Notes: a model not told the origin generated them from the sequence alone. A DNA stretch of 45,330 nt from Candidatus Heimdallarchaeota archaeon (GCA_023705945.1 BPTM01000158.1:1-45330); one strand, 5' to 3'. Positions 1 to 45,330 are shown, counted from the first letter of the stretch. Translations and numbers: made by a program.

Positions 1-15
1 ATAAATTTTTCAGTA

Positions 16-1245
16 TTAAATATCCCAAGGAAACTCAGAAATTTCATCAGTTATATTCAATGTTCCACTTGGACTAACGAAGAATATGGTGGTTTCATAC
101 TCAATGTATATGTTATTACCAGCTACAATGAACCCTAGTACTACTCGAGAATACGGTCCACCATCTGGCCATGTAGCAGATTCGGTTTCCACCCAATCTT
201 TTGAATGTGTGTATGGACCATAACATCCGAAGCCATCCTCTCCAGGATTAAAACTTATCTGGAATGGCCAATCAATTCGATTGGATATCACAGGATCACA
301 TTTTTGTGGAGATAGCATTAGTTCATCCCATGAGGTTTCATAGGTAACTTCAGAATAGGTAAATTCATAGCCTACTCCACTTGCATAACTAAATTCCACT
401 ACTGCAGTCATGTCTATTTGTATCCAAGCCTCATATTCAAATCCTCCAGGGTCACGACAATCATAAGTAGTATAGAAAGTATGACTGTAGGTCAATCTGG
501 CATCAATAACATCGGGAGTGTTAAAAACTATGAAATAACCATAGTCATTTCTATAATTTCCACTTGTGTCAACAGCTTTTGCTTGTAATTCATAGATATC
601 ATTTGCTAAAGTTGTTGTATCAAAAATTGTTTCATAGGGGGCAGTATAGAACCTACCAAGATCAGCAACTACTTCATGGGTGTCAGAATCCTTAATGTAA
701 AATTGTACATAGTTAACCGCAACATTGTCATCAGCATTGGCTTTAATGGTAATGTCTCCATTAACTTCTATCCACTCAGGATAATATGTTACATCAGGGG
801 AAACTATGTCAACAGTAGGATTTGTGGTGTCAGGGGGAGGAGGGGTATAAAATGTGACAGAATGAGTATCTGAACGCATATTTCCAGCTGCATCAACAGC
901 AGTAGCTCTGATAGAGTGGAGACCGTTGATATAGTTAGCTGTGTTAGCGCTTTTTGTGTAAGAAGCTGTAGAATCATAACCTATATAGACTCCATCTATG
1001 TAGAAGTATACTCTATATACTCCAACATTATCACTAGCAGACGCTCGTATTGTGAATACTCCACTAACGGTTGCCCCATTCGAAGGGGAAGTAATAGATA
1101 CTGTAGGTCTTATTGTATCAGGTTGAGGATATCCAGGATCAAAACCCCAACTAACAACATTACTAATATTTGCAACAAGAAACACAATCACTAGAAATGA
1201 AAGTGTCGTTGTTATTTTTTTTAGATTTTTGTTCATTTTTTTCAC
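16..1245 (-). CDS. Secreted/membrane-anchored protein with two tandem Ig-like domains
   Basis: 409-aa ORF with an N-terminal hydrophobic segment (LSFLVIVFLVANI). It has two repeats of the pattern PTV.I.SP....V.G...I.A.A.DNV(G/A)V..V.FYI......A.AVD..GN, typical of prokaryotic Ig-like (Big-type) domains. The C-terminal ~170 aa are unassigned. Confidence 0.6.
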   Translation of the reverse strand: MKKMNKNLKKITTTLSFLVIVFLVANISNVVSWGFDPGYPQPDTIRPTVSITSPSNGATVSGVFTIRASASDNVGVYRVYFYIDGVYIGYDSTASYTKSANTANYINGLHSIRATAVDAAGNMRSDTHSVTFYTPPPPDTTNPTVDIVSPDVTYYPEWIEVNGDITIKANADDNVAVNYVQFYIKDSDTHEVVADLGRFYTAPYETIFDTTTLANDIYELQAKAVDTSGNYRNDYGYFIVFNTPDVIDARLTYSHTFYTTYDCRDPGGFEYEAWIQIDMTAVVEFSYASGVGYEFTYSEVTYETSWDELMLSPQKCDPVISNRIDWPFQISFNPGEDGFGCYGPYTHSKDWVETESATWPDGGPYSRVVLGFIVAGNNIYIEYETTIFFVSPSGTLNITDEISEFPWDI

Positions 1246-1566
1246 CTTTTAGTAGTTCCCACTAGTCACCAGACGACGTAGAACGTGAGCTGAGACCAAT
1301 ACGACTCACAATGTCACCCGAAGGCTAAAGTCTGGAATTCTGTGAAACCTAAGTACTAAACTCTAAGGAACTAAACCATAAGATCTAAACTTTGATTCCT
1401 GAGCCTTGAGAAAAATCCCTAGAGATTTCCCGAGCACTGAGTTTCAGTCAGTTGGATGGTCGCCGTTTGTTTTATCTAATTTAACTAGCGAAACTAGATA
1501 GTACTTAAAAAAGCCAATATTAATAGATTATGATTAATTATGCACTTGAAGTTTAAGCAGGAAAAT

Positions 1567-1586
1567 TATGGTGGTCGGACTGTGAT
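1567..1586 (-). repeat. Partial copy of the tRNA-Pro 3' exon (T-stem 3' half, acceptor 3' strand, ACCA)
   Basis: Plus strand tatggtggTcggacTgtgat at 1567-1586 matches tatggtggCcggacCgtgat at 1653-1672 at 18/20 positions by hand alignment. No matching 5' tRNA half is adjacent. Confidence 0.6.
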
Positions 1587-1654
1587 GTATCGTTTATATA
1601 CTGTTACTACAATGAAAAAAGGAAAGCACTTTTGCTAATTTAGTTAGAAGAGTA

Positions 1655-1763
1655 TGGTGGCCGGACCGTGATTTTCAATATTTCAGAGCGCATCTGAAGT
1701 TATTTTGAACACGGGATCACTGAGTCCCAAACCCAGGGCCATACCAAGCTAGACCATCCGGCC
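1655..1763 (-). tRNA. tRNA-Pro (anticodon UGG) with a 32-nt intron in the T-loop and encoded CCA
   Basis: Hand-folded on the minus strand. Acceptor GGCCGGA/TCCGGCC; D arm GTCT-AGCTTGGTA-TGGC; anticodon arm CTGGG-TTTGGGA-CTCAG (UGG, G37); variable loop TGATC; T stem CCGTG/CACGG; discriminator A then CCA. The 39 nt between the T-stem strands (1671-1709) are a 7-nt loop plus a 32-nt intron. Confidence 0.85.
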
Positions 1764-1838
1764 GAGAATGTCTCTCACTCTTTTGCCCCTCCTTATATAA
1801 TTAAGCTTTTCGTTCTTGTTATTACAGCTTAAACAAAC

Positions 1839-3380
1839 TCAATCAAACATCTCTCTATTTGCTAACATTAGCAATATATCTTCTAGTAGCCAGTTATTTA
1901 CTTGTGACCATAGCTTGCCTATAGCTAAATCTGCTAATGCCTGTTCAGCTGTATATGGTTTACTCATTACACTTGGAGGATAGATTGCTCTATCTCTATC
2001 CAGTGCTCCAAAATCATGACTGATCTCATGTTGAAAAATATTTTCTGCCCATTCATCTGGTATACTAAAACTGAATTCAAGGTAATTGTCTAGCTCTCTA
2101 GATTGTGCAAAATGAAAGGCGATATTACTATTAAGAAATGCAAAACCAAAATGATCACTCGTCTGATTAGAAAAACAAGAAAGAAAATCAAAACCATGAT
2201 TATTCAAAGATTTTCCATAGAAAACCTCCCAATCTCCTTCTAAATCCAACCCTTCACCAGCAATTTGCTTAGCATAATCATAAACACTAGGATATTCAGT
2301 TGTTGTGGGTTGCCAAATCAGCTCCAGAATGGGGATTAGTTTTATTCCAAGATCTTTTTCGAAATAGGTTGAAGCATTTTTAATATATATCATAGGATTT
2401 TTTCTGAAAACTTCATCATTCCTATATTCCCAATTATCGTTCAAGGAAACAATGAAGACTCTATGTTCATAGCTAATTACCGATATACTATCTAAGTAAA
2501 TATTAGTATACTCTGTAACTTCTGTAAAAATGATTTGAAGTGTGACATTGGCTATACCCTCAGTATGTTCAAAATAGATGATTTGATCTGTTGACGAGCT
2601 TTCAGTTAAGATAAGACTCATTATCTGTGGCGTATCGTTTATGGTCAAGTTAACTACTAAAATGCCTGGTTTATCCAACAGTATTTCAAAAGAAACGAAG
2701 TGTGCATTCGTCAAATTAATGTTTTGAGATATTGACACCCAAGTTGAGTTAGACGCTGTAATATTATCCAAGTTGAAAATATGGAATGAAGATCCGTTTA
2801 GTGGTGAAGAGGGGTCTATGCCAGAAATAAGTGTAGTTTCTAGTTTGTTAATCTCCCATCCAGCTGATTCATTGCTAAAATCTCCATTTGTGGCTTTTTC
2901 TTCCTTTTCAGGATTAATAATACTGAAATCAAAGTTTGTTTTCTCAAATACAGCAGGTAGTTGTTCTCCAAATGAAACATTAGCAGAATGCAGGTTATAA
3001 TTCCCTACATTTAATGCGTAGAATCCATCGCTTGAATTCAGAAGGGGATGCAAGAAAACTGTTATGTTATAACTGGCCTTCCCACTTTTGGTTTGGTTAA
3101 TTTCTTGAATAATTGTGGTGTTGAAATTATATTTCTCAGAGTATATACCAAACTGAATATTTTCTATTAAGACATCTCCTCTTTTACCAATATAAATCTC
3201 AAAAACTATTTTGACAGAATCTCCTTTTATTATACTCTCTTCAACGGAAATGATGTTCAACTCAAAGTCTGCTGTAATATCAAGAATTGTTTTAGTAATG
3301 AAAAAACCACTTAACCCAATCAAAATTAAAGATGCAAGAAAAATAGAAGTAAATAGGGGCTTCTTGAAAGGATTTTTCAC
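1839..3380 (-). CDS. Membrane-anchored, sequon-rich zinc metalloprotease (metzincin-like)
   Basis: 513 aa with an N-terminal TM segment (FTSIFLASLILIGLSGFFI). The C-terminal motif HEISHDFGALD fits HExxHxxGxxD and is followed by a possible Met-turn (PPSVMS). There are more than a dozen N-x-S/T sequons in the middle region. Confidence 0.65.
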   Translation of the reverse strand: MKNPFKKPLFTSIFLASLILIGLSGFFITKTILDITADFELNIISVEESIIKGDSVKIVFEIYIGKRGDVLIENIQFGIYSEKYNFNTTIIQEINQTKSGKASYNITVFLHPLLNSSDGFYALNVGNYNLHSANVSFGEQLPAVFEKTNFDFSIINPEKEEKATNGDFSNESAGWEINKLETTLISGIDPSSPLNGSSFHIFNLDNITASNSTWVSISQNINLTNAHFVSFEILLDKPGILVVNLTINDTPQIMSLILTESSSTDQIIYFEHTEGIANVTLQIIFTEVTEYTNIYLDSISVISYEHRVFIVSLNDNWEYRNDEVFRKNPMIYIKNASTYFEKDLGIKLIPILELIWQPTTTEYPSVYDYAKQIAGEGLDLEGDWEVFYGKSLNNHGFDFLSCFSNQTSDHFGFAFLNSNIAFHFAQSRELDNYLEFSFSIPDEWAENIFQHEISHDFGALDRDRAIYPPSVMSKPYTAEQALADLAIGKLWSQVNNWLLEDILLMLANREMFD

Positions 3381-3434
3381 GACCCTAGTGTAGCTTCAAA
3401 CCAATATATGCTTTTGGAATAGTAGGAAATAAAA

Positions 3435-4166
3435 CTAACTAGCCTCCGTTTTAGCTCCCTTTTCTTTTTCTATATCTACCTTTTGACCCATCTTTCTTTC
3501 AGTTCCTGTTAGAAGTCGTTTGATATTTGCTCTGTGCCTCCAATAAATAAAAACTACCATTACTATACTAACTATCAAAGCCCATAAACTTTGATTACCA
3601 AAGAAACCATTACCACTACCACCAAAATACCAGTAAAAGGGTATGGAGATCAATGTTACAGTTAAATTCGAGAGAGACATTAGTTTTGTATATTTCAGGA
3701 GGAAGAACCAGATAAACATGATTACTGCCCACGCAATAGGGCTAATCCCCAACATTGCTCCTGATCCGACTGCAGCAGATTTACCTCCTCGGAATTTAAG
3801 CCAAACAGGAAAACTGTGACCAATTATAGTCATAAAAGCTACTAGAGCTAAGAAGAATCCCTCATCTAAGGTCAATGGAAAGCCACTGGTACTATCAGTT
3901 CCAAAATAGCTATAATTGCCAAACCAAAGATAAAACCTAGCACATAAAACAGCTATCGTTCCCTTGAACATATCTAGAACCAAAGTTGTTAATCCCGCTT
4001 TCTTTCCGAGAGTCCTCAAAACATTAGCGGTCCCCATGTTACCTGAACCGTGTTCTCTGATATCTATGCCATAAAAAAGTTTTCCAATTAAGTACGCAAC
4101 AGGGATGGATCCGCAGAAATAACCTAGTACTATTAATAGAATTTCATAAACTATTTCATAACTCAT
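3435..4166 (-). CDS. plsY: Glycerol-3-phosphate acyltransferase PlsY (acyl-phosphate dependent)
   Basis: 243-aa polytopic membrane protein. N-terminal GYFCGSIPVAYLIGK, the signature HGSGNMGTANVLRTLGKKAG and downstream LDMFKG match the PlsY family pattern. Confidence 0.85.
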   Translation of the reverse strand: MSYEIVYEILLIVLGYFCGSIPVAYLIGKLFYGIDIREHGSGNMGTANVLRTLGKKAGLTTLVLDMFKGTIAVLCARFYLWFGNYSYFGTDSTSGFPLTLDEGFFLALVAFMTIIGHSFPVWLKFRGGKSAAVGSGAMLGISPIAWAVIMFIWFFLLKYTKLMSLSNLTVTLISIPFYWYFGGSGNGFFGNQSLWALIVSIVMVVFIYWRHRANIKRLLTGTERKMGQKVDIEKEKGAKTEAS

Positions 4167-4276
4167 GATGTAAAGGTCTAGAGACTTTTATTTAAAACTT
4201 ATTTGAAAATGTAAAAAGATGTAAAATGTCCACTAAGCTAAAGACAAGAAAAATAAGAAGCGTTTTTAGGAAGAAT

Positions 4277-4528
4277 TTATTTCTCGACGCAGATCATCGT
4301 CATTGTGCTACGTACATTCTCCAGTGCTCGGAGATTTTCTGTAACAATTTTCTTTAATTCATCCATGGTATCTGCTTCAATCTTCGCAATTAGGTCATAG
4401 ACACCATAGACTACATGGGCTTCACCGACATTTGGAAGAGACATAAGTTGGTCAAGTACGCTTTTTTCTTCTCCTATTTCGCTATTAATCAGGATGAATG
4501 CTATTGCCATTTGGATTTCACCAACCAA
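4277..4528 (-). CDS. Stand-alone Lrp/AsnC-type ligand-binding (RAM) domain protein, no HTH
   Basis: 83 aa. AFILINSEIGEEKSVLDQLMSLPNVGEAHVVYGVYDLIAKIEADTMDELKKIV...VRSTMTMI is the classic RAM-domain beta-alpha-beta-beta-alpha-beta pattern. An alternative start is Met7 (4510). Confidence 0.7.
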   Translation of the reverse strand: MVGEIQMAIAFILINSEIGEEKSVLDQLMSLPNVGEAHVVYGVYDLIAKIEADTMDELKKIVTENLRALENVRSTMTMICVEK

Positions 4529-4624
4529 CTATATGTCAACACGTTTAATAAACTTTTTTCAGACATTAACAATTTGTGTATAAATCAACGATATTTTATA
4601 GTCACATTAGCTGAATCATCATAT

Positions 4625-5401
4625 ATGCCTACAGATCCACATTCTGAACGATTAAAAGAGCTTGCTAGATCGTACTATTTTAAAAATACCAAGAAGAAAT
4701 CAAAGAGCATAGTAATTCTAGTACATGGTTTTGGTGCTTCAGCTACAGAGACGCGGCCGCTAGGAAAGTTTCTTTATTCTGAAGGATATGATGTAATGGG
4801 AATCCTCCTGAAGGGGCATGGAACTAAACTTGATGATTTGGATGACGTAAGTTGGGAAGAATGGATTGGTAACATACAGGAAACATATGATGAATATACT
4901 TCTAAGTATTCCAACATCTTTGTTGGGGGGATTTCGATGGGAGGAGCTCTAGCTCTATATTCCTCTACACAGATGAAATTCAAAGCTATTTTTACTATCA
5001 GCGCTTTTTATCACTTATCAAAGACTTTGTCTTTTACTACATGTTTTCTAAGTCTTTTTGGGGTTCACAGACAAAGAAGTAAAGCAAGAATTAAGTGGTA
5101 TGTGGAAAATAATCTTTTTTCCTATTCTGAAGATTCTTTCTCAGCAGCTAGACAATTATACAAAATGTTAAAGGCATTACACAGGAAAATAGATGAAGTT
5201 AACGTTCCAGTATTAATGATTCAGTCTAAAGAGGATATAACAGCTAAACCAGAAGGAGCAGAGAAGCTGTACGAAGACTTGAAAACCAAAAAGGAATTGT
5301 TCTTTGTACAGAATGGGGATCATATTTTGACTGTAGATCCACATAGACAAGAGGCTTTTGATAAAATACTATCATTTCTTGGAGAAATGGTGAAAAACTA
5401 A
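4625..5401 (+). CDS. Alpha/beta-hydrolase, carboxylesterase/monoacylglycerol-lipase-like
   Basis: The tracked ORF starts at 4415, but that extension overlaps the divergent RAM gene. The internal ATG at 4625 gives MPTDPHS.... Motifs are VILVHGFGAS (oxyanion region), LKGHGT and the nucleophile elbow GISMGG, with late Asp/His candidates (SKEDI, GDHIL). Confidence 0.8.
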   Translation: MPTDPHSERLKELARSYYFKNTKKKSKSIVILVHGFGASATETRPLGKFLYSEGYDVMGILLKGHGTKLDDLDDVSWEEWIGNIQETYDEYTSKYSNIFVGGISMGGALALYSSTQMKFKAIFTISAFYHLSKTLSFTTCFLSLFGVHRQRSKARIKWYVENNLFSYSEDSFSAARQLYKMLKALHRKIDEVNVPVLMIQSKEDITAKPEGAEKLYEDLKTKKELFFVQNGDHILTVDPHRQEAFDKILSFLGEMVKN

Positions 5402-5493
5402 GAAAACCTTGTTGAAGGCATAAATGCAATTCAAAAAGCCAATAACGAAAGATATTAAAAAGATGAGACAGAAAAACGGATAGCACAAGCGAA

Positions 5494-5602
5494 GCCTCGA
5501 TGGTGTAGTTCGGCCAATCATTGCGGACTTTCACATGTGAAAGTCCGCGTGACAAAGCAGGGATATCCGCAGACCCGGGTTCAAATCCCGGTCGAGGCAC
5601 CA
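5494..5602 (+). tRNA. tRNA-Glu (anticodon UUC) with a 31-nt anticodon-loop intron and encoded CCA
   Basis: Acceptor GCCTCGA/TCGAGGC; D arm GTGT-AGTTCGGCCAA-TCAT (archaeal tRNA-Glu-like); anticodon stem GCGGA/TCCGC enclosing 38 nt (7-nt loop CTTTCA+A plus a 31-nt intron at or next to position 37/38); T arm CCGGG-TTCAAAT-CCCGG; A73 then CCA. Confidence 0.9.
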
Positions 5603-5697
5603 ACTCTTTTCAAACAAGAATTTTCCTAAACAAATAATTCTGTTACCACATATGCTCACTTTTATTAATAGCATTATGCTGTGTTTCATGACTTAGA

Positions 5698-6165
5698 ATG
5701 GTTCATTATAGAAAAGCAACATTAACTGATGTTGAAAACTTGGTTAATCTCCGAATAAAATTTCTCTATGAAGCTGAGAAGATAGATGAAGAAACACCAT
5801 CTGATTTACTTGAAGAATCTCTCTCTAAGTACTTCACTATTCATCTACAGAATGGAGAATTCATAGCTTGGTTTGCTGTAGAAGATGACCTAATTGTAGC
5901 AACTAGCGGAGTGTCTTTTAGTACTGTGCCACCAAGTTTTGGAAATGTTTCGGGAGCAGAAGCTTACATTATAAACATGTATACTCTACCTCAGGCACGA
6001 AAGAAAGGTATAGGAACTACATTACTAGGGAAACTAATAGAAGATATAGCAGAGAAGAAGATTAAGAAAGTAAGATTACTTACAACAGAAATAGGTAAGT
6101 CACTGTATATCAAAACAGGATTTAAAGAAAGTGATTCTGAAATGGTATTAAATCTTGAAGAATGA
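5698..6165 (+). CDS. GNAT-family N-acetyltransferase
   Basis: 155 aa. The acetyl-CoA binding motif A is QARKKGIGTTLLGKLIE, and the size and pattern are typical of GNAT. Confidence 0.8.
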   Translation: MVHYRKATLTDVENLVNLRIKFLYEAEKIDEETPSDLLEESLSKYFTIHLQNGEFIAWFAVEDDLIVATSGVSFSTVPPSFGNVSGAEAYIINMYTLPQARKKGIGTTLLGKLIEDIAEKKIKKVRLLTTEIGKSLYIKTGFKESDSEMVLNLEE

Positions 6166-6236
6166 CTACAATCACAAAGATAAATTTAAAAAATCCAACA
6201 AACTGAAACTGTTGACCACTATATTTTTTCCTAAAT

Positions 6237-6321
6237 GCGGGGATTGCCGAGTGGTCAAAGGCGCTGGACTTAGGATCCAGTCTTTAGTAGTTCGGGAGTT
6301 CGACTCTCCCTCCCCGCACCA
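6237..6321 (+). tRNA. tRNA-Leu (anticodon UAG), class II, intron-less, encoded CCA
   Basis: Acceptor GCGGGGA/TCCCCGC; D arm GCC-GAGTGGTCAAA-GGC; anticodon arm CTGGA-CTTAGGA-TCCAG; long variable arm TCTTTAGTAGTTC; T arm GGGAG-TTCGACT-CTCCC; A73 then CCA. Confidence 0.95.
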
Positions 6322-6426
6322 AATTCTATACAATTTCTAGAATATAGTTGACTTTGAAAAAACTAATTTTCTTCACTTTTAATATTGTCCCTCTTTTTTC
6401 TTATATAGCTGTACAAGTATTGTAAT

Positions 6427-6897
6427 ATGGTCATAATGTCATCATGCAAGCTGTTACATGATAACTCTCTAGATTTAGGGGTTGTTCTAGTTAAATTCGA
6501 CCATAGACTTGGTCCTGTTGTTCTATCAAATAATTCAACATTGTCAGAAGATCTATTAATGAAACTGGCAATTAAGGGTACTTCAACTTTGATGAATGGT
6601 TTACCCTATGATATGGCAAACTCAAGACGTTTTCGAGGTCTTCTTCAATTGTCTGAAGATTACTTTGTTTATGGTTTTGATATGATTTTAATAGACGACG
6701 AAGATGATAAGGGTGCTTTCGTTCCTGTTCTATTATTCGTAGTTTTTCCTACAATATCAGTCCCAATAATAGGGTCTAATCTTCGATCTATTGAACAGTT
6801 ACTATACAAATCTACACAAACATTTCTCAATCTCTCTCATATAGATATAGATTTTGGGTTTAACTTACGTCTATCTCTTCGTGAAAATTTGCTTTAG
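6427..6897 (+). CDS. Hypothetical small soluble protein (possible longin-like fold)
   Basis: 156-aa ORF with no recognisable catalytic motif. By eye the secondary-structure order is beta-beta-alpha-beta-beta-beta-alpha, starting at LGVVLVKFDHRLGPVVLS. Confidence 0.5.
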   Translation: MVIMSSCKLLHDNSLDLGVVLVKFDHRLGPVVLSNNSTLSEDLLMKLAIKGTSTLMNGLPYDMANSRRFRGLLQLSEDYFVYGFDMILIDDEDDKGAFVPVLLFVVFPTISVPIIGSNLRSIEQLLYKSTQTFLNLSHIDIDFGFNLRLSLRENLL

Positions 6898-7018
6898 ATT
6901 CAAACCTTTCTACTTCTGTTTTTCTTCTTTAGACTGCAATATGACATTTTAAGAGATTCGACATCTATAAATATGGTAATTAGCTATATGATAGTTAGAA
7001 ACTCAAAAAGATGATTCT

Positions 7019-9340
7019 ATGAGTATAAAAGAACCACAAGCAGAACCACAAGCAGAACCACAAGCAGAACCAGAAGAAAGTGGGAAAAAGTGGAGTTATT
7101 GGGGTATTGGTTTACTCTTCTTTCTTGTATTCTTTGTTGCTTTAATGTTCATACTTGAAGCGGCAATGCAACCTCGAGAAAGTTTTACTTCAACATTAAT
7201 AGCCTACATATTAGGAATTGTAGGTCTAGCCATTTTTGCTGGTTTAGTACGTGATAAATCTAGAGTCCTTATATCTATACCATTATTACTGATAATTGTG
7301 TTTGGTACTGGTTACTTGTTTAACTATGTAATTCAAGCTCCAGTATACAATCCATTTGCTCCGGTATCAGAAAGAGCAGTTTTACTTCTTGATACTTTTG
7401 AGGATATGAATGAAACACTAACAGACATGGGGATGCCTGCAGATCTGAACTTGGAAGATGTTCGATATTTCAGTCAGTTTGCTTTTGTAATTGATTTGAT
7501 AATTGCTCTTCCGTTATTCTTATTCGGAACACTGGCGTTAACGTGGATGGTGCAAATCTTTACGATACGACCAACAATTTGGACGATACTATCAGTATTA
7601 TTTATGTTAGTATTCTTCTTCATTGGGTTAATCCTCACACCATTTATACATCTCCTCTTCTCAGGAGTTGTTGTAATAACAAGCGATATACTACCTGGCG
7701 CCCTTTACTTGGGACAAGGATTTAGTATTTTCGCAAACTTTGAGAATGCAACGCAAGAGGAAATGGATGAAGCAATAGCATCGTTCTACATGGCGGCTGA
7801 TTATTTCCAACAGAGTGCAGACAACTTATACGGTCTGCAAAGGGCAGGAATTATAGGGATATCTGCAGCTATTCCGGTATTAGGTGCGTTTATAGAAAAT
7901 ATATATTACGTCGCCTTAGCGGCGTTACACATAGCTTCTGGCCTAGGTCCATTTGCAAATGGTACGTTCTTTATTCTAGAGGGAATGGAAGATGCAATGA
8001 TCTCTTTTGGTGAAGGTGGAGGTTTCCTTAGAGCGAGAGACGGAACTATAACACAAATTGAAAGTGAAATTAATGATACTCGGTTTGAAGAAGGAATTGA
8101 TAAGGTAAATGAAGGTTTATTGATTCTAGGTAACAGTACTGATTACATTGATGATGCTTTAGAAGAATTGAGCCATGTGAATGTCACCGATATTGCTGAT
8201 GCAATAAGCGAACTCGAAGATTATGGAGTACCTCCTGATGTCGCTACATCAATACTTGACCAAGTCGATATGATTGATTCTTATCTATCAATTTTCGAAG
8301 GAGCAGTAAAAGTAATAGATGTTTTACTAACTAAACCAAGCGGAAGCGATTCAGCTACTTTGACACATTTCTTATATGGAGCCTATAGTTTATTCAAAGC
8401 TGGAGATGTAATAGGAACAACAACTACATTTTACAATGAAACAGAAGGAGTTGATACCTCAACGTATTTTGACGACGCATCTGCAAACTTCAGCATAGTA
8501 TATAATGAGCTTCTGGACCCAGAAGTGCAAGCAATAGCGAATTCAGATACACCAATACTTAACTCAACTGTTGCGTTCTTAACTGACATGGTTGGTTTAA
8601 CTGTACCAATGTGTTTATTAGGTGGTGATCTTGCAACCGTATTCTTTACAATGCAAGATACTATGAGTGTTTTTGATGATACAGCTTATGAGAATATTAC
8701 AGACTATTCACCACTGATTAATTCAATGGATGAATTAAGAACAACAACCAGTGACATGGTTGACGATGCTAATGCTACAGATACACAGATTAAAGATGTA
8801 AGAATCAAAGCTTCTACTAATGTATATGGAGAACTTAGTACGCCTGCTCTTGGTTTTACAGATCAGTTAATTCAATTCAACTTAACCCAGAATGTTTACA
8901 ATGCTAATAATATTGCAAACTCATTCTACTATATGTTTAGTGGATTAAGTCATCTGAGTTACAGTTTCAACAATATAACTGCAGGATATGAAGAATTCAA
9001 CAATACAAATTATGTACCGCCTTCCGACCCTAATGCCCAAGATCATTTCATCGCAGCTAATACATCATTACATGCATCAATTATTGACCTCACTGAAGCA
9101 ACCTACTATATGAATCAAACAGAAGCTGGAGGGATGACGCAATTGTCAGGAACAAGAGATGCACTATTAGGTATTCGAAATAGCTTATATGATACTTTAG
9201 ATGAAGTTGAGGTCATACTAGATATAGTAGATGATGGTGACCCAACTGCTAGACTTGCAGAATTCCAAACAGCTATCACTGATATAATTAACTCATTCTC
9301 TGGTGTCAACGGTCAACTTGATGATGTGAACGCGCAATAA
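7019..9340 (+). CDS. Large polytopic membrane protein with an N-terminal (EPQA)n repeat and a sequon-rich acidic extracellular domain
   Basis: 773 aa. The N-terminus is EPQAEPQAEPQAEPEE. At least 6 hydrophobic helices lie in residues ~25-310, followed by ~450 aa rich in D/N/T with many N-x-S/T sequons. No family assigned. Confidence 0.6.
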   Translation: MSIKEPQAEPQAEPQAEPEESGKKWSYWGIGLLFFLVFFVALMFILEAAMQPRESFTSTLIAYILGIVGLAIFAGLVRDKSRVLISIPLLLIIVFGTGYLFNYVIQAPVYNPFAPVSERAVLLLDTFEDMNETLTDMGMPADLNLEDVRYFSQFAFVIDLIIALPLFLFGTLALTWMVQIFTIRPTIWTILSVLFMLVFFFIGLILTPFIHLLFSGVVVITSDILPGALYLGQGFSIFANFENATQEEMDEAIASFYMAADYFQQSADNLYGLQRAGIIGISAAIPVLGAFIENIYYVALAALHIASGLGPFANGTFFILEGMEDAMISFGEGGGFLRARDGTITQIESEINDTRFEEGIDKVNEGLLILGNSTDYIDDALEELSHVNVTDIADAISELEDYGVPPDVATSILDQVDMIDSYLSIFEGAVKVIDVLLTKPSGSDSATLTHFLYGAYSLFKAGDVIGTTTTFYNETEGVDTSTYFDDASANFSIVYNELLDPEVQAIANSDTPILNSTVAFLTDMVGLTVPMCLLGGDLATVFFTMQDTMSVFDDTAYENITDYSPLINSMDELRTTTSDMVDDANATDTQIKDVRIKASTNVYGELSTPALGFTDQLIQFNLTQNVYNANNIANSFYYMFSGLSHLSYSFNNITAGYEEFNNTNYVPPSDPNAQDHFIAANTSLHASIIDLTEATYYMNQTEAGGMTQLSGTRDALLGIRNSLYDTLDEVEVILDIVDDGDPTARLAEFQTAITDIINSFSGVNGQLDDVNAQ
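7031..7072 (+). repeat. 12-bp in-frame tandem repeat (gaaccacaagca x3 plus a partial unit) encoding EPQA
   Basis: Units at 7031-7042, 7043-7054 and 7055-7066 are identical. The next unit degenerates to gaaccagaagaa. Confidence 0.9.
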
Positions 9341-9354
9341 ATGTATCATTATCT

Positions 9355-9374
9355 CTTTTCTTTCTTTTTTTTTC
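9355..9374 (+). terminator. Oligo-T tract after the 7019..9340 gene (archaeal-type terminator candidate)
   Basis: cttttctttctttttttttc lies 15 nt after the stop codon. Archaeal RNA polymerase terminates at oligo-T. Confidence 0.4.
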
Positions 9375-9477
9375 ACTTCTAACACCTTTTTGTATGTCTA
9401 TTTTTCTATTGCCTAAAGAGAATACCTTTTTTAATAAAACTGAACTATTTTATTAAAGATTTAAAAGGGATATCATT

Positions 9478-10776
9478 ATGAGTCCAATGAATGTTTTTCT
9501 AGCATATGACCACAGTAAAAACGAATTTAGTGAGATAAAAGAACAAACTAAATTCCAAAAAATTATGGAATCTGATGCTTCTGATATTAGTTCTCAACTG
9601 AGGAGCATGGATGTGGATGGCGTCCTAATCTTCAATCGAGATAAAAATGAATGGAATCTTATTTTTGGTAAACACGTTGGCCTTGTAGCTCAAAGAACAG
9701 GAAGACGCCAAGCTGATAATATTAGTAGAGCCGGTTTTCAGTTAGCAAATGGGGAAAGAGTTGGAGCAAAGAGTCGACTTGAACAACTTACTGAAGATAA
9801 TATAGGAGATTTAAACCTAACCGTTCAGCAGAAGTATATTGAAACAGATCTATCTGGATTTCAAGGAGATTCTAGACAAGATGCTTACCCAAGACAAGTG
9901 TTTTCTAGAGTAGAAAAACCAGTAGAAGAAACAAAACCTCAAGCTATTCCTGAGCAGAAGCTAGGTCCACCAACTGAGTATCCTGTAGACATGGAACCAG
10001 CTACTGGACCTGCAGTAGAGCCTGAACCTGTTGTTGTTTCTGAGCCTGAACCTGAACCTGAACCTGAGCCTGAGGCTGAACCTCAAACTCTTGTTTTTTC
10101 TGAGATTGAGCCAGTTATCGAAGAACCCGTTGTTGAGCCTGAAGCTGAACCCGTTGTTGAGCCTGAAGCTGAACCCGTTGTTGAGACTGAGGCTGAACCC
10201 GTTGTTGAGCCTGAAGCTGAACCCGTTGTTGTTGAAGCGACTGTCGAAGAACTTGTTGAGAAAACCTTAGAGGATACAATTGAAGATGTTGTAACTGAGG
10301 TTGTTGAAGATGTTGTCGACGATATTGCGGAAACAATTGCAAAGCGTGTAGCTGAAGAGGTAGGTGACGACGCACTCGAAGGGGTGGTTAAGGAAGCAAT
10401 TGAAGAAAAATCAGAAGAACTTGTTTCAAAGGTTGTCGAAGATGTTGTCGAAGAAGTAATTGAAGAAGCAAAAGAAGAAATTGCTGAATCTACAGAAGAC
10501 ACAGTTGAAGAGATTGTTGAAGAGATTGTTGAAGAAGTAACCGATGCCGTTGAGGAAACACTTGAGGACGACCTAGAAGAAATAGTTGAAAAGGTTGTTG
10601 AAGAAAATGTTGAAGACATAAGTCAAGAAGCTGCAGAACATCTTGCAGAAGATGTTGTCGAAGAAGTTTTGGAAGAAGCAGTAGAAGACATGGTTGAAGA
10701 AGCAGCAGAAGATGCAACTATAGAATTGTCTGAAGCAATAGAAAAATCTCTAAACGAAGAAACAGAAGATTCCTAA
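9478..10776 (+). CDS. Extremely acidic repeat protein: ~150-aa N-terminal domain, EP(V/E)-rich repeats, long E/V/D-rich tail
   Basis: 432 aa. It contains EPEPEPEPEPEAEPQ and four EPVVEPEA units, then about 200 aa of VEEVVEDVVEE-type low-complexity sequence. No TM segment and no family assigned. Confidence 0.6.
   Translation: MSPMNVFLAYDHSKNEFSEIKEQTKFQKIMESDASDISSQLRSMDVDGVLIFNRDKNEWNLIFGKHVGLVAQRTGRRQADNISRAGFQLANGERVGAKSRLEQLTEDNIGDLNLTVQQKYIETDLSGFQGDSRQDAYPRQVFSRVEKPVEETKPQAIPEQKLGPPTEYPVDMEPATGPAVEPEPVVVSEPEPEPEPEPEAEPQTLVFSEIEPVIEEPVVEPEAEPVVEPEAEPVVETEAEPVVEPEAEPVVVEATVEELVEKTLEDTIEDVVTEVVEDVVDDIAETIAKRVAEEVGDDALEGVVKEAIEEKSEELVSKVVEDVVEEVIEEAKEEIAESTEDTVEEIVEEIVEEVTDAVEETLEDDLEEIVEKVVEENVEDISQEAAEHLAEDVVEEVLEEAVEDMVEEAAEDATIELSEAIEKSLNEETEDS
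10123..10232 (+). repeat. 24-bp in-frame tandem repeat (gaacccgttgttgagcctgaagct, ~4.5 units) encoding EPVVEPEA
   Basis: Units start at 10123, 10147, 10171 (variant gagactgaggct) and 10195, with a partial unit at 10219. It is preceded by hexamer cctgaa/cctgag repeats at ~10038-10082. Confidence 0.9.
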
Positions 10777-10786
10777 AAATTCAAAC

Positions 10787-10813
10787 TTTTTTTTTATTTT
10801 TTATTTTATTGTT
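10787..10813 (+). terminator. Oligo-T tracts after the 9478..10776 gene
   Basis: tttttttttattttttattttattgtt begins about 10 nt after the stop codon. Confidence 0.4.
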
Positions 10814-10854
10814 TATCAAAAAAGGATTTATACTAAACTGATTTTTGTTAAATA

Positions 10855-11877
10855 ATGTCAGAAACTGTCTTAGCTATTCTTGCTGGAGGTTTATCAAGAA
10901 GATATCAAAAACAAAATTCAGAGATGCAAGACAAGATTTTATTATCACTTAATGATGAACCCTTTTTAATTAACCTGGTAAAAAAAAGCACTCTATTATA
11001 TGAAGAAACGGTATTATCCGTAAACTCTGCAGCTAGAAAGGAGGAATATAGTACAATACTTCAAAATTACAATCTTATGGATCAAATTGATTTTATCATA
11101 GATGATCAAAACAGTTCTTTCGAAGGTGTTATGCTTGGAATAGGTTCTGCTTTACGTTTATTACGAGGTAAAACTGTTCAACTTTTACCTTCTGATAGAC
11201 CATTTCTTATGCTATCCTTGCTAAAATCAATGAAAATCTGTAATGATGGGGTTAGTTTTTTCCAATCCGAGACAGGGATGATAGAACCACTATTAGCTCT
11301 TTATGGACCAAAAATATACTTCCCTAAGCAGTTTGAGGAATTATCTCTAGCAAGAGCAGATGTTTTGATGAGAACAGCTCCAATGTTGAAACTATATGAT
11401 AGCACTGCTATACTCGAAATGAATAATCTCCCAACTAAGACCTTTGACAATGTTAACATTCCGATAGAACTAAGAAAAAATGCAGTAGATATTCAAGAAT
11501 TTGATAAGATTGAAATGCCTTCACCCAAAACTATTACTCGCTCAGTAAAAAGCGTGGAACCAGAATCATTTGATAAATTACATCTTTATGATTTCATTGA
11601 AAAAATGAACGATTTGCACCATAATTATTCAGCATTTCTTTGGTCTAGGTACTTTAGAAAGTCATCTGCACTAACAGAGAAAAATTATGAGGAGTTAGCA
11701 AAAAATTCTTTAAAAGCTGAACACTTGTTTTGGAAAGATAACAACATACCCTTTTTTGAGTTGCATGCTTTGCAAGATTTAATATATTATTTCCCTGAAG
11801 AGAAAAAAGGTTCTATTTTAAAAAACGTCAAAGAACTCAAAAAGAAATTAAAAATAGAGCCTAGAATTATAAATTAA
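10855..11877 (+). CDS. MobA-like nucleotidyltransferase (molybdenum cofactor guanylyltransferase-like) with ~150-aa unassigned C-terminal extension
   Basis: 340 aa. N-terminal VLAILAGGLSRRY...QDKILL is the MobA/NTP_transf_3 signature. It is convergent with the molybdopterin enzyme FdhA. Confidence 0.65.
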   Translation: MSETVLAILAGGLSRRYQKQNSEMQDKILLSLNDEPFLINLVKKSTLLYEETVLSVNSAARKEEYSTILQNYNLMDQIDFIIDDQNSSFEGVMLGIGSALRLLRGKTVQLLPSDRPFLMLSLLKSMKICNDGVSFFQSETGMIEPLLALYGPKIYFPKQFEELSLARADVLMRTAPMLKLYDSTAILEMNNLPTKTFDNVNIPIELRKNAVDIQEFDKIEMPSPKTITRSVKSVEPESFDKLHLYDFIEKMNDLHHNYSAFLWSRYFRKSSALTEKNYEELAKNSLKAEHLFWKDNNIPFFELHALQDLIYYFPEEKKGSILKNVKELKKKLKIEPRIIN

Positions 11878-11922
11878 AATCACTAAAAAAATAGAAGAAT
11901 AAGTTTCTCCCTCGTTTTGAAA

Positions 11923-14637
11923 TTATACTTTGCCAACTTTAATTGCACAGACTTTGAATTCGGGGATTTTAGCAAGTGGATCCAAGGCATCATTGGTTAG
12001 CAAGTTAGCAGCAGACTCTTTATAATGAAAGGACATGAAAACAACTCCTTCTTGTATTTTGTCGGTTACCCTTGCAGTAGTCTCAATTTTGCCTCTTCTT
12101 GATTCAATGAAAATTTTGTCTCCATCCTTGATATTCAAACGTTCTGCATCAATAAGATTAATTTGACTTCTCTCAATTGGTCTACGTTCATCAAGACCTT
12201 TGGATCTTCTTGACATCTCTCCTGTGTGAAAATGATATAGGATACGACCAGTAGTTAAGATTAGAGGATATTCATCATCTGGTAACTCAGCAGGATCGAT
12301 ATAGGAAATTGTATGGAACTTACCTTTGCCTCTACTAAATTTATCTTGATGGAGGATTTTTGTTCCTGGGTGACTTTTGTCTTTGCATGGCCATTGTAAA
12401 CCATTTTCCTCAATTCTTGTGTAATCAATGCCTGCATAAATTGGAGAGATTTCAGAGATTTCATCCATAATCTCACTTGGATTTTGATAATCTGCTTTTA
12501 TTCCAAACCTGTTTAACATGATTTGCAGTATATCCCAATCATCCTTTCTATCTCCTATCTGCCCAACTACTTTCCGTACTCTCTGTACTCTTCTTTCAGT
12601 GTTAGTGAAAGTACCGTCTTTTTCAGCAAATGTTTTTCCTGGTAGGATTACATCAGCATATTTAGCAGTTTCAGTAATGAAAATGTCTTGAACAACGAGG
12701 AATTCTAATTTTTCAAGGGCCTTACGTACATGGTTGAGATTGGGATCGCTCAATGCTGGGTTCTCCCCCATTATATACATACCGCGAACCTTACCTTCAT
12801 CAGCTGCATGCATCATTTCAACTACAGTTAAACCAACTTTATCATCCAAATTAGAGACGTTCCATGCTTTTTCAAATTTCGCTTTAGCTTCCGAATCTGT
12901 GACTTTCTGATATCCTGGATAAACATTAGGTAAACCACCAAGATCACATGACCCTTGAACATTGTTTTGCCCTCGTAGTGGATTAACTCCAGCACCAGGA
13001 CGACCAATATTTCCTGTAATCATAGCCAAATTAGCAAGAGATAGAACATTATCTGTACCAGTTGTGTGTTGTGTGATTCCCATAGAATATACAATAGACG
13101 CCGTCTTTGCTTTGGCATATAGTCGAGCAGCTTCTTTTACATCATCGACTTTTAAATTAGCTATTTTACACAAAACTTCCAATGAGGTTCCTTCTAATTT
13201 CTTCCTAAGATCATCAAATCCTTCAGTTCTATTTTTAATAAATTCCTCGTCGTGAAGGTTTTCTTCAAGAATTACTTTCATAAAAGCGTTGATCAAGGCT
13301 ACATCTGAACCAGGTTTTTGTTGAAGATGAATTTCAGAATAATCAACAAGTTCAATTTTTCTGGGATCAGCAATTATCAATTTGGTTATACCTTTTGTAA
13401 CAGCTTGTTTAATCTTCATACCAATAACGGGATGGGCTTCAGTAGTATTGCTACCTATAACGAAAATAACCTCAGCATCATTTGTTAAATCACTGATACT
13501 GTTTGTCATAGCACCTGAGCCAAAAGCTCGTGCAAGACCTGTCACTGTTGAAGCATGGCATAAACGAGCACAATGATCCACATTATTTGTACCAACGGCA
13601 GCTCTAGCAAGTTTCTGCATGAGATAATTTTCTTCGTTAGTACATTTAGCAGAAGAGAGAAAAACTAGAGAATCAGGACCGCTCTCGTCTCGGATAGTTT
13701 TCAACTTATTTTCTATTAAATCAAATGCTTCATCCCAAGAAGCTTTAACAAATTCTCCATCTTTCTTGATTAAAGGAGAATCTAGTCTCTCAGGATGATT
13801 AACAAAATCCCACCCATATCGACCTTTAACACATAAAGCAATACCATTAACCACATTATCTAGGTTTGAATTAACAGTAACAATTTTCTCTGTTTCAGTA
13901 TCCACTACAACATCAAAGTTACATCCAACACCACAATATGCACATATCGTTGTCGCTTGACGAAGTTCACCAACCTTTTCAATTGCCAGTACATGATTGC
14001 TAACCAAAGCTCCTGCTGGACATACAGCTACACAATTACCACAAGCTACACAACCTGCTTCTTCAAAACTGGTACCAATCTTTGGGTGTGGGTGACCATC
14101 AAACTTTCCTCTTTCCATTGCTAAAACATTGCAAACCTGCAATTCTTCAGTAACTCTCACACACAGACCACATTTGATACAATTTTCATATCTTAAAGTG
14201 AAAAATTCATTTTTTTCTGATAATTCAACTGTTTTCTCAGCAATTTCAATAGGTTCTTCATCAACAAGATACTTCTTGGTAAGAACCTCTATTTTACATT
14301 CTTCATCTGTACCACAAACTACACAATCTTCAGTATGTAGCTTGGCCATTTTACTGATCAAAGCTTTTCTTGTTTTCTGAACTCTCTCAGATGTTGTGCT
14401 GATAATTACATTGTTTTTAGCATGTTCTTTGCAAGATGCAACGATTCGGGTTTTTTCTTCAAGCGTTTCTTCTATAACACAAACTCTACATTTACCTGCT
14501 GGTTCCAACGCTGGATGATGACAAACTGTTGGGATTTCAATACCATTCCTCTCAGCTATGTCTAGATAGGTTTCATCAGTGCGACACTCAACTTCTTTAC
14601 CATCAATTGTAATCTTAATATTCTCTGCTTTTGCCAT
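11923..14637 (-). CDS. fdhA: Formate dehydrogenase alpha subunit: N-terminal 2Fe-2S and 4Fe-4S modules fused to a molybdopterin catalytic domain, Cys type
   Basis: 904 aa. N-terminal Cys clusters are C..C..C for 2Fe-2S and CIKCGLCVRV and CVACGNCVAVCP for 4Fe-4S. The FdhF-like core contains TNNVDHCARLCHASTV and GVNPLRGQNNVQGSCDLGGLPNVYPGYQ. The active-site codon is TGC (13558-13560), not TGA. Confidence 0.9.
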   Translation of the reverse strand: MAKAENIKITIDGKEVECRTDETYLDIAERNGIEIPTVCHHPALEPAGKCRVCVIEETLEEKTRIVASCKEHAKNNVIISTTSERVQKTRKALISKMAKLHTEDCVVCGTDEECKIEVLTKKYLVDEEPIEIAEKTVELSEKNEFFTLRYENCIKCGLCVRVTEELQVCNVLAMERGKFDGHPHPKIGTSFEEAGCVACGNCVAVCPAGALVSNHVLAIEKVGELRQATTICAYCGVGCNFDVVVDTETEKIVTVNSNLDNVVNGIALCVKGRYGWDFVNHPERLDSPLIKKDGEFVKASWDEAFDLIENKLKTIRDESGPDSLVFLSSAKCTNEENYLMQKLARAAVGTNNVDHCARLCHASTVTGLARAFGSGAMTNSISDLTNDAEVIFVIGSNTTEAHPVIGMKIKQAVTKGITKLIIADPRKIELVDYSEIHLQQKPGSDVALINAFMKVILEENLHDEEFIKNRTEGFDDLRKKLEGTSLEVLCKIANLKVDDVKEAARLYAKAKTASIVYSMGITQHTTGTDNVLSLANLAMITGNIGRPGAGVNPLRGQNNVQGSCDLGGLPNVYPGYQKVTDSEAKAKFEKAWNVSNLDDKVGLTVVEMMHAADEGKVRGMYIMGENPALSDPNLNHVRKALEKLEFLVVQDIFITETAKYADVILPGKTFAEKDGTFTNTERRVQRVRKVVGQIGDRKDDWDILQIMLNRFGIKADYQNPSEIMDEISEISPIYAGIDYTRIEENGLQWPCKDKSHPGTKILHQDKFSRGKGKFHTISYIDPAELPDDEYPLILTTGRILYHFHTGEMSRRSKGLDERRPIERSQINLIDAERLNIKDGDKIFIESRRGKIETTARVTDKIQEGVVFMSFHYKESAANLLTNDALDPLAKIPEFKVCAIKVGKV

Positions 14638-14828
14638 AATTACACACCAAAGTTGGCAGTATAAGATAATGGGTTGACGCTAGACCGAAATAAAAAGTCT
14701 TTCTCTCAAGTTTGTTTTGTTTGAAAATGTACAATTGTTTTTTACGCAAGAATCAACAAACTTTATCTAGAAGATATTCTAAGTAATCACATCCTTAGCG
14801 AATAATTGCTATATTCAAGGGGTTAAAA

Positions 14829-15869
14829 ATGCTAAAAACATTGCATGAACTCATCTTTAAGAGTTCGCAAGAAATGAGCGGGATTGAAAATGAGTCAGTT
14901 CATCTCGTTGTAACTTCCCCACCATATCCATTAGTACAGCTTTGGAATGATGTTTTTGCTGAACAAAATCCCGCGATTAAGGACGCTTTAAATGAAGAAA
15001 ATGGAAATTTAGCTTTTGAATTGATGCATCAGGAGTTAGACAAGGTTTGGAATGAAATATATAGGGTTTTGAAACCAAGTGGAATAGTTTGCATCAATAT
15101 AGGTGATACTACACAAAGCATGGGTGGAAATTTTAAACTCTATCCATCGCATTCCAGGATAATCTCCCACTGCTGCAAGATAGGTTTAAGTTGTTTACCT
15201 TATATTGTTTGGAGTAAGCAAACAAATGCACCAAACAAATTTATGGGTTCGGGAATGTTACCGCCTGGTGGATATGTAACTTTAGAACACGAGTATATAC
15301 TTATTTTTAGAAAAGGTGGAAAAAGGGAGTTTAAAACAGATGAAGAGAAGCGAGAAAGATTTCTTAGCCCCTATTTCTGGGAGGAAAGAAACAGCTGGTT
15401 TTCAGATATATGGGACTTGCGTGGAGTACATCAATCTTTACGAAGTGGAAAACTAAGAGATAGAAGTGCTGCCTTTCCTTTTGAATTAGCTTATAGACTA
15501 ATCAATATGTTTTCACTAAAAGGAGACGTGGTCTTAGATCCTTTTTTAGGTACAGGAACTACAATCTTGGCTGCTATGGCTTCTGCAAGGAATAGTATAG
15601 GTATAGAAATAGAAGAGAATTTTAAGGAAGTTATACAAAAAGGAATCAATGAGATTGTTGAATTTGCTAATGAATACAATGAAGAAAGAATTCAACGACA
15701 TGAAGAATTTATTTCAAAAAGATTTGAGAAAAATGGAGAAATTAAGCATACAAATGAACACTACAGGTTTCCAGTTATTACTAAACAAGAGCTTAAACTT
15801 AAACTGGATATATTGAAGTGCATAAAAAAAATTGAAGAAAGCTGTTTTGAAGTCGAATATGCCAATTAA
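14829..15869 (+). CDS. Beta-class N4/N6 DNA methyltransferase (N6_N4_Mtase family)
   Basis: 346 aa. Catalytic motif IV VVTSPPYP is near the N-terminus and the AdoMet motif I VLDPFLGTGTT is near the C-terminus. That order is the beta-class permutation. Confidence 0.85.
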   Translation: MLKTLHELIFKSSQEMSGIENESVHLVVTSPPYPLVQLWNDVFAEQNPAIKDALNEENGNLAFELMHQELDKVWNEIYRVLKPSGIVCINIGDTTQSMGGNFKLYPSHSRIISHCCKIGLSCLPYIVWSKQTNAPNKFMGSGMLPPGGYVTLEHEYILIFRKGGKREFKTDEEKRERFLSPYFWEERNSWFSDIWDLRGVHQSLRSGKLRDRSAAFPFELAYRLINMFSLKGDVVLDPFLGTGTTILAAMASARNSIGIEIEENFKEVIQKGINEIVEFANEYNEERIQRHEEFISKRFEKNGEIKHTNEHYRFPVITKQELKLKLDILKCIKKIEESCFEVEYAN

Positions 15870-15911
15870 TCCCTAAATTTATTATACGTGTTTTTCTGTA
15901 TCTTCATAACA

Positions 15912-16781
15912 ATGAAAGTGTTCGATGTGTCGATAAAATCAAGAGTTGTAATAATTATACCAGAACCAGATTTAGCAGCAAATACAATTTGGAACGAGCT
16001 TAAGAGCCAGTCTTACTTCAAAGAGACTGATCAGTTATTTGATGGCAGTGTTGTTTATCAACATAACAAATATCCAAACGACATCAAAATTATTCGTTCA
16101 AAGAAAGATGGTGTAGGAAGTAATCACCTTGATTTAGAAATTGAAGCAGAGTTGTATATTTTTGCCAGTAGACACAGAGCAGCTTCAGGAACACCTGCGT
16201 TGTTAATTCATCCAACAGGTAATTGGAACCAAATAACACTTGATGGTAGAGAGAAAGAGCTTTCTTATACATCAGCAACAGCTCTGAAATTTGGCTTTCA
16301 AAATCTAATCACTAAACAAGAAGAATTTGATTTAGAAGAGTTCAAGGTTGATATGGAAGTTACTCATCATGGTCCAACTGAACTTAAAACACCTCTGATC
16401 TTCATGGAGTTGGGTAGCAGTGAGGAATACTGGGTACATAAGAAAGCAGCCTTAGCCGTAGGACAAGCAATTATAGAAACAGCTGAACAGTTTGTACAAA
16501 GAGGTAAGTTTCAAGGTGAGAGTTTCGTTGGTTTTGGAGGGAATCACTATGCTTACAGATTCCGTAAACATGTTCTTTTAGATGAGAAAACACATATTAG
16601 TCACATAGCTGCTAAACATACTTTAGATAATTTAACTGAAGAAATTATCCTGGAAGCTTTCGAGAAAACCATTGAGGAACCTAAAGGAGCTCTAATAGAT
16701 AAGAAGGGCGCAAGATCAGAACAAAGAAAGAACATAATTGATATTGTAGAGGGAAACGGAAAGGAGTGTATTCAGATTTAA
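15912..16781 (+). CDS. dtdA: D-aminoacyl-tRNA deacylase, archaeal DTD2 type
   Basis: IFASRHRAASGTPALLIHPTGNW, EVTHHGPTEL, FMELGSSEEYW and GFGGNHYA match the DTD2 (GEK1-like) family pattern as I recall it from Pyrococcus. I prefer the ATG at 15912 over the tracked GTG at 15888. Confidence 0.85.
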   Translation: MKVFDVSIKSRVVIIIPEPDLAANTIWNELKSQSYFKETDQLFDGSVVYQHNKYPNDIKIIRSKKDGVGSNHLDLEIEAELYIFASRHRAASGTPALLIHPTGNWNQITLDGREKELSYTSATALKFGFQNLITKQEEFDLEEFKVDMEVTHHGPTELKTPLIFMELGSSEEYWVHKKAALAVGQAIIETAEQFVQRGKFQGESFVGFGGNHYAYRFRKHVLLDEKTHISHIAAKHTLDNLTEEIILEAFEKTIEEPKGALIDKKGARSEQRKNIIDIVEGNGKECIQI

Positions 16782-16875
16782 TTTTAACATGGAAATTAAC
16801 TGCTTAAAACCTGCAGATTAACCAAAGAATAATTGTGGCTCTTTTATATGCTATTTTGGGTAAGCTAATGATTAT

Positions 16876-17724
16876 ATGAATGACGAGAGTCCAATTATCA
16901 TAATCACGGGAGCATCTTCTGGAATTGGAAAAGCAGTGGCTTTAAAACTAGCAGAAAGTAAACCAAAGATTGTCATTGTAGCCAGAAGACAGAAAGAGTT
17001 AATGAAAACAGCTCATGCTGTAAAAAGGAAGGGTGCAAAGGTTCTACCAATCATTGGCGATGTTAGAAACAGGGAAGATCGTGAGAGAGTAGTAAATCTT
17101 ACTATGAAAGCTTTCGGACAAATTGATGTGCTAATCAATAATGCTGGATTAGGAAAAGCTAATTTGTTCATTGATCAACCAGATGAGGAAATAGATGAGT
17201 TGATAGAGACAAATATCTTGGCATTGATTAAACTAACACATAGAGTTTTACCGATAATGAAAGAACAAGGTAAGGGTCACATAATCAATCTATCCTCAAC
17301 GCTAGCTCTTCTACCATCATATCCGTTTGCGGTATATTGTGCAACTAAAGCAGCAGTAAAAACATTTAGTGACTGTATTAGGGAAGAAGTAAAAGAATAC
17401 GGGATAAAGATCTCAACAGTATACCCTGGACCATATGATACGAATTTTGGTAAGGTAGCAGGTTACGGAAAATCAGGATTCCAAGGGTATGATGTTCAAG
17501 GACTAGCTGAACACATAGCAAAGCTTGTGAGTAAACCTAAAGATAATCTGATTAAACCATGGTTTTTCGTTCCTCTTGTTTGGGTGACAATATTCTCTAA
17601 ACGATTAAAAAGAAAAATTATTACAGGGATAGCAGATACAATAATCAAAGCTAAAAGAGAAACAGACCTAACAATAATGTTGGAAGAGAAAAAACAAGAG
17701 GAAATTGAGCTGTTAGCTAGATAA
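16876..17724 (+). CDS. Short-chain dehydrogenase/reductase (classical SDR) with a hydrophobic C-terminal tail
   Basis: 282 aa with TGASSGIGKAVA (cofactor binding), NNAG, and the S...YCATKAAV catalytic tetrad region. Its last 12 nt overlap the convergent peptidase pseudogene. Confidence 0.9.
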   Translation: MNDESPIIIITGASSGIGKAVALKLAESKPKIVIVARRQKELMKTAHAVKRKGAKVLPIIGDVRNREDRERVVNLTMKAFGQIDVLINNAGLGKANLFIDQPDEEIDELIETNILALIKLTHRVLPIMKEQGKGHIINLSSTLALLPSYPFAVYCATKAAVKTFSDCIREEVKEYGIKISTVYPGPYDTNFGKVAGYGKSGFQGYDVQGLAEHIAKLVSKPKDNLIKPWFFVPLVWVTIFSKRLKRKIITGIADTIIKAKRETDLTIMLEEKKQEEIELLAR

Positions 17725-18826
17725 ATTTGTATTGCCTAGCTTTTGTAATAGTTTGATACTGGTTTTTACTCCTTTCTCAAACCACTCAGTCATCATGTTT
17801 TCATTTGGAGCATGATTAGCTTCATCTGGTTGAGCGTAAGGGATTATGTAAATGGGTTTCTCAGTGACTTTATACAAGGAATATAATGGTAAACTTCCTC
17901 CAGCAAGTGGAAGCTTCAAAGGTTCTTGCTCAAATCCTTCTTTAATAGCTTCTGCTAATATTTTTGTCCAAGGCAGTTCTAAGTGAGTGAACAACGGATG
18001 AAAGCTCGCTCCAAAACCAATTTTACATTTATCAATAATTGCTGCAAATCTTTCAGATTGATTCTTTAGTTTCTCTAAATGAGTAAGAATCAAACTCTCA
18101 ATTTTCTCTGGTATTTGGTTTGAGACTAGTCTCACATCCAGCTCTACAACTGCTTCACTCGGAATAATTTTTTTGGCATTCTCTCTAATTTCTCCTGATC
18201 TGAATCCACGAATATTAAATGTTTGACGGAACATTACTCTGTGCGTTAAAGGTTGATCTTGTTCTTCACCAAAATAGGAATACCTGATTGTTTCATGTAT
18301 GCATCAGGATCGCGGTTAAGCTCTTTTGCAGCTTTAAGTGCTGCTTCAGAAGGTACAAAAACATCATCATAAAAACCTTCAATCAGATATTTACCCTTTG
18401 CATCTCTCATAGTATTTAGAATGGCTAATAGATCCCATGCGGGATTAGGTTGAATTCCGCCAAAGTTACCACTATGAACATCACTATCAGCTGATTGTAG
18501 CTCAATTCTTACAGTTTGTATACCTCTAACACCAAATTCCAGAATAGGTTTCCAAGAAGGGTCCGCAGGACCATCAGAAACAATAATTAAGTCGACATTT
18601 TCTCAGTTTGGATTTGAGGTTTCCATTCAGCAAGAACTACAGGGTTCCCCTTAGTAGGGATTATTTCAACGTAGTCTGCAGTCTTCTGCAAGAGATCTCT
18701 TAACTATTCATCAGTAGTTGTAACATATGCATTGTTCTTTGTTATACTAGGAATTCTTAGCAGTTTAAATAACTCATCAAGAAAATTTTGTTTATTTACT
18801 TGAAAAATTTCCAATGGCTTCCTGCA
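17713..18826 (-). pseudogene. Decayed paralogue of the M20 dipeptidase gene at 21180..22583
   Basis: Collinear nucleotide similarity to 21180-22583, including an identical ~50-mer atataatggtaaacttcctccagcaagtggaagcttcaaaggttcttgc. Only the C-terminal 173 codons remain open (17713-18234). There is a 1-nt indel at ~18281 and a ~280-290 bp deletion at ~18600. The deletion removes the HYDVQP / GDNKG / DGEEE metal-binding region. Confidence 0.8.
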
Positions 18827-18945
18827 TTTTCGGAAGTAATTTAATTTTGTAATATAAAAATTTAATGCAAGTCAGAAGGCTTTTGTCTGGTGAAATCCGC
18901 AAGAAAATTTATAAGAGTCTTTGTTTAACTAATAATTTGATTGTG

Positions 18946-20826
18946 ATGAAGAGCGGTAGTAGAGACTTGTTAAATTATCTATTAGTAGTTTTATTACTAA
19001 TGCAAGTGTCTTTGTACTTTGATAATCAGACTTCTTCAAAAACGGTGGTAGAAGCAACTATCACTAAATCATTGATTGACATTAATAATATTTACATTCC
19101 TACTGATGATGATTTTGTTTCATATGCCTCTTTAGGAAATGGAACAGAGGAAAATCCGTACATAATTGAAAATTATAACATCCTACCAGATTCGCCACAT
19201 AGTCCTCCTGCTTGGGGGATATCGATTAAGTACACAACAAAGTATTTTGTAATTAGGAATTGTGTTATAACAGCTAGGGATGGAGGAATTTTCCTGGATC
19301 ATGTTGGGGCTGGCAGAGCTAAAATAATTGATAACACGTTTGAGGGTGATTTGAGTCTGGGGATTTGGGTATTTGTGGTTGCTAATACACTTATAGCAAA
19401 CAATACTTTTCTGAACCAAGGTTTGGGGATTATGATTGAAAATTCAGCTAATTCAGTAATTGCCAATAACACCTTCTCTGTGTATGGTATAATCGTTTAT
19501 TTTGATGAACATGATGATTTAGCAGAGTGTCTTTCATATAATGTCTATAATAATACAGTAGATGGAAAGGAAATTGGTTGGTTCAAAAATCAGAACGATT
19601 TAGAGTTTGACAACTCAGATTATGAACAACTGTTTTTCGTAAATTGTACAAATATAACTATTAAAAATCAACAGCCAAGTTCTATGATTGAATACTTTGT
19701 AGGTATAGGATTATACTACTGTCAAAATGCGAATATAATCGAAAATAGATGTGGGGTTGTATCAGTAGGTGGAGATAGAATTAGCATCATGGATAATTAT
19801 TTTACAGATACTTCTTTACGTATTTGTCTCACAACTGCTGTAAATATTAAAAACAACAGCAACAAAGATGGATTTTTCTCAATTTATCTTACTGGAGTCA
19901 ATTCAGCAAATATGAAGAACAATACATTTGGATTAAGGAAATATTCTAACAGTCTTTACTTAGTTGAATGCTTTGATTGCACCATTGAAAACAATCATAT
20001 TTTTAGTAGTGGGGAAAATGGGATTTCGTTGTATTACTGTGATTCACTGGTTATTAGAGATAATGAGATATATGACAGTGAGATAAACGGTCTTTATATG
20101 AGAGAAACAGATAATTGTCAAATTTATCATAATATTATAGCTCGGAATAAAGAGTATGGTATATCAGTACAAGAAAATTCAGCAAACAATGTATTCTACT
20201 CCAATATCCTCTCAGTTAATCGAATTTCTGGAACATCGCAAGCTAATGATGGTGGAGCAAACAATTATTGGTACAACACAAGTTCTAACACAGGCAATTA
20301 TTGGGACGATTGGAGCGGATCAGGAGCATATAGTATCGACGGAACAGCAGGAAGTTCTGATTCTTATCCATTGAGCGATACTGATTATGATGGGATGCCT
20401 GCAGAATGGGAAATAGAATATGATCTAAACCCTTGGTTCGACGATTCTACTGAGGATTTAGATGAAGACGGTTTAACAAACTTAGAGGAATATTTACACA
20501 ATTCGAATCCATTAGTAAATGACACCGACTCAGATGGACTCTTTGATGGTGAAGAAGTTAATGATTATGGAACTAATCCAAATGATGAGGATTCAGATGA
20601 TGACAACTTATCAGACGGAGAAGAAGTATTGGTCTATTTTACAGACCCTAACAACAATGATACTGATGGAGACGGCATGCTAGATGGGGAGGAGATAGAA
20701 AATGGAACTGACCCCTTAGATCCTGATGATCCTAAGAAAACTTCAATTGCTTTTAATGTCGTTCTGTTAGCAATTTCAGTAGGAATATTGTTTTATCGAA
20801 AAAAACATCGATTCAGGTTTCAGTAA
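18946..20826 (+). CDS. Surface protein: signal/anchor, right-handed parallel beta-helix (PbH1) repeats, thrombospondin type-3-like Ca-binding repeats, C-terminal TM anchor
   Basis: The ATG at 18946 gives MKSGSRDLLNYLLVVLLLMQVS; the tracked start is 18865. It has repeated I.NNTF / I..N.I...G..GI units (beta-helix). The C-terminal part carries DxDxDG(L/M)xDGEE...GT(N/D)P repeats (DTDSDGLFDGEE, DTDGDGMLDGEE). It ends in a hydrophobic helix plus RKKHRFRFQ. Confidence 0.75.
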   Translation: MKSGSRDLLNYLLVVLLLMQVSLYFDNQTSSKTVVEATITKSLIDINNIYIPTDDDFVSYASLGNGTEENPYIIENYNILPDSPHSPPAWGISIKYTTKYFVIRNCVITARDGGIFLDHVGAGRAKIIDNTFEGDLSLGIWVFVVANTLIANNTFLNQGLGIMIENSANSVIANNTFSVYGIIVYFDEHDDLAECLSYNVYNNTVDGKEIGWFKNQNDLEFDNSDYEQLFFVNCTNITIKNQQPSSMIEYFVGIGLYYCQNANIIENRCGVVSVGGDRISIMDNYFTDTSLRICLTTAVNIKNNSNKDGFFSIYLTGVNSANMKNNTFGLRKYSNSLYLVECFDCTIENNHIFSSGENGISLYYCDSLVIRDNEIYDSEINGLYMRETDNCQIYHNIIARNKEYGISVQENSANNVFYSNILSVNRISGTSQANDGGANNYWYNTSSNTGNYWDDWSGSGAYSIDGTAGSSDSYPLSDTDYDGMPAEWEIEYDLNPWFDDSTEDLDEDGLTNLEEYLHNSNPLVNDTDSDGLFDGEEVNDYGTNPNDEDSDDDNLSDGEEVLVYFTDPNNNDTDGDGMLDGEEIENGTDPLDPDDPKKTSIAFNVVLLAISVGILFYRKKHRFRFQ

Positions 20827-20980
20827 AAATTGTGGAATAATCTCTCTAAACAAAAAAATGAAAGATATATTTCATAAAAATCTGCAACTGTCGTATAATT
20901 AGGAAGAAAAGGAAAAAGGGAAAGTAGTCAGTAACGGGAGATCAAGCTTTTAGGTGTATGATATACTAGAACTAGCAAAA

Positions 20981-21191
20981 ACATAACAAAGCTTGTGAGT
21001 AAACCTAAAGATAATTTAATTAAAACCATGGTTTTCGCGCCTTTTATTTGGGTAACAAAATTCTCTAAACGATTAAAAAGAAGATTATTTCGAGGATAGC
21101 AGATACAATAATCAAAGCTAAAGAAGAAACAGAACTAACAATAAAATTGGAAGAGAAAAAACAAGTGGAAACTAAGATATTAGCTAGATAA
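20981..21191 (+). pseudogene. Remnant of an SDR gene 3' end (copy of 17513..17724)
   Basis: acataacaaagcttgtgagtaaacctaaagataat... parallels 17513 onward through the shared stop context gctagataaatt. It carries indels (aaaaccatggttttcgcgcc versus aaaccatggtttttcgttcc) and has no 5' part. Confidence 0.7.
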
Positions 21192-22583
21192 ATTAGACGA
21201 ATTTATTTTACCTAGCTTTTGTAATAGTTTGATACTGGTTTTTACTCCTTTCTCAAACCATTCCACCATCATGTTTTCATTTGGCGCATGATTAGCTTCG
21301 TCTGGTTGAGCGTACGGGATTATGTAAATGGGTTTCTCAGTGACTTTATACAAGGAATATAATGGTAAACTTCCTCCAGCAAGTGGAAGCTTCAAAGGTT
21401 CTTGCCCAAATCCTTCCTTAATAGCCTCAACTAATATCTCTGTCCAGGGCAGTTCTAAGGGAGTAAACAACGGATGAAAGCTCGCTCCAAAACTAATTTT
21501 ACATCTATCAAGAACTTGAACCATCCTTTCAGAATGGCTTCTTAACTTATCTAAATGCGTAAGAATCAGACTCTCAATTTTCTCTGGTGTTTGATTTGGA
21601 ACTAACCTAACATCCAGCTCTGCAACCGCTTCACTTGGAATAATTGTTTTGGCGTTCTCTCGAATTTCTCCTGATCTGAATCCCCGAATATTAAATGTTG
21701 GACGAAACATCACTCTGTGTGTTAAAGGTTGATCTTGTTCTTCACCAAAATAGGAAATGCCTAATTGTTTCTTGTATGTTTCAGGATCACGATTAAGGTT
21801 TTCTGCAGCTTTAAGTGCTGTTTCAGTAGGTACAAAAACATCATCATAAAATCCTTCGATTAAACATTTGCCGTTTTCATCTCTCATGGTTTGTAGAATA
21901 GCAAGTAAATCCCAAGCAGGATTAGGTTGAATACCACCAAAGTTTCCACTATGAACGTCACTATTAGCAGATAGCAACTCAATTCTTACAGTTTGTATAC
22001 CCCTTGCACCGAATTCGAGTGTAGGTTTCCAAGAAGGATCAGCGGGACCATCGGAAACGATAATCAAATCAACATCTTCAAAAAACTCCCTTCTCGCGTT
22101 CATAGCTTCTTCAAGATGAAAAGAGCCCAACTCTTCTTCTCCATCGAAAATAAATTTCACAGTTAATCCAAGCTCATTAACTTCGTGTAGGCATTTTATA
22201 GCACAATAATGAGCATAGAACTGTCCTTTGTTATCGCCAACTCCACGGGCATATATTCGCCCTTCACTTATTTCTGGTTCGAAAGGTGGTGAATTCCACT
22301 TGTCTAGAGGTTCAGGGGGTTGAACATCATAGTGGCCATAGAGAAGTAAGGTAGGTGTGTTCTTTTGTTGTGTTTGGGGTTCCCATTCTACAAGAACGAC
22401 AGGATTGCCCTTTGTTTGAATTATCTCAACATAATCAGCACTTTGTTCTAGTTTCTTCTTTAGCCATTCAGCTGCTATTTCCACATCTTCGCTATTTTTT
22501 GTTATACTAGGAATCCGAAGCAGCTCAAACAATTCATCATAAAATTGCTGCCTGTTGGACTGAAAAACTTCAGTAGGTTTCAT
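21180..22583 (-). CDS. M20-family metallo-dipeptidase
   Basis: 467 aa with LLLYGHYDVQP, GVGDNKGQ, FDGEEELGS and C-terminal HAPNE, the typical M20 metal and catalytic motifs. Confidence 0.9.
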   Translation of the reverse strand: MKPTEVFQSNRQQFYDELFELLRIPSITKNSEDVEIAAEWLKKKLEQSADYVEIIQTKGNPVVLVEWEPQTQQKNTPTLLLYGHYDVQPPEPLDKWNSPPFEPEISEGRIYARGVGDNKGQFYAHYCAIKCLHEVNELGLTVKFIFDGEEELGSFHLEEAMNARREFFEDVDLIIVSDGPADPSWKPTLEFGARGIQTVRIELLSANSDVHSGNFGGIQPNPAWDLLAILQTMRDENGKCLIEGFYDDVFVPTETALKAAENLNRDPETYKKQLGISYFGEEQDQPLTHRVMFRPTFNIRGFRSGEIRENAKTIIPSEAVAELDVRLVPNQTPEKIESLILTHLDKLRSHSERMVQVLDRCKISFGASFHPLFTPLELPWTEILVEAIKEGFGQEPLKLPLAGGSLPLYSLYKVTEKPIYIIPYAQPDEANHAPNENMMVEWFEKGVKTSIKLLQKLGKINSSNLSS

Positions 22584-22645
22584 GTATCCTCGTCGCTAGT
22601 TTTGTATTATAATATAAAAGTTGATGCGAGTGAAAAAACAGAAAA

Positions 22646-23293
22646 TTAATCGAGATCCAAACATTTCTTCAATTCATCTTTCAAATCTGGAATAATGAGT
22701 AACGTGTTAAGACGTATATATTCATCCACGACGCCTTGCAACTCATCATGAGGAAGATTACCAGCGATTTCAGCAACTTCATCAGGAAACTCGCGGAAAA
22801 GTTTGTCTATGCCTTGAATATCACAAGAATGAACTTTGTTTAGAAGTTCTTCAATACATTCCGTTGAATCTTTTTGAATATCATTAGTTAAACTAAAAAA
22901 CTTTGAAAGAATCTTTGATTGTTTCTCAATCCTGTCCTTATATTCTTGATCTTTTATTTTTGTTCCAGTGTGAAAGAACTTTGCAGTTCTTGAAAATAAT
23001 TTTTCTGTCATTGATTGACCCTTGTAAACTCTCTTTCCAATTTCAATAATTACTCCAGCCTCTTTCAAAGTATTAAGATGTCTGTACAAAGTTTTATCGG
23101 GAGGTACGGTACTAGCATGCTTTGTATACTCTTCTTTAATCTCTTTGAAAGTCTTATATCCTTCTCTTAGAATCTTTATAATTGGGGCATAAAGGGGATT
23201 ATGTATCTTTTTTACAGTTTCCTCATTATCAATGAAGATAACAGATTCTTGCTCTTCTTCTATAATATCTTGGAATGCCATATGATCAACCAT
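22646..23293 (-). CDS. Winged-helix (ArsR-like) transcriptional regulator with a helical C-terminal domain
   Basis: 215 aa. NPLYAPIIKILREGYKTFKEIKEEY....LYRHLNTLKEAGVIIEIGKRV fits an ArsR-type wHTH. It is divergent from the MFS transporter gene. Confidence 0.6.
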   Translation of the reverse strand: MVDHMAFQDIIEEEQESVIFIDNEETVKKIHNPLYAPIIKILREGYKTFKEIKEEYTKHASTVPPDKTLYRHLNTLKEAGVIIEIGKRVYKGQSMTEKLFSRTAKFFHTGTKIKDQEYKDRIEKQSKILSKFFSLTNDIQKDSTECIEELLNKVHSCDIQGIDKLFREFPDEVAEIAGNLPHDELQGVVDEYIRLNTLLIIPDLKDELKKCLDLD

Positions 23294-23330
23294 TCTTCAT
23301 CTTAACAGTTTACAGAAGAATATATAAGGT

Positions 23331-23441
23331 TTCTCATCAACAATGATACTTATTCTCACACAAAGTGAGAAACACTTAAATACTTGTCATTCTTATGTTA
23401 TGTGAGAACAATTCTCATGAGAACTGAGAATTAGGTGAGAA
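23331..23441. promoter_or_regulatory. Operator-like array: 8 copies of TGAGAA/TTCTCA, including three palindromic pairs
   Basis: TTCTCA at 23331, 23353 and 23412; (G)TGAGAA at 23365, 23402, 23418, 23425 and 23435. Palindromes are TTCTCAC-acaaa-GTGAGAA (23353-23371), GTGAGAAcaaTTCTCAT (23402-23418) and TTCTCATGAGAA (23412-23423). A TATATA element at 23321-23326 lies ~30 nt upstream of the regulator ATG. Confidence 0.5.
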
Positions 23442-23583
23442 ACATGGTATCAAATAGAAAGAAACAAGATAAAATCAAAATGGATTGGCGTAAGAAGAAG
23501 TTAGCTTCCTTAGAAGAGTTCATCTTATACAGGGGAAGCTTCCATTAATTTTTTTCTTTATAATAAATGAAATTGAAATTAAG

Positions 23584-24882
23584 GTGGAAATATTGACGGA
23601 GAGTAAAATAGAAAATGAAAATGAATCATCCTATAGGGATGTTTTTAGAAACAAAGAATTTGTTAAACTGCTTTCTGGGCAATTATTTAGTAACATAGGA
23701 GATGCCGTTTTTAGAATAGCGATTGTGCTTTATGTTTATAGTCTTACTGGTTCAGCTGCTCAGATGACATTCGTTTTAGCAGCTCAAACTTTGCCTTGGA
23801 TTTTAATCGGTCCAATTTCAGGGGTTTTAGCTGATAGAATAAGTAGAAAAGCAATTATGGTGTCAGCTGATTTTATGAGAGCAATTTCAATTATCGCTAT
23901 ACCCTTTGTCCACTCATTCTATTTATTGCTAATAATAGCTTTCCTGGATGGAGTGGGATCTTCAAGCTTCGCGGCTCCAAGATCTGCAGCTATTCCTGAG
24001 ATTGTTGGGTTAAAGTCCTATGTAAAAGCAATTAGCATAAGCAGACTCATCTTTCAAACTTTAGCAGTATTAGGACCGTTAATGGCTGCACCAATCTACG
24101 CATTCTTTGGCCCCCCAGCATTTTGGATAACAAGTGGATGTTATGTTTTATCAGGATTGATAATACTAAGGACAGTAATTCCATCAGCGTCAAGAGAAAA
24201 AGAAACTTTGACGATGAAAACAATATTTAGCGATCTAAGAGAAGGGTTAAGCTTTCTTTTTAGACACCCAATAATAAAAATACTACTAGTATTGTTTGCG
24301 TTTATAATAATAGGGGCATCCTTTGCAGGACCTTTACTATATCCATGGATATTCGAAATACGACATAGTGGAAATGTACTACTAGAACAACTAGCAAATA
24401 TTGAGTTTGGAATAATAGGTGCAATTGTAGCGTTTGGAACTGTTATAGGAACTTTGCTCTTTGCTAAATTTGAGAAAAGAATAGGGAGATCTAGAGCAAT
24501 AATAGCAGGAGTGGTGGGTTTAGCAGTATATTATATAATATTCATATTTACACCATCAATTTATGTAATCGGTGTCTTTGGACTAATATCAGGTATATTG
24601 GCCGGGATGCATAGCCTTAGCATCAATGCCTATTTTGCAGAAGAAGTTCCCAATGAAATAAGGGGAAGGGCATATAGTGCGACAAATGCATATGTACAAG
24701 TATTTAGTGTAATCTGTTTATCACTCTCTGGTTTAACATCAGAAGCTATGGGGATAGCAAACACTATGTTAATGGCAAGTGGAATTCTGTTTCTAGGTAT
24801 AATATTGCTAAGCATCAAAACAAAATTCTTGAAATTCACCAAAGTAAAAATTGTGTCAACTGCTCCTATAGCCGGTGATTAA
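23584..24882 (+). CDS. MFS transporter
   Basis: 432 aa with about 12 hydrophobic helices and an MFS loop 2-3 motif, GVLADRISRK. The start is the GTG in the ORF track. Confidence 0.8.
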   Translation: MEILTESKIENENESSYRDVFRNKEFVKLLSGQLFSNIGDAVFRIAIVLYVYSLTGSAAQMTFVLAAQTLPWILIGPISGVLADRISRKAIMVSADFMRAISIIAIPFVHSFYLLLIIAFLDGVGSSSFAAPRSAAIPEIVGLKSYVKAISISRLIFQTLAVLGPLMAAPIYAFFGPPAFWITSGCYVLSGLIILRTVIPSASREKETLTMKTIFSDLREGLSFLFRHPIIKILLVLFAFIIIGASFAGPLLYPWIFEIRHSGNVLLEQLANIEFGIIGAIVAFGTVIGTLLFAKFEKRIGRSRAIIAGVVGLAVYYIIFIFTPSIYVIGVFGLISGILAGMHSLSINAYFAEEVPNEIRGRAYSATNAYVQVFSVICLSLSGLTSEAMGIANTMLMASGILFLGIILLSIKTKFLKFTKVKIVSTAPIAGD

Positions 24883-24984
24883 ATACGAGTGCTTTGACAC
24901 TCCTTCTTTTTTATTTATTTTTTTATTTATATTGAGAATAGTTGAAAAACAGCTAAGAAATGAAAAATAAAGAAAAGGATGGAA

Positions 24985-25923
24985 CTATTGTCCCATGAAA
25001 GCATTAAGAACAGCCATAACAGTGCAAAGTCTGTTTTCAGCTTCATCAAAAACAACACTGTTTTCGCTCTCAAAAATCTCTTCTGTAGCTTCTTTATGTT
25101 TGTAAGGTAAACAGTGCATGAAGATAAAATCTTTTTTAGCATTAGAACATAGTTCCTCTGATACTATATAATTGCTGAAAACAGCTAGTTTTTCTTTCTC
25201 TTGCTTTTCTTCACCCATTGAAACAAATGTATCTGTTACTACTACATCAGCATCCTTCACTGCAATAGCTGCATCATTTGTTATGACAATCTTCGCACCT
25301 GTGTCTTCTGCAAAACCCATAGCCAACTCTACAACATCACTTGAGGGTTCATACCCTTTAGGTGTTGCCACTGACATGTCAATACCCATCTTTGCACAAC
25401 CAATAAGTAAGGAGTTACAAACATTATTGCCATCGCCTGACCATGCCAGTTTCAATCCAGCTAACCTATCCTTGTGTTCTTCAATTGTTAATAAATCAGC
25501 AAGGATCTGTAATGGATGATATTTGTCTGAAAGAGCATTGATAACTGGGACAGTAGAATACTTTGCTAGCTCCTTAACATCTTCATGGGCATAAACTCTT
25601 GCTAATACACCATCAAGCATTCTTGAAAGCACACGAGCTGTATCCTTAATAGTTTCTCCAGCACCTAATTGGATGTCTGAGGAGCTCAAGAAGACCCCGT
25701 GACCACCTAAGTAGTACATGGCGACTTCTGTAGAAACACGAGTCCGAGTTGATCTTTTTTGAAAAATCATTCCTAGAGTTAAACCTTTAAGCGGTTTTTC
25801 GCGATTATAGGCTTTAAAATCAGCCTTCAATCTTTTAGATTCATCAAGAAGAAAACGAATTTCTTCTGCCGTAAAATCTTTCAATGAAAGAAGTGACCTA
25901 CCTTTCAAATCCATAATTCTCAC
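24985..25923 (-). CDS. argF: Ornithine carbamoyltransferase
   Basis: 312 aa with the carbamoyl-phosphate motif STRTR, HPLQILADL, the ornithine-binding TDTFVSMG and HCLP. An alternative start is Met4 (25914). Confidence 0.9.
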   Translation of the reverse strand: MRIMDLKGRSLLSLKDFTAEEIRFLLDESKRLKADFKAYNREKPLKGLTLGMIFQKRSTRTRVSTEVAMYYLGGHGVFLSSSDIQLGAGETIKDTARVLSRMLDGVLARVYAHEDVKELAKYSTVPVINALSDKYHPLQILADLLTIEEHKDRLAGLKLAWSGDGNNVCNSLLIGCAKMGIDMSVATPKGYEPSSDVVELAMGFAEDTGAKIVITNDAAIAVKDADVVVTDTFVSMGEEKQEKEKLAVFSNYIVSEELCSNAKKDFIFMHCLPYKHKEATEEIFESENSVVFDEAENRLCTVMAVLNAFMGQ

Positions 25924-26035
25924 TAGCCAAAAAATCTCAAAGGAATTTAAAAAATGTTCTATATGAAGTTCTCATAATTTTAATTGAAAGAAAACAAGGT
26001 TTAAAGAGAACTACATGATTGATTAACTGAAGAAA

Positions 26036-26428
26036 ATGATTAATTATAAGAGACTCATTATATCAACAGTTACAGGAGCTTTGCTTGGAATTGTTTGTAT
26101 TATAGGTGTTGGTTTAAGAATTGAGGGAGGTTATCTAAAAAACATAGTTTATCTTTTGGGAATTTGGATGTCTCGTCTTGCACTAGGTGTAACAATTGGG
26201 TTTGTTGGGGAATTTACAATTATACCAGGAATAGGTTGGAAAAGATGGACGAATGTAAGTATTAGAGGGATTTTCTTTGGGTTATTGTTCTCAGTTACAG
26301 TATTATTACTAGACCCCCACTTCAGTTACATAACATTCACAGCTGGAATCGCATACGGTTTAATAACTGACGTAGTAGCCACATTCTTTGCAAGGAAAAA
26401 AGTAGAAAAAGAAGAAAAGAGAGATTAA
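26036..26428 (+). CDS. Small membrane protein (4 predicted TM helices)
   Basis: 130-aa ORF with four hydrophobic stretches and a charged C-terminal tail, KKVEKEEKRD. Confidence 0.5.
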   Translation: MINYKRLIISTVTGALLGIVCIIGVGLRIEGGYLKNIVYLLGIWMSRLALGVTIGFVGEFTIIPGIGWKRWTNVSIRGIFFGLLFSVTVLLLDPHFSYITFTAGIAYGLITDVVATFFARKKVEKEEKRD

Positions 26429-27630
26429 AAGAAAGTAGGTTCACCTTCAAATACTCTCTTGGGAGGTTCCATCTTGGCTGTTTCTTCAGGGGATAGTATC
26501 TCAACTAATTCATAATTGGAAGTACCCAAACCCATCTTTTCAACAAATTGTACTGTTTCATAAGGATCTTTGTAAGGTCCATGAACTCTGGTGAAGGGAT
26601 GAAGATCAACTTCAGAATCGAGATTAACATGTTTGAAATAAGGAGGAATGTTCTTTTCGATTAATCCTTCCTTCTTGATCAAGTCTAATGTGGCAGTTTC
26701 AATAGCAACAATATCTTTGCTACCAACAGCACCAATGTCATTAACAATAGGAAGCTGGCCAAAACCTAAACAATCACAATAGGCTGTGATCTGGTTAAGG
26801 ATGTTGATGTACATTACTTTCTCAGGTTTGAAAGTTTCAAGAACTTTCTGTGTTGCAATTGCCATCATCTCTTGGAAAGAAGTGTAGCTCTCACGAGGAA
26901 GTTTAACAGCTCCCAAACCACCATCAATTTGTAAACAAGTAAAGCATTGATGACAATCATGGTAATTCCTACGAAGGTTATCTTTTTCTTCATCATAACT
27001 TAGGGCACCATACGGACAAGATTCTACTAGTTTCTGAGCTAGCTCTGGTGTTCCTTTTGCTTTATCCCAGTATTCATCAATACTTGCAGCACCATGGATT
27101 TTTCTCCAACGAGTTGGACCAGAATAACCACCTAAAGCAAGATTCTTGATTGCTCCTCCATAACCACAAGCTCCATGACCTTTGGCATGAGCGAGATCTA
27201 CTAAAACATCAGCATCAATAAGAGCTCCAGCAAGGTCTAGCGTATCTATCCCCCTGTAGTTAATTTCAACAGGTTTGGTATAACCATCTTTAACTCCAGC
27301 AATTGGAATGATGGGACAACCACATGTTTCGGAGGTATAACCTCTGTTAACTGCATTATAAACGCTGGTTGGATTATCTGTAATAAAAGGGTAACCTCCA
27401 GTTTTCTTGATAGCTTCAACGATTCTTCTTACAAAGAAAACAGGTATAGTCTGATAACCATCGCTGAAACCTAAATGCATTTTGACAGCAACTTTATCCT
27501 TCTTCTCTATAGGGGTTTCTTCTAGTAAAAGTTCGACGATTTTGTCTAGTTTAACAGCAAAGGAAGCAAAAGTAGAACTTCTTCCATTTTGAAAAGAACC
27601 AAAATAAACCTTAGATTTTTCTGAACTCAT
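26425..27630 (-). CDS. DUF362-like protein with a ferredoxin-type Cys insert
   Basis: 401 aa. N-terminal KVAVKMHLG...IPVFFVRRIVEAIKKTGGYPFITDN resembles DUF362. The Cys motifs are CPYGAL and CHQCFTC. This assignment is from memory of the family pattern. Confidence 0.55.
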   Translation of the reverse strand: MSSEKSKVYFGSFQNGRSSTFASFAVKLDKIVELLLEETPIEKKDKVAVKMHLGFSDGYQTIPVFFVRRIVEAIKKTGGYPFITDNPTSVYNAVNRGYTSETCGCPIIPIAGVKDGYTKPVEINYRGIDTLDLAGALIDADVLVDLAHAKGHGACGYGGAIKNLALGGYSGPTRWRKIHGAASIDEYWDKAKGTPELAQKLVESCPYGALSYDEEKDNLRRNYHDCHQCFTCLQIDGGLGAVKLPRESYTSFQEMMAIATQKVLETFKPEKVMYINILNQITAYCDCLGFGQLPIVNDIGAVGSKDIVAIETATLDLIKKEGLIEKNIPPYFKHVNLDSEVDLHPFTRVHGPYKDPYETVQFVEKMGLGTSNYELVEILSPEETAKMEPPKRVFEGEPTFF

Positions 27631-27728
27631 GAAACTCGTAAACTTTGATAAATTAATAAATAATTCGTATAAAATTTTTGTTTCAACGAATTATTGATAT
27701 TAAAGAAATCATCAATTAATGTGATACT

Positions 27729-28598
27729 ATGTCAAAGAATTCTTGGATAAAGGGAAAAACCTGTATGATAACAGGAGCTAATACAGGGATAGGAAAAGAA
27801 ACAGCAAGACAAATAGCAGCTTTAGATGCTCAGGTAGTAATGGTTTGTCGTAACCAAGAAAAAGGGGCACAAGCTAAAGAAGAAATAATTCATACAACTG
27901 GTAACAAGAATATTGAACTTTTGATCTGTGATCTGGCATCATTGAAAGATGTGAAACGTTTTGCAGATGAGTTTCTACAAACATATACTAATCTACACGT
28001 TCTGATAAACAATGCAGGAGTGTTCCACATGAAGAGAACAACAACACAAGATGGATATGAAAGCACGTTTGCAGTAAACTATTTAGCTCATTACTATCTT
28101 ACAGAATTATTACTTCCTCTTCTGAAGAAAAGCTCTCCTTCAAGAATTATCAATCTCTCCTCTAACATACATAGATCCTTCAAAATTAAAATGAAAGATC
28201 CGTTTTTAGAAAATGGATACCTGGGACCACAAGCTTATAGCAATTCTAAAACTGCAATGGTTCTGTTTACCAACAAACTTGTTAGAGAACTGGAGGGAAC
28301 TGAAGTGACAGTGAATTCCGTAAATCCCGGACATGTAAAAACACAGATGACTACTGTTGGACTTTCAAAATGGTTCAGAAAATTTGCCGACCTTATACCA
28401 ACCCGTTCAATTGAAAAGAGCGCGGAAACTTCAGTGTATGTTGCGTCCTCTAATGATTTAGAAGAAATAACTGGGAAATACTTTACTGATTGCAAAGAAT
28501 CTAAAACAGCAAAAATGACCAAAGATGCGCATAATCAAGATTTCTTATGGGAACTAAGTGAGAGGTTAGTAGCAGAAGCATTGGCTAAACAAGATTAA
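27729..28598 (+). CDS. Short-chain dehydrogenase/reductase (retinol-dehydrogenase-like)
   Basis: 289 aa with TGANTGIGKETA, NNAG and S...YSNSK. Confidence 0.9.
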   Translation: MSKNSWIKGKTCMITGANTGIGKETARQIAALDAQVVMVCRNQEKGAQAKEEIIHTTGNKNIELLICDLASLKDVKRFADEFLQTYTNLHVLINNAGVFHMKRTTTQDGYESTFAVNYLAHYYLTELLLPLLKKSSPSRIINLSSNIHRSFKIKMKDPFLENGYLGPQAYSNSKTAMVLFTNKLVRELEGTEVTVNSVNPGHVKTQMTTVGLSKWFRKFADLIPTRSIEKSAETSVYVASSNDLEEITGKYFTDCKESKTAKMTKDAHNQDFLWELSERLVAEALAKQD

Positions 28599-28643
28599 TA
28601 AGCATACAAACGAATTTTATTAAAATCAGAACAGGTTATACGA

Positions 28644-29576
28644 ATGCCTAAACCTTATAGTGTAATGATGGATGAAATAAATGGTCGACTTAAAGGGAAG
28701 GTAGGAGATGAGCGAGCAAAGGAAATTCGTCTATTACTGAAAGAAATTCAATTTGATGTTGGAGACTATAGAAAAATCAAGGATAAGCTGAGACGAGAGT
28801 TAAAAGAAATAGAAACGATGGAACAAGCGAAAAAAGCATCGCGTAAAGGGAGCCACACTAAGAAGGAAACCCCCCAATTTGTGATAATAGGAGCAGCTAA
28901 CAGCGGGAAAAGTACATTACTAAATAATCTTACAGGGACCAATTTCCTCGTAGCAGATTATCCTTACACTTCGACCGAGGCACAATATGGTGCTTTGAAG
29001 CACGATAATGTTAATTTTCAGTTAGTAGAACTACCAGCAATATATGAAGGATGTTGGGATAACAACAAATCAACACTAGCCATGGTTCATTCAACAGATT
29101 GTCTATTGATTCTAGGGCGATCGATAAAAGACTTTAAGCTGGTATTATCTGAACTAAAAAAGAACAATATACATCTAAGAGCAGAGCGGATGGATGATGG
29201 CTTTGCACAAACAAATCCAAGGACAATACCAGCATTTTTAGTATACGATAAAAAGATGGAAGTTATGCTCTCAACAGGATTGAAAGAGGTTTCAAATGAT
29301 AACCTAGATGATGTTAAGAAAAAAATGATTGAGATAATCAAGCCTGTGCGATTATATACAATGGACTCATTTAACAAAATAGAAGATCTTCCAATAGTAT
29401 TTTTCAAGGACCATGTAACAGTGAAAGATGTAATTAAGAAAATAGGAAAAGGAAAGGTTGAGATTTTTAAGGATGCGGTAGTGCTTGAAGGCGGACCAAA
29501 TGGAAGAAGAAAAAGAGTAGGAATAAGTTACGAATTATCAGACGGCGACGTTATACATCTGACATTTCACAAATAA
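28644..29576 (+). CDS. DRG/Obg-class GTPase-like protein with a C-terminal TGS-like domain and degenerate G3/G4
   Basis: 310 aa. It has an N-terminal coiled/basic region, G1 GAANSGKST, a G2 region DYPYTST, ELPA where DxPG is expected and YDKK where NKxD is expected. The C-terminal ...VGISYELSDGDVIHLTF is TGS-like. Confidence 0.7.
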   Translation: MPKPYSVMMDEINGRLKGKVGDERAKEIRLLLKEIQFDVGDYRKIKDKLRRELKEIETMEQAKKASRKGSHTKKETPQFVIIGAANSGKSTLLNNLTGTNFLVADYPYTSTEAQYGALKHDNVNFQLVELPAIYEGCWDNNKSTLAMVHSTDCLLILGRSIKDFKLVLSELKKNNIHLRAERMDDGFAQTNPRTIPAFLVYDKKMEVMLSTGLKEVSNDNLDDVKKKMIEIIKPVRLYTMDSFNKIEDLPIVFFKDHVTVKDVIKKIGKGKVEIFKDAVVLEGGPNGRRKRVGISYELSDGDVIHLTFHK

Positions 29577-29597
29577 AGGAAAAAGAAAAAAGAGTTG

Positions 29598-30197
29598 TTA
29601 AGATAAATTGGAACCACAGCTCTCACAGAATTGCATACCTGCACTAGCCTTATGACCACAATAGGGACAGAAGTTAACCTCACCGGAGGGATAAATAACT
29701 TCAAGCTGTTTTTGAGAGATGGGTTCTGTAAATTCGGGAGATTTTTCATAATTGACTGTTTCACCAAGCATAATCTCACCTGATGCTGTATCATAACGAT
29801 ATTTAGCTTGACCTGTATTACGCAGATCAACAAGTACGCGAAGAACGTTCTTAGGTTTAATACCAGTCTCTTCAGCCAAAGTTTCAAGTTTAACGGAGCT
29901 ATCGCCACGGTTTTGAACAGCGCGTAAAACATTGTTACGCATTCGACGATCAGAGTCTAAATGGCCAATAGCACCAATTATAGTGAAAAAGGCGGGAATG
30001 AAAAACCAGTAACCCCAAGAAGCTAAGCCTATAAAATCTATACCGTAGCGTCTAAACAATAGTGATAGAATGCCTATAGCAATGAAAACAACCCCTGTAC
30101 CAAAGGCAGAATAATCTCCTTTGTAATCTTTTTTGGAATAATAGCGATTTTGTGACATAATTCTCAAGCTGAATATGACTTGGACTTTATTAAACAT
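29598..30197 (-). CDS. Membrane protein with 2 TM helices, a wHTH-like segment and a C-terminal zinc ribbon
   Basis: 199 aa; the likely start is Met14 at 30158. TM helices are FGTGVVFIAIGILSLLF and WGYWFFIPAFFTIIGAIG. LETLAEETGIKPKNVLRVLVDLRNTG is HTH-like. The C-terminus is CPYCGHKASAGMQFCESCG. Confidence 0.55.
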   Translation of the reverse strand: MFNKVQVIFSLRIMSQNRYYSKKDYKGDYSAFGTGVVFIAIGILSLLFRRYGIDFIGLASWGYWFFIPAFFTIIGAIGHLDSDRRMRNNVLRAVQNRGDSSVKLETLAEETGIKPKNVLRVLVDLRNTGQAKYRYDTASGEIMLGETVNYEKSPEFTEPISQKQLEVIYPSGEVNFCPYCGHKASAGMQFCESCGSNLS

Positions 30198-30231
30198 TAA
30201 TATTTGGAAAAATTTGTCTAAAAAAGATAGA

Positions 30232-30678
30232 TTAGGTGTTTCTACTCTTTCTTAGTTTGCTAAATAGTAGAACAATCAGAAATCTCAGGCCAATACCAAT
30301 AATAGAGCAACCAATTGTCATTAGAACGTAGAGCAAGGTAATAGCAAGATTCTGCGGTTTCCAAACCTCATCCAAAACCCCCAAATGTATATAGTAAAAC
30401 ACTGCTATTAAATTTATTTCAATATAGAAAAACAATGAATAAAAGGCACCAGAGATTAAACCATCAACTTTTTTTAAGGGTATTAAGCCTGAGATAAAAC
30501 CACCCAAACCAATAAGAGATAGCAAGAGAATGGCTGATTCTAATTCGGGATCAAAGTAGAAAAGATAATCGAGTAGAAAAGATAAATTGAAAACTAAAAC
30601 TCCAAGAATAACACCAAGAATAATAAATAAAGTACGTTTCTTTCTCTCTGCTAATTTATCAATTCCTTTAAGTGCCAT
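30232..30678 (-). CDS. Small membrane protein (4 predicted TM helices)
   Basis: 148-aa ORF that is hydrophobic throughout, with a basic C-terminus. Confidence 0.5.
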   Translation of the reverse strand: MALKGIDKLAERKKRTLFIILGVILGVLVFNLSFLLDYLFYFDPELESAILLLSLIGLGGFISGLIPLKKVDGLISGAFYSLFFYIEINLIAVFYYIHLGVLDEVWKPQNLAITLLYVLMTIGCSIIGIGLRFLIVLLFSKLRKSRNT

Positions 30679-30823
30679 AGCATATTATACAAGGAAGATG
30701 TAACTGATAAATTTATAGTTACTTAAGGTGAGTATCATACTTATTTTTTAAGATTAAACTAGAAAGGGAAATAGAACAAAAAACTTTTAATGGAATGGTG
30801 AAGAAAAAAGATAGAACAATGTT

Positions 30824-30931
30824 GCCTAGATAGCTTAGCTGGGAGAGCGCAGGACTGAAGATCCTGTTGTCGCGTGTTCAAGAACCATTTCAGATGCGTT
30901 CTGAAAGTTGAAAATCACGCTCTGGGCTCCA
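30824..30931 (+). tRNA. tRNA-Phe (anticodon GAA) with a 32-nt intron in the T-loop and encoded CCA
   Basis: Acceptor GCCTAGA/TCTGGGC (one G-U pair); D arm GCTT-AGCTGGGA-GAGC; anticodon arm CAGGA-CTGAAGA-TCCTG; variable loop TTGTC; T stem GCGTG/CACGC enclosing 39 nt (30877-30915), a 7-nt loop plus a 32-nt intron. The discriminator reads U, then CCA. Confidence 0.85.
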
Positions 30932-30998
30932 TTCATTTTTCTTTTGTATCCTTATTTCTTGCAGAAGTTTTTTTAAAAACTACTCTTTTTAAAGAACC

Positions 30999-32465
30999 AT
31001 GGTTAATGAAAACGATTCTATTAAATCCACATCTTTTGATGATGAGACAGCGGTCTCTTCACCAAAGTCTAATCTTCGGTCTACTGGAGTTATGGCTTCA
31101 TATGGTGTTGGAAAGTTCCTAGCTGAGTTCTTTACAGGTGCTTTTGGTGCTCTTGTTTTCTTCTATTTTGAGACCGAGCTTGGTTTGAAAACATGGCTTG
31201 CTGCTCTTGCTCTTGTTATTTATTCTATTTGGAATGCAGTGAACGATCCTGTTATCGGCTTTCTTACTGAGAAACCAACTTTCCTTTCCAAGAAACTTGG
31301 AAGGCGTTTTCCATGGATTATTTTTGGGGCACTCGTCTGGGTTTTCTCCTTTGTTCTTATATTTACCGTCCCTACATCTATAAGATCAAGTGATGGTGCA
31401 CTTTTTGCTTGGATGGTGTTGACAATTTGTTTGTATGATACCCTTTACTCTGTTTGGGAAGTGAATTATCAAAGTACCTTTGTTGATAAATTTAGAAGTC
31501 ATAAAGTTCGCAACAAAGCTGCAAGTATTGCTATTGTCATTGGTGTAATTGGTATTGCTGCAGGAGCTTTACTCCCAACATTCATAGTTGAATACAGTGA
31601 GTTTTTACCTGTATATGTTGATAACTCCGCCACTTTTATCACCAATGGATGGGTATTCTCTATTGTAGGTTTTGCATTGATATTTACAATGATTCCAGGG
31701 GTTAAAGAAACTCCTAAAATGATTGAACGGTACATGAAAAGCGTTGAATCTGAGGAAAAGGAAGGGTTCTTCAAACAGTTAAGGAAAGCTTTTACTCATA
31801 AAAACTTCCTCGCATTCATTCTACTTTTCTTCTTCTATCAAGCTGCTACTATGTCACTAACGGGAAGTATACATTATGTGGGGAAATATTTCTTAGGAAA
31901 TGTAGCAAAAACTACGCCTATTTTTGCTGCTATGCTAGCCGGAGCTTTAGTCTCAATTCCTATCTGGCTCTACTTCATTAAAAGGGTTCAAGACAATCAA
32001 AAGATGATTACAATAGCTGCTCTACTAATTGGTGCAAGCTTCATCCCGATGATTTTCCTTCGTGGTCAAATTGGTTTCATTATCGCTTTAGCTTTCTGGG
32101 GAATGAGTTTTGGTGGTTTTTGGCTTATCATGACTCCAGCTATGGCTGATTCAATAGATGAGATAGTTGTGAAAACAGGGAAACGAAATGATGGTATATT
32201 CTTAGGTTTTCGAGCATTTTTTGGGCGTTTATCTTATGCTGTCCAAGGTCTATCCTTCTGGGCTATACATGAACTTACAGGTTTCGATTCTGATCCTAAC
32301 GCTACAACTCAGACAGATCTCGCTCTGTGGGGAATCAATTTCCATTTGGCGCTAATTCCAGCTGTACTAGTTATAATTGGAGCAATTGTTTTCTGGAAAC
32401 TTAATACTTTGAATAAGGAGAAAGTTGCTAATATTAAGGTTAAACTAAAAGAAATGGATTTGTAA
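30999..32465 (+). CDS. GPH/MFS_2-family cation symporter (glycoside-pentoside-hexuronide type)
   Basis: 488 aa with 12 TM helices. The N-terminal pattern YGVGKF....FF...LGL....L..V..I..AVNDP.IG is typical of MelB/GPH transporters. Confidence 0.8.
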   Translation: MVNENDSIKSTSFDDETAVSSPKSNLRSTGVMASYGVGKFLAEFFTGAFGALVFFYFETELGLKTWLAALALVIYSIWNAVNDPVIGFLTEKPTFLSKKLGRRFPWIIFGALVWVFSFVLIFTVPTSIRSSDGALFAWMVLTICLYDTLYSVWEVNYQSTFVDKFRSHKVRNKAASIAIVIGVIGIAAGALLPTFIVEYSEFLPVYVDNSATFITNGWVFSIVGFALIFTMIPGVKETPKMIERYMKSVESEEKEGFFKQLRKAFTHKNFLAFILLFFFYQAATMSLTGSIHYVGKYFLGNVAKTTPIFAAMLAGALVSIPIWLYFIKRVQDNQKMITIAALLIGASFIPMIFLRGQIGFIIALAFWGMSFGGFWLIMTPAMADSIDEIVVKTGKRNDGIFLGFRAFFGRLSYAVQGLSFWAIHELTGFDSDPNATTQTDLALWGINFHLALIPAVLVIIGAIVFWKLNTLNKEKVANIKVKLKEMDL

Positions 32466-32543
32466 CTTAGCAAGTTCTTTCCTCCTATTTTCTTTCTCCA
32501 CATTCCCTAAAAAAGTTATAAATGTTTGAAGTCTCTTTCTTTT

Positions 32544-33650
32544 ATGAGATTTCCTCTTGCTTTAGATCAAATTATTTCCTTTTTCACTGCTTTTCTTCTT
32601 ATTATTTTGTTGTCTATCTCTTCAAATTTAGTTTTAGCTACTAGTAATTACGAATCTGTTGAAATCATCGAACTTGGACAGATATTAACAGGAGGAAGTG
32701 CAGTGTGTGTTGAAGTTTTTGAAAACATTGCATACCTTACAGATGATTTTACTGGTTTTCATATTATCGATGTCAGTTCCCCTTCTGATCCTGTTGAATT
32801 AGCTTTTGAATATATTGCAAATTCATACTTTTTTGATTTGGATATGACTTCAAATAGAGCATATGTTACAAGTTTATTTCAAGGATTGTTTATTTATGAT
32901 ATCAGTGATCCAACTAATCCTATAGAAGTAGGTCGTTTCAATGATGATAGAACTTATTCACAAGGTATAATCTATAAAAACAATCTTGTTTACATAGCTG
33001 ATGGTAACAATGGTCTGGAAATCATTGATGTTAGCACCCCTGCCAATCCAATTAAAATAGGAAACTTTACTGATATAGGTGACGTGCGAACACTATTTAT
33101 CAAAGAAAATCTCTGTTTTATTGGTTCAACGATCAATGGGTCTCATACTTCTTTAATACTATTGGATGTAACTGATCCTGTTTCCCCAACTCATATCTCT
33201 ACTTATACAACCCTTGGAAATGTCATGGACATATGTGTAAATGAGAGTTTAGTTTTTTATTCAACATGGGAATACGGTTTTGAAATCATTAATTATGAAA
33301 ATACTTCTTCTCCTTATTTTTTGAGTTCCTATAACGATGTGGGTTCTTCATCACACGTAATAGTAGAAGGTAGTACAATGTATGAAGCTGCTGTAACAGG
33401 AGGTTTGAAAGTAATAGACATCTCAAATTTCTCTCAACCAATAGAATTAGGTCATTATTTTGACGGAGGACAAGCTTTAGGGTTGTGTTTACGAGATAAT
33501 TTAATTTATGTTGCTGATAAAAGTGGTGGATTAGAGATTTTAGAAATAACATTTAACATAATTGGAAAAACAGGTGCATTTACGTTCTTCGTTGTTTTAG
33601 CTATATTTCCTGTTTCTTATTGTTATAGAAAGAGATTCAAAATGTCATAA
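32544..33650 (+). CDS. LVIVD-repeat beta-propeller surface protein with a C-terminal TM anchor
   Basis: Repeated units are AY(L/V)T....G(F/L).I(I/Y)D(V/I)S.P..P, for example FHIIDVSSPSDPVEL, LFIYDISDPTNPIEV, LEIIDVSTPANPIKI and LKVIDISNFSQPIEL. I prefer the ATG at 32544; the track uses TTG at 32526. Confidence 0.75.
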   Translation: MRFPLALDQIISFFTAFLLIILLSISSNLVLATSNYESVEIIELGQILTGGSAVCVEVFENIAYLTDDFTGFHIIDVSSPSDPVELAFEYIANSYFFDLDMTSNRAYVTSLFQGLFIYDISDPTNPIEVGRFNDDRTYSQGIIYKNNLVYIADGNNGLEIIDVSTPANPIKIGNFTDIGDVRTLFIKENLCFIGSTINGSHTSLILLDVTDPVSPTHISTYTTLGNVMDICVNESLVFYSTWEYGFEIINYENTSSPYFLSSYNDVGSSSHVIVEGSTMYEAAVTGGLKVIDISNFSQPIELGHYFDGGQALGLCLRDNLIYVADKSGGLEILEITFNIIGKTGAFTFFVVLAIFPVSYCYRKRFKMS

Positions 33651-33713
33651 GCTCAAAAAAATAGTGTCTCCTAATAAGCTAGCTTCATAAGTGTCTTTGT
33701 TGGGCAGTCAAAT

Positions 33714-33974
33714 ATGAGTATATTTGGCAAATGCGGACAGTGTGGAAAACCCATAGGACAAGCTAAAAAAACATGTGGAGCAAGTTTTGCGGTGTGCAAA
33801 ATCTGCAAGTTAATGATACATCCACACTGTATAGGAGAACACAGATTACTTCACAGAAATAGAGATATTATGATTAAAGATGCAGTAAATGATGATACAA
33901 ATTCTCTTATCTCGAAAGTTTTTTCCTCGGTTCGCGAGAAATTTGTTAAACCGAATACCAATTCCAAAAACTAA
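33714..33974 (+). CDS. Small Cys/His-rich zinc-finger protein
   Basis: 86 aa with CGQCGKP....C.....CKICK...HPHC..H..LH. No family assigned. Confidence 0.45.
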   Translation: MSIFGKCGQCGKPIGQAKKTCGASFAVCKICKLMIHPHCIGEHRLLHRNRDIMIKDAVNDDTNSLISKVFSSVREKFVKPNTNSKN

Positions 33975-34027
33975 TTTTTTTTGTTCTACAAAAAAACTAA
34001 ACAACGTCAAAGTTCTAACATTAGGAG

Positions 34028-34615
34028 ATGATAATTGTGGATGTTAAAAGATGTTGGGGAAATAAGAGTGAACTATCAAGGGCTTATCACGACGAGGAGT
34101 GGGGAACTCCTGTTCATGATGACCAAATTCTTTTTGAGTTTATAATCCTTGAAGGAGCTCAAGCTGGTTTGAATTGGAATACAATTCTTAACAAAAGGGA
34201 GAACTATAGAAAAGCTCTAGACAGTTTTGACTTTAACAAAGTTGCAAAATATGGAGAGGTGGATATTGAGAGACTCTTGAATGATGAGGGTATTGTTAGA
34301 AATAAGTTGAAGGTGCGTTCAGCAGTTCAAAATGCTAAAGTCTTCATAGCTATTTGCAAAGAATTTGGTTCTTTTGACAAATATCTCTGGGCTTTTGTTG
34401 ACAACAAACCAATAAATAATGGTTTCAAAACTTGGAAAGAAGTTCCTGCTAAAACCGAATTATCTGATAAAATCTCTAAGGATTTGAAGAAACGAGGAAT
34501 GAATTTTGTAGGAAGCACGATAATTTATGCGTTTATGCAGGCTGTAGGAATGGTTAATGATCATATGACTTCCTGCTTCAAATATGAAGAAATTGCTTCG
34601 AAGAATGTTGCTTGA
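34028..34615 (+). CDS. tag: DNA-3-methyladenine glycosylase I
   Basis: 195 aa. CWGNKSELSRAYHDEEWGTPVHDDQILFEFIILEGAQAGLNW and C-terminal MQAVGMVNDH match the Tag family pattern. Confidence 0.9.
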   Translation: MIIVDVKRCWGNKSELSRAYHDEEWGTPVHDDQILFEFIILEGAQAGLNWNTILNKRENYRKALDSFDFNKVAKYGEVDIERLLNDEGIVRNKLKVRSAVQNAKVFIAICKEFGSFDKYLWAFVDNKPINNGFKTWKEVPAKTELSDKISKDLKKRGMNFVGSTIIYAFMQAVGMVNDHMTSCFKYEEIASKNVA

Positions 34616-34653
34616 AGCTAATTCTTTTATCTAACCTTCGTGGATATTATGCT

Positions 34654-35637
34654 ATGGAATACGTAAGATTAGGCACAACCGGGATAAAGATTGCTCCCAT
34701 TATATTGGGGACGATGCAGTTTGGATGGAGAGTAGAAGAGGAAGAATCCTTCAAGATTATGGATAGAGCCTTAGAATTAGGTATCAATTGTTTTGATACA
34801 GCTGATGTTTATAGCTATTGGGCAGACAATAGTTACCCTGGAAAAACAGAAGAGATAGTTGGGCGTTGGCTGAAAGATCGAGGAACAAGAACTGATTTGA
34901 TTCTCGCAACCAAACTTCGCGGTTCGATGTCAGATGATATTAATGATCGAGGATTATCTCGAAGACATGTCCATCAAGCAATTGCAGCGAGTCTTAAAAG
35001 ACTGCAAACTGACTGGGTTGATTTATATCAAATTCATAGTTTTGATGATGATACACCTATAGAAGAAACTCTACACGCGCTCAATTTGCTTATAGATAGA
35101 GGTGTAGTTAATTATTTGGGCGCTTCCAATATTCATCCATGGATGCTAGTAGAATCTTTTTGGGTAAGCGAGAAGAATGGATATGCTCGTTTCGAAACAG
35201 TTCAACCTCCATTCAGTATTATTCGTCGAATGCTTGTCGAACATCAAATGTATCATGTGATAAAGAAATATGGTCTGGGAGTTATATCTTACAGCCCATT
35301 AGCAGGTGGTTTCTTAACTGATAGATACTCACGTGATGGCGCTCTACCTGATACACCTAGAAGTGAAGGCGCACAAAAAAGATATTTCTCTGAAAAGAGA
35401 TGGAAAATACATGAGACAGTGAAAGAAATAGCTGACTCTAAAGATGTTAAAATGACACAGGTAGCTCTAGCATGGGTAATAGCAAAAGATTTCATCACAG
35501 CACCGATTATTGGAGCAAATAGCGTAGGACAGCTGGAAGAGAATGTTGGTGCTTTAGAAGTAAAATTGGATGAAGATGAAATTAAAAGATTAGACGAAGT
35601 ATCTGATTGGATACAAGATTACGAAGCCATTCGGTAG
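34654..35637 (+). CDS. Aldo/keto reductase
   Basis: MEYVRLGTTGIKIAPIILGTMQFG, FDTADVY, DLYQIH and GASN. I prefer the ATG at 34654 over the tracked TTG at 34612. Confidence 0.9.
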   Translation: MEYVRLGTTGIKIAPIILGTMQFGWRVEEEESFKIMDRALELGINCFDTADVYSYWADNSYPGKTEEIVGRWLKDRGTRTDLILATKLRGSMSDDINDRGLSRRHVHQAIAASLKRLQTDWVDLYQIHSFDDDTPIEETLHALNLLIDRGVVNYLGASNIHPWMLVESFWVSEKNGYARFETVQPPFSIIRRMLVEHQMYHVIKKYGLGVISYSPLAGGFLTDRYSRDGALPDTPRSEGAQKRYFSEKRWKIHETVKEIADSKDVKMTQVALAWVIAKDFITAPIIGANSVGQLEENVGALEVKLDEDEIKRLDEVSDWIQDYEAIR

Positions 35638-35974
35638 ATTCAATCTATCTCTTCAATTTTTTCTACTTCTTAATTGATGTTTGTTCTATATTTTCTTTGG
35701 TGTTTTTATTGTTTTATGAATAAAAAAACTGAGGGTGGACACTCGGTTGGTGGAATGAGTTTATTGCATGTTATAGCGAGTGCCATGTAATCATAAGTAG
35801 GTGAAAACAATGATTGAAAGAAGTGATAGAAGAAGAATTGCAAAAATAGAGAAAGATTGGAAATACCAGTTAGTGGTTAAGAAAGAACAGATGAAATGTT
35901 ACGGGCACTATAATTGTCAAATGATTATCCACTAAACTTTAAATTCTCCTTTTTCTTTTTCATACTGATAACGT

Positions 35975-38053
35975 TTGAATTTAAACAACTTGAAGGGTCC
36001 AATAAGAATAGGAATCGATACCGGGGGAACCTTTACTGATTATGTAATTGTCTCCAATACTGGTGAAATTTGTGCATGGAAAGTTCCAACAACTCCAGCT
36101 GATCCCAGTGTAGGGATAATTGAGGGATTAAAGGAAACAATGAAAATATTCCATTTTCAAGCAAGTGATGTCGATTTAATAGTTCATGGAACAACAATTG
36201 GGACCAATGCATTTTTAGAAGATAAGTGTCCTCCTGTAGCATTTTTAACAACAAAAGGGTTTCAAGACATTGTAGAAATAGGCCGGCAACAGAGATCTGA
36301 ACTTTATAACTTCAAATTTGGAGAGAAATATCCTATTTCGTTTTCAAAAGATATTTTGTTTGAGGTGAATGAAAGGTTAGATAGAGATGGTAAAGTTATT
36401 AGACCACTTAACATGTCTAATTTAGATGCTCTAGTCTCTGAACTAAAAATAAATTCAATCCAAACAGTAGCTGTTTCACTGTTATTCTCTTTTCTTAACC
36501 CTCAGAATGAGAAATCTATCTCGTCATTTTTCAATGATAAGAACATTCAAGTCTTTCCTTCGCATGAGATTAGCCCTCAAATAAAGGAATATGAGAGAGC
36601 CGTAACCACTTTGGTAAATGCCAAAGTTAGCCCGGTTGTACACACTTATTTGCGTAAATTAGAGAAACAATTGAAGGAAATAGATATCAAAGCACCATTA
36701 TTAATCATGCAATCCAATACAGGAATGGCAGATGTAAAAACAATTGGAAGATCAGGCATTCAAACACTTTATTCTGGTTTAGCAGGAGGGGTATTAGCAG
36801 CTGCTGATAGTTTAAAACACCTGAGCAGAACACATTTAGTTTCTTTAGATATTGGAGGAACGTCAACAGATGTTTCTGCTTTAATTGATCAACCAATAAT
36901 TTTGAGGTCAAGGAATTTTGGTGGTTTTCCTCTTATTGCAAGTATGGTTGATGTTGAAACAATTGGAAGCGGAGGAGGTTCTATTGCCAAATTTAAGGAT
37001 GGATTATTGTCCGTTGGACCAGAATCACAAGGGGCAAATCCAGGTCCCGCATGTTACTCATTAGGGGGAGATAAAGTGACATTAACTGATGCAAACCTGT
37101 TTCTTGGCTATGTTCATGAAGATAATTTTGCTGGGAATATGAATATTGATAATGGAAAATCGAAGCTCTATCTAATGGAATTGCTAGATGAAATTAATTC
37201 TTCTACATACTCACTTGAGATAGAATCAGTAGACGAATTAGCACTTTCAATAAGGAAAATTCTTAACAATAATATTGCAAACGCAATACGAGTTGTAACC
37301 ATTCAAAGAGGTCTAGATCCAAGAAACTTCGCCCTTTTAGGTTTTGGTGGAGCAGGACCTTTGCAATCTTGGGAAATAGCTAAAGAATTAGAAATGGGTG
37401 GTGTTATTATTCCTCCTTTCCCTGGTGTATGGTCAGCTTTTGGTCTTGTAAGTTCTGATATTAAACATGAGGTGACACAATCATATCTTCAAGCTACAAA
37501 TGAAGTAGATTTTGCGGACATAAACGAGAAGATGTTAGATATTAAGGAGAGATTGGCTAAAGTATTGACTAAAGAAGATGTTGAAGAGGAACAAAGAGCC
37601 TTCAACTACTCGGTTGATATGCGCTGCATGGGTCAATCTGATTCACTAACAATCTCAGCAGCTTACCCATTAAATAAAGCAACCTTAGCTGAATTAATAG
37701 AGAACTTCCACTCTCTGCACAATCAGAGTTATTCTTGGATTGATAGAGATTTAACTGTAGAACTTGTAAATATCTCAGTAGAAGCAGTAGGATATGTTCC
37801 GAGAATAACGATGACAAAACTACCTGTTGGAACAGATAGACCTCCTAAGGAAGCACGTAAAACAAGTCGAAAGGTAAACTTTGACGGTTATTGGTTAGAT
37901 ACCCCAGTATACAACAAAGCGCTTCTATTAAGTGGTAATGTGGTTGAAGGACCTTGTATTATTGATCAACTAGATACAACAACAATTATTCCTCCTAAGG
38001 TTATTGGGAAGATAAATTCCTTAGGTTATATCATAATGGAGGAGAAGAAATGA
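35975..38053 (+). CDS. hyuA: Hydantoinase/oxoprolinase family, A subunit
   Basis: 692 aa. IGIDTGGTFTD at the N-terminus and a second DIGGTSTD motif. Its stop overlaps the next start (ATGA). Confidence 0.85.
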   Translation: MNLNNLKGPIRIGIDTGGTFTDYVIVSNTGEICAWKVPTTPADPSVGIIEGLKETMKIFHFQASDVDLIVHGTTIGTNAFLEDKCPPVAFLTTKGFQDIVEIGRQQRSELYNFKFGEKYPISFSKDILFEVNERLDRDGKVIRPLNMSNLDALVSELKINSIQTVAVSLLFSFLNPQNEKSISSFFNDKNIQVFPSHEISPQIKEYERAVTTLVNAKVSPVVHTYLRKLEKQLKEIDIKAPLLIMQSNTGMADVKTIGRSGIQTLYSGLAGGVLAAADSLKHLSRTHLVSLDIGGTSTDVSALIDQPIILRSRNFGGFPLIASMVDVETIGSGGGSIAKFKDGLLSVGPESQGANPGPACYSLGGDKVTLTDANLFLGYVHEDNFAGNMNIDNGKSKLYLMELLDEINSSTYSLEIESVDELALSIRKILNNNIANAIRVVTIQRGLDPRNFALLGFGGAGPLQSWEIAKELEMGGVIIPPFPGVWSAFGLVSSDIKHEVTQSYLQATNEVDFADINEKMLDIKERLAKVLTKEDVEEEQRAFNYSVDMRCMGQSDSLTISAAYPLNKATLAELIENFHSLHNQSYSWIDRDLTVELVNISVEAVGYVPRITMTKLPVGTDRPPKEARKTSRKVNFDGYWLDTPVYNKALLLSGNVVEGPCIIDQLDTTTIIPPKVIGKINSLGYIIMEEKK

Positions 38054-39633
38054 GTTCCAAATTTAGTCTTATAGAAGCCCAAGTGATTAATCAATCATTG
38101 AAGAACGTAGCATTAGAAACAGGCATAGTTCTACAAAGATCAGCTTTTTCTCCTAATATAAAAGATAGATTGGATTTTTCAAGTGCGGTTATGGATCAGT
38201 ATGGTCGTTTAATAGCTCAAGCAGAGCACATCCCCGTTCACTTAGGAGCCATGCCGGAAGGAGTTAAAGCAATAATTAATCATTTCGGTGAAGAGAACAT
38301 CCTTGATGGAGATATCTACATAGCTAACAATCCTTATCTTGGAGGAACTCATCTACCAGATATTTCGGTAATAAAACCAATTTTCTTTGAAAAGCAGATT
38401 GTAGGATACATTGCAAATAGATGTCATCATGCTGATGTTGGAGGAATAGTCCCCGGTTCAATGCCAAGTGGCAAGTATACTTTGGAAGAAGAAGGGTATG
38501 TAATCAATCCAACAATTCTGGAAAGAAATGGGGTTTTAAACCAATCTTGGTTTAATGAGTTTTTAGATAACATAAGGGTTCCTGACGAGAGAAAAGGAGA
38601 TATTCAAGCACAGTTAGCATCTACCAAAATAGGTGAAAGGAAGTTCCACGCTCTACTCAAGAAGTATTCATTAAGCAGAGTTCAAAAAATTATTGGCTTT
38701 CTTAATGAACGTTCAAAGAAAGCCTCTCTTGAACTAGTAAAGAGGATACCAGAAAATAGAAAGGTTACTTATACTGATTACATGGATGACGATGGAGTGA
38801 ATGATAAGTCAATAGCAATAATTGTTGAAGTAGAAAGAAAAGGTGATCAGATAGTTGTCGACTATACTAAAACAGATCCACAAGTTGAGGGAAATATTAA
38901 TGCCCCCTATGCAGTTACTCTATCAGCAACATATTACATTATCAGGTGTTTAATCTCTACAGAATATGCAACCAATTATGGTTTATATGAACCTTTAAGC
39001 ATCATAACAAAGAAAGGAACATTAGTTGATCCACTGCCACCTGCTGGTGTAGCTGCAGGAAATGTTGAAACCAGTCAAAGAATTACTGATGTGATGCTAG
39101 GTGCATTTTCACAATTTTTCCCTGATGAAGTACCAGCGGCTAGTAGTGGTACTATGAATAATACAATTATTGGGGGATTGAAACCCAATGGAGAGATGTT
39201 CACTTATTATGAAACAATTGCAGGTGGAATAGGTGCAGCTAAGAATTATTCTCCTCCAAACGCTAAACATAGCCACATGACAAACACAAGAAACACATCG
39301 ATTGAAGTACTAGAAAAGTATTATCCGTTGAGAATTGAGGAATATTCTATCATAGCCGGAACAGGTGGATCAGGAAGATGGTTTGGAAGTAATTCAATAC
39401 GTCGTTCAATCAGACTGTTAACAAAGGAAGCTGTTTTATCTATTCAAAGTGAAAGAAGAAAACATGCACCGTTTGGATTGTTTGGGGGAATGGATGGGGC
39501 AAAAGGGAAGAACATTCTTGAGACAAAAGAAGAAACTATTTATCTACCTTCAAAGATAACCAGAAAAATAAAGCATGGTGATAAAATAATTATTGAGACT
39601 CCGGGTGGAGGAGGATATGAAAAACAACAGTGA
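38050..39633 (+). CDS. hyuB: Hydantoinase/oxoprolinase family, B subunit
   Basis: 527 aa with NNPYLGGTHLPD and the HSHMTNTRNT region typical of Hydantoinase_B. It is translationally coupled to the A subunit. Confidence 0.85.
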   Translation: MSSKFSLIEAQVINQSLKNVALETGIVLQRSAFSPNIKDRLDFSSAVMDQYGRLIAQAEHIPVHLGAMPEGVKAIINHFGEENILDGDIYIANNPYLGGTHLPDISVIKPIFFEKQIVGYIANRCHHADVGGIVPGSMPSGKYTLEEEGYVINPTILERNGVLNQSWFNEFLDNIRVPDERKGDIQAQLASTKIGERKFHALLKKYSLSRVQKIIGFLNERSKKASLELVKRIPENRKVTYTDYMDDDGVNDKSIAIIVEVERKGDQIVVDYTKTDPQVEGNINAPYAVTLSATYYIIRCLISTEYATNYGLYEPLSIITKKGTLVDPLPPAGVAAGNVETSQRITDVMLGAFSQFFPDEVPAASSGTMNNTIIGGLKPNGEMFTYYETIAGGIGAAKNYSPPNAKHSHMTNTRNTSIEVLEKYYPLRIEEYSIIAGTGGSGRWFGSNSIRRSIRLLTKEAVLSIQSERRKHAPFGLFGGMDGAKGKNILETKEETIYLPSKITRKIKHGDKIIIETPGGGGYEKQQ

Positions 39634-39813
39634 GCTTTTCTCTTTTTTACACTTACACATAGAATAACTTTGTAGTATAAGCGTATTATCTGTGTAAGGT
39701 AGATTTTCTCTGAATATAATTGTGCTGAAGTTTATATTATCTCTAACAACAAAATAGAATTTGAATGTGTATGTCCCAAAAAGTTTAGATACCACAAACA
39801 TTATGGCTAGTTA

Positions 39814-40605
39814 ATGGAAAATATTGACTCATTAATACTTGTTGAAAGAATTGGTAGTAATAGTAACATCGCGTTAATTACCCTTAATCGCCAAAAGACT
39901 CTTAACACTCTTAACGAAGAAATGCTTCATCAACTGAAAGATGTTCTTATTTCATTAATGAATGATAAAAGTGTAAGAGCAGCGATCATTTGTGCTGAAG
40001 GCAAGAGTTGGTGTGCTGGTGCAGATTTAAAATGGATGGGATCCTTTGGTGAGGAAGCAAACAAGCTAATCAAATTTGGACAAGAAACTTTTACTTTGTT
40101 AGATGCAGTTCATTTTCCTGTCATTGCGGCAATAAATGGTTATGCTCTCGGAGGAGGAATGGAACTTGCTTTGGCTTGTGATATACGTATCGCATCAGAA
40201 AAAGCTTTGTTTGGCCAGCCAGAAACAACTGTAGGGTTAGCTCCAGGTTGGGGCGCAACATATCGCTTACCTAAAATAGTTGGTCTAGGTATAGCCAAAG
40301 AACTGATTTTAACAGGTAGAAAATTCCCTGCAGATGAGGCACTTAAGATTGGTTTGGTTAGTGCAATCTACCCCCCTGAACAGTTAAAGGATAAAGCTAT
40401 TGAGTTAGCAGAGCAAATAGCTAATAATGCCCCTGTAGCTGTTAAAGAAGCTAAAAGAGCTATTAACAGGGGTTTGAGTGCTAGTTTAGAAGAGGGACAT
40501 AAAGCAGAAGTTGAAGGATCAAAGATTTGTTTCGAAACAGAAGATATCAGAGAAGGAATAGCAGCGATATTTGAGAAACGGAAACCAGAGTTCAAGGGTA
40601 AGTAG
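39814..40605 (+). CDS. Enoyl-CoA hydratase/isomerase (crotonase) family protein
   Basis: 263 aa with AGADLK, the GYALGGGMELALACDIRIA oxyanion-hole region and the catalytic-Glu context GQPE. Confidence 0.9.
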   Translation: MENIDSLILVERIGSNSNIALITLNRQKTLNTLNEEMLHQLKDVLISLMNDKSVRAAIICAEGKSWCAGADLKWMGSFGEEANKLIKFGQETFTLLDAVHFPVIAAINGYALGGGMELALACDIRIASEKALFGQPETTVGLAPGWGATYRLPKIVGLGIAKELILTGRKFPADEALKIGLVSAIYPPEQLKDKAIELAEQIANNAPVAVKEAKRAINRGLSASLEEGHKAEVEGSKICFETEDIREGIAAIFEKRKPEFKGK

Positions 40606-40630
40606 ATTTTTAGAAAAGAGTTGAATAGTT

Positions 40631-41365
40631 ATGACCAAAGTAACACACGCAGAAGAAGAATATCTAGAAACTTTCTTCTGGTTCCTAGAATATGGAAACC
40701 GACATGTTAAAACCAATCAAATAGCTGAGATGATGAATGTTGATCCAGGAACTGTTACTTCAATGTTAAAAAAATTGGCAAAAAAAGAGTTGATTGACTA
40801 TAAACCATACTACGGTGCAAAGTTAACTGCTAAAGGAGAAAAAGTAGCTATTAAAGTTGTGAGAAAACATAGATTATCTGAAAGCTTTCTTGAGTGGCTA
40901 GGTCTTCCGTGGTCTAAAATACATGAGGAAGCTTGCAAGTGGGAGCACATTCTTACAGACGAGATAGCGATGATGATAGAAGAGAAGATCAAACCAATCA
41001 GGACCCCTTATGGTGCTTTTATCCCTAAGAATGATGGTACAACGCCGATAATCCCAGAAAGCAAACATCTAGCGCTTTATCAAACAGGACAAACTATAGA
41101 AATAACGGAGATAATCGAAAGAGCGATAGCAAGACACTTTCCACAAGAAGCAACCTTGCAAGAAATATATGTTGAACTAGAGCAAAAAGGGTTGAAACCA
41201 GAGCAAAGATTGGAAATACTAACCATAAAAGAAAGAGAAGATGTCCAGATAGAAAAATGGTCCTTGCACTACGATTTGGATATGAAACTGAAAAATGAAA
41301 AAGGGGAAGTAATCGAAGTACCATACTATCTCGTGAATATGATTTTAGCTAAAGAAATAAAGTAA
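40631..41365 (+). CDS. DtxR/MntR-family metal-dependent transcriptional regulator with an extended C-terminal domain
   Basis: 244 aa. EEEYLETFF....N.....QIAEMMNVDPGTVTSMLKKLAKKELI......LT.KGEKVA..VVRKHRL.E.FL is the DtxR wHTH plus dimerisation pattern. Confidence 0.8.
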   Translation: MTKVTHAEEEYLETFFWFLEYGNRHVKTNQIAEMMNVDPGTVTSMLKKLAKKELIDYKPYYGAKLTAKGEKVAIKVVRKHRLSESFLEWLGLPWSKIHEEACKWEHILTDEIAMMIEEKIKPIRTPYGAFIPKNDGTTPIIPESKHLALYQTGQTIEITEIIERAIARHFPQEATLQEIYVELEQKGLKPEQRLEILTIKEREDVQIEKWSLHYDLDMKLKNEKGEVIEVPYYLVNMILAKEIK

Positions 41366-41404
41366 GAGTAAAATGATTTGATAGAGGGACAATGCAATTA
41401 TCTG

Positions 41405-42232
41405 CTATATCTTTTCTAAATCATCTAAATAGGCCGTATCTCTCATCAGTTCTGTTAACCTTGAAATAAATCTTGCTGCTGGAGCACCATCTATTATATC
41501 GTGATTCATAAGAATGGTTGTACAGAGTAACTTTCTTTCCTCTATCTTACCATCTCTAACCACTACACCATCTTTGATTCCTCCAAGAGCAATATTCAGT
41601 GTTTTGTCCGGAAAAGGTACAGCCCAACCTCCTTGCCCCTTAATAAACATCCCAAGCGAGGTTATTCCAACGGTTCCAATAAGTTTCTTTAGGTAAAAAG
41701 GGTTAGAAATTAGTGTTCTAATAACAAACCTGCGGAAGAATCTAGGTAGGAATAAATAGAATGATTTGTAGGAAGAAGTATCTCTGGTAAGTTGATCCTC
41801 TCCCCCTATCTTTTTAGACTGAGCTGCTCGGATCTCATCGGTAATTGTCTTCACACTTTTTGTTTCTGCTTTCCGGATAACATAATTATAAGGAACTTTT
41901 TTGCCAGTTTTTGTGGTTAACTCGACTATAATGCTGATATCAACATCATCGAAAACAACAATTTTTCTTCCTCCTTTACGAAAAGAATTCAAACGTTTAT
42001 CTTCGCTTACCACCTGGCTAACACATTTAGTTACCCAACCAGTGAAAGATACCTTATAATTATCTTTTTTCTCAATCTTTTCTATTTTATCTAATGCTTC
42101 AGTAACATCAATCTCTATTAAACCATGAATTCTATTCAAAGAAGCAGCAACGTCATTATAATCTGCAAGAATCCTTCTTGTAGGGGAAAATTTCTTAATG
42201 TGAAAATTCTTCTCTTTAGGCATATGATACAA
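41405..42232 (-). CDS. Stand-alone 2-oxoacid dehydrogenase acyltransferase (E2) catalytic-domain protein
   Basis: 275 aa. The C-terminal NHDIIDGAPAARFISRL corresponds to the E2/CAT-fold DHRxxDG catalytic motif. No lipoyl or subunit-binding domain is present. Confidence 0.7.
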   Translation of the reverse strand: MYHMPKEKNFHIKKFSPTRRILADYNDVAASLNRIHGLIEIDVTEALDKIEKIEKKDNYKVSFTGWVTKCVSQVVSEDKRLNSFRKGGRKIVVFDDVDISIIVELTTKTGKKVPYNYVIRKAETKSVKTITDEIRAAQSKKIGGEDQLTRDTSSYKSFYLFLPRFFRRFVIRTLISNPFYLKKLIGTVGITSLGMFIKGQGGWAVPFPDKTLNIALGGIKDGVVVRDGKIEERKLLCTTILMNHDIIDGAPAARFISRLTELMRDTAYLDDLEKI

Positions 42233-42299
42233 TTTTCTCTAACTTATAAATAAAATTTCGGGAATAAAAATGAAAGAAAACAAAGTATCTCATCCTCTA

Positions 42300-42710
42300 T
42301 CATGCATTTCTCTTATCCCATATTACAAAGAAAACGATTAATCCGATTACTAATGCAGCAAATATACTCCATTGAATAACAACCATTGCAGTATTGTTAA
42401 CACCAGGATCTGCTGTGATAATAGTAGCGTCAACAATGAAAATAACACTTGCCAGATAAGCAGCAATTATTATAATTTTAATTGTGGTTGTAACTTCATC
42501 CCCTTTGTTTTTCCTTTTTCTTCTAATGATTACAAAACCTATAGCCGCTGCAACGAAGAAACCACATCCTATAGCAATGGCACTTGCAGACAATAAAACA
42601 GCATTCTCCATAAATAAAGATACAACGAAGGCAACAACTCCACCAATCATTATACCTATAGCAGGATAGATATACCAGTTGTATTCTTCAGGAACACTCA
42701 CTGGAGACAT
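42300..42710 (-). CDS. Small membrane protein (4 predicted TM helices)
   Basis: 136-aa ORF with four hydrophobic helices and a central RRKRKNK loop. Confidence 0.5.
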   Translation of the reverse strand: MSPVSVPEEYNWYIYPAIGIMIGGVVAFVVSLFMENAVLLSASAIAIGCGFFVAAAIGFVIIRRKRKNKGDEVTTTIKIIIIAAYLASVIFIVDATIITADPGVNNTAMVVIQWSIFAALVIGLIVFFVIWDKRNA

Positions 42711-42761
42711 AAAACTAAATTTGCCTCATAACATATAAACTCTTTTAGAAACCTAGAACCA

Positions 42762-44006
42762 TCATCTGCCATAATTACCCTTTCTTTTAATAGAAGAAAT
42801 TAAAGCATAACTCAGAATAAGTAAACCTATACTGCCTGTGGTGATAAAGGAATTACTGTCCGTATTATATGGCGGCGCTGCATAACTAAATTTAGAGATT
42901 ATTGTTGTTCCCTCTATTCCTTCCGTTGCATTATATGTTTTCATATAGTAACTATTACTATATGTTAATGAAAAATATCTCTTATGTAAGAAATATACAT
43001 CCGAGTACCAAGTCTCATTTACTAACGTTAATCCTTGAGAATTGATAATAATGAATATTTCATTAGCTTTACCCGTTATCGAACCATCTTCTGTATCAAG
43101 GAAATTATAAGATATTTTATCATTTCTTATTTCCGTTTTTCTTAATGCAATATCCCCAAATTCTGATTCAATTCTCTTATCCCATATTTCCTTTCCTCTC
43201 TTATTTATGTACTTCACTGTCATTATTTGCTTGCCTTCTGAACTCTTGTAGATTACACAAGCATCTGTCTCAAATGTAACCAACCCTTCTATTGTTCCTT
43301 CGAATTCTACTGTCAACAGAATCTCGCCTTTTTCAGAATTGATTTTATGAAGCTTATTATCATACGTTAGATACAGTAGGTCATCTAAACCTTCTGATAA
43401 TCTAAATGGAGGCTCTATCCATATGGGTAAAATCTCCTCAAAGGTTAGACTCCAAATTAATTCTCCATCTAAGTTCATTTTATACAAATCATCAGTTTTT
43501 TTACCGTGTGTTGCGTTTAGGATATCATATCCCTGTTTATGAAATAGATAAAGAAAACCATCATCCGAGATTATAAATTCACAAGAAAGAAAGCCAAATG
43601 TACTGTTATCACTTATAAAATAAGATGCAATATAACTGATGTTATTATCGAACTTGAAAATCTGGAGACCTTCAGTACCAAGATCGACTAAATAGATGTT
43701 TCCCCCTTGGTTTACTATTTTTGTAGTAGCATGAAAGAAAGCATAACCAATATCTACTGTCTTATTTAAGATAATCTGGCTATTGCTGGAATATTTTGTG
43801 ATTCTTGTCTTACTCCAATCATCTGAACCCAAGGAATACAAGAGATAATTGTCATTATAGTCAGTACCAATTGGATATGAAATTCCTTCTTGTTTTGCTA
43901 CCCACTCAAGATTTGGGCTAGAGAGAACCAGTAATACTTGGTTATAACTCGATACTAAAACTAGAATTGATAAAATGAACAAGAAGGAAAATTTCTTCAC
44001 AATCAC
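42762..44006 (-). CDS. Secreted hypothetical protein with an N-terminal signal and a C-terminal TM anchor (possibly a beta-rich repeat fold)
   Basis: 414 aa. The N-terminus is FSFLFILSILVLVSS and the C-terminus is TTGSIGLLILSYALISSIKRKGNYGR. No family assigned. Confidence 0.5.
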   Translation of the reverse strand: MIVKKFSFLFILSILVLVSSYNQVLLVLSSPNLEWVAKQEGISYPIGTDYNDNYLLYSLGSDDWSKTRITKYSSNSQIILNKTVDIGYAFFHATTKIVNQGGNIYLVDLGTEGLQIFKFDNNISYIASYFISDNSTFGFLSCEFIISDDGFLYLFHKQGYDILNATHGKKTDDLYKMNLDGELIWSLTFEEILPIWIEPPFRLSEGLDDLLYLTYDNKLHKINSEKGEILLTVEFEGTIEGLVTFETDACVIYKSSEGKQIMTVKYINKRGKEIWDKRIESEFGDIALRKTEIRNDKISYNFLDTEDGSITGKANEIFIIINSQGLTLVNETWYSDVYFLHKRYFSLTYSNSYYMKTYNATEGIEGTTIISKFSYAAPPYNTDSNSFITTGSIGLLILSYALISSIKRKGNYGR

Positions 44007-44110
44007 TCACCTCTTTTAAACTCAAACCTACTGATGTTATAAAAAATTCAGCTATAATAAAGATATTGCTGGAAAAAATGAGAGAAAGTGAACAGAGCGT
44101 AAAACAATAG

Positions 44111-45330
44111 TTACACTTTCTGTTCTGTCAGTTTCCATAGAATTCTCTTTGGTGTATCCTCTAGAGTTATCCCCGCTTTCTTTAGCTCATCTCTGATTTT
44201 ATCACTCATTTCCCAGTTTTTCTCACTTCGGAAGTTTTGACGGAGTTCTATTAACAAGTCAACTAGAGTACCAATAGTACTAGTTGATTCATCTTCCTCA
44301 ATGTCCTCGAAAATACCAAGAACAGAACGGATTTCGTCAAAAAATTTGTCGATGGCATGGATGACTTCTAATTTTACTTCATCAAATTTACGGATGTAGT
44401 CATTTACTTCCTTTGTAAGATTGAAAATGACTGCAAAGGCATTAGAGGTGTTGAAATCTTCATCCATAGCTTCAATAAAATCTACTCGTGATTGCTCAAC
44501 AGTTTTTAGCATCGCATTATCCATTTCTACTAATGAACTGTCAGTACCTTCTTTCTTTGAAAACCATTTTGCCAAAAGGAAAATCTCAAACAGTTTGTTT
44601 GCAGTAGCTTGGGCTTGATCAATGATGTCTTCTGTAAAATCAATAGGGCTGCGATAATGGGTTTGTGCGATGAAGATACGAACAGCATCTGCAGAATAGA
44701 GTTTAAGTAAATCAACTATGTTGGTGAAATTCCCAAGAGATTTACTCATTTTTTCTTTGTTTATGTTGATGTAACCATTATGCATCCAAAACTTTGCAAA
44801 GGTTTTACCAGTAAGAGCTTCCGATTGTGCTATTTCATTTTCGTGATGAGGAAAGATAAGATCTTGACCCCCACTGTGGATATCTATAGTATCTCCTAAG
44901 TACATCATGGACATTTGTGAGCATTCGAGGCTCCAGCCAACCCTTCCCTCTCCCCATGGTGATGGCCAATATGGTTCCCCTGGCTTCTTAGCCTTCCATA
45001 GTGCAAAATCTGCTGCAAACCTTTTTTTTGGATTTTCTGTGTCTCCTGTTCCTTCTTTAAGGATATTCTCTATTTTTTGATTGGATAGTTTTCCGTATTC
45101 TTCGAATTTCCTAACATCATAGTATACATCTCCCTTGCTTTCGTAAGCATACCCCTTCTCTTCTAATTTTTGGATGAATTCTATCATTTGATTGATGTGT
45201 AACATAGCTCTTGGATTAATTGTAGCCTCTTTTAGATTCAATGCACTCATATCTCTTCTGAATCCTCTTAGATACTCTTCCGCTACTTCTAACACAGACC
45301 TTTTTTCATTTGTTGCTACTTCTATCATTC
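44111..45330 (-). CDS. cysS: Cysteinyl-tRNA synthetase, 5'-truncated by the window edge
   Basis: DIHSGGQDLIFPHHENEIAQSEA and KMSKSLGN (KMSKS) are present. The N-terminal HIGH region is absent and the frame stays open to the window end, so the gene continues beyond 45330. Confidence 0.9.
   Translation of the reverse strand, partial: MIEVATNEKRSVLEVAEEYLRGFRRDMSALNLKEATINPRAMLHINQMIEFIQKLEEKGYAYESKGDVYYDVRKFEEYGKLSNQKIENILKEGTGDTENPKKRFAADFALWKAKKPGEPYWPSPWGEGRVGWSLECSQMSMMYLGDTIDIHSGGQDLIFPHHENEIAQSEALTGKTFAKFWMHNGYININKEKMSKSLGNFTNIVDLLKLYSADAVRIFIAQTHYRSPIDFTEDIIDQAQATANKLFEIFLLAKWFSKKEGTDSSLVEMDNAMLKTVEQSRVDFIEAMDEDFNTSNAFAVIFNLTKEVNDYIRKFDEVKLEVIHAIDKFFDEIRSVLGIFEDIEEDESTSTIGTLVDLLIELRQNFRSEKNWEMSDKIRDELKKAGITLEDTPKRILWKLTEQKV

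Follow-up and report, generated by a model that had tools for sequence, protein, structure and literature searches.

A conserved family of short T-loop introns in tRNA genes of Heimdallarchaeaceae

Can a tRNA gene whose T-stem strands stand far apart still encode a working tRNA, and if so, what is the sequence that separates them? The question is raised by two loci in a 45,330-nt stretch of DNA from a Candidatus Heimdallarchaeota archaeon (GCA_023705945.1 BPTM01000158.1:1-45330), hereafter the window. A sequence-only reading of the window had interpreted the two loci as genes for tRNA-Phe(GAA) and tRNA-Pro(UGG) that carry homologous 32-nt introns in their T-loops. The G+C content of the window is ~35% and its gene content is that of an ordinary cellular genome, including a formate-dehydrogenase-like molybdopterin enzyme, hydantoinase A and B, an MFS transporter, an M20 peptidase and a PlsY-like acyltransferase. 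Near-identical contigs are present in several Logan assemblies of DDBJ (DRR-prefixed) runs, and homologues of two neighbouring proteins are labelled by their sources as Candidatus Heimdallarchaeota or Heimdallarchaeaceae archaeon. The window belongs to an archaeon of the Heimdallarchaeaceae (Asgard).

Two tRNA genes with an interrupted T-loop

The tRNA-Phe(GAA) gene occupies positions 30824..30931 on the plus strand and the tRNA-Pro(UGG) gene positions 1655..1763 on the minus strand. Both are otherwise full tRNAs, with a 7-bp acceptor stem, U8, a D-arm containing G18 and G19, an anticodon arm (GAA or UGG), a 5-nt variable loop, a G53-C61 T-stem and an encoded CCA. Their sole abnormality is the distance between the T-stem strands (GCGUG/CACGC in Phe, CCGUG/CACGG in Pro), which are 39 nt apart instead of the normal 7. 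The sequences, coordinates, strands and T-stem gap given by the sequence-only reading were all reproduced, as was its observation that tRNA-Phe has U rather than A at discriminator position 73.

The inserts had been described as sharing both a core and a flanking frame. The core, TTCAGATGCG(Y)TCTGAAA, was present at exactly two sites in the 45-kb window (0.11 expected with 3 mismatches allowed), and the frame GTTCAA...TTGAAAATC was likewise found at two sites (0.04 expected); in each case these were the same two loci. Over their full length the Phe and Pro inserts of the window are 79% identical (26/33 columns), compared with 55% for positions 1-48 of the two tRNAs, and their 18-nt cores differ solely at the degenerate Y position.

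Standard gene finders did not recognise either locus. Across the window, tRNA-Leu was the one gene called by ARAGORN, and the same held for the Rfam tRNA model at its gathering threshold; below threshold, the Rfam model gave a misaligned 25-bit match at the Phe locus and nothing at the Pro locus. When ~32 nt were deleted from the T-loop region, ARAGORN called tRNA-Phe(gaa) and tRNA-Pro(tgg). Removal of 32 nt had been said to restore a normal loop, and splicing in silico bore this out, yielding the T-loop UUCAAGU in Phe and UUCAAAU in Pro, and predicted mature products of 76 nt and 77 nt, respectively. Four tRNA genes lie in the window: two with a T-loop intron, one with a canonical intron and one with none.

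Each interrupted gene is preceded by a putative archaeal promoter. A TATA-like box (CTTTTAAT, 30784..30791, plus strand) lies ~36 nt upstream of tRNA-Phe, where the block AAAA(A/G)CTTTTAATGG is kept in every orthologue. A second TATA-like box (GCTTAATTATATAA, 1793..1806, minus strand) lies upstream of tRNA-Pro, where the block AACAAGAACGAAA(A/G)GCTTAATTA is kept in three orthologues (L063, L142, L143). Such blocks are found ~30-40 nt upstream of each gene across the orthologues, while the remaining spacer diverges.

Orthologous loci, a third host and the age of the introns

Syntenic loci in relatives were located through two anchors, the Zn-ribbon protein encoded beside tRNA-Phe (29598-30197) and the 513-aa protein encoded beside tRNA-Pro (1839-3380). 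Identity of the anchor proteins to those of the window was 62% (L134), 60% (L135) and 56% (L136) at the Phe locus, and 43% (L142) and 41% (L143) at the Pro locus; across the intron-bearing relatives as a whole, flanking proteins were 41-65% identical. The T-loop insert was present in every orthologue recovered. Zn-ribbon homologues at 42-47% identity, including one on a Promethearchaeota contig, had no adjacent tRNA-Phe in the synteny walk. A closer relative, MAG HM4_B41 (L063), is 84-89% identical to window positions 47-5869.

Two wider scans extended this sample. A metagenome scan returned 10 loci, 6 of which were chance matches inside one protein-coding gene, and added three copies in tRNA-Phe (L124, L130, L132) and one in tRNA-Tyr (L131). 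When genomes were scanned at one per species, the intron was seen in tRNA context in at least four Heimdallarchaeota MAGs and, among the matches listed, in Heimdallarchaeota only; with a loop-degenerate pattern, it also gave ~115 chance matches in AT-rich bacteria among the matches listed. Matches in Nitrosopumilus (L061) and Promethearchaeota (L101) fell in non-tRNA sequence and were set aside as chance.

The third host, tRNA-Tyr(GUA), was found in two Heimdall MAGs (L091, L092) and in metagenome contig L131. These genes have the C1-G72 pair that marks tRNA-Tyr of the archaeal/eukaryal type, and they carry a 46-nt canonical 37/38 intron in addition to the T-loop intron; their spliced T-loop is UUCAAAU. 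Recurrence of the core in relatives had been proposed as the test of an intron family, and the core did recur, in the Phe and Pro genes of relatives and also in tRNA-Tyr(GUA). The Phe, Pro and Tyr introns share UUCAGAUGCG-N-UCUGAA and a UGAA-NN end at the same position, as is expected of one family. ARAGORN recognised none of ten distinct homologues before removal of the 59/60 insert and all ten after it (Phe gaa, Pro tgg, Tyr gta).

The exons that flank the inserts show the marks of selection on tRNA structure. Among Phe orthologues, compensatory changes have altered two acceptor-stem pairs (U4.G69 to C4-G69, A7-U66 to G7-C66) and one anticodon-stem pair (A28-U42 to U28-A42), and three pairs of the Pro anticodon stem have changed compensatorily among L063, L142 and L143. 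U73 and the encoded CCA are constant in all recovered tRNA-Phe orthologues. In the comparison of the window with L136, change in the Phe intron was ~3x faster than in the exons. We conclude that these are intact, conserved tRNA genes whose T-loops are interrupted by a related short intron.

Canonical 37/38 introns are less stable in these genes. An extra 15 nt are present at that site in the tRNA-Phe of L135 and an extra 23 nt in the tRNA-Pro of L142, neither of which is found in the window. Canonical introns are thus gained or lost among these loci, in contrast to the constant T-loop intron. In tRNA-Glu, the canonical intron is ~85% conserved between the window and L142, where the intergenic flanks are unalignable save for the promoter.

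The sequence-only reading suggested a family that is active or was so until recently. On that view, transposition, reverse splicing or gene conversion would have produced the Phe and Pro copies not long ago, and the intron would still be spreading. Such a history accords with the single difference in the cores of the window copies and their overall identity of 79%, as well as with the presence of introns in three different host tRNAs, and the near-identical T-arm exons of these hosts favour recombination. Against it, introns occupy orthologous loci in relatives so distant that their flanking proteins share 41-65% identity, and the two introns of a single related genome have not been homogenised. 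In GCA_030603365.1, the Phe intron (L135, AAGGUUUCAGAUGCGUUCUGUGACAUUGAAUA) and the Pro intron (L142, AAGUUUCAGAUGCGUUCUGAAACGCUGAAAA) differ in the 3' arm of the hairpin (UCUGUG vs UCUGAA), at the 3' end (UUGAA-UAU vs CUGAA-AAU), which takes in both the central-helix strand and the bulge, and in the spacer. Derived states are instead common to orthologues: CUGAA is found in the Pro introns of both L142 and L143, and ACAUUGAAUA in the Phe introns of L132, L134 and L135. Since orthologues share derived states and paralogues of the same genome differ, the family must be old and vertically inherited.

Searches for additional copies gave the same picture. When the T-arm with its intron was modelled by covariance and searched against 220 kb of Heimdall DNA, no further copies turned up. 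In viral contigs, the hairpin core had 22 chance matches, none of them in a T-loop context, which gives no hint that the intron came from a virus or a mobile element. Recent mobility is accordingly a quite improbable account, and the earlier suggestion of current or recent activity is not supported. As judged from these sequence comparisons, the introns have been inherited vertically since before the sampled Heimdallarchaeaceae lineages diverged and have not been recently active.

How the intron reached several tRNAs in the first place is a separate matter. The three hosts have nearly the whole T-arm in common (xCGUG-UUCAA-R...U-CACGx), and the tRNA-Glu and tRNA-Leu of the window, which lack a T-loop intron, carry different T-arms. 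Because the flanking T-arm exons are also common to the hosts, the ancient spread may have involved gene conversion of the T-arm with its intron as readily as transposition of the intron alone.

A predicted relaxed splice motif with a conserved hairpin

The archaeal splicing endonuclease recognises a helix of 4 bp with a 3-nt bulge on either side, the splice sites lying in the bulges, and relaxed hBH/HBh' motifs, in which each site is merely flanked by two helices, are also accepted (PMC4090602). We aligned ten distinct T-arm-plus-intron sequences from the three host tRNAs. From 5' to 3', all are laid out as the T-stem strand xCGUG, U54-A57, N59 with a variable spacer, and a hairpin, followed by a variable spacer of 1-3 nt, a UGAA strand, a 3-nt bulge and the 3' strand of the T-stem. 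Over 18 pairs in the ten sequences, 96.6% of cells were paired, a value reached by 0/500 shuffles and compared with 24-52% in slid controls.

The central helix is formed between the T-loop and the 3' end of the intron. Its four pairs, U54-A, U55-A, C56-G and A57-U, are invariant in 10/10 sequences; covariation is impossible here, as one strand belongs to the T-loop and does not vary. Eight of the ten sequences have A58-U as a fifth pair, whereas L142 and L143 have an A-C mismatch at that point, so that the conserved helix is exactly 4 bp. In the Phe copy of the window, the UGAA strand that pairs with U54-A57 lies at 30909-30912, and part of the 3' splice-site element spans 30911..30915 (plus strand), comprising the AA that ends this strand (30911-30912) and the bulge A-A-U60 (30913-30915). 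The bulge is 3 nt long in 10/10 sequences, with AA, UA or AC as its first two bases and a constant U60.

The hairpin UUCAGA-UGCGN-UCUGAA is lengthened by 1-3 further pairs in the ten sequences. In the window it occupies 30889..30906 in the Phe intron (plus strand; UUCAGA-UGCGU-UCUGAA[A], an exact match to the core, with pairing supported in ten homologues) and 1681..1698 in the Pro intron (minus strand; UUCAGA-UGCGC-UCUGAA[A], identified by core match and alignment). Both-sided changes were observed at four pairs. These include a compensatory change from U-A to C-G in the hairpin of L136, beside a change from U-A to U.G, and covariation at the hairpin base (GC/GC vs GU/AC).

Thermodynamic folding agreed with the alignment on the 3' side in most sequences and was variable on the 5' side. 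Minimum free energy (MFE) folds of the isolated T-arm gave the T-stem, the 3-nt bulge and the helix in 7/10 sequences and lacked the central helix in 3/10. The Pro copy of the window folded into the T-stem, a 3-nt bulge (AAU), a 5-bp helix and the hairpin. On the 5' side, the Phe copies can be drawn with three bulged nucleotides (A58-N59-i1) and pairing beyond them, but the MFE folds show a bulge or internal loop of 1-9 nt; most copies have no strict 3-nt bulge there, with a loop of 2-6 nt and a central helix extendable to 5-6 bp. The predicted 3' site lies in a 3-nt bulge between two helices, one of them the 4-bp central helix, and excision in silico restores a canonical cloverleaf with the correct anticodon. 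A canonical 3' splice site with a relaxed 5' site fits the modelled structure to the hBH/HBh' class rather than the strict hBHBh' form. The sequence-only reading had proposed looking for bulge-helix-bulge or relaxed hBH motifs in the two window copies.

By the canonical ruler, which derives from the 37/38 case, the cut falls 2 nt into each bulge; counted from where the central helix begins, this is 4 bp + 2 nt. Applied to the present fold, the ruler would put the junction between nucleotide 59 and U60. The sequence-only reading had left the splice point ambiguous between positions 56 and 59. Junctions at 56/57 and 57/58 drop out, because the UAU and ACU bulges of orthologues would then put a base other than A at the universally conserved A58; 58/59 is formally possible, and the ruler points to 59/60. 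With this junction, the predicted 32-nt intron of tRNA-Phe is AACCAUUUCAGAUGCGUUCUGAAAGUUGAAAA (30883..30914, plus strand) and that of tRNA-Pro, located by the same reasoning, is AUAACUUCAGAUGCGCUCUGAAAUAUUGAAAA (1672..1703, minus strand). Predicted excision leaves a T-loop of exactly 7 nt in 10/10 sequences although the intron itself ranges from 30 to 33 nt.

We considered whether the insert might instead be retained, as a stable expansion hairpin protruding between 59 and 60 and forming an extra arm of the tRNA. As a matter of general structural knowledge, positions 59-60 point outwards in the T-loop motif, and other RNAs accommodate insertions there; the core is also conserved in sequence beyond the needs of a spacer. 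The UGAA strand, however, is complementary to U54-A57 and stands exactly 3 nt from the T-stem, which matches the geometry of an endonuclease substrate, and its pairing, were it to last in the mature molecule, would be incompatible with the T-loop fold. The free variation of the first two bulge bases beside a fixed U60 is as expected of an intron/exon boundary, and inserts of unequal length always leave exactly 7 nt on predicted excision. We therefore regard retention as very improbable and an excised intron as the preferred reading.

Within the intron, the most conserved element is the hairpin core. In UCAGAUGCG-N-UCUG (UCAGA-UGCG-N-UCUG), 13/14 positions are invariant across ten distinct copies in three tRNAs, and the adjacent spacers change freely. 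Were pairing the sole constraint on the stem, one would expect its loop and top four pairs to have undergone more compensatory turnover. This invariance hints at sequence-specific recognition in introns that are usually deemed constrained by structure only; it may also be in part a general intron effect, as the canonical intron of tRNA-Glu suggests. On present sequences, we think it rather unlikely, though worth stating, that the hairpin has a sequence-specific function and is not a passive spacer. Possible roles would be a site for the splicing endonuclease or another factor that processes or modifies the T-arm, a checkpoint in which U54-A57 of the T-loop would stay paired pending some step of maturation, or a stable small RNA after excision. 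In a related scenario, the intron may persist because it disrupts the T-arm/acceptor sequence targeted by the integrases of viruses or 'aloposons' in Heimdallarchaeum. In that genus, viruses and 'aloposons' integrate at tRNA genes, and the paper on its circular genomes treats tRNAs mainly as integration sites (PMC8813620).

Two other identities for the insert were rejected. The motif AGAUGC...CUGA might be read as a C/D box or K-turn, but by eye the C-box match is poor, no guide region fits, and the stem consists of Watson-Crick pairs throughout, with compensatory changes among them. A group I or other self-splicing intron is excluded by the size of 30-33 nt.

Proposed splicing and relation to known introns

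We consider it very probable that these are functional Heimdallarchaeaceae tRNA genes, each with a predicted protein-spliced archaeal intron of 30-33 nt between nucleotides 59 and 60. In the precursor, the UGAA at the 3' end of the intron would pair with U54-A57 of the T-loop, leaving the T-loop sequestered; these 4 bp would be the central helix in a bulge-helix-bulge of relaxed form. The T-stem would serve as the outer helix and the 3-nt bulge N-N-U60 would present the 3' splice site, with the 5' site after nucleotide 59, in the loop of variable length (2-6 nt) that separates the central helix from the conserved hairpin. A broad-specificity (alpha-beta)2 endonuclease would presumably cut both sites, and a RtcB-type ligase would join the exons to give the 7-nt T-loops UUCAAGU in Phe and UUCAAAU in Pro and Tyr. 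A single ancestral intron would have come to occupy the same site in several tRNAs with xCGUG/CACGx T-arms before the sampled Heimdallarchaeaceae diverged. [quoted passage not shown] Asgard archaea, including Heimdallarchaeota AB_125, have an (alpha-beta)2 EndA with an L1 loop insert (Kaneta et al. 2018, PMC5829648), and in Crenarchaeota the L1 insert confers cleavage of relaxed motifs (PMC5829648). No splicing endonuclease gene was identified among the window ORFs scanned.

That the loci are pseudogenes disrupted by a small palindromic repeat, or assembly artefacts, hardly merits credence: covariance and heuristic tRNA finders do fail at both loci and the insert is a nested palindrome resembling small mobile repeats, but the compensatory substitutions in exon stems, the constant U73 and CCA ends and the conserved TATA-like promoter blocks rule against it, interrupted genes are found in many independent assemblies (Logan, ENA, JGI, NCBI), and in the Heimdall DNA examined the insert does not occur outside tRNA genes.

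The Heimdallarchaeaceae T-loop intron family is thus a real and well-conserved feature. T-loop introns at 59/60, intron families shared across tRNAs and intron-rich Asgard tRNAs have all been published already; our literature search found no paper describing this particular family. Non-canonical T-loop sites at 53/54, 56/57 and 59/60 are on record for Crenarchaeota (Thermoproteales), Thaumarchaeota and Nanoarchaeota (PMC4090602), and a 56/57 intron in the tRNA-Pro(UGG) of Pyrobaculum islandicum is reported there from earlier work (Marck & Grosjean 2003, Sugahara 2007/2008, via PMC4090602). The sequence-only reading had stated that T-loop introns are known from a few archaeal lineages, which is correct for the sites, 59/60 included, although the lineage here is Asgard and not one of those classically cited. 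Like known T-loop introns, those of Heimdallarchaeaceae are short, derive their predicted splice sites from exon-intron pairing in a helix-bulge-helix of relaxed geometry, and may co-occur with a canonical 37/38 intron (Tyr in L091, Phe in L135, Pro in L142). Unlike them, they reside in a Heimdallarchaeaceae host, build the central helix on the universally conserved U54-A57, and have a hairpin core whose sequence is conserved across three tRNAs and deep divergence.

Further parallels are found in other archaea. In Thermoproteales, similar introns in different tRNAs have been read as the product of large-scale transposition (Fujishima et al. 2010, via PMC4033280). The Heimdall introns resemble those families, as summarised in that source, in being homologous and at the same position in different isoacceptors (Phe, Pro, Tyr); measured against the same summary, they differ in having one position and three hosts so far, and in being old and vertical with no recent spread. 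Introns, often non-canonical and multiple, are present in 92-95% of the tRNA genes of Atabeyarchaeia and Freyarchaeia, which are also Asgard archaea (PMC11291895). These lineages belong to the same superphylum, and the likeness extends to non-canonical sites that include the 3' part of the tRNA, to multiple introns and to genes partly missed by predictors; in contrast, fewer introns were seen at the Heimdallarchaeaceae loci, and PMC11291895 has no specific conserved T-loop family. A clade-specific consensus of non-canonical introns in Thaumarchaeota is used in the second bulge-helix-bulge model of tRNAscan-SE 2.0 (PMC8450103). There too, sequence and not only structure is recognisable within a clade, a likeness drawn by description only.

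Among known archaea, Heimdallarchaeia are the nearest relatives of eukaryotes, and eukaryotic tRNA introns lie almost only at 37/38. An old, stably inherited family at 59/60 would indicate that broad-specificity tRNA splicing was in use in the Heimdall lineage, and these introns provide a defined substrate for testing Asgard EndA. There is also a practical consequence for annotation. The tRNA-Phe, tRNA-Pro(UGG) and tRNA-Tyr of this clade are missed by ARAGORN and the Rfam tRNA model; therefore, claims of completeness or of 'missing tRNA' for Heimdallarchaeia MAGs can be wrong unless T-loop introns are modelled.

T-loop and canonical introns of the tRNA genes

The tRNA-Phe and tRNA-Pro genes of the window lack a canonical 37/38 intron, unlike their counterparts in the related genome GCA_030603365.1, where an additional canonical 37/38 intron accompanies the T-loop intron in both tRNA-Phe (15 nt; locus L135, ~9752-9870, minus strand) and tRNA-Pro (23 nt; locus L142, 7593-7723, plus strand). 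Within the family, canonical introns of these tRNA genes thus come or go, while the T-loop intron persists.

Two introns also interrupt tRNA-Tyr(GUA) in two other Heimdall MAGs (L091, ~5510-5680, plus strand; L092) and on a metagenome contig (L131). One is canonical (46 nt), and the other is a 31-nt T-loop intron of the Phe/Pro family; this tRNA-Tyr and tRNA-Pro have exactly the same T-arm.

The window's tRNA-Glu(UUC) gene (5494-5602, plus strand) has a canonical 37/38 intron of ~31-33 nt. Neither ARAGORN with default settings nor the Rfam run in gathering mode called this gene in the window; it scored 48.4 bits with the Rfam model, under permissive filters only. Its intron is ~85% conserved in L142, where the flanks are unalignable. 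The tRNA-Leu(UAG) gene (6237-6321, plus strand) is intronless, and the 3' CCA is gene-encoded in all four window tRNA genes (Pro, Glu, Leu and Phe).

The tRNA-Phe discriminator

In tRNA-Phe, A73 is usually one of the PheRS identity elements. Its place is taken by U73 in the window gene (position 30928) and in the orthologues at L124, L132, L134, L135 and L136. Since all recovered orthologues from Heimdallarchaeaceae have kept U73, it is a trait of the lineage rather than a mutation.

Genes flanking tRNA-Phe and tRNA-Pro

A 148-aa ORF without a Pfam match lies between the Zn-ribbon gene and tRNA-Phe (30232-30678, minus strand) and is not present in L124, L134, L135 or L136. The genes 3' of tRNA-Phe (30999-33650, plus strand; an MFS transporter and an LVIVD-repeat protein) are also unlike those in relatives. 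The gene content around tRNA-Phe thus varies, a pattern that resembles integration hot spots.

Gelsolin-domain proteins are a eukaryotic signature protein family. Genes for them occur in the syntenic region of relatives (L135, 5263-5943; L136, 4915-5634); none was seen among the scanned window ORFs.

Adjoining the 513-aa protein gene next to tRNA-Pro is a gene for a PlsY-type glycerol-3-phosphate acyltransferase, a bacterial-type ester-lipid enzyme (3435-4166, minus strand; PF02660, E=1e-51). It is syntenic in distant Heimdallarchaeaceae (L142, 5214-5927; L143, 306-1019).
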